A stretch of 32,000 bases of DNA from Kiritimatiella glycovorans. Its GTDB lineage: Bacteria; Verrucomicrobiota; Kiritimatiellia; Kiritimatiellales; Kiritimatiellaceae. Below, piece by piece: positions 1 through 32,000 of the stretch. Position 1 is the stretch's first letter. Every line of letters begins with the position of its first letter. The stretch is taken from the NCBI RefSeq assembly GCF_001017655.1, contig NZ_CP010904.1:1170001-1202000 (forward strand), given 5' to 3'. The position numbers and the translations under genes are program-made. Below the pieces are notes generated by a model. The model was not told where the DNA came from. It worked only from the letters and a program-made list of their open reading frames with translations, and did not search any database.

Positions 1-477
1 GCGCGCGCCGTGGGCATCGGCGCGGTCAAGTACGTCGATCTGAGCCAGAACCCGCAGAGCCTGGTCACGTTCACCTGGGACAAGGCGCTGGCGATGGACG
101 GCAACTCCGCCCCGTACCTGCAGTACGCTCATGCCCGCATCGCCAGCGTGCGCGACCGCTACCGGGAGCGTTTCCCGGAGGGTCGCTGCGACGATTGGCC
201 GATCCGGATTGAGGAGCCGGTCGAGCGGCGCCTCGCCGGTCTGCTCACCCGCTTCCCGGCCGCGGTCCTGGGCGCGGCGGAACAGTATCGGCCGAATATC
301 CTGGCCGACTATCTCTATAACCTCTCACAGGTCTACAGCAGCTTCTACCAGAACGTTCCATTCCTCAAAGCGGAGGAGGGCGTGCGCGAAAGCCGCGTGC
401 GTCTCTGCGACCTCGTGGCCCGCGTGCTCAAAACCGGCCTGGATCTGCTGGGGATCGAAGCGCCGGAGCGGATTTAG
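1..477 (+). CDS. argS: arginine--tRNA ligase, C-terminal anticodon-binding (DALR) part; 5' end lies outside the window
   Basis: Frame 1 is open from base 1 to TAG at 475-477. The translation (GAVKYVDLSQN...APYLQYAHARIASV...VRLCDLVARVLKTGLDLLGIEAPERI) matches the conserved ArgRS C-terminus. Confidence 0.9.
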   Translation, partial: ARAVGIGAVKYVDLSQNPQSLVTFTWDKALAMDGNSAPYLQYAHARIASVRDRYRERFPEGRCDDWPIRIEEPVERRLAGLLTRFPAAVLGAAEQYRPNILADYLYNLSQVYSSFYQNVPFLKAEEGVRESRVRLCDLVARVLKTGLDLLGIEAPERI

Positions 478-508
478 AAAAGATCGCCGCCACGATTCCA
501 GCCGTTCC

Positions 509-536
509 GCGAAAATCTGGCTCTTCGCAGATTTTT
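509..536 (+). terminator. possible weak intrinsic terminator after argS
   Basis: Short stem (gcgaa/ttcgc, or alternatively aaaatctg/cagatttt) followed by a T5 run at 532-536, about 30 nt after the argS stop. Confidence 0.3.
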
Positions 537-670
537 GCGGTGGAGCCGCTCCGCGGACCTGCGGGCCTACTACGAAAGTGAGAGAGAACGCACGATTTAT
601 TTGCCTGTGCTCTTCTCATTCGTCTTTGCGATTTCTGGGCAGGGCGCGATCTCCGAGCGCGCCGCTCTTT

Positions 671-957
671 TGCGGACGGCCCGGAGGTCCGTCCCTACCT
701 TCACATGAAGGACATGAAGGTTGGTTGAGGGGGGGTGAACATAATTCGTACTCGTACGCGTACTCGGAGCGCCGAAGGCGCGATCCCACTCCCCCGATTC
801 AAGGAATTCGAGTACGAGTACCGCTTCGCTGAGTACGAGTACGCGTACGTTGTGTGGCGAGCGGACTTGCCGCCGCTCACCATAAAAATCCACGAATAAC
901 CAAAAATCTACGATGAACCGTCTTACTCAGGTTTCAGCTTTCAGGTTTCTCACTCAT
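671..957 (+). repeat. mosaic intergenic repeat, copy A (full length)
   Basis: Shares ordered modules with 9427-9660, 19401-19451 and 26618-26695. These are the catgaagg tandem units, ggttgagg, ttcgtactcgtacgcgtactcggagcgccgaaggcgcgatccc, cccgattc, gagtacgagtac runs and a terminal ctcaggtttcag..caggtttctc module. Confidence 0.8.
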
Positions 958-974
958 CCTGATAGGGTGTCGGC

Positions 975-2045
975 ATGATGTCGGATGGGACCGGAACCTT
1001 TGAACGGAAACTCGGCGACGGGCGGGTCCAGTGCACGGTATGCCCGCATCACTGTTCTCTCCGGGAGGGGGAGCGGGGAAAATGCTTCGTCCGGCGACGC
1101 GAGGACGGTCATGTCGTCTGCACCACCTACGGGAAGTCGAGCGGCTTCTGTATTGATCCGGTGGAGAAGAAACCCCTCTATCACTTCCTGCCCGGGACGC
1201 CCGTGCTCTCCCTGGGCACGGCGGGCTGTAATCTCTCCTGCTCCTTCTGTCAGAACTGGCACCTGAGCCATTCGCGCCAGGTGGCGACGACCGCGGAGGA
1301 GGCCGCGCCCGAAGCCATCGCGCGAACGGCGGAGCGCCACGGCTGCCGCAGTGTGGCGTTCACCTACAATGAACCGGTCATCTATCTCGAGTACGCGGTC
1401 GATGCGGCACGGGCCTGCCGCGCGCGCGGCATCCGTACCGTGGCGGTCACGGCGGGATATATCTCGCCCGGGGCACGCAGAACCTTCTTCGCGCACATGG
1501 ACGCCGCGAACGTCGATCTCAAGGCGTTTTCCGAGGATTTCTACCGCCGTCTGTGCGGCGTACATCTCAAGCCGGTGCTCGATACGCTCGTGTATCTCAA
1601 ACACGAGACCGACGTCTGGCTGGAACTGACGACACTGCTCATTCCCGGTGAAAACGACCGCGACGAGGAACTCGACGCCATGACCCGCTGGGTGGTCTCG
1701 GAACTCGGTCCCGACGTTCCGCTGCACTTCTCGGCCTTTCATCCCGCCGGCGAGATGAATCATGTCGCCCCGACTTCGCTCGAAACGCTGGAACGCGCGC
1801 GCGGCATCGCTCGAGACAACGGCCTCCGCTTTGTCTACCTCGGAAATATCAGCACGGTCGAAGCGGGCCGCACCTACTGTCCGGGCTGCGGTGCGCGGCT
1901 CATCGACCGCCAGGGCTACCGGCTGCGGGGGTGGGGGCTCGACGAACAGGGCCGCTGCGCCTCCTGCGGGGTGGTCTGCCCGGGGGTCTTCGAATCCGGA
2001 CCCGGCATGTGGGGTCCCCGCTGCATGCCGGTCGAGGTGGGATAG
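975..2045 (+). CDS. AmmeMemoRadiSam-system radical SAM enzyme (pyruvate formate-lyase activase-like)
   Basis: 356-aa ORF with an N-terminal CTVCPHHCSLREGERGKC motif, a GCNLSCSFCQNW CxxxCxxC radical SAM motif and a C-terminal Cys cluster (CPGCG...CASCG). Confidence 0.85.
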   Translation: MMSDGTGTFERKLGDGRVQCTVCPHHCSLREGERGKCFVRRREDGHVVCTTYGKSSGFCIDPVEKKPLYHFLPGTPVLSLGTAGCNLSCSFCQNWHLSHSRQVATTAEEAAPEAIARTAERHGCRSVAFTYNEPVIYLEYAVDAARACRARGIRTVAVTAGYISPGARRTFFAHMDAANVDLKAFSEDFYRRLCGVHLKPVLDTLVYLKHETDVWLELTTLLIPGENDRDEELDAMTRWVVSELGPDVPLHFSAFHPAGEMNHVAPTSLETLERARGIARDNGLRFVYLGNISTVEAGRTYCPGCGARLIDRQGYRLRGWGLDEQGRCASCGVVCPGVFESGPGMWGPRCMPVEVG

Positions 2046-2073
2046 GGATGGCGCGAAGCCTCTGAAGTGCGGC

Positions 2074-2100
2074 GATCCTGCTGAACGGCAGGATCTTTTT
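2074..2100 (+). terminator. intrinsic terminator after the radical SAM gene
   Basis: 8-bp stem gatcctgc/gcaggatc (2074-2081 / 2088-2095), 6-nt loop, then T5 (2096-2100). Confidence 0.6.
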
Positions 2101-2104
2101 GAAA

Positions 2105-2123
2105 GCGCGGACGGTATCCGCGC
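2105..2123 (-). terminator. possible terminator hairpin after the LptF/G gene (minus strand)
   Basis: 7-bp GC-rich stem gcgcgga/tccgcgc with a 5-nt loop, 11 nt beyond the minus-strand stop. It is followed on the minus strand by tttcaaaaa. Confidence 0.4.
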
Positions 2124-2133
2124 ACGCCGGCGG

Positions 2134-3225
2134 CTATCTCATCCGGTAGACCAGCGCCGCCCCGATCACGAGAAAGATCAGCACCGGGGCGCCCGCGCCG
2201 GCGACGGGATCCAGGAGTTCCTTTTTAGCCAGTGCTTCGCCGGTGAGCTGGCACAGGTAGTAGCCGAAGAAGAACAGCAGCGTGGTCGCCACGCCGGCGA
2301 ACACCCCTTGGCGGCCGGTGTGAGCGCCTACGGGGATGCCCAGCAGAACGACGATCACACACACCCACGGCGTCGCCAGCCGGTGCATGAGGTCCGTCCG
2401 TTTGCGTGCGCGCACTTCGTCGGAGAGCTGAGGATTGCGCCGGAGGTAGTGTCTCAATTCCGCGGCGGACATGAACTCGGTGGGTTTGATCACGCTGAGA
2501 AAATCGCGGGGGTTTTCGGTGAGGCGGGTCATCTCCTTCTGCAGCGCGAATTCCGGCGCGCCTTTCAGGTTCCCGTCGGCATCGAACTCGCGCACGGTCA
2601 CATCCATGAACCACCAGCGGCCGTCGATCCACAGGGCGCGCTGCGTCTCGTATTCCGTGGCGGAGCCCCCCGGATGCTGCTGCGTCATGGTGACGCCGTG
2701 CATCGTATAGTCGCGCGTGTCGAACCGCTCGACAAACCAGTCGCGGTTGCGCCGGGGAAGCTTCAGGGGCAGGGCGGCGGCGAAGTAGACCTCGCTGCGC
2801 TCATCGGGATCGGACTCGTGATAGGCCATGAGCTGCTCCGCCCTCCAGGCTGCATCCGGCGCGTAGCGCTCGTTGATCAAAAACGTGGCGGCACTGGCGA
2901 CCAGACCCACCACCAGGTACGGTCCCGCCAGCCGGTAGATGCTGATGCCCGTCGCCCGCATCGCCGTGATCTCGTGGTGCCGGCTGAGGCGGGCCAGGCT
3001 GTAGAGCACCCCCAGCAAAAGGGCGGCGGGGATGATCAGCGTGAGAAACGAGGGAAGCTGCAGGGCGTAGTACCGGAACACCGCGACCGCGGGGAAATCG
3101 TGCTCGATAAAATCCGACGATTTGTCCACCATGTCGTAGATGACATAGAGCAGCGTGAAGCCCGTAAGGATACACCCGAGCGGAAGCAGCAGTTTTCCCA
3201 GGAGATAGCGATAGATCAGCTTCAT
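2134..3225 (-). CDS. LptF/LptG family LPS export permease (YjgP/YjgQ)
   Basis: 363-aa ORF. The N-terminus MKLIYRYLLGKLLLPL..., multiple TM segments and a central periplasmic domain are typical of the LptF/G family. Confidence 0.85.
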   Translation of the reverse strand: MKLIYRYLLGKLLLPLGCILTGFTLLYVIYDMVDKSSDFIEHDFPAVAVFRYYALQLPSFLTLIIPAALLLGVLYSLARLSRHHEITAMRATGISIYRLAGPYLVVGLVASAATFLINERYAPDAAWRAEQLMAYHESDPDERSEVYFAAALPLKLPRRNRDWFVERFDTRDYTMHGVTMTQQHPGGSATEYETQRALWIDGRWWFMDVTVREFDADGNLKGAPEFALQKEMTRLTENPRDFLSVIKPTEFMSAAELRHYLRRNPQLSDEVRARKRTDLMHRLATPWVCVIVVLLGIPVGAHTGRQGVFAGVATTLLFFFGYYLCQLTGEALAKKELLDPVAGAGAPVLIFLVIGAALVYRMR

Positions 3226-3255
3226 GGCCGCTCTACTTTAGACGGAGGAGGATGC

Positions 3256-4884
3256 ATGAGCAAGCGCACAGCCGACGGGGAGCATCGGACCTACGAGACC
3301 GGACTGCACCCCGACCCCTCGGTCACCCCTCCCGACGATGCCGTCATGATCCTCCTCGGCGCCTCCGGCGACCTGACCCGGCGAAAACTGGTGCCGGCGC
3401 TGTTTCAACTGTACCGCTCCGGCCTTATGCCCGGACGGTTTGCGATTATCGGCGTGGCGCGTCGTCCTTACGACGATCCAAGTTTCCGGGAACGCCTGCG
3501 CGAGGGGATCAGGGAACGGTGCGCTCCGCAGGACGAGGAGGACCGGTGTTCGGAGTTCCTCGAGCACGTGGAATACTTCCGCGGCGATCTCGAGGCGCCC
3601 GACACGTATGCGTCGCTGCGCGATCATCTCGACCGGGGCGGCGATCGCTATCCGTCCGGCCGACTGTTCTACTTTTCTCTCAAACCCGACCTCTTCATCG
3701 AAGCGGCGCACCACCTCCGGGAGCACGGTCTGATCGATTCCGATTCGGCGGCTCAGGCGGGGGAGGGCGCCTGGCGGAGGGCCGTCATCGAAAAGCCTTT
3801 CGGACACGACCTGGAATCCGCCCGCGCGCTGAACCGGGCGCTGCTCGAAGGGCTGGACGAGAAGCAGATCTTCCGGATCGATCATTATGTCGGCAAAGAG
3901 GCGGTACAGAACGTCATGGCCTTCCGGTTCGCCAACACGCTTTTTGAACCGGTGCTGAACCGGACGTGCGTCGACCACATTCAGCTCACCGCGGCGGAGG
4001 CGCTCGGGGTCGGCGGCGGACGCGGGGGGTATTATGACCGCTACGGCGCGATCCGCGACATGCTCTCCAATCACCTCCTCCAGCTGCTGGCCCTGCTGAC
4101 CATGGAGCCGCCCTCCGGGCTCGACTCCGATGCCATTCACAATGAGAAGACGAAAGTGCTGAAGGCCCTGCGCGTGGACTGGCGCGGCGACGCCTCGCCG
4201 GCCTTCTGCCGCGCCCAGTACGCGGCCGGCGTGATGGATGACGGAACCAGGGCGGTCGGGTATCGGGACGAGGATCGGGTCGACCGCGATTCCGAAACGG
4301 AGTCGTATGCCGCCGTGCGGCTGTCCATCGACAACTGGCGCTGGTCCGGCGTGCCCGTGTTCGTCCGGACCGGAAAGAGGATGAAACGCAAACTGACCGA
4401 AGTGGCGGTGCATTTTCGTCATCCGCCCTTAAAGCTTTTCCGCGGAGTGGAGTGTGAAGGGGCGCATTGCGACGTGCGGGGGGTGCAGCCGAACAAACTG
4501 ATCTTCCGCATCCAGCCGCAGGAGGGCATCTTTCTGAACATGGCCGTCAAACGCCCGACGCTGCCCTTTGTCGTGGAGCAGGCGGATATGGATTTCTCCT
4601 ACGCCGGCAAGTGGGGGCGTGAACTGCCGGAGGCCTACGAGCGCCTGCTGCTGGACGCCTTGCGGGGCGACACCACGCTCTTCACGCGGTCGGATGAAGT
4701 CGAGGCCGGCTGGTCGGTAGTCGAACCTGTACTCAAGGCCATGGACCGGACGCCGCTCTATTCCTATCCGGCCGGGTCCTGGGGGCCGGCCGAAGCGGAT
4801 CGCCTTTTCCAGTGTTCCGATCTCCCCGACGAATGCCTCTGCCGCAAGACGGGACTCGTGAGGGCATGGCATAACCCGCAGTAG
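3256..4884 (+). CDS. zwf: glucose-6-phosphate dehydrogenase
   Basis: In-frame ATG at 3256 preceded by ggaggagg. LLGASGDLTRRKLVPAL dinucleotide-binding motif, RIDHYVGKE active-site motif, conserved C-terminal half. The upstream part of the 1040-aa ORF is antisense to the Lpt gene. Confidence 0.93.
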   Translation: MSKRTADGEHRTYETGLHPDPSVTPPDDAVMILLGASGDLTRRKLVPALFQLYRSGLMPGRFAIIGVARRPYDDPSFRERLREGIRERCAPQDEEDRCSEFLEHVEYFRGDLEAPDTYASLRDHLDRGGDRYPSGRLFYFSLKPDLFIEAAHHLREHGLIDSDSAAQAGEGAWRRAVIEKPFGHDLESARALNRALLEGLDEKQIFRIDHYVGKEAVQNVMAFRFANTLFEPVLNRTCVDHIQLTAAEALGVGGGRGGYYDRYGAIRDMLSNHLLQLLALLTMEPPSGLDSDAIHNEKTKVLKALRVDWRGDASPAFCRAQYAAGVMDDGTRAVGYRDEDRVDRDSETESYAAVRLSIDNWRWSGVPVFVRTGKRMKRKLTEVAVHFRHPPLKLFRGVECEGAHCDVRGVQPNKLIFRIQPQEGIFLNMAVKRPTLPFVVEQADMDFSYAGKWGRELPEAYERLLLDALRGDTTLFTRSDEVEAGWSVVEPVLKAMDRTPLYSYPAGSWGPAEADRLFQCSDLPDECLCRKTGLVRAWHNPQ

Positions 4885-4889
4885 CGCCC

Positions 4890-5731
4890 CTACTTCAAGC
4901 CGAATTCACGCAGTGCGGCCTCGAAGTCTTCCGGGATCGGGGCGCTGGTGCGCACCTCATTTCCGAGGCGGGGGTGAGGGAAGGACAGGCGGTAGGCGTG
5001 CAGCATCTGGCGCGGGAGCAGCGCCAGACGGTCGTCCGGGAACACATGGGCCGGGCAGGATTTGTCCCCGGCGACGGGATGTCCCTCACGACTCAGGTGC
5101 CGCCGGATCTGGTGGGTGCGTCCGGTCAGAATCCGGATTTCAAGGTAGCTCGCGCTGCGGTTCGCGTCCAGCCGGCGCAGATCCGTCAGGGCCTCCTGTC
5201 CGTCGACCGTACTCCGGATGCGGTCCTCCTTCCGGGGCCACCGCCCGGCGGCGATCGCCCGGTAGATTTTGGTCACGCGCCGGTCGCGAAACAGATCGAT
5301 CGCCGCGCGCCGCGCTTCCGGATGTTTCGCGAAAAGCACACACCCCGTAGTGTCCCGGTCGAGCCGGTGCACCGCACGGAGGCTTTGTGCGCCCGACCGC
5401 CGACGCAGGAGCGCCTCCAGCGATGAGGGATCGCTCTCGGTCAACAGACCCGCGGATTTGTCGGCGACGAGATAATCCTCATCCTCGAACAGTACGCGAA
5501 CGCCCCCCGCGGAAGGAGCGGGTTCGTGTACGGGTTTTTCGAGCGAGACGTCGACCACGTCCCCGGGATTGAGTTCGTGTTTCGCCATCCAGGTGCGACG
5601 CCGGTTCACGAACACGTTGCGGCGGTCCAGCAGGGCCTTGGCCTTCTTTTTCGAGAGGCCGAGCTGGCGCGCGAGGTAGTCGACGAGCGCAAGACGCCGC
5701 TCGCCGGGTTTCACATGGAGGGTGCGCGTTT

Positions 5732-5735
<4 letters not shown>
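4890..5735 (-). CDS. RluA-family pseudouridine synthase with S4-like N-terminus
   Basis: [15 protein letters not shown] catalytic motif. The start is uncertain: TTG at 5735 directly after the icd stop, or GTG at 5714. More upstream starts would overlap icd. Confidence 0.8.
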
Positions 5736-7000
<1,265 letters not shown>

Positions 7001-7116
7001 GAACACGTCTCCTCACGTTTGGTTCGGCACTTTTATTCGTCATCGATAAGCCCATCATATTCTCCGTCCGGAAGAGGAATGTCAACCGCGACCCGTCGTT
7101 CGCCAGCAGTTCTCAT

Positions 7117-7248
7117 TATGGCCGCATTCCGACCGCGGACGGCGTGGCAGCCGTCCCTCCCGATTCGATATCCGACGCCTTTTTGGGCATTGGGAGGGTC
7201 GGGTGCCACCCCGACCGAAAAGGGTGAAGCCATAATGAGAATCGCTGG
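7117..7248. ncRNA. candidate structured RNA or mosaic element (multi-stem structure closed by a 13-bp stem)
   Basis: Perfect 13-bp inverted repeat ttctcattatggc/gccataatgagaa (7117-7129 / 7236-7248) encloses three hairpins: gacggc/gccgtc, ccctccc/gggaggg and gtcggg/cccgac. The strand is undetermined. Confidence 0.35.
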
Positions 7249-7332
7249 TCGTTCGCGAGTCCTCCGCAGACAGGGTTCCGCAGCCTTCGCGTTGTCTCAG
7301 CCGGCATGATCTGACACACTGGCCGCAACGTT

Positions 7333-8310
7333 GTGATGGGAATGCGAAAGACCAACCTGGCCGGTTCGCTGATACTGCTGCTCGCCGGCGCGCCGCTGGT
7401 CGGCGCGTGGGCGGCGCCGCATGTCTATGCGTTTCTGCAGCGCTGGGCCCCGGAGGGTACGGTCTGGGATGCGGATTTCGACCGCGTCGTCTCCCGCTGC
7501 ATCATGGGGTTCGCCCTTCTGCTGCTGGTGCCCTGTACGCGCATGGCCGGCTTCAGACGACCGGCGGATTTCGGGCTGGCCGCAAACCGGGAGCGGGCGC
7601 GGAGGAACGTCGCGACGGGGGCGGCGGCCGGCGCCGTGAGCATGATGGCCCTTTACGGGCTCGGCCTCGCGGCGGGGGCGTTCGTGATTGCATCGTCGGC
7701 GCTTTCTCCGGCCGGGTGGGTCGTGCATGCCGCTGAAATCGCGGCCGGGGCGATGCTGGTCGGCATACTGGAAGAGTTTCTGTTCCGGGGGTACCTGTAC
7801 GGCGCCCTCCGGTCGATGGTCGGGATGAGGGCCGCGGTCATCTCCGCGGCCCTGATCTTCGCCGCCGTGCATTTCATCCGACCCGGGGAGGATGCGTCGG
7901 GCGGGTGGGGTGTGCTGTCCACTCTTTTCGGAGGCGTCGAAGACACGTTCGCGGCGGAGTTTACCACGCTCCTCCTGATGGGGGCCCTGCTGAGCCTCCT
8001 GTACGAGCTGACCGGCAGCTTGTACGCGGGTATCGGGCTTCATGCCGGATGGGTCTGCGCGATGCGGGTTTCAAAGACCCTGCTCGACCACGGGAGCGGG
8101 GACGGAGGATTCTGGTTCGGGCCCAGCGAGTGGCTGTCGAAAGACGCGGCGGGCGTCGCGGCGGCCGCCCTGTTTCTCGCCGCCCTGCTGGGCTTCCGCC
8201 TGTGGGCCGCCGCGCCTCTGCGACAGCGGGTCCGCGCGCGAGTGCCCGCCGGAATTTACAGTGAAGACCTCAGCGATCCGGGAACAGGGGAGGGCGAAAA
8301 TGATCTATAA
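7333..8310 (+). CDS. CPBP (CAAX/Abi) family intramembrane glutamic endopeptidase
   Basis: Polytopic membrane protein with EEFLFRGYLY and FAAVHF motifs. The start is ambiguous (GTG 7333, ATG 7336 or ATG 7342). Confidence 0.8.
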   Translation: MMGMRKTNLAGSLILLLAGAPLVGAWAAPHVYAFLQRWAPEGTVWDADFDRVVSRCIMGFALLLLVPCTRMAGFRRPADFGLAANRERARRNVATGAAAGAVSMMALYGLGLAAGAFVIASSALSPAGWVVHAAEIAAGAMLVGILEEFLFRGYLYGALRSMVGMRAAVISAALIFAAVHFIRPGEDASGGWGVLSTLFGGVEDTFAAEFTTLLLMGALLSLLYELTGSLYAGIGLHAGWVCAMRVSKTLLDHGSGDGGFWFGPSEWLSKDAAGVAAAALFLAALLGFRLWAAAPLRQRVRARVPAGIYSEDLSDPGTGEGENDL

Positions 8311-9391
8311 AACCTATGGAAACACCGGGAAGCGGATCTCCGTGCTCGCCGCGGGCGGGATGCGTCATGCCGTACCGGAAGATACCGAACGTTCGGCTGA
8401 AACGCTGCTGCGCGCCTATCAAGCCGGCGTGAACTATTTCGACACGGCCCCGGGCTACTGCGAAGACCGCAGCGAAACCATCACCGGACGCGCATTGCGT
8501 CAAATGAAGCCCGGCACTTATCACGTCGCCACCAAGAGCATGAAAAGCGACGGTTCGGAACTGCGCGAACAGCTCGAACGGTCGCTCGAACGACTGGGTG
8601 TCGACCGGATCGACTTCTTTCATATCTGGTGCCTGCTCGACCGGGAAAAATGGATCGAGCGCAAGCGCGGCAGAGCCGTGGACGCGGCCCTGCGCGCCAG
8701 AGAAGAGGGACTGATCGAGCACCTGTGCTTCTCCACGCACATGGGCCATCACGAAGCGGACGAGGTCATCGAAGAGGGAATCTTCGACGGGGTCCTGCTG
8801 GGCTACAACGCGCTCAATTTTCCGCTGAGAGAAGCCACGGTCCGCAAAGCGCAGGAGCGCGGTATGGGCGTGATGGCGATGAATCCGCTGGCGGGCGGAC
8901 TGATTCCGGAGCATCCGGAATCGTTCGATTTTCTGCGCGATGGAGCGGACCCCGATGTGGTGACAGCGGCGCTGAGGTTCGTCTGTTCCGCGCCCGGGAT
9001 CACGGGGGCGCTCGTCGGCTTCAGGGGGGCGGACGACGTGGATACCGCCGCGGCGGCGCTTGAGGATTTCCGTCCATATTCACAGGAGCACATGGACCGG
9101 CTGAAGGAGCGCATCCGCGATCGCTTCGAGGGGTTCTGCACGGGATGCGGCTACTGTCTTCCGTGCCCCTCCGGGGTGCCGATCCCCAAGCTGATGGACG
9201 CCGCCAACGTCCTTCAGCTCGAGAACCGTCCGGGAAAGGTGGTTCAGCGCCTGAGGATGCACTGGGGCCTCTCGCCGGAAGAGGCGGGGAAGTGCACACA
9301 GTGCGGTCAGTGTGAGCAGGCCTGTACCCAGCACCTGCCGATCATCGAACGGTTGAACGAGGTGGCGGATTTGAGTGAGAGCACTGAGTGA
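8300..9391 (+). CDS. aldo/keto reductase fused to a C-terminal 4Fe-4S ferredoxin-like domain
   Basis: MIYKTYGNTGKRISVLAAGGM...YFDTAPGY AKR N-terminus. C-terminal CTGCGYCLPCP and CTQCGQCEQAC clusters. The ATG at 8300 overlaps the CPBP stop by 11 nt. Confidence 0.85.
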   Translation: MIYKTYGNTGKRISVLAAGGMRHAVPEDTERSAETLLRAYQAGVNYFDTAPGYCEDRSETITGRALRQMKPGTYHVATKSMKSDGSELREQLERSLERLGVDRIDFFHIWCLLDREKWIERKRGRAVDAALRAREEGLIEHLCFSTHMGHHEADEVIEEGIFDGVLLGYNALNFPLREATVRKAQERGMGVMAMNPLAGGLIPEHPESFDFLRDGADPDVVTAALRFVCSAPGITGALVGFRGADDVDTAAAALEDFRPYSQEHMDRLKERIRDRFEGFCTGCGYCLPCPSGVPIPKLMDAANVLQLENRPGKVVQRLRMHWGLSPEEAGKCTQCGQCEQACTQHLPIIERLNEVADLSESTE

Positions 9392-9426
9392 GTCTTGCGT
9401 CAAAATCGCGATCGTGGGGAGAGGAT

Positions 9427-9660
9427 GGGATTTACCATGAAGGACATGAAGAGCACGCAGGTGGGTTGAGGCGGGTGTACCTAATTGGTTTTCGTACTCG
9501 TACGCGTACTCGGAGCGCCGAAGGCGCGATCCCGAGCCCCCGATTCGAGGAAATCGGGTACGGGTACGTTATGACGCGAGCGGATTTCCGGTCCAGCCGC
9601 CAGGGCCCCGGTGGTTCCTGATTTCTTGCTCAGGTTTCAGGCATCAGGTTTCTCGCTCAG
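9427..9660 (+). repeat. mosaic intergenic repeat, copy B (full length)
   Basis: Collinear with copy A, including an identical 43-nt block ttcgtactcgtacgcgtactcggagcgccgaaggcgcgatccc and the terminal ctcaggtttcag...caggtttctc module (27 of 31 identical). Confidence 0.8.
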
Positions 9661-9668
9661 CCTTATTC

Positions 9669-12600
9669 TCACATTTCCAGCAGTTCCTTCACATCATCCC
9701 AGTTCAGCGTCTCCCCGCTTTCCTCCTGCTGTTCGAGGGTCGCGTCGATAATCTTCTGCTTGCGCTCCTGCATGGCCAGGACCTTCTCTTCGACGCTGTT
9801 TTTCGTGATCAGTTTGACGTCGTAGACCGTGCGGGTCTGGCCGATGCGGTAGGCGCGATCGGTGGCTTGGTTTTCGACGGCGGGGTTCCACCAGGGATCG
9901 AAGTGAATGACCGTGTCGGCTCCGGTGAGATTGAGCCCCGTCCCTCCGGCCTTGAGGCTGATCAGGAAGACCGGGATCGAGCGGTCGGTATTGAAACGGC
10001 GAACGATCGTCATCCGATCCTTCGTGGAGCCGTCGAGATAACAGTATTCGAGCTTCCGGTCCTCCAGTTCCCGGCGCAGTATCGCGAGCATCGAGGTGAA
10101 CTGGCTGAAGACGAGGACACGGTGTTCTCCGTCGAGCGCCTCGTCGAGCATCTCGAAGAAGAGATCCATTTTCCCGGAGGGTGCCTTCGCGTCGAGATTG
10201 CTGAGCTTGAGCAGATCGAGATGGCAGCAGGTCTGCCGGAGGCGCAGCAGCATCTGGAAGATCTGCATCCGGGACCGCTGGAACCCCTGGTCGGCCACGA
10301 GCTTTTCCGCCCGTTTTTTGGACTGCTCCAGGAGCTGTCGGTACACCACCTGCTGGTCCGGCGTGAAGTGGCAGTGCGCCACCTTCTGAATCTTGGGGGG
10401 CAGATCGGAGGCGACGTCACGCTTCATCCGGCGCAGCAGGAACGGGTGGATCTTGCGCCGCAGCCTGATCTGCGCCTCGTCCGCCTCGGCGCCGCCACGG
10501 GCGATCGGTTTTTCGAAGTCCTCGCGGAAGATTTTATGCGGGCCGAGGTAGCCGGGCATGAGGAAATCCATGATCGACCACAGGTCGGAGACGCTGTTCT
10601 CGAGCGGCGTGCCGGTGAGCACCAGGCGGTGGTGGGCGCGGATCTTTTTGGCGGCGATGGCGTTGCGCGTGTTGCGGTTCTTGATGTGCTGGGCCTCGTC
10701 GAGAATCGCAATCGAGAAGTCGTGCTCGAGATAGCGGTCGATATCGCGCCGCAGCAGGGCGTAGGAGGTAATGACGAGGTCATGATCCGTTAACGACGGA
10801 AAGCGATCGTGGCGCTCCGGACCGGTCAGGTTGAGCGGTTTCAGGTCCGGCGTGAACCGTTGCGCCTCCTCTTCCCAGTTCTCGACCAGGCTCGTAGGGC
10901 AGACCACCAGCGCCGGCCCGCCGCGGGCCTCCTCACGGTCCCGTTCCAGCCGCATCCAGGCGAGGGCCTCGACCGTTTTTCCGAGGCCCATCTCGTCGGC
11001 GAGGATGCCCGCGCAGCCGGTCTGTTCGAGGAAGCGCAGCCACGACACTCCGGTGCGCTGGTAATCGCGCAGCACCCCTTCGAGTTCCCCGGGCAGTTCG
11101 ACCGGCTCCATGCGCACATCCCGGTTCTGCCGGCGCGCGCGGTCCAGCCAGTCGGGCGTCGACTGCACGCCGACGCCCTCCAGAGAATCGAGCGAGGACT
11201 GCACATAGCCGGTGTAAAGCCCGTCGAGACGGAACGTGCCCGGCCGATTGCCGTCGCGGGCGCGGCACTCCGAAAAGACGCCGTACATCGATTCGATCGC
11301 GTCGGCGTCGAGCAGAATGGTCTGGTCGCCGCGCTGGACGTAGGCCTCCCCCTTGCGCAGGGCCTCCTGGACCTCCGACGAGGAAATGCTCGCCCCGCGG
11401 TCGCCGGCGAATTCGATCCCGATTTCAAACCAGCCGCCGGAATCGTCGCGTATGTCGATCGAGGGCGTGACCCGTTCGGTCGTGTTCATGGTTTCGGACA
11501 CCGGGCCCTCCAGTTCGATGCTCCAGCCCTTGCGCCGTATGTGGGGAAGGTCGCGCGCGAAGAAATTGAGCACTTCCCGGCGCCCTTCGATCGACCCCAG
11601 GCCGTCGCCGGCTTCTCCTTCGAAACCGAAGCCGGCGAGCAGGTCGAGCGCATCGCTCTCGCCGTGTTCGTTGCGCACCGTGTAGCGAAGCATGTCCTCG
11701 GGATCCGGATGCGCGAAGTGACCTTCCGGCGCGGCGCGGCCCGCCACGAGGCGGAGGTCGCCGTAGAGCGCGTAGAGCTTCGCGGTGACCGCTCCGGGGC
11801 TTCCTTTGACCACGAGATGGAACGCGGCGGCCTCGGGATCGAAGGTGAACTGATCCTCCGAGATATCCTCGATCACCGGAATGTGGTTTCTGAGCATCGG
11901 CAGTTCACGCCGGAAAAAGGCGGGCACCGACTCGCGCGGGATCCGGATCGGTTCTTTATAGATGGAATGCAGCGGTGGAGGGAGCACGTGGGAGAGCGGA
12001 TGGAAACAGCCGCGGGCAAAGAGCCAGCCGCGCGTTCCCGAGATGATGTAGACCGGAATTTCGCTTTCCGCGCCCTCCGGCAGTTCGGCGTAGATCGAGA
12101 CCTCCAGCTCGCCGCTGTGCGGATCGAGTCCGATGCGGAGCGAAGACGGTACGGGATCGCAGGCTCTGGTGATCCTGCCGTTGCCGCCCTCAAGCCTCAG
12201 CGGCGGATCGGTATCGAGTTCGAGCAGATTGATCAGGTCCGCGGCGCTGACCCCGATATCGCGCCGCGCCGGCCCTTCGCAGATGTCCTCGATCACGTAG
12301 AGCAGGTTCTGTTCGTCCCGGCTGAAGGCGAGGGGAGGGGAAGCGGGTATCTCCTCCGGGGCGCGGGGTGGGGCGTCCTCGATCGAGACCTCGCAGCGCA
12401 GGGGAATGGGGCCGTTGCGGTCCGGTGCGGTCCAGTTCCGCAACAGGGTGAGGTGCAGCCGGGCCCGGCGGGCACCGGGCGTGCCCGGGTCGACGCGGGG
12501 AAGGTAATCCTCTTCACTGTAGCGCGCCATGCGCTCGGCCCGCCGCTGCTCCTCCTCGGCCCGCCGCCGGCGGTCCGGATCCGAGTTCCGCCTCAGCAGG

Positions 12601-12878
12601 GCCAGCCCCAGTGCGATGACATGGGTGCAGATGACCCCCTGTTCCTGGTTGGCCCGGCAGGGACAGTGATTCTCGATCAGCCCGTCGGGCAGCAGTTCGA
12701 ACTTGCACCGAAGTCCGCGCGAACCGATGCCCAGCACGCCGTAAACGTACGGCGGGTCGTAGTGGACCCGCTCGACGCGGTTGTTGTCGAAGAGCATCCA
12801 GGCGTCCCTGAACGTCCGGGGACCGGCCCACTCGCGCAGCATTTTCTGTGTGAAAGGCAGATTCATGGCGTTATACAA
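9669..12878 (-). CDS. SNF2-family helicase/ATPase with an N-terminal SWIM zinc finger
   Basis: 1069 aa. SWIM CxC...CxH signature (CPCRANQEQGVICTHV). SNF2 motifs LADEMGLGKT, DEAQHIKN, LTGTPLEN. Helicase C motifs (SLKAGGTGLNLT, QATDRAYRIGQ). Confidence 0.9.
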   Translation of the reverse strand: MYNAMNLPFTQKMLREWAGPRTFRDAWMLFDNNRVERVHYDPPYVYGVLGIGSRGLRCKFELLPDGLIENHCPCRANQEQGVICTHVIALGLALLRRNSDPDRRRRAEEEQRRAERMARYSEEDYLPRVDPGTPGARRARLHLTLLRNWTAPDRNGPIPLRCEVSIEDAPPRAPEEIPASPPLAFSRDEQNLLYVIEDICEGPARRDIGVSAADLINLLELDTDPPLRLEGGNGRITRACDPVPSSLRIGLDPHSGELEVSIYAELPEGAESEIPVYIISGTRGWLFARGCFHPLSHVLPPPLHSIYKEPIRIPRESVPAFFRRELPMLRNHIPVIEDISEDQFTFDPEAAAFHLVVKGSPGAVTAKLYALYGDLRLVAGRAAPEGHFAHPDPEDMLRYTVRNEHGESDALDLLAGFGFEGEAGDGLGSIEGRREVLNFFARDLPHIRRKGWSIELEGPVSETMNTTERVTPSIDIRDDSGGWFEIGIEFAGDRGASISSSEVQEALRKGEAYVQRGDQTILLDADAIESMYGVFSECRARDGNRPGTFRLDGLYTGYVQSSLDSLEGVGVQSTPDWLDRARRQNRDVRMEPVELPGELEGVLRDYQRTGVSWLRFLEQTGCAGILADEMGLGKTVEALAWMRLERDREEARGGPALVVCPTSLVENWEEEAQRFTPDLKPLNLTGPERHDRFPSLTDHDLVITSYALLRRDIDRYLEHDFSIAILDEAQHIKNRNTRNAIAAKKIRAHHRLVLTGTPLENSVSDLWSIMDFLMPGYLGPHKIFREDFEKPIARGGAEADEAQIRLRRKIHPFLLRRMKRDVASDLPPKIQKVAHCHFTPDQQVVYRQLLEQSKKRAEKLVADQGFQRSRMQIFQMLLRLRQTCCHLDLLKLSNLDAKAPSGKMDLFFEMLDEALDGEHRVLVFSQFTSMLAILRRELEDRKLEYCYLDGSTKDRMTIVRRFNTDRSIPVFLISLKAGGTGLNLTGADTVIHFDPWWNPAVENQATDRAYRIGQTRTVYDVKLITKNSVEEKVLAMQERKQKIIDATLEQQEESGETLNWDDVKELLEM

Positions 12879-12956
12879 TCAGGGCAGGTTACGAAATCGC
12901 GGGAGGGCCTCCCAGAATTAATTCATTAAAATAGGGGCGTCCCGCCCCCCTCGCGC

Positions 12957-12985
12957 TTGACAAATCAAGTCTTCAAACCGATGAT
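12957..12985 (+). promoter_or_regulatory. possible sigma70-like promoter very close to the TPR gene start
   Basis: TTGACA (12957-12962), 17-nt spacer, GATGAT (12980-12985), and an AT-rich tract upstream. The ATG at 12994 would leave almost no leader. Confidence 0.25.
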
Positions 12986-12993
12986 CGCCGGCT

Positions 12994-14289
12994 ATGAAAT
13001 GGTTCCGCAAAAAGCGCGGGAATGACGGGGACGACCCGGATTCCCGATCAAAGGATGAGGCCGGTCAGAACCCGCAAGACGGGCTCTACGGGGGCGGCCC
13101 CAAGTACCGCACCCTTCAGGAGGAGATGACCGGACACAAGCGCAGGTCGTCGTACGAGCGTCGCGCCCATTCCCGTCACAGTAAGGAAAAGGTGGATCGC
13201 GACGAACAGGAGCGGAACGTGATCCCGCTGCTGTTCCTGTTTAAATGGGCCTGTCTCGCCGCCATCGTCATCGCGGGACTGTGGACGCTCAAATCCTACC
13301 TCGCCTCCGGGAACATGCGCCTGAGCGAAGAGCTGCAGGAGACGCAGGCTCAGCTCGAACGGCTGAAGAAGCGCAGCGCGGGCGAGGCCCCGGTCTTCGA
13401 TATCTCGCGCACGGACCAGATGCCGTTCATGATCAAGAAGTGGAAGGATGCCGACGCGGCCACCCGATCCGCGGTGAACCTGCTCCGGTGGGAAGGTCGC
13501 AAGGAGGCGGAACAGCGGCTGCGCGACGCGCTGGAGGCGGACCCCGGACACCAGGAGGCGCGGGTCATGATGGCGCGGATGGCCATGCAGAACGAGGAGC
13601 ACCTCCGTGCCGTGGACCTGCTGGTCCCGGCCCTGAACACCGATCCGGATCGGCGGGAACTGCGGCTCATGCTCGCGAGTGCGCTCGAGAACGCGCATGA
13701 ATTCGAGGCTGCCCGGTACGTCGCCGAGTGGATAACCACGGATGAACCGCACAACATTGAGGCCCTGGAAATCGCGGCCCGCGTCCGCTTTCAACTCGGA
13801 GACCTGGACAAGGCGCTGGAGCACTACGAAACCATCCTGAAGGTCAATTCAGGCCATATCGAGGCCCTGAACGGCATGGCCAATATCTACTACCAGAAGG
13901 AAGAGTACAAAAAGGCGATCCCTCGCTATACGCGGCTGATGGAACTGCAGCCGGATGAATGGCGCCACTACTACCGCGCCGCCGTCTGTAATGCCCAGAT
14001 GGAGAAACCGGTGCAGTCGGTCATCGCCCTCGAACTCGCTTCCTCCAACTTCGGCGATGCCCGGGTCATCGCATGGCTCGGCGTGGACGAGTTCAACCCG
14101 ATCCGCGAAAGCCACCTGTTCCAGGGTTTCGCCCAGCGTATGGTCCAGGGCTCCAAGGCGGGCGAGATGGCTTCGGCCGAAGAGGCGCAGAAGAAAAAGA
14201 AGAAAGTCATCGAGACGCCCAAGTCGATGAAAGAACTGGAATTCGGCATGAAGGCCTTCGAGGATCAGCTGTTCGAAGAGACCGAATGA
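12994..14289 (+). CDS. membrane-anchored TPR-repeat protein
   Basis: 431 aa. Charged N-terminus, one TM segment (IPLLFLFKWACLAAIVIAGLW), a coiled-coil-like stretch, then several TPR-like repeats. High GC3. Confidence 0.75.
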   Translation: MKWFRKKRGNDGDDPDSRSKDEAGQNPQDGLYGGGPKYRTLQEEMTGHKRRSSYERRAHSRHSKEKVDRDEQERNVIPLLFLFKWACLAAIVIAGLWTLKSYLASGNMRLSEELQETQAQLERLKKRSAGEAPVFDISRTDQMPFMIKKWKDADAATRSAVNLLRWEGRKEAEQRLRDALEADPGHQEARVMMARMAMQNEEHLRAVDLLVPALNTDPDRRELRLMLASALENAHEFEAARYVAEWITTDEPHNIEALEIAARVRFQLGDLDKALEHYETILKVNSGHIEALNGMANIYYQKEEYKKAIPRYTRLMELQPDEWRHYYRAAVCNAQMEKPVQSVIALELASSNFGDARVIAWLGVDEFNPIRESHLFQGFAQRMVQGSKAGEMASAEEAQKKKKKVIETPKSMKELEFGMKAFEDQLFEETE

Positions 14290-14345
14290 TGAGTCTTCAC
14301 GGCTTTTTATCGTAATCCGAAGTTATCATCAGCCTCTCCCCTTCC

Positions 14346-14447
14346 TGTGAATAACCTGTAAACGGCTTGTAATCCAGACCGTAAAGTCTTCCTCTCGAGC
14401 GAGTTAAACGCGGAAGACCCGAAACTCCGACCTCTCGGTTATTCACA
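14346..14447. other. nested inverted-repeat structure upstream of comEC
   Basis: 11-bp perfect inverted repeat tgtgaataacc/ggttattcaca (14346-14356 / 14437-14447) encloses a 7-bp stem gtcttcc/ggaagac (14386-14392 / 14412-14418). Confidence 0.3.
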
Positions 14448-14522
14448 AGTCTCACCCGTTCTGTGCGCAAAACCCTGAATTCATCGAAGTCGGTCCCCGC
14501 CTTTTCTACTCCTGATAGGATT

Positions 14523-15830
14523 ATGAGCAGGATTGTGATTTCGAACCCGACCCATCACGCTGTCGCGCGAAGACCGCTGGCGGGTCTTACGATCAGTTTC
14601 ATCTCCGGCCTCTGGCTGGCATCCGTCCTGACCGTGCCGATCTGCGTATGCTGCGTCGCAGGGGCGCTTCTGCTGCTGGCTGCGCTCAGACTGCCCGCCG
14701 CGGCGGCGAACGCCGCGCTGGCGCTGGCCGTGATCTGCGTCGCTATGGCGCGAGGCGGAATGGAGCGCGAGAATCGGCCGGAGTTGCTTCACGGTGCGTA
14801 CTGGAGCAGGGGGCGCCGGGCAGAGCCCGGTCCGCCTGCGGCCGGAATCCGGGAGGGGGCGGCGGAAATACTCCGCCTCGGGCTGGAACCGCATCATGAC
14901 GAACACGTGCTGCTGCAGGCCCTGCTTCTCGGCAAACGGGACGGGCTGGGACGCGATCGGCTGCGGGTGTATGAGAGGACGGGCACGAGGCATATCTTTG
15001 CCCTGTCGGGGCTGCATACGGGACTTCTCTCCCTGCTGTTCATCACGCTGCTGCGCAGCGCGGGGGTGGGGCGGAAGCACTGGATCTTCCTGCTCGCGCC
15101 TCTGCTCGCCGGGTTTCTCGCCGTCACGGGCGTGAGGCCCAGCGCCTCCCGGGCCGCGCTGATGGCCCTTCTGTACTGGGGCGCACCCGCCCTGCGGAGA
15201 AGACCGGATCCGTGGTCCGCGGTGGCCCTCGCGGCGATGATTGTGCTCATGGTCGATCCCGGACAGCTCGGTTCGCCGGGGTTCATCCTCTCGTTTGTGG
15301 CGGTGACCGGAATACTCGCGTGCACCGGAAGATTGAACGAAGCGTTCAGACGATCCGGCATCGCTGACTCATTCAGGTACGTGCCGGGCGCGGTCACGCT
15401 CCTGAGCGTGTCGCTTGGAGCCTGGATCGCGCTGGCTCCCTTCTGCGCAGCCTTTTTCGGTCGACTCTGTCCCGCGGCCCCGCTGATCAATACCTGCATC
15501 CTGCCCGTGATTACGCTCGTGGTACTCGCGGGGGTGTTATCGCTGACGCTGGGCTGGTTCTGGCCCCTGTGGGCGGAGGTGTACAATCACGCGGCCGGGG
15601 TGCTGATCGGCGCGGTGGACCACCTGCTCGCCCGGGCGGCGGAAATGCCCGGGATCTGCTGTGCGGTGGCTCCGCCGTCTGCGACGGATGCGCTGCTCTG
15701 GTATTCGGGCTGGGGGATGGCGCTTTTCGCATCCCGGCCCGCCGTGCGCAGGCAGGGGGCCGGTCTGGTCATGCTGGCCGTGGTTGCAACCGCGATACGC
15801 GGCCTCCTGGGTCGGATGGCGATTGCGTGA
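14523..15830 (+). CDS. ComEC/Rec2 family protein (membrane competence domain only)
   Basis: ALLLGKRDGL...YERTGTRHIFALSGLHTGLL motif region and many TM segments. Start is ATG 14523, or GTG 14463. No C-terminal metallo-beta-lactamase domain is present. Confidence 0.8.
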   Translation: MSRIVISNPTHHAVARRPLAGLTISFISGLWLASVLTVPICVCCVAGALLLLAALRLPAAAANAALALAVICVAMARGGMERENRPELLHGAYWSRGRRAEPGPPAAGIREGAAEILRLGLEPHHDEHVLLQALLLGKRDGLGRDRLRVYERTGTRHIFALSGLHTGLLSLLFITLLRSAGVGRKHWIFLLAPLLAGFLAVTGVRPSASRAALMALLYWGAPALRRRPDPWSAVALAAMIVLMVDPGQLGSPGFILSFVAVTGILACTGRLNEAFRRSGIADSFRYVPGAVTLLSVSLGAWIALAPFCAAFFGRLCPAAPLINTCILPVITLVVLAGVLSLTLGWFWPLWAEVYNHAAGVLIGAVDHLLARAAEMPGICCAVAPPSATDALLWYSGWGMALFASRPAVRRQGAGLVMLAVVATAIRGLLGRMAIA

Positions 15831-15841
15831 TGAGCCGGACC

Positions 15842-16945
15842 TCAATCCTCCTGCATGGAGAGGTCGTTCATGTCCATCTGCGACAGGAGCTTCTGGAATT
15901 CCGTACTGTCGCGGATCACATCGAAGTCGTCCTTGGACATCCAGCCGAGGGCGTAACTGGAATCGACCAGCTGGATGCCGCGCTTGAGCGCGTCCACGGC
16001 CACGTTATGATTGCCAAGCTGGATCTCGACCTGCGCGCGGAGAAAATACAGAGGGGCCACTTCGGGAAGCTTCTCGTTCAACCCTCGCAAAATGGCGGCC
16101 GCCTTCTTCCAGCGCCCTTCGGAGGTCAGGTAAAGGGCATAAACCTGCGTGGTATCCAGATCGCCGGGATTCAACTGAAGGTAACGTTCAAAATAGGTGA
16201 TGCTCTCCTCCGGCTGCTTCATCCGGCGGTACAGCAGCGCCAGGTTCTTATAGGACTCGGCGTAGTCCTTGCGGAGATCGAGCGCCTTCTTGAGATAGAA
16301 CTCGGCCTTTTCATATTGGCCGGCCCCCATGCAGGCGGCCCCGATATTGTTGGCGAGCCGGTATGTGAGCTGCCCGGATTCGGCCGCGCGCTCAAAGGCC
16401 GTCACCGCCCGGTCGTAATCCCGCTGCTGCAGGTAGATGTTCCCCAGCGGCTGGTTGAGGCCCCGGAGTTCGGGAAAGATCTTCTGCGCCTTGCTGAAGT
16501 GCTCCTCGGCGGCCGCCGTCTTCTGCATCTGAAAGGCCTGTTCCCCCATGATGACATGATAGGCGGCGCGCTTGAGCCAGTGCACGTCGAAGGGGCAGTT
16601 CGTGCCGATCTCTTCGAACAGATTGAGATCGCTCTCGTAGTCGAGTACCCAGTCCGTGCCCAGCGACAGCCCGTAGCGCGGGACTTTGTTCTGCGGCGTG
16701 CGGAGCTGCGAGGCCCGGTAATCCGCGCTCTGCATCCGGTTCTGAAGGTAGTTGTCGATCAGCAGCCAGACGACGGCAACGATGAACGCAAAGACGACCA
16801 GACCGAGAAAGAACGACCAGAACCGGCTCTTGAGGTAATCCTTCCGCCACTGCTGGGGAAGTTCCCGGTCGCGCCCCGCGGACGGCGGACCCGGCTCATG
16901 CCCCGAACTGGCCCCCGAATAGATATCACCTTCTTTTTTCTGCAT
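15842..16945 (-). CDS. membrane-anchored TPR-repeat protein
   Basis: 367 aa. N-terminal TM (FWSFFLGLVVFAFIVAVVWLLI) followed by TPR repeats (GNIYLQQRDYDRAVTAFERA..., YKNLALLYRRMKQPEESITYFERYLQLNP). Confidence 0.75.
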   Translation of the reverse strand: MQKKEGDIYSGASSGHEPGPPSAGRDRELPQQWRKDYLKSRFWSFFLGLVVFAFIVAVVWLLIDNYLQNRMQSADYRASQLRTPQNKVPRYGLSLGTDWVLDYESDLNLFEEIGTNCPFDVHWLKRAAYHVIMGEQAFQMQKTAAAEEHFSKAQKIFPELRGLNQPLGNIYLQQRDYDRAVTAFERAAESGQLTYRLANNIGAACMGAGQYEKAEFYLKKALDLRKDYAESYKNLALLYRRMKQPEESITYFERYLQLNPGDLDTTQVYALYLTSEGRWKKAAAILRGLNEKLPEVAPLYFLRAQVEIQLGNHNVAVDALKRGIQLVDSSYALGWMSKDDFDVIRDSTEFQKLLSQMDMNDLSMQED

Positions 16946-17073
16946 ATCGAATCAGATCAACCGTTGGACAAGCGGACATGCGCGCAAACGGTCGCGCGGC
17001 ATGGCCTCAATTCGTTCTCGATCGGTATTGCGTCACACTCACGATGAAATACTATGCCTCAGCAGGGGGGGGT

Positions 17074-18312
17074 ATGCACAAGAAAAGACGTAAACTATTC
17101 ATTCTTTCGGGACTGCTGCTGATCGGGGGGGGCACGAGTGCCGCGGAGGACCCCGGCCGAAGCGGGGACGATCGGCCGTACGGCCCCATGGCCAAGTTCA
17201 CCGCGGTGCTCGAGCAGGTCAGACATCACTACGTAACCACCAACGAATTGCGGTACGAGGAACTGGTGACGCACGCCCTGGACGGGATGCTTCAGGCGCT
17301 GGACCCCTACAGCCGCTACATGGAGGACGACGAATACACCCGCATGAAAGACGACATGGAGGGCCGTTTCGGCGGGGTGGGGGTGGTGATCAGTTCGCGC
17401 GAGGGCATGCTGACGATCGTGGCCCCCATCGAGGATACCCCCGCGTTCGAGGCGGGTCTTCTGCCCGGCGACCGGATCGTGGCCATCGACGGGGACCCGG
17501 TTGAAGGGGTCTCTCTCGATGAGGCGTCCTCGCTGCTCCGGGGCGAGCCCGGAACCCCCGTGAAGCTCAAGGTGTATCGTCCGGAGAACGAAAGCCATCT
17601 CTCGATCGAGATCGTCCGCGACGAAATCGAAGTGAGCAGCGTCAAGGACGCGGCGATGGCGGAGGAGGGGATCGCCTACGTCCGCCTGACCCAGTTTGAC
17701 GAACCGGCGGCGGAGCGGCTGCGGGAAGAACTGCGTACGCTTCGCGACGAGGGCATGAAGGCCCTGGTCCTCGATCTGCGCGGCAATCCCGGCGGATTGC
17801 TCCGCTCCGCGGTCACGGTGAGCGAACTTTTTCTGGACCGGGGCGATGACGTGGTGCGCGTCCGCGGCCGCCGCGAGGAAGAGGAGGAAACGTACCGGAT
17901 CACGCGGCGGCCGGAGTATCCGGACATGCCGATGGCGGTATTGATCAACGGCGGGTCGGCGAGCGCTTCGGAAATCGTCGCCGGCGCGCTGCAGGATCAC
18001 GACCGCGCCGTCCTCATCGGCGCTCCCAGCTTCGGGAAAGGTTCCGTGCAGTCCCTGCTCCCGCTCGATGACGGTTCGGCCCTGCGGCTTACCACGGCCC
18101 TGTACTATACGCCCTCCAACCGCTGCATCCATGAAGTCGGGTTGACGCCGGATATCGAGGTGCCCATGGAGGCCGGGACGTGGCGGCGGATAAGAATGGC
18201 GCACCTGCAGGAAGCGGAGGGAGGAGAACCGGACGCTCCCGCCGACCTTCAGATGGAACGCGCGCTGGGCGTGCTGAAGGGCATCCTCATCGACCGCGGG
18301 AGGGCGCACTGA
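17074..18312 (+). CDS. ctpA: S41 family carboxyl-terminal processing peptidase
   Basis: Signal-like N-terminus MHKKRRKLFILSGLLLIGG, a PDZ region (GLLPGDRIVAIDGDPV), and DLRGNPGG and SASASEI catalytic-region motifs. The ATG at 17044 is an alternative start. Confidence 0.87.
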   Translation: MHKKRRKLFILSGLLLIGGGTSAAEDPGRSGDDRPYGPMAKFTAVLEQVRHHYVTTNELRYEELVTHALDGMLQALDPYSRYMEDDEYTRMKDDMEGRFGGVGVVISSREGMLTIVAPIEDTPAFEAGLLPGDRIVAIDGDPVEGVSLDEASSLLRGEPGTPVKLKVYRPENESHLSIEIVRDEIEVSSVKDAAMAEEGIAYVRLTQFDEPAAERLREELRTLRDEGMKALVLDLRGNPGGLLRSAVTVSELFLDRGDDVVRVRGRREEEEETYRITRRPEYPDMPMAVLINGGSASASEIVAGALQDHDRAVLIGAPSFGKGSVQSLLPLDDGSALRLTTALYYTPSNRCIHEVGLTPDIEVPMEAGTWRRIRMAHLQEAEGGEPDAPADLQMERALGVLKGILIDRGRAH

Positions 18313-18314
18313 TC

Positions 18315-19358
18315 ATGCGTATGCTGGCTATCGAGACCTCCTGCGACGAAACCGCGGCCTCCGTGGCCGCAACCGGGCCGCGCATCCTGTCCTCGGCCGT
18401 GTACTCCCAGATCGACCGCCACCGCCCGTACGGGGGGGTGGTGCCCGAGATCGCCTCCCGCGATCATCTCCGGAAACTGCCCTCGATCCTCGAACAGGCG
18501 CTCCGGGACGCGGACTGCGGGTGGGGGGATATCGATGCGCTGGCCGTAACGCGCGGGCCGGGTCTGGCGAGTTCACTGCTCGTGGGGCTGTCCGCGGCCT
18601 GGGGACTGAAGCTCCGGCTCGGTGTTCCGCTCTACGGCGTCAATCATCTCGAGGCCCACCTGCTGTCAACGTTCCTCCCTGAAAACGCGCCCGATCCGGA
18701 AGAGGCCTGCCCGATGCTCACCCTGCTGGTCTCCGGAGGCCACACCGCGCTGGTCCGTGTGGACGGGCCGGGGGCCTATCGCGTCCTGGGCCGGACGCTG
18801 GATGACGCGGCGGGCGAGGCGCTCGACAAGGGCGCCACGCTCATGGGGCTCGGGTATCCCGGAGGGCCCGCCATCGAGCGGGCGGCCCGGGGCGGGGACC
18901 CCCACGCACTGGCGTTTCCCCTGGGGCGGGGCGGGGAGCGATCTCAGCCCTCCGGTTCGCTGGACCCGCGCCTCTGTTTCAGTTTCAGCGGACTGAAGAC
19001 TTCGCTCCTCTACCGGCTTCGGGACGATCCCGGACTGGCCCGCGGAGACGCATTGAAAGACCTCGCCGCCAGCTACGAATATGCGGTGTGCGAGGCGCTG
19101 GCGCTCCGGGTCGAGCGCGCCTGCCGCGAGCCCTCGATCCGGAGCCTCGCCTGCTCCGGCGGCGTCGCGCGCAACCGGCGCCTGCGGGCGCGCCTGGAAC
19201 AGATCGCCGCCGAAGCAGGACGGCCCGTCTGTCACGCCCCTCCGGAATACTGCACGGATAACGCCGCCATGATCGCCGGCGCCGCGCTCAGCGGAATCGA
19301 ACGCGACGCCGCCGTGCGGGATCCGCAGGATATCGATCCCGTTCTGGGCGTGGAATGA
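18315..19358 (+). CDS. tsaD: tRNA N6-adenosine threonylcarbamoyltransferase
   Basis: MRMLAIETSCDETAASV..., GVNHLEAHL and LLVSGGHT motifs. The start lies 3 nt after the ctpA stop. Confidence 0.93.
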   Translation: MRMLAIETSCDETAASVAATGPRILSSAVYSQIDRHRPYGGVVPEIASRDHLRKLPSILEQALRDADCGWGDIDALAVTRGPGLASSLLVGLSAAWGLKLRLGVPLYGVNHLEAHLLSTFLPENAPDPEEACPMLTLLVSGGHTALVRVDGPGAYRVLGRTLDDAAGEALDKGATLMGLGYPGGPAIERAARGGDPHALAFPLGRGGERSQPSGSLDPRLCFSFSGLKTSLLYRLRDDPGLARGDALKDLAASYEYAVCEALALRVERACREPSIRSLACSGGVARNRRLRARLEQIAAEAGRPVCHAPPEYCTDNAAMIAGAALSGIERDAAVRDPQDIDPVLGVE

Positions 19359-19400
19359 TTGCGCATCCGGGATTCAGTTCGGCTGTAAAACAGAATTCCT

Positions 19401-19451
19401 GCCTTCACGCATGGGTTCAGTACGAGTACCGCTTCGCTGAGTACGAGTACG
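19401..19451 (+). repeat. mosaic intergenic repeat, fragment C
   Basis: 33 nt (19419-19451, agtacgagtaccgcttcgctgagtacgagtacg) are identical to 811-843 of copy A. It is preceded by ccttcac..atg, as in copy A. Confidence 0.75.
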
Positions 19452-19498
19452 ATTTTTTCCGGGTGTCCCCGTGTGGAACTCAGGTGCTCCCCGAATGA

Positions 19499-20629
<1,131 letters not shown>

Positions 20630-20690
20630 GTCTGCCCACTCGGAACTGCCGGTACGTCCGCCCCTCCGTCTCCAGAACGGACAGGTTTGG

Positions 20691-21542
20691 ATGAGGCGAC
20701 GGCGAACGAAAGCAATGGGAATCGCGCTGCTGGCGGCCGCGCTGGCGGCGGGGCTCTGGCTGCTGCCCGCCCCGGCCGTACGGCCGCTCAAGGGCGCCGC
20801 CCGCCGTCTCGTCACGCCCGTCCAGTCCGTCCTGATCCGCGGCGCCGCCCGGGTCCGTGAGGGCTGGCGGACGGTGCGCGGCATGGGGGGGCTGGTCGAA
20901 CGCTATCAGCAGCTCTCGGAAGAGATCGTGGAGCTGCAGACCGACCTGCGCGCCATGGAGACCCTGGAGCGCGAGAACCGGGAACTTCGCGAACAGCTCG
21001 CCTTCTTCCGGAGTACCGGGCGGCCGATGATCGCCTGCGAAGTCGTGGGCCGCGGAATCAGCGGCTGGTGGCGCACCCTGCGACTCAACCGCGGATCGCG
21101 CGACGGCGTCCGGCCGGGACGCGCCGTGGTCTCCCCCGACGGCCTGGTGGGCAGTACCGCAGAGGTGAACGCCATGTCCTGCGAAGTGCGGCTGCTCTCG
21201 GATCCCTCCTCCTGGATCTCCGCGCGCCTGGTTCGGGCGGGGTCGTACGGGGTCGTGAAAGGACGCGGCTCGGAAGGGGGGCGGCCCACCTGCAGGATCG
21301 AATTCATCAACAAGGACGTCGAGGTGCGGCGCGGCGACACGGTGGTGACCTCGGGGCTCGGGGGCATCTACCCCGAAGGGCTCGTGATCGGCTACGTGGA
21401 GGAGGTCCGCACCGATCGGTCGGGCCTGTACCAGTCGGCCGGCGTCGTACCTAAAGCGGATCTGGGCAGACTCCGCTTCGCCTTCGTCCTCGGCGCGAAA
21501 AAACCGCCGTCTCCGGAACCGCTGCAGGGAGGTGCCCCGTGA
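20691..21542 (+). CDS. mreC: rod shape-determining protein MreC
   Basis: N-terminal TM, a coiled coil (LQTDLRAMETLERENRELREQLAF), a beta-barrel region (VVSPDGLVGSTAEV..., VVTSGLGGIYPEGLVIGYV), and its position after mreB. Confidence 0.85.
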   Translation: MRRRRTKAMGIALLAAALAAGLWLLPAPAVRPLKGAARRLVTPVQSVLIRGAARVREGWRTVRGMGGLVERYQQLSEEIVELQTDLRAMETLERENRELREQLAFFRSTGRPMIACEVVGRGISGWWRTLRLNRGSRDGVRPGRAVVSPDGLVGSTAEVNAMSCEVRLLSDPSSWISARLVRAGSYGVVKGRGSEGGRPTCRIEFINKDVEVRRGDTVVTSGLGGIYPEGLVIGYVEEVRTDRSGLYQSAGVVPKADLGRLRFAFVLGAKKPPSPEPLQGGAP

Positions 21543-22030
21543 GACGTATCTGGCTCGTCCCCGCCGTATGGCTCGCCGCCGTGCTGGAGAGCGGCCTTCC
21601 CGTTATGGGCGTGTTCCCCGAATGGCGGGTGCCGCTGCTCTGGGGGTTGACCGCGGCCGCCGCGCTGACATGGCCGCTGAAGCCGCTGCTCGCCCTGGCG
21701 GCCGTGACGGGGCTGCTTCGCGATACGCTTGATCTGGGTCCGCCCGGAGGTTCGGTCGCGGGATTCGTGATCGCCGCCCTGCTGATCTGGCGTATCCGAC
21801 GTCATACGCTGACCGAGCAGTTCGTCACCCAGATGGTGTGCGGCGCCCTGGGGGTCGTGCTCGCCGGAATGGTTTACGTGATCTGGCAGGCCGGCGCAGG
21901 CGACATGGTGCTCATGCGGCGCGCCTGGCTGCAGCTGGGCCGTGCCGCGCTGGCGGGCGCCCTCGTCGTCCCCATCCTGTTCCGTATCATGCGCCCTGCG
22001 CGCGGTGCACTTCCGGGAGAGGGGTCATGA
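21539..22030 (+). CDS. mreD: rod shape-determining protein MreD
   Basis: 163-aa polytopic membrane protein. Its GTG start overlaps the mreC stop (GTGA). The call rests mainly on size and position between mreC and mrdA. Confidence 0.7.
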   Translation: MRRIWLVPAVWLAAVLESGLPVMGVFPEWRVPLLWGLTAAAALTWPLKPLLALAAVTGLLRDTLDLGPPGGSVAGFVIAALLIWRIRRHTLTEQFVTQMVCGALGVVLAGMVYVIWQAGAGDMVLMRRAWLQLGRAALAGALVVPILFRIMRPARGALPGEGS

Positions 22031-23862
22031 AAATGCGCCTGCGGACAGGCGGTCCCGCCGGACCGCTCCGGTTATACCTCGTAGGCGCGGCGATGGGCCT
22101 CGGACTGCTCGTGCTGGCCGTGCAGCTCTTCCGGCTGCAGGTGCACCGCAGCGGGCATTACCGGGACCGCATGGAGCGTCAGAGCCTGCGGCGCATCCGC
22201 ATGCCCGGCCTGCGCGGAAGGATCAGCGACCGCCACGGCGCACCCCTGGCCGACAACCGCGCGGTCTATCACCTCGCGCTCTACCCGGAGGAGATCCGCC
22301 AGATCAGCGGCCGGCGCGACGTGGTCGAGGCCTCCATGGAGCGGATCGCACGGATCGGAACCATCCTCGGACGGCCCGCGCAGGTGGACGAGGAGGATCT
22401 GCGCACCCACCTCTACAAACGCCGCCCGCTCCCGCTGATCGTCTGGCGCGATCTCGACGCGGCGGCCGTGGCGCACTGGTCGGAACAGGTCGCCGATAAG
22501 CGCGGCATGGGACTCTACCCGGTCGCCTGGCGCCGCTATCCCGCGCATGACGTGGCCGCGCACCTGATCGGGTACGTGGGACGGGCCGATCCGCCCGCGG
22601 ACGGCGAGAACCCCTACGATTACTACCTCCCGGAGATGGAGGGGCGGCGGGGCATCGAGGCGACCTGCGACGAATTGCTGCAGGGCGCGGCCGGCGGGAA
22701 ACTGGTGCGCATCGAAGTCTCGGGATACCGCCACGAAGTGGTCGCCGAACGACCGCCGCTGCGGGGGGGGGACGTGCGCCTGGCGATCGACATCGACATT
22801 CAGCGGGCCGCGCACGAGGCCCTCGGTGCGATCCCCGGCGCGGTCGTGGTGGCCGATCCGCGCAACGGCGACATCCTGGCGATGGCCAGTGCGCCGGGAT
22901 TCGACCTGAACGACTTCATTCCCGCCATTCCCGCGGACCTGTGGGCGTCGCTGCGCAAGAATCCCGACCGGCCGCTGGTGAACCGGGCCGTCGCCGGAGC
23001 CTATCCGCCCGGCAGCACCTTCAAACCCGTCGTCGCCCTCGCGGCCATGCAGCGCCGGCCGTCGCTGGCGCGGGAGATCTACGACTGCCCGGGCTACCTG
23101 AAGCTGGGGCGCGCCGTGTTCCACTGCTGGAAGCGCGGGGGACACGGCCGCCTCAGCCTGCGGCAGGCGATCGAGCATTCCTGCAATGTGTATTTTTTCC
23201 GGCTCGGCATGGAGGTCGGGCCGGAGGTGATCGCCGCCAATGCACGGGCCCTCGGACTCGGCGAGCGAACGGGGATCGAACTGCGCGCCGAAAGCCCGGG
23301 ACTGGTTCCCGATCCGGAATGGAAGCGCGAACGGTACGGCGCGCCGTGGACGAAGGGCGACACCTGCAACTACGCCATCGGGCAGGGGTTCCTGCTGACG
23401 ACCCCGCTCCAGATGGCGATGGTCGCCTCGGCCCTCGCCAACGGAGGCACGGTCTACGAGCCGCGCCTGGTGCTGGGGCGCCGTCCCGCCGACGCCCGCG
23501 ACTTCGACCCGGAGCCCGTCCGCCGGGTGGGCACGATGAACTGGCTCGAACTGCCGCTCGACCTGGTACGCGCGGGCATGCGCGATGTCATCATGTCGCC
23601 GCGCGGCACCGGGAAGCGCGCGCGCGTCGACGGCCTCGTCTATGCCGGCAAGACGGGCACGGCGGAATACGGTCGTAAGGAGGAAGGAAAAAAGAGGGGC
23701 TGGATGATCGCCTTCGCCCCCTACGAACAGCCGCGCTACGCCGTCGCGTTCGTGGTCGACGATGCGGACTCCGGCGGACGGACCGTCGGGCCGAAGATGC
23801 GGATGCTGATGGAGCACCTTTTCAACGGACCGGAGACCGGCGGGGAGGCGCACGATGCGTAA
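22027..23862 (+). CDS. mrdA: penicillin-binding protein 2 (elongasome transpeptidase)
   Basis: The ATG at 22027 overlaps the mreD stop. N-terminal TM, then STFKP (SxxK), SCN (SxN) and KTGT motifs in order. Confidence 0.9.
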   Translation: MKMRLRTGGPAGPLRLYLVGAAMGLGLLVLAVQLFRLQVHRSGHYRDRMERQSLRRIRMPGLRGRISDRHGAPLADNRAVYHLALYPEEIRQISGRRDVVEASMERIARIGTILGRPAQVDEEDLRTHLYKRRPLPLIVWRDLDAAAVAHWSEQVADKRGMGLYPVAWRRYPAHDVAAHLIGYVGRADPPADGENPYDYYLPEMEGRRGIEATCDELLQGAAGGKLVRIEVSGYRHEVVAERPPLRGGDVRLAIDIDIQRAAHEALGAIPGAVVVADPRNGDILAMASAPGFDLNDFIPAIPADLWASLRKNPDRPLVNRAVAGAYPPGSTFKPVVALAAMQRRPSLAREIYDCPGYLKLGRAVFHCWKRGGHGRLSLRQAIEHSCNVYFFRLGMEVGPEVIAANARALGLGERTGIELRAESPGLVPDPEWKRERYGAPWTKGDTCNYAIGQGFLLTTPLQMAMVASALANGGTVYEPRLVLGRRPADARDFDPEPVRRVGTMNWLELPLDLVRAGMRDVIMSPRGTGKRARVDGLVYAGKTGTAEYGRKEEGKKRGWMIAFAPYEQPRYAVAFVVDDADSGGRTVGPKMRMLMEHLFNGPETGGEAHDA

Positions 23863-24991
23863 AGCCTCCATCCCGGGCCGCCTCGCCGCGCTGGACTGGA
23901 TCGGCGCGTGCGCGATCCTGCTGCTGATGGCGGCGGGATGCCTGTTCATCTACAGCGCGTCCGACGCGCTGGGCAGCGCTTCGCTGTTCCGGCGCCAGCT
24001 GATGTGGTGCGTGATCGGTCTCGTCTGCTTTGCGGGGGTGGCCCTGATCGATTACCGCATGCTGCGCAAGTACGCCGCCCCCGTCTACCTCGCGGCGCTG
24101 GCCGCGCTCGTGCTGGTGCTCTTCGTCGGAAAGTCCGTCTACGGCGCGAACCGCTGGATCTCGATCGCCGGAGTCCAGATCCAGCCCTCCGAACCGGCCA
24201 AGCTCGCGCTCGTGCTGACCCTCGCCGCGTGGCTCAGCGATCCCGGCCGCGACCCCGAATCCCCGTGGACGCTCTGGGGCGCGCTCGCACTCACGGCGCC
24301 GCCGTTTCTGCTCGTCGCGCTGGAACCCGATCTCGGGACGGCGATGGTCTTCGCCCCGCTCTGCCTGGCCATGGCCTTCGCCGGCGGCGCGCGGCTCCGC
24401 GACTGGACGGGACTGGTGCTCTTCGGCCTCGCCGCCGTGGCGGGACTGGTCCTCTGGCTGAAATTTTTCCCGGACCAGTGCCCCTTTCTCACGGAGTACC
24501 AGACGAACCGTATTCTCGTGTTCGTCGACCCCGGCCGCGACCCCCTGGGCGCGGGCTGGAACAAGCTGCAGTCGGAAATCGCCGTCGGCTCCGGCGGCTG
24601 GTTCGGTAAAGGCTATATGCAGGGGACCCAGAACGTGCTGGGGTTTCTGCCGAAAACCGTCGCGCCCACCGACTTCATCTTTTCGGTGCTGGCCGAGGAG
24701 TCGGGGTTTGCCGGGGCGCTGATCGTGATCGGACTGTACGGCGTCCTGCTGGCGCGCTGCGGCCGCGCCGCGCTGCGCGCCCGCGACGCGTTCGGACGCC
24801 ATCTCGCGACGGGGGTGACCGTGCTGCTGTTCACCCATGTGTTCGTCAATATCGGGATGACCGTGGGGCTGATGCCGATCACGGGTCTCCCGCTGCCGCT
24901 GCTGAGTTACGGAGGAAGTTTTATGGTGAGTACGATGATGGCCCTCGGGCTGGTGCAGAGCGTCTACGTGAGACGCCGGCGCAGGGCGTGA
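23855..24991 (+). CDS. rodA: SEDS-family peptidoglycan polymerase RodA
   Basis: FtsW/RodA/SpoVE family features (QPSEPAKL, TDFIFSVLAEE, PLPLLSYGGS). 8-nt overlap with the mrdA 3' end. Confidence 0.9.
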   Translation: MRKASIPGRLAALDWIGACAILLLMAAGCLFIYSASDALGSASLFRRQLMWCVIGLVCFAGVALIDYRMLRKYAAPVYLAALAALVLVLFVGKSVYGANRWISIAGVQIQPSEPAKLALVLTLAAWLSDPGRDPESPWTLWGALALTAPPFLLVALEPDLGTAMVFAPLCLAMAFAGGARLRDWTGLVLFGLAAVAGLVLWLKFFPDQCPFLTEYQTNRILVFVDPGRDPLGAGWNKLQSEIAVGSGGWFGKGYMQGTQNVLGFLPKTVAPTDFIFSVLAEESGFAGALIVIGLYGVLLARCGRAALRARDAFGRHLATGVTVLLFTHVFVNIGMTVGLMPITGLPLPLLSYGGSFMVSTMMALGLVQSVYVRRRRRA

Positions 24992-25020
24992 ATGTGAGCG
25001 ATACAAGGAAAGGAAGAGTC

Positions 25021-26607
25021 ATGCTGAAGAAGATATCCAAAAAAATAGCCGGGGATCGTAGAATGCCGAGAGAAGTTGTCATCAATGTGGAGAAACTGGA
25101 GACACGCGTCGCCGTGCTCGAAGAAGGCCAGCTCGAGGATTTTCATATCGAGCGGTCGGAGACCGAGCGACTGGTCGGCAGCATCTTCAAGGGGAAAATC
25201 CAGAACCTTGAGGACGGGCTGCAGGCGGCGTTTGTCGATATCGGTCTCAAAAAGAACGCCTTCATCCATTACTGGGACATGATCCCCGAAGATGCGGCCC
25301 GCCTCGAACGGGCCGACGGGGGCGGGCGCGGACGCGGCGGGGGACGCCGGAAGAAGTACAAGCCCGGCGAGATGCAGAAAATCCATCCGGTAGGGTCCGA
25401 GATCGTGGTGCAGGTCACCAAGGACGCCATCGGCACCAAGGGGCCGCGCGTCACCGCCAACCTCAGTGTCCCCGGCCGCTACCTCGTCATGATGCCCGGC
25501 AGCAGCCTGAAAGGCATCTCGCGCAAGATCGACGACTCGAAGGAAAGGGCCCGGCTGAAGAAGATCCTCGCCCGGCTGCCGCTCCCCGAGGACGTCGGCG
25601 TGATCGTACGCACGGCCGGGCTGGGCACCCGCAAGACCTCGTTCGTGCGCGATGTGCGCACGCTGCTGGAAATATGGACGGAGATCGAGAAGGGAATCCG
25701 GGAGCATCCCGCCCCCTGCCGACTCTACCAGGAACCCAACCTCGCCGAGCGTACCGTGCGCGACCTGCTTACGGAGGACATCGACCGCATCTATATCGAT
25801 GACCGGCACGAATACGAACAGCTGCGTCAGCTCGTGGCGCGCTTTTCGCGCCGCGCCAAAGGCAAAGTGCAACTCTACGAGGGATCGGCGCCGGTCTTCG
25901 ACTACTTCGAGGTCGAAAAGCAGATCGAGAACGTCTTCAAAAAACGGGTCTGGCTGAAGTCGGGGGGATACCTCATCTTCGACGAAACCGAGGCGCTGGT
26001 GGCGATTGATGTGAATACCGGCCGGCACAAGGGTTCAAAGACACAGGCCGAATCGATCCTCGAGGTCAATAAGGAGGCGGCCCAGGAGGTCAGCCGCCAG
26101 GTGAGGCTGCGCAATATCGGGGGGCTGCTGGTGGTCGATTTCATCGACATGAAGAGCAAAAAGGACCAGCAGGCGGTCTACCGGATGCTGAAGGAGGGCC
26201 TGAAAAAGGATAAGGCCCGCACCAACGTCCTGCCGATTTCACAGCTCGGACTGCTCGAGATGACGCGTCAGCGGGTTGAGGAGAGCGTGCGCGACACGAC
26301 GCGGACGGACTGCGCCTACTGCGAAGGACGCGGAAAGGTCAAATCGCCGCTGAGCATGAGCGTCGAGATCCAGCGCCGGATCAGCGCGATCCTGCGCGAC
26401 AAGCGCGTCTCCCATAACCTCAAGGTGAAGGTCAATCCGAGTATCCTCGACCGTTTCCGGAAAGAGGACGAAGAGGACCTGCTCGATCTCGAGCACCGGT
26501 TTAACGGACACCTGACCTTCGTTTCGGACCCCCACCTCCACATGGAGGACTTCATGATCACCAGAGAAGACGACGGCGAAGTGCTGTTCCGGGCGCACGA
26601 AGGGTAG
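25021..26607 (+). CDS. rng: ribonuclease E/G family protein (RNase G size)
   Basis: S1 domain (GSIFKGKIQNLEDGLQAAFVDIG), a catalytic region (AIDVNTG, RNIGGLLVVDFIDM) and a CAYCEGRG zinc-link. The ATG at 25021 is preceded by aggaaaggaag. It follows the mre genes, as rng does in E. coli. Confidence 0.88.
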   Translation: MLKKISKKIAGDRRMPREVVINVEKLETRVAVLEEGQLEDFHIERSETERLVGSIFKGKIQNLEDGLQAAFVDIGLKKNAFIHYWDMIPEDAARLERADGGGRGRGGGRRKKYKPGEMQKIHPVGSEIVVQVTKDAIGTKGPRVTANLSVPGRYLVMMPGSSLKGISRKIDDSKERARLKKILARLPLPEDVGVIVRTAGLGTRKTSFVRDVRTLLEIWTEIEKGIREHPAPCRLYQEPNLAERTVRDLLTEDIDRIYIDDRHEYEQLRQLVARFSRRAKGKVQLYEGSAPVFDYFEVEKQIENVFKKRVWLKSGGYLIFDETEALVAIDVNTGRHKGSKTQAESILEVNKEAAQEVSRQVRLRNIGGLLVVDFIDMKSKKDQQAVYRMLKEGLKKDKARTNVLPISQLGLLEMTRQRVEESVRDTTRTDCAYCEGRGKVKSPLSMSVEIQRRISAILRDKRVSHNLKVKVNPSILDRFRKEDEEDLLDLEHRFNGHLTFVSDPHLHMEDFMITREDDGEVLFRAHEG

Positions 26608-26617
26608 GGGAACACCA

Positions 26618-26695
26618 TATCGGGATTCACCATGAAGGCCATGAAGAGCATGAAGGCTGGTTGAGGGGGGTGAACATAATTCGTACTCTTACTCG
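26618..26695 (+). repeat. mosaic intergenic repeat, copy D (5' part only, interrupted)
   Basis: Matches copies A and B from gggattcaccatgaagg through ggttgaggggggtgaacataattcgtactc..ttactcg. Homology then stops abruptly where the lower-GC insertion begins. Confidence 0.75.
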
Positions 26696-26710
26696 CGAAA
26701 ATTAGCGTGT

Positions 26711-26742
26711 CGGGGCCGGCCCGGCGGGCACGGTCTTTTCAT
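26711..26742. repeat. left subterminal inverted repeat of the IS
   Basis: gggcacggtcttttcat (26726-26742) is the perfect reverse complement of 28581-28597. A GC-rich imperfect extension (ggccggcc) lies on both sides. Confidence 0.8.
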
Positions 26743-26824
26743 ATGGGCGGCGATTCCGAGCTTCGGGGGGCGCTGGAATGAGTGCCGGACTACTATGACT
26801 GACAAGATAAAGGGCTCGAGGAAG

Positions 26825-26974
26825 CGGTTCGATTACGTGTATCCGAGTAAGTGTTGCGGTGAAGAAAGCGGTTAAGGGTTCGTGGAAGTGTATGGAGGGC
26901 GCAGTCCACACTTCAGCGGACCCTTCGTCGCCCCCTTAACCGCCACCTTTACTCGGATACGCTTAATCGATCCG
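26825..26974 (-). ncRNA. candidate bridge/seek guide RNA: 150-nt imperfect hairpin in the IS 3' non-coding region
   Basis: The 26-position outer stem (26825-26850 / 26949-26974) has 2 mismatches and 1 G-T. Inside are an 11-bp stem gcggttaaggg/cccttaaccgc, a 7-bp stem gaagtgt/acacttc and two asymmetric internal loops. The strand is assumed to be that of the transposase. Confidence 0.4.
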
Positions 26975-26986
26975 TCGTACTTCTGA

Positions 26987-26999
26987 CACGGTCTTTTCA
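26987..26999 (+). repeat. internal third copy of the inverted-repeat core
   Basis: cacggtcttttca is identical to 26729-26741, in the same orientation and 258 bp further in. Confidence 0.7.
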
Positions 27000-27409
27000 A
27001 AATTTGGGGGCACCCATTAGAGGTTCCGGTCAAACACAAAAGTCCCCTTCGTGCCGCTGATCAAGCGGCTTCCCTTCATGCCTTGTTTTGATCGGATTCA
27101 ACCGTCGCCTCAACCGTTGCGTTCCGTACCGTGGTTTTCGTTTGCGGTTGTTTCAGTCACCCATCTGGTTTTTAGGTGAGGGCGAATCTTTTCCAGATCC
27201 ATGGCCGCCACCCGTTCTCGTATTGGAGCCAGAAAACCGTTTGTTCCCGCTCGTTGCCTATTCAGTCACCGTGGTTCATCTGCACGCAGACTTCCAGACC
27301 CTTGAAGGCTGACGACAGGACAGACCGCAAAAGCTGAAGCGATGCCGCCGGTTCCAATCAGTCCGCTGATTTAAGCAGACCCCTAGCCGGTTCCCGGCAG
27401 CATCGGGTT

Positions 27410-28438
27410 TTAAAACAACATTCCCATTACATATTCCTCCCCGTTCATGACATGCCAAACGGCTTTGGACAATTTTGCCGCCAAGGCCTTCTTCGCCACA
27501 ATCGCGTTGCGCTTTTTCTTCTTCCGGTCATACCAGGATTGAATCTCCGGATAAAAGCGCGGAGCGAAGCTCGCGGCTTCAACGAAAGCCCATGCGAGAA
27601 ACGGATTGCCGTTGCGCTTATTGTTCTCACCTTTCTTCCTGCTGTTGGAACTTCGCTCACTTTTGACGGCGCGGCAGTAGGAGGCGTAGCATCCCGCGTT
27701 CGGGAAGCGGGCGAAGTTGCCGCTTTCAAGCACGATGGTCATCCCAAGCGCCTTCCCGATGCCCGGCACGGTCTGAACCTGTTCAAACGATGGGTTGGGC
27801 TCAATAAACCCCAGCACCGCTGATTCGATCTGTCCGGCCAGCCGCTCACTGCACTGGACCGCCTCAAGCAACGTGCGGAGTTGAAGCTGTACGAACGGAT
27901 CAAGGCCCGTCGCCTCGACATCCGCCTGCGTCCACTGCTGAAGAGCACGCGATCCCGGCGCCTTGAATCCGTAACGCTCCAGCAGGCTTTGCAGGCTGAG
28001 CATAACCTGGGTGCGCCGCCTGACAAACAGCTGTCGGCGTCGAAGCGCGTCGCGAATCGAACGAACCTCCTTCGGATAAATGTAGCTCTCCGGGAAAATA
28101 TCCAATCGGAGCAGTTCGGCCAGCCAACGAGCATCCGATGCGTCATCGGCATGTTTCAACCCCTTGTACTGTTTCATCTTCGCCGGATTCCCCAATCGCA
28201 CGTCCCGGTTCTGCTCACGCAAGCCGTCCACCAGCCAGTACCAGTTGAACGTGGACTCAATCCCCATCGCCTGAACCTGCGGCCAGTAGGGATCCATCGC
28301 CTCATTGACTGCATCGAGCGTGGTTCGTACCCGCCGCCGGAAGACTTCCGTGCCTTCCCGGTCGCAAATCGAGAGAAAAACATTGTTTCCATGCAGGTCG
28401 GCTCCTGCGTACAATTCCTTTGCGCTGGTCGTTTGCAT
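27410..28438 (-). CDS. IS110-family transposase (DEDD/RuvC-like N-domain plus Transposase_20 C-domain)
   Basis: 342 aa. The motif series GADLHGNNVF, GIESTFNWYW, KHADDASDARWLAELLR, VPGIGKALGMTIVLESGNFARF and NGNPFLAWAFVEAA is typical of IS110/IS116/IS902 transposases. aaggag lies 9 nt upstream of the ATG. Confidence 0.93.
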   Translation of the reverse strand: MQTTSAKELYAGADLHGNNVFLSICDREGTEVFRRRVRTTLDAVNEAMDPYWPQVQAMGIESTFNWYWLVDGLREQNRDVRLGNPAKMKQYKGLKHADDASDARWLAELLRLDIFPESYIYPKEVRSIRDALRRRQLFVRRRTQVMLSLQSLLERYGFKAPGSRALQQWTQADVEATGLDPFVQLQLRTLLEAVQCSERLAGQIESAVLGFIEPNPSFEQVQTVPGIGKALGMTIVLESGNFARFPNAGCYASYCRAVKSERSSNSRKKGENNKRNGNPFLAWAFVEAASFAPRFYPEIQSWYDRKKKKRNAIVAKKALAAKLSKAVWHVMNGEEYVMGMLF

Positions 28439-28580
28439 ATCCGGTACTCCTTTCGTTTTTGCTTAAACAAAGAGTACGTTGCATTCGACCAGCGTCTATT
28501 TCAAAGAACCTCTATATGGTTATCAGTCCGCCTAAATCATTTTGTGTTCGGCCCGAAAACATTGACCCGAACGCCATGAC

Positions 28581-28610
28581 ATGAAAAGACCGTGCCCCGG
28601 CGGCCGGCCG
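28581..28610. repeat. right subterminal inverted repeat of the IS
   Basis: atgaaaagaccgtgccc (28581-28597) is the reverse complement of 26726-26742, followed by cggcggccggccg. Confidence 0.8.
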
Positions 28611-28645
28611 CTGCGAATAGGCTGGCCCGAAGGATTCCGGCGAGC

Positions 28646-28651
28646 TATAAT
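28646..28651 (+). promoter_or_regulatory. consensus -10 hexamer upstream of moxR, abutting the IS end
   Basis: Perfect TATAAT 33 nt upstream of the moxR ATG. No good -35 lies at 17-nt spacing (tggccc). Confidence 0.3.
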
Positions 28652-28683
28652 CCGTATCTTTGCATCGAAGGAAGGAAGAGCGC

Positions 28684-29661
28684 ATGGAGGGCGATACCGC
28701 CGCAATAGGAAACCGCCTCAAAGAGGTGCGCGAGGCCATGGCGTCCGTGGTGGTCGGTCAGCAGGCCCTGATCGAACGGATGCTGATGGCCCTGCTCTGC
28801 AACGGCCACGTCCTGCTCGAGGGCGTGCCCGGCGTGGCCAAAACGCTGATCGTCAAGTCGCTCGCCTCCGCCCTCGGTGCGGATTTCAGCCGCATCCAGT
28901 TCACACCGGACCTGCTGCCGGGCGACGTGATCGGCACCCGGATCTATCATCACCGCACGGGATCGTTCGAAACGGAACGGGGGCCGGTCTTCGCCAACCT
29001 CGTGCTGGCGGACGAGATCAACCGCGCCCCGGCCAAGGTCCAGAGCGCACTGCTCGAGGCCATGCAGGAACGACAGGTGACGCTGGGACACGATACGCAC
29101 CGGCTCCCCGATCCTTTCATGGTGCTCGCCACCCAGAACCCCATCGAACAGGAAGGCACCTACAGCCTGCCCGAGGCCCAGGTGGACCGTTTTATGGCCA
29201 AGCTGCTGGTGGACTACCCCGCGCCCGATGAAGAGCAGACCATCCTGCGCCGCATGGCCCGTCCCGCCCCGTCCATGCACGTCGAGCCGGTGGCCTCGCT
29301 GGAGGAGATCAGGCAGATGCGCGCAGCCCTCGAACAGATCTTCATGGCCCCGGAAATCGAGCAGTATATCCTCCGGCTGGTCGCCGCCACGCGCGTGCCC
29401 GCCTCCTGCGGCCTCGAGGAACTCCAACCCTATATCCGGTTCGGGGCGTCGCCGCGCGCCACCATCTATCTCGCCCTGTTCGCCCGGGCGCACGCCCTGG
29501 TCCGCGAGAGGGATTACGTGGTGCCGGACGACGTCAAGGCGGTGCTGCATGATGTGACCCGCCACCGGGTCGCCATCAGCTACCGCGCCGAGGCGGAAGG
29601 ACTGAACTCAGAGCGCCTGCTGGATCGTATCGTCGAGCAGGTGCCCGTCAACGGGACCTAG
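28684..29661 (+). CDS. MoxR-family AAA+ ATPase
   Basis: VVGQQALIERMLMALLCNGHVLLEGVPGVAKT (Walker A), LADEINRA (Walker B) and the conserved MoxR C-terminus. gaaggaaggaag lies upstream of the ATG. Confidence 0.92.
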   Translation: MEGDTAAIGNRLKEVREAMASVVVGQQALIERMLMALLCNGHVLLEGVPGVAKTLIVKSLASALGADFSRIQFTPDLLPGDVIGTRIYHHRTGSFETERGPVFANLVLADEINRAPAKVQSALLEAMQERQVTLGHDTHRLPDPFMVLATQNPIEQEGTYSLPEAQVDRFMAKLLVDYPAPDEEQTILRRMARPAPSMHVEPVASLEEIRQMRAALEQIFMAPEIEQYILRLVAATRVPASCGLEELQPYIRFGASPRATIYLALFARAHALVRERDYVVPDDVKAVLHDVTRHRVAISYRAEAEGLNSERLLDRIVEQVPVNGT

Positions 29662-29665
29662 GACC

Positions 29666-30553
29666 ATGCCCGCGGAGATGGAACAGCGTCTGCGGCAGAT
29701 CAGGCTGCGGACCCGCTACCCCGTCGAACACCTGCTCGCCGGAGAATACCGCAGCGTGTTCAAGGGCCGCGGTATGGATTTCGACGAGATCCGGCCGTAT
29801 GAACCCGGAGACGACGTGCGCGCGATCGACTGGAATGTGACCGCGCGCATGGGCCACCCGCATCTCAAACGCTACGTCGAAGAACGCGAACTCGCGGTCT
29901 GGTTTGTGGTCGACACCTCCGCCTCGTGCCGCTGCGAGCGCGGAGAAAGGACCAAGTGGGAGGTCATGCATGAAATCGTCGCCCTGCTCACGCTCTCGGC
30001 GACCCGTAACCAGGACCGCGTGGGCCTGATCCTGTTTTCGGATCGGGTGGAGGCGATCATCCCGCCCCGCAAAGGACGCCCCCACGCCCTGCGCCTGCTG
30101 AGCGATCTGCTCAGAGCCGAGCCGCGGGGCCGCCGCACGGACCCGCAGCCGGCCCTGGAGGCCGTAGCCCACCTCGCACAGCGCCGTTCGCTCGTGTTCT
30201 GGGTCTCGGATTTTCTGTTCGACGCCGATCGCGACCGGCTCGGACCGGTCAGTTTCCGGCAGGACCTCGTCGCCGTGGCCGTGAACGATCTCCGCGAGAA
30301 GAACCCGCCCGCCTGCGGTCTGGTGTCGGTGGAGGATTCGGAGACGGGCGATTCGATGATCTGTGTGCTGGACCACGCGAACCGGGAGGTTTACGGACGG
30401 GCGTTCGACCAGAGGCGCGCGGCGCTGAAACGCGAACTCGAGGCGGCCGGCGCGGACCTAATTGAGTGCGATACGGAATCGAACTGCGCCGCTGAACTGG
30501 CGGGATTCTTCAGGCGGCGCATGAGGAGAGCGGCGAATGAAACAGGCGGATAA
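29666..30553 (+). CDS. DUF58 domain protein (vWA-like partner of MoxR)
   Basis: GEYRSVFKGRGMDFDEIRPYEPGDDVRAIDWNVTAR is the DUF58 signature. The gene starts 4 nt after moxR. Confidence 0.88.
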   Translation: MPAEMEQRLRQIRLRTRYPVEHLLAGEYRSVFKGRGMDFDEIRPYEPGDDVRAIDWNVTARMGHPHLKRYVEERELAVWFVVDTSASCRCERGERTKWEVMHEIVALLTLSATRNQDRVGLILFSDRVEAIIPPRKGRPHALRLLSDLLRAEPRGRRTDPQPALEAVAHLAQRRSLVFWVSDFLFDADRDRLGPVSFRQDLVAVAVNDLREKNPPACGLVSVEDSETGDSMICVLDHANREVYGRAFDQRRAALKRELEAAGADLIECDTESNCAAELAGFFRRRMRRAANETGG

Positions 30554-30980
30554 CGGGCGCACCGGCCTGCGGGCGGCCGTCGCCGCCCTGCTGCTGGCCG
30601 CCACGATGCCGGCGGCGTCGCAGGAACTGAACCTGAGGCGGCAGCCGGCGACATTGCGCGGTCTGCCCGGCGAGCCCCTGACGGCGGTGCTGAGCGCGGA
30701 AACAGAGGGGGACACGTCGCTGCGCTTCGAGATCCCCGCGGTGTCGAATCTGCTCCTGCGTGCCGATGAGGCCCTCCCGCTGACCCGTTCACCCGAGGGC
30801 CGCATACGCCGGGCCCGCCGGCTGGTCTGGCAGGCCATGGAGCCCGGAACGCGGGTGCTGACGAACCTGGTCGTGCGCGCGGACGGTCGCCGGATGCACT
30901 TTCCGCCGCTGCGTATCGTCGTCGGAGACGTCGACCCCGCCGACCCGCCCGAGGCGCCCGAACCGGAGACGCAGGAATGA
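30537..30980 (+). CDS. hypothetical secreted protein within the MoxR/Bat operon
   Basis: 147 aa. Signal-like LRAAVAALLLAATMPAASQ, high GC3, overlaps the DUF58 3' end by 17 nt and the next gene by 4 nt. I recognise no family. Confidence 0.55.
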   Translation: MKQADNGRTGLRAAVAALLLAATMPAASQELNLRRQPATLRGLPGEPLTAVLSAETEGDTSLRFEIPAVSNLLLRADEALPLTRSPEGRIRRARRLVWQAMEPGTRVLTNLVVRADGRRMHFPPLRIVVGDVDPADPPEAPEPETQE

Positions 30981-32000
30981 GCTTTGCGCACCCCTGGATC
31001 CTGCTTCTGCTGCCCGCGGCCCTTACGCTGCTGCGCCGGAGGCGCGGGGGCGGCATTCCGGTCTCCAGCCTGGCGGACTGGCGCGATGCGCCGCCCCCGG
31101 GACGCGTGCGATGGCTGGCGGTGCCGCGTATGTTCGCGGCGTTCGCCGCCGCGCTGCTCATCACGGCCATGGCCGGACCGCGTGTCGAAAAACCGGTCCG
31201 GCGCGAAACGCGCGAGGGCATCGCCATCGAGATGCTGCTGGATATCTCCAGCAGCATGGACCAGAGCATCGACCGGCCGGAGGGCGGGAACGTCACCCGT
31301 ATGGAGGCGGCCAAAGAGGCGGTCGCGGCGTTCATCGACCGGCGGCCGGACGATCTGATCGGCCTGATCACCTTCGCGCGCTACGCCGATACCCTCAGCC
31401 CGCTGACCTTCGGCCACGAGGCACTCATCGATATCGTCCGGCGGGTCGAGATCCAGGACCGGCCGCATGAGGACGGTACGGCGTACGGGGACGCCCTGGC
31501 GTTCGCGGCCGCCCAGCTCCACCGCATGGAGAACTGGGGCGTACAGGGCGAGGGAAGCGGTGCAGAGGTCCGGAATAAAGTGATCGTGCTGCTCACAGAC
31601 GGGGAGAACAACTGCGGGCGCCATCTTCCCAGGCAGGCCGCGGGCATGGCTTCGCAGTGGGACATCCGCATCTACGGCATCAGTCTCGGCCGGGACGCCT
31701 TCGAACCGGAAACGCAGACCGGCCGCAGGGATCCGGAATTGACCGAAGGGGAAGCGCTGCTGAAGTCGGTCTGCACGGCATCGGGAGGCGCGTTCTGGAA
31801 GATCCGCGATGCCGGGGGATTGACCGGCGCGTATGAGACGATCGACCGCCTCGAAACCAGCGCGATAAGCACGGCGATTCCACGCCGCGTCGACTACGCG
31901 TCGATCTCAGCGCGGTTCCTGCTGCCCGCCCTCGTGCTCCTCCTGGCCGCGGCCGTGCTGCGGTCCACGGTGCTGCGCGTGGCGGAGGAGGAGCGCGGAT
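30977..32000 (+). CDS. BatA-like vWA domain protein (3' end outside the window)
   Basis: My own translation of frame 2 from the ATG at 30977 gives MSFAHPWILLLLPAALTLL (aerotolerance-regulator N-terminal motif), a vWA MIDAS region (LLDISSSMD ... LLTDGENN) and a C-terminal TM. The frame stays open to base 32000. It is absent from the supplied ORF track because it has no stop in the window. Confidence 0.85.
   Translation, partial: MSFAHPWILLLLPAALTLLRRRRGGGIPVSSLADWRDAPPPGRVRWLAVPRMFAAFAAALLITAMAGPRVEKPVRRETREGIAIEMLLDISSSMDQSIDRPEGGNVTRMEAAKEAVAAFIDRRPDDLIGLITFARYADTLSPLTFGHEALIDIVRRVEIQDRPHEDGTAYGDALAFAAAQLHRMENWGVQGEGSGAEVRNKVIVLLTDGENNCGRHLPRQAAGMASQWDIRIYGISLGRDAFEPETQTGRRDPELTEGEALLKSVCTASGGAFWKIRDAGGLTGAYETIDRLETSAISTAIPRRVDYASISARFLLPALVLLLAAAVLRSTVLRVAEEERG

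Follow-up and report, generated by a model that had tools for sequence, protein, structure and literature searches.

The DNA between rng and moxR in the 32,000-nt stretch of Kiritimatiella glycovorans DNA analyzed here (the window) holds a transposase gene amid non-coding DNA, and the question raised by this locus is where the mobile element carrying that gene begins and ends and what its non-coding part encodes. The first-pass annotation had drawn a single element of 1.9 kb at 26696-28620. Its setting was correct, the neighbors being the RNase G and MoxR genes, but the GC content of about 50% assigned to it was too low, as 55.4% was measured across that span versus 64.3% for the window. Our analysis indicates that the locus very probably contains a single, apparently intact insertion sequence (IS) of the IS110 superfamily, 1,516 bp long and on the minus strand, which carries a 3′ guide RNA and was inserted inside a separate palindromic element (Table 1).

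The boundaries were delimited in silico by comparison with relatives. In blastn, similarity to all relatives was confined to the interval from ~28529 to ~27006, and the matches to 13 of them (L161-L169 and L081-L084) stopped at 28526-28547 and 27005-27019. Two copies in one 983-kb metagenomic contig (L166 and L167) were identical across exactly 1,516 bp, while two further relatives constituted entire contigs of 1,516-1,518 bp, starting with ACTGATAACC (L162) and TGATAACC (L163) and sharing the end GGGTGAC. Because the homology, the identity between L166 and L167, and the contig ends of L162 and L163 all stop there, the element was assigned to 27010-28525, replacing the longer span; its left end is 28525 and its right end 27010, and one right-end copy of the 3-nt core is included in the 1,516 bp. 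The tips TGATAA... and ...AATGGGTGA were found again, between unrelated flanks, at ~60 loci spread over many phyla. The left junction carries the core TGA, which relatives also have at the right junction; the flanks are otherwise unrelated, and there is no target-site duplication. An AC core dinucleotide was rejected, as the bases to the left of TGA differ between subclades and follow the guide. The true subterminal inverted repeats are a perfect 9-bp pair, TAGAGGTTC and GAACCTCTA, whose counterparts covary across relatives (TAAAGG/CCTTTA and TTAAGGGC/GCCCTAA). Separately, an 18-nt match between 27024-27041 and 28540-28557 was set aside as being at chance level for a region of such size. The window holds one copy of the IS, which in blastn showed 96.7% DNA identity with a multi-copy relative; scans of genome contigs and metagenomes supplied the relatives with up to 70% identity, and those at 76-96% were retrieved through exact lookups of protein hits. 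Within these limits, 87 nt of non-coding DNA lie 5′ of tnp, rather than about 150 nt, and 400 nt lie 3′ of it. The 3′ region had been described as unusually long at about 670 nt; judged against its relatives, its 400 nt are typical of the clade (~400-450 nt, or 404-453 nt when the count starts at the stop codon and ends with the conserved tip of the right end), and the region is conserved in length and sequence down to 50% protein identity.

Table 1. Features of the insertion sequence, its guide RNA, and the flanking palindromic element, with the basis for each assignment
Feature	Position	Strand	Basis
Whole insertion sequence, 1,516 bp	27010..28525	(-)	blastn stops, identical copies, end alignments
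DEDD transposase/recombinase, 342 aa	27410..28438	(-)	domain and family models, invariant columns
Left-junction core TGA	28523..28525	(-)	bases upstream vary between copies and match each element's own guide
Right-junction core TGC (TGA in nearly all relatives)	27010..27012	(-)	end alignments
Left subterminal inverted repeat TAGAGGTTC, 11 nt from tip	28506..28514	(-)	covaries with right repeat
Right subterminal inverted repeat GAACCTCTA, 8 nt from tip	27018..27026	(-)	end alignments
RNA domain 1, putative target-binding loop, 2 nt past stop codon	27338..27407	(-)	covariance model R1: 84 bits, E = 4e-18
5′ guide arm CUAGGGGUC	27378..27386	(-)	complementary to right-flank top strand GA-CCCC
3′ guide arm GCGGAC-UGA	27358..27366	(-)	same as left flank and core
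Left target half GCGGAC, flanking DNA	28526..28531	(-)	end alignments
Right target half CCCC, flanking DNA	27006..27009	(-)	end alignments
RNA domain 2, paralogous loop module, arms UCAAGGGUC and CGGUGAC-UGA	27240..27324	(-)	compensatory pairs in RNAalifold
RNA domain 3, GGUUUUC/GAAAACC stem enclosing variable hairpins and CCAGAUGGGUGACUGAAAC	27132..27239	(-)	stem with compensatory changes
Motif CCAGAUGGGUGACUGAAAC in domain 3, copy of right-end tip	27150-27168	(-)	covaries with right-end tip
Conserved hairpin GCCGCUUGAUCAGCGGC near right end	27053..27069	(-)	pair 460/468: six sequences with compensatory changes
TTGACC, candidate -35 box of putative circle-junction promoter	27028..27033	(-)	reading of the sequence
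Left part of flanking palindromic element, outside the IS	26714..27009		29-nt arm, 150-nt hairpin, second 13-mer
Right part of flanking palindromic element	28526..28609		29-nt arm 28581-28609

The description of the gene as a complete DEDD transposase was confirmed. The 342-aa open reading frame, which has 100% identity with a K. glycovorans protein, scored above the cutoffs of PF01548 (DEDD_Tnp_IS110; 7.7e-14, 52.2 bits versus 29, residues 11-156), PF02371 (Transposase_20; 7.3e-12, 46 bits versus 21.3), and the NCBIfam equivalog NF033542, "IS110 family RNA-guided transposase" (168.4 bits versus 140). The DEDD residues are probably D14, E61, D99, and D102, all invariant in 22 relatives. S264 is the probable catalytic serine, and the glycine that usually comes next is replaced by N265; this serine is invariant and aligned with the serine of the IS1111A SG motif, and a phmmer alignment to ISCro4 that puts S263 at the serine position is one residue out of register. 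R256, V258, R262, S264, and N265 do not vary within the clade, and the reading frame is intact with every invariant residue kept.

Family placement was based on 15 reference transposases and a motif search of the FASTA file of the seekRNA paper, which represent part of all ISfinder transposases. By sequence, the transposase belongs to neither the IS1111 nor the IS110 reference cluster: whereas IS1111 members give 130-330 bits with one another, it reached only 26-54 bits (19-23% identity) against IS1111A, IS4321, ISEc11, ISKpn4, ISDar1, and ISRta3, and the IS110-type references scored equally weakly. The top scorer of the 15 was ISCth7, from the IS110-family reference set (hhalign score 112.9, 98.6% probability; blastp 78 bits, 24% identity), whose protein differs in having 406 aa and an insertion of ~70 aa in the variable region. 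Similarity to IS621 (hhalign score 51) and ISCro4 (PDB 9t56, E = 0.0045) was very weak. Eleven short clade motifs, a search narrower than a full comparison, did not detect the clade in the reference proteins that the seekRNA paper drew from ISfinder. The element is an IS110-superfamily member with an IS1111-like layout, as first proposed, but membership of its transposase in the IS1111 cluster was not borne out by sequence. The element represents ordinary biology within an uncatalogued clade.

Structural covariation and covariance models strongly suggest that the 3′ region encodes a conserved structured guide RNA. The R1 model of domain 1 matched directly past the stop codon in ~121 of the 169 related loci; 93.6% of the cells were paired, compensatory (double) changes were observed in 18 of the 19 pairs, and the covariation score was 0.611, compared with at most 0.099 for slid controls. 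RNAalifold identified 26 pairs with compensatory changes, and the single-sequence fold had a z of -3.7. With filters off, domain 2 gave a weak match to R1 (17 bits, E = 0.0024); this domain keeps a constant 5′ arm, and the variants of its 3′ arm that occur in a distant subclade match neither flank. All RNA domains are intact in the window copy. Nothing relevant was found in Rfam, whether the region was searched at E <= 1 or the whole window at gathering scores, and no tRNA genes were found. An extended 3′ guide RNA or extra cargo had been suggested for this region; the guide RNA is supported by covariation of both its structure and its guide-flank matches, and the extra length turned out to be flanking DNA.

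The arms of domain 1 reproduce the window's own flanks, GCGGAC-TGA-CCCC, and across relatives the arms and flanks covary in silico (z of ~11 and ~6). In 47 distinct guide/flank pairs, the left arm matched at 210 of 282 positions versus 120.5 +/- 7.8 after permutation. In the separate test of the right arm (positions +4 to +8), 163 of 320 matched versus 123.1 +/- 7.1, and 0 of 2000 permutations reached the observed value for either arm. Striking examples of guide-flank agreement were L005 (GACCGCTCA), L091 (ACCCCTTTCC), and L094 (CAAGGGC). The programmable positions of the target loop can be read from this covariation as the 5-6 nt that precede TGA on the left and +4 to +7 on the right. Since positions +1 to +3 of the right target (CCC) hardly vary in the clade, their status as target rather than element cannot be fully proven from sequence alone; the L021 and L022 copies and two L091 right ends diverge just past CCC.

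Donor recognition may involve domain 3. Changes in the motif ATGGxTGAC (AUGGxUGAC in the RNA) are mirrored at the right-end tip AATGGxTGA: four loci, contributing five right ends, show such covariation, with G replaced by C in L112, L129, and L134 and by A in L063. This covariation makes the domain 3 motif a candidate donor-binding part on the strength of few independent changes. The candidate 5′ donor arm tracks the left end only partly and is also predicted to be base-paired in an RNA stem. Additionally, TTGAC at the right end and GATAA(C/T) at the left end are conserved, and across joined ends they would compose a candidate promoter, TTGACC-N16-GATAAC, with a weak -10 box (GATAAC) in the window copy. 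The linear left end yielded no promoter-like site, and such a promoter may form only at the circle junction.

We propose that transcription of the 3′ region, together with the recombinase gene or following it, would yield after processing a guide RNA with several domains, of the type represented by bridge RNAs and seekRNAs. Domain 1 would act as an internal loop with two arms, of which the 5′ arm would pair with the top strand of the core and right target (GA-CCCC...) and the 3′ arm with the bottom strand of the left target and core (GCGGAC-TGA). The conserved downstream motif AUGGGUGAC, a copy of the right-end tip, probably aids recognition of the donor ends together with the inverted repeats. 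A circular copy with the predicted junction ...CCTCTAATGGG-TGA-TAACCATATAG... would then be inserted by the recombinase-RNA complex at GCGGAC-TG(A/C)-CCCC without target duplication, and the insertion target in this case would have been the interior of a ~383-bp palindromic hairpin-forming element between rng and moxR.

The presence of this flanking element accounts for the difference between the 1,516-bp IS and the longer one drawn previously. The perfect 17-bp inverted repeat at 26726-26742 and 28581-28597, for which 0.15 matches are expected by chance, is real and extends to 29 nt at 86% identity (26714-26742 and 28581-28609; arm GGCCGGCCCGGCGGGCACGGTCTTTTCAT), with a third copy of its core, CACGGTCTTTTCA, at 26987-26999. 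However, it is not a subterminal repeat of the IS; it belongs to the ~383-bp palindromic element, inside which the IS landed. A single 1.9-kb IS1111-type element bounded by these 17/29-bp repeats, with a 670-nt 3′ region, would explain why the repeats exceed chance so far, why the extra DNA (~290 bp to the left of the IS and 84 bp to its right) has a GC content as lowered as that of the IS (56-58%, with the host at 64%), and why this DNA is strongly structured (z = -5.2 and -6.5). Against this model, 26714-27005 and 28530-28609 are absent from every relative, the conserved tips and the 9-bp repeats that covary are located well within its limits, the guide arms match the DNA just outside 27010 and 28525, as expected of target flanks, and the guide-RNA model, run on the flank with filters off, returned nothing significant (best 6.4 bits, E = 1.2). 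The 1.9-kb model is largely refuted and, in our assessment, highly improbable. On the same covariance search, the hairpin apex (AAGGGTC...GGACTG) was dropped as a stray guide module.

The origin of the flanking element allows two readings. It contains an imperfect 150-nt hairpin at 26825-26974 and a 258-bp segment with 13-bp direct repeats on either side (26729-26741 and 26987-26999); when the IS was removed in silico, the whole unit folded into one closed hairpin (-198 kcal/mol), and without the 258-bp segment it folded into a clean 29-bp stem. This closed fold, the 29-nt arms with the third 13-mer copy, a GC content below that of the host, and the reported preference of IS1111-type elements for palindromic repeats (PMC11187229) would suit nested mobile elements, in which the flank, with its 29-bp arms as terminal inverted repeats, is an entire or remnant non-autonomous MITE-like element and the IS arrived later. 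Such an origin is compatible with our preferred explanation and bears only on the nature of the flank. It is weakened by the failure to find a second copy in the window, a blastn match in plasmids or phages, or a protein database homologue of the longest flank ORF (69 aa), and by the lack of an evident target-site duplication; a 17-mer scan of viral contigs gave a single match (L170), which was taken as compatible with chance because only 19 nt were in common and none of the neighboring sequence. We therefore regard a MITE-like origin as possible but rather unlikely. Similarly tentative is the reading of the flank as a native host palindrome, such as an rng terminator or attenuator, a leader or operator of the MoxR operon, or a structured small RNA, with the guide match being fortuitous. 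The location in exactly the gap that separates the rng stop codon (26607) from the moxR start (~28686), a TATAAT-like box at 28647-28652, the very stable folds on both strands, and the three 13-mers as possible protein-binding sites argue for a host origin, while the lowered GC content and the lack of an Rfam match argue against it. Moreover, the two closest relatives (75-76% RNase G identity) have different genes and unrelated intergenic DNA after rng, and because synteny ends at rng, conservation of the flank cannot be shown.

A further alternative concerns the IS itself, which could be a dead, fixed copy in which an A-to-C change in the right core (27010) blocks excision, leaving the locus as a fossil. 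The right junction reads GGGTGC, compared with GGGTGA in ~60 relatives, and mismatches the element's own AUGGGUGAC motif, and only one copy is present in the window; a copy with a TGC right core may be unable to excise. However, the ORF and the RNA domains are preserved without loss, and the relative with 96.7% DNA identity is multi-copy. Non-consensus right cores also occur in L004, L031, L060, L098, L104, and L153 (GGGCGA), and therefore the variant base may come from an imperfect target rather than a later mutation. On this evidence, we consider a fossil locus unlikely and favor an apparently intact IS.

IS1111 family members with a seekRNA include ISEc11, ISKpn4, ISPa11, and IS4321/IS5075 (Siddiquee et al. 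2024, PMC11187229). Like these elements, the IS described here has subterminal inverted repeats with short terminal extensions, a non-coding region that is longer downstream of tnp than upstream, a transposase in the 330-350 aa range (aligned colinearly with IS1111A in hhalign across 315 columns, 97.9% probability), and site-specific insertion in a palindromic context with duplication limited to the common core; IS1111-type elements favor REP sequences, attC sites, and transposon inverted repeats (PMC11187229). As in IS1111 seekRNAs, the putative guide RNA lies 3′ of the gene, begins just past the stop codon, and has its top-strand arm 5′ of the bottom-strand arm (PMC11187229). In contrast to IS1111, the C-terminal motif GL-P----S(T)G is replaced by RA-K----SN (aligned segment CRAVKSERSSN). 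The conserved structured RNA of ~290-400 nt with three loop modules also differs from seekRNAs, which are reported at 82-96 nt (short form) and ~150 nt (long form) (PMC11187229), and the 400-nt non-coding region exceeds the ~270 nt of ISEc11. With the IS110-type bridge recombinases IS621 and ISCro4 (PMC13626964), the element shares a RuvC-like DEDD domain and a Tnp domain with serine, internal-loop modules whose arms would pair with opposite strands flanking a short core, an arm extending one base beyond the core in a manner resembling the handshake guide, and a predicted circle-junction promoter. It differs from them in having the RNA 3′ rather than 5′ of the gene, a reversed arm order, a (T)GA rather than a CT core, inverted repeats, and an additional middle loop. 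Tandem partial modules comparable to those of ISPpu9 (PMC12288879) were seen in relatives: L091 has a mini-element, L168 a left end on its own, and L134 a partial copy in tandem. Unlike in ISPpu9, the flank 13-mer repeat in the window is not an IS end, and there is no hitch-hiking small-RNA module bounded by ends.

For annotation, these results mean that the mobile element at this locus is 1,516 bp long and that the conspicuous 29-bp inverted repeats belong elsewhere. The locus provides a cleanly delimited Kiritimatiellota example of an RNA-guided recombinase clade that has an IS1111-like layout and is a separate lineage by sequence. The architecture is common to more than 100 relatives from many phyla. 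A broader claim, that the element represents a large, widespread IS110-superfamily clade characterized by an asparagine beside the serine, a (T)GA-CCC target, and a 300-400-nt RNA with three paralogous guide-loop modules, is one we advance only with considerable doubt. Of these modules, one may be a programmable target loop and another a loop for the donor tip; the third, a conserved middle loop, has arms that resemble the right end and right flank and could therefore be a dedicated excision or right-junction loop. Some relatives have two target loops with different guides, which, if true, would let one recombinase-RNA complex address more than one target. While the known mechanism is unchanged, the clade may serve as a further source of programmable recombinases.

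Relatives of the insertion sequence (IS) were obtained by genome and metagenome scans, together with exact lookup of close protein matches (76-96% identity). In blastn comparisons of the region with all loci, similarity always extended from ~28529 to ~27006 and never beyond, and the 96.7%-identical relatives were likewise confined to this interval. L166 and L167, which share a single 983-kb metagenomic contig, were identical over exactly 1,516 bp. Two other loci were whole contigs, one of 1,516 bp starting TGATAACC (L163) and one of 1,518 bp starting ACTGATAACC (L162), both ending GGGTGAC. The tips TGATAA... and ...AATGGGTGA were found again in ~60 loci spread over many phyla, the DNA beyond the tips being unrelated. 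From these observations we place the IS at 27010-28525 (1,516 bp), and not at the 26696-28620 drawn in the first-pass annotation. Within the IS, non-coding DNA amounts to 87 nt 5' and 400 nt 3' of the gene, replacing the earlier figures of ~150 and ~670 nt. Measured between the stop codon and the conserved tip of the right end, the 3' non-coding region was 404-453 nt long in 13 of 13 relatives measured, and the 3' length of the window IS is normal for the clade. The lowered GC content reported earlier was also observed, but the drop was smaller than described: the window has 64.3% GC, the span first drawn 55.4% and the true element 55.2%.

The 17-bp perfect inverted repeats previously taken as bounding the element do exist, but they belong to a flanking palindromic unit, whereas the true IS repeats are TAGAGGTTC/GAACCTCTA, which covary among relatives (TAAAGG/CCTTTA, TTAAGGGC/GCCCTAA). 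At 86% identity, the flanking repeat reaches 29 nt (26714-26742 and 28581-28609). Its 13-nt core recurs in direct orientation at 26987-26999, and this third copy gave the first hint that the repeats are something other than a plain pair of element ends; CACGGTCTTTTCA occurs in three copies within the unit, two direct and one inverted. In silico removal of the IS joined 26714-27009 to 28526-28609 in a ~383-bp unit that folds into one closed structure (-198 kcal/mol) with the 29-nt repeat as its outer stem. Folding of the unit's DNA is predicted to be highly stable for either strand (z = -5.2 and -6.5). Without the 258 bp between the direct 13-mers, which resemble an additional insertion or duplication, the rest of the unit folds cleanly into a hairpin whose stem is 29 bp long. 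The IS lies in an interior loop of the unit, 10 nt from the inner 13-mer. The unit could be a MITE-like element, a native regulatory structure or an unrecognised RNA; no homologue was found in the window, plasmids, phages or viral contigs, or in a protein search by its ORF, and synteny 3' of rng is not kept in the nearest relatives. IS1111-type elements often target palindromic repeats (PMC11187229), and the palindromic context of the IS is therefore no surprise.

Features of the insertion sequence and its surroundings (window positions)
Feature	Position	Strand	Details
RNase G gene (rng), IS neighbour	24988-26607		stop codon at 26607
Imperfect hairpin	26825-26974		150 nt, inside the palindromic unit
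Right subterminal inverted repeat	27018-27026		GAACCTCTA; 8 nt from tip
RNA domain 3	27132-27239		invariant motif CCAGAUGGGUGACUGAAAC (27150-27168)
RNA domain 2	27240-27324		arms UCAAGGGUC and CGGUGAC-UGA
RNA domain 1	27338-27407		starts 2 nt past stop codon
Transposase ORF	27410-28438	minus	342 aa
Left subterminal inverted repeat	28506-28514		TAGAGGTTC; 11 nt from tip

The DEDD transposase recognized at the outset was borne out: the protein is 100% identical to a K. glycovorans protein, has both of the Pfam domains that mark IS110-type recombinases (PF01548 DEDD_Tnp_IS110 and PF02371 Transposase_20) and passes the NCBIfam equivalog NF033542 "IS110 family RNA-guided transposase" with 168 bits (cut-off 140). 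The other neighbour of the IS is a MoxR AAA ATPase gene, whose listed ORF starts at TTG 28660; ATG 28686, with GGAAGGAAGAG just before it, is the likelier start. A TATAAT box lies at 28647-28652, ~120 bp from the IS left end.

When 14 non-coding regions were aligned, some from relatives with as little as 50% protein identity, conservation covered the full length, and RNAalifold predicted 73 pairs in four domains, with compensatory changes in 26 of the pairs; the single-sequence fold gave the same domains (z = -3.7). On this evidence the 3' region codes for a structured guide RNA. A guide RNA had been suspected there initially, but the length of the region is not anomalous. Domain 1 has stems of 12 bp and 4 bp and an internal loop with a small central hairpin, and its covariance model matched directly 3' of the stop codon in ~121 of 169 related loci. 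Across 68 distinct sequences, 93.6% of cells were paired, 18 of 19 pairs showed both-sided changes, and the covariation score was 0.611 vs ≤0.099 with slid partners. Domain 2, which matched the same model with 17 bits (E = 0.0024, filters off), is a weaker paralogue of domain 1.

The loop arms of domain 1 are, judging from their match to the flanks, the target guides. The 3' arm reads GCGGAC-UGA, and in IS orientation GCGGAC lies directly to the left of the IS, whose first bases are TGA; the reverse complement of the 5' arm CUAGGGGUC is GA-CCCCTAG, and the DNA to the right is CCCCAAA. For the left arm, 210 of 282 positions matched in 47 distinct guide/flank pairs, compared with 120.5 ± 7.8 after permutation of the flanks; for the right arm, positions +4 to +8 matched in 163 of 320 cases, compared with 123.1 ± 7.1, and 0 of 2000 permutations reached the observed value for either arm. 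Individual relatives exhibited the same correspondence: arm GACCGCTCA with a flank reading GA, then CCGCTCA (L005); arm ACCCCTTTC, with one extra C into the adjoining stem, where both right flanks are ACCCCTTTCC (L091); and CAAGGGC (L094) or GGATC (L002) in both arm and flank. Both arms share GA, and the core is therefore (T)GA, 3' of which CCC is almost invariant across the clade. The top-strand-complementary arm lies 5' of the bottom-strand-complementary arm, the order described for IS1111-type seekRNAs and reversed in IS110-type RNAs (PMC11187229). Two tandem target-loop modules with differing left-arm guides are present in some distant relatives: L095 (1598-1671 and 1702-1775), L019, L061, L121 (TTTGGTT and ACAGAAC), L127 and L134; in each, one guide fits that copy's real left flank. 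Such tandem loops may confer dual target specificity.

The domain 3 motif copies the right-end tip AATGGGTGA(C), and the two co-change in five right ends at four loci (G to C in L112, L129 and, twice, L134; G to A in L063). A candidate 5' donor arm, (A)CGGUUUUC, tracked the left end in part, ATGATTTTC going with TAATCAT and GGTTTTC with TAACCAT, but this segment has a further predicted pairing, with GAAAACC downstream, in which compensatory changes occur. Because this arm follows the left end only partly and is predicted to be base-paired, we infer, and put no more strongly, that domain 3 would recognize the donor. Circularisation would unite TTGACC of the right end with GATAA(C/T) of the left end across a 16-nt spacer; by analogy with known IS110/IS1111 biology, the joined ends would form a promoter only then, and no promoter-like site was found in the linear left end. 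The window copy has its ORF and every RNA domain intact. Its right-junction core (27010) is TGC, against a clade consensus of TGA, and mismatches the element's own AUGGGUGAC motif. This base may be inherited from an imperfect target, a possibility that arises because several relatives (L004, L031, L060, L098, L104 and L153) also have a non-consensus right junction, CGA (GGGCGA), or it may be a disabling mutation.

Derivatives and interruptions were observed among the relatives. Directly past the right end of the full element in L091 (4477-4687) lies a ~210-bp miniature derivative, a fusion of one copy of the left end (111 nt, 93%) with one of the right end (94 nt, 99%); the right flank CCCTTTCC recurs behind it. 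Another mobile element breaks the tip beside the right subterminal repeat in L164 (~1581-3000, after AACCTCT; 457-aa IS110-family gene) and in L167 (~4427-5420, after AACCTCTA; DDE_3-type gene fragment). L168 carries a solo copy of the left end's first 30 nt plus 18 nt of flank (2653-2700), 241 bp upstream of the full element, and L134 a 1,074-bp tandem repeat (863-3005; transposase 3' part, non-coding region and right end) beginning within the final bases of the first right end; the L134 repeat could be real or an assembly artefact. In L161, the 96%-identical relative has a neighbour ~15 bp away on the opposite strand (1-687), a gene whose product carries a group II intron maturase (GIIM) domain.

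The earlier assignment to the IS1111 type holds for layout and arm order, the IS having subterminal repeats with extensions, a 3' non-coding region and a 342-aa protein, but the transposase falls outside the IS1111 cluster. The reference transposases were taken from PMC11187229 (supplementary FASTA file); it scored 26-54 bits with six clustering IS1111-group members (five named members and ISRta3), which score 130-330 bits among themselves, and 27-77 bits with IS110-type references. By hhalign, it scored 112.9 with ISCth7, 94.4 with IS1111A (colinear over 315 columns), 85.8 with ISEc11 and 51.2 with IS621. In place of the GL-P----S(T)G motif it has RA-K----SN, with S264 and N265 invariant, and 10 of 11 clade-specific motifs (NWYW, LRRRQ and RNGNP among them) did not occur in that set; the remaining one, GNPYL, was present a single time, in ISRta3, a sequence of the IS1111 grouping. 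We file the IS as an IS110-superfamily element with IS1111-like organisation, outside the IS1111 family sensu stricto. A protein search of 72,556 plasmids returned only 158 records (top identity 42%), and the sole match among solved structures was ISCro4 (E = 0.0045). The 5,817 proteins at E ≤ 1e-10, from Verrucomicrobiota, Desulfobacterota, Nitrospirota, Acidobacteriota, Gammaproteobacteria, Chloroflexota and others, show the clade to be large and widespread. The initial observation is partly confirmed; its interpretation is right in kind but wrong in the boundaries and the supposed anomaly. The window IS, inserted in a palindromic element, belongs as an ordinary member to a so far uncharacterised clade of RNA-guided insertion sequences. 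The only leads to anything new are its multi-loop RNA and, in some relatives, the tandem target loops.
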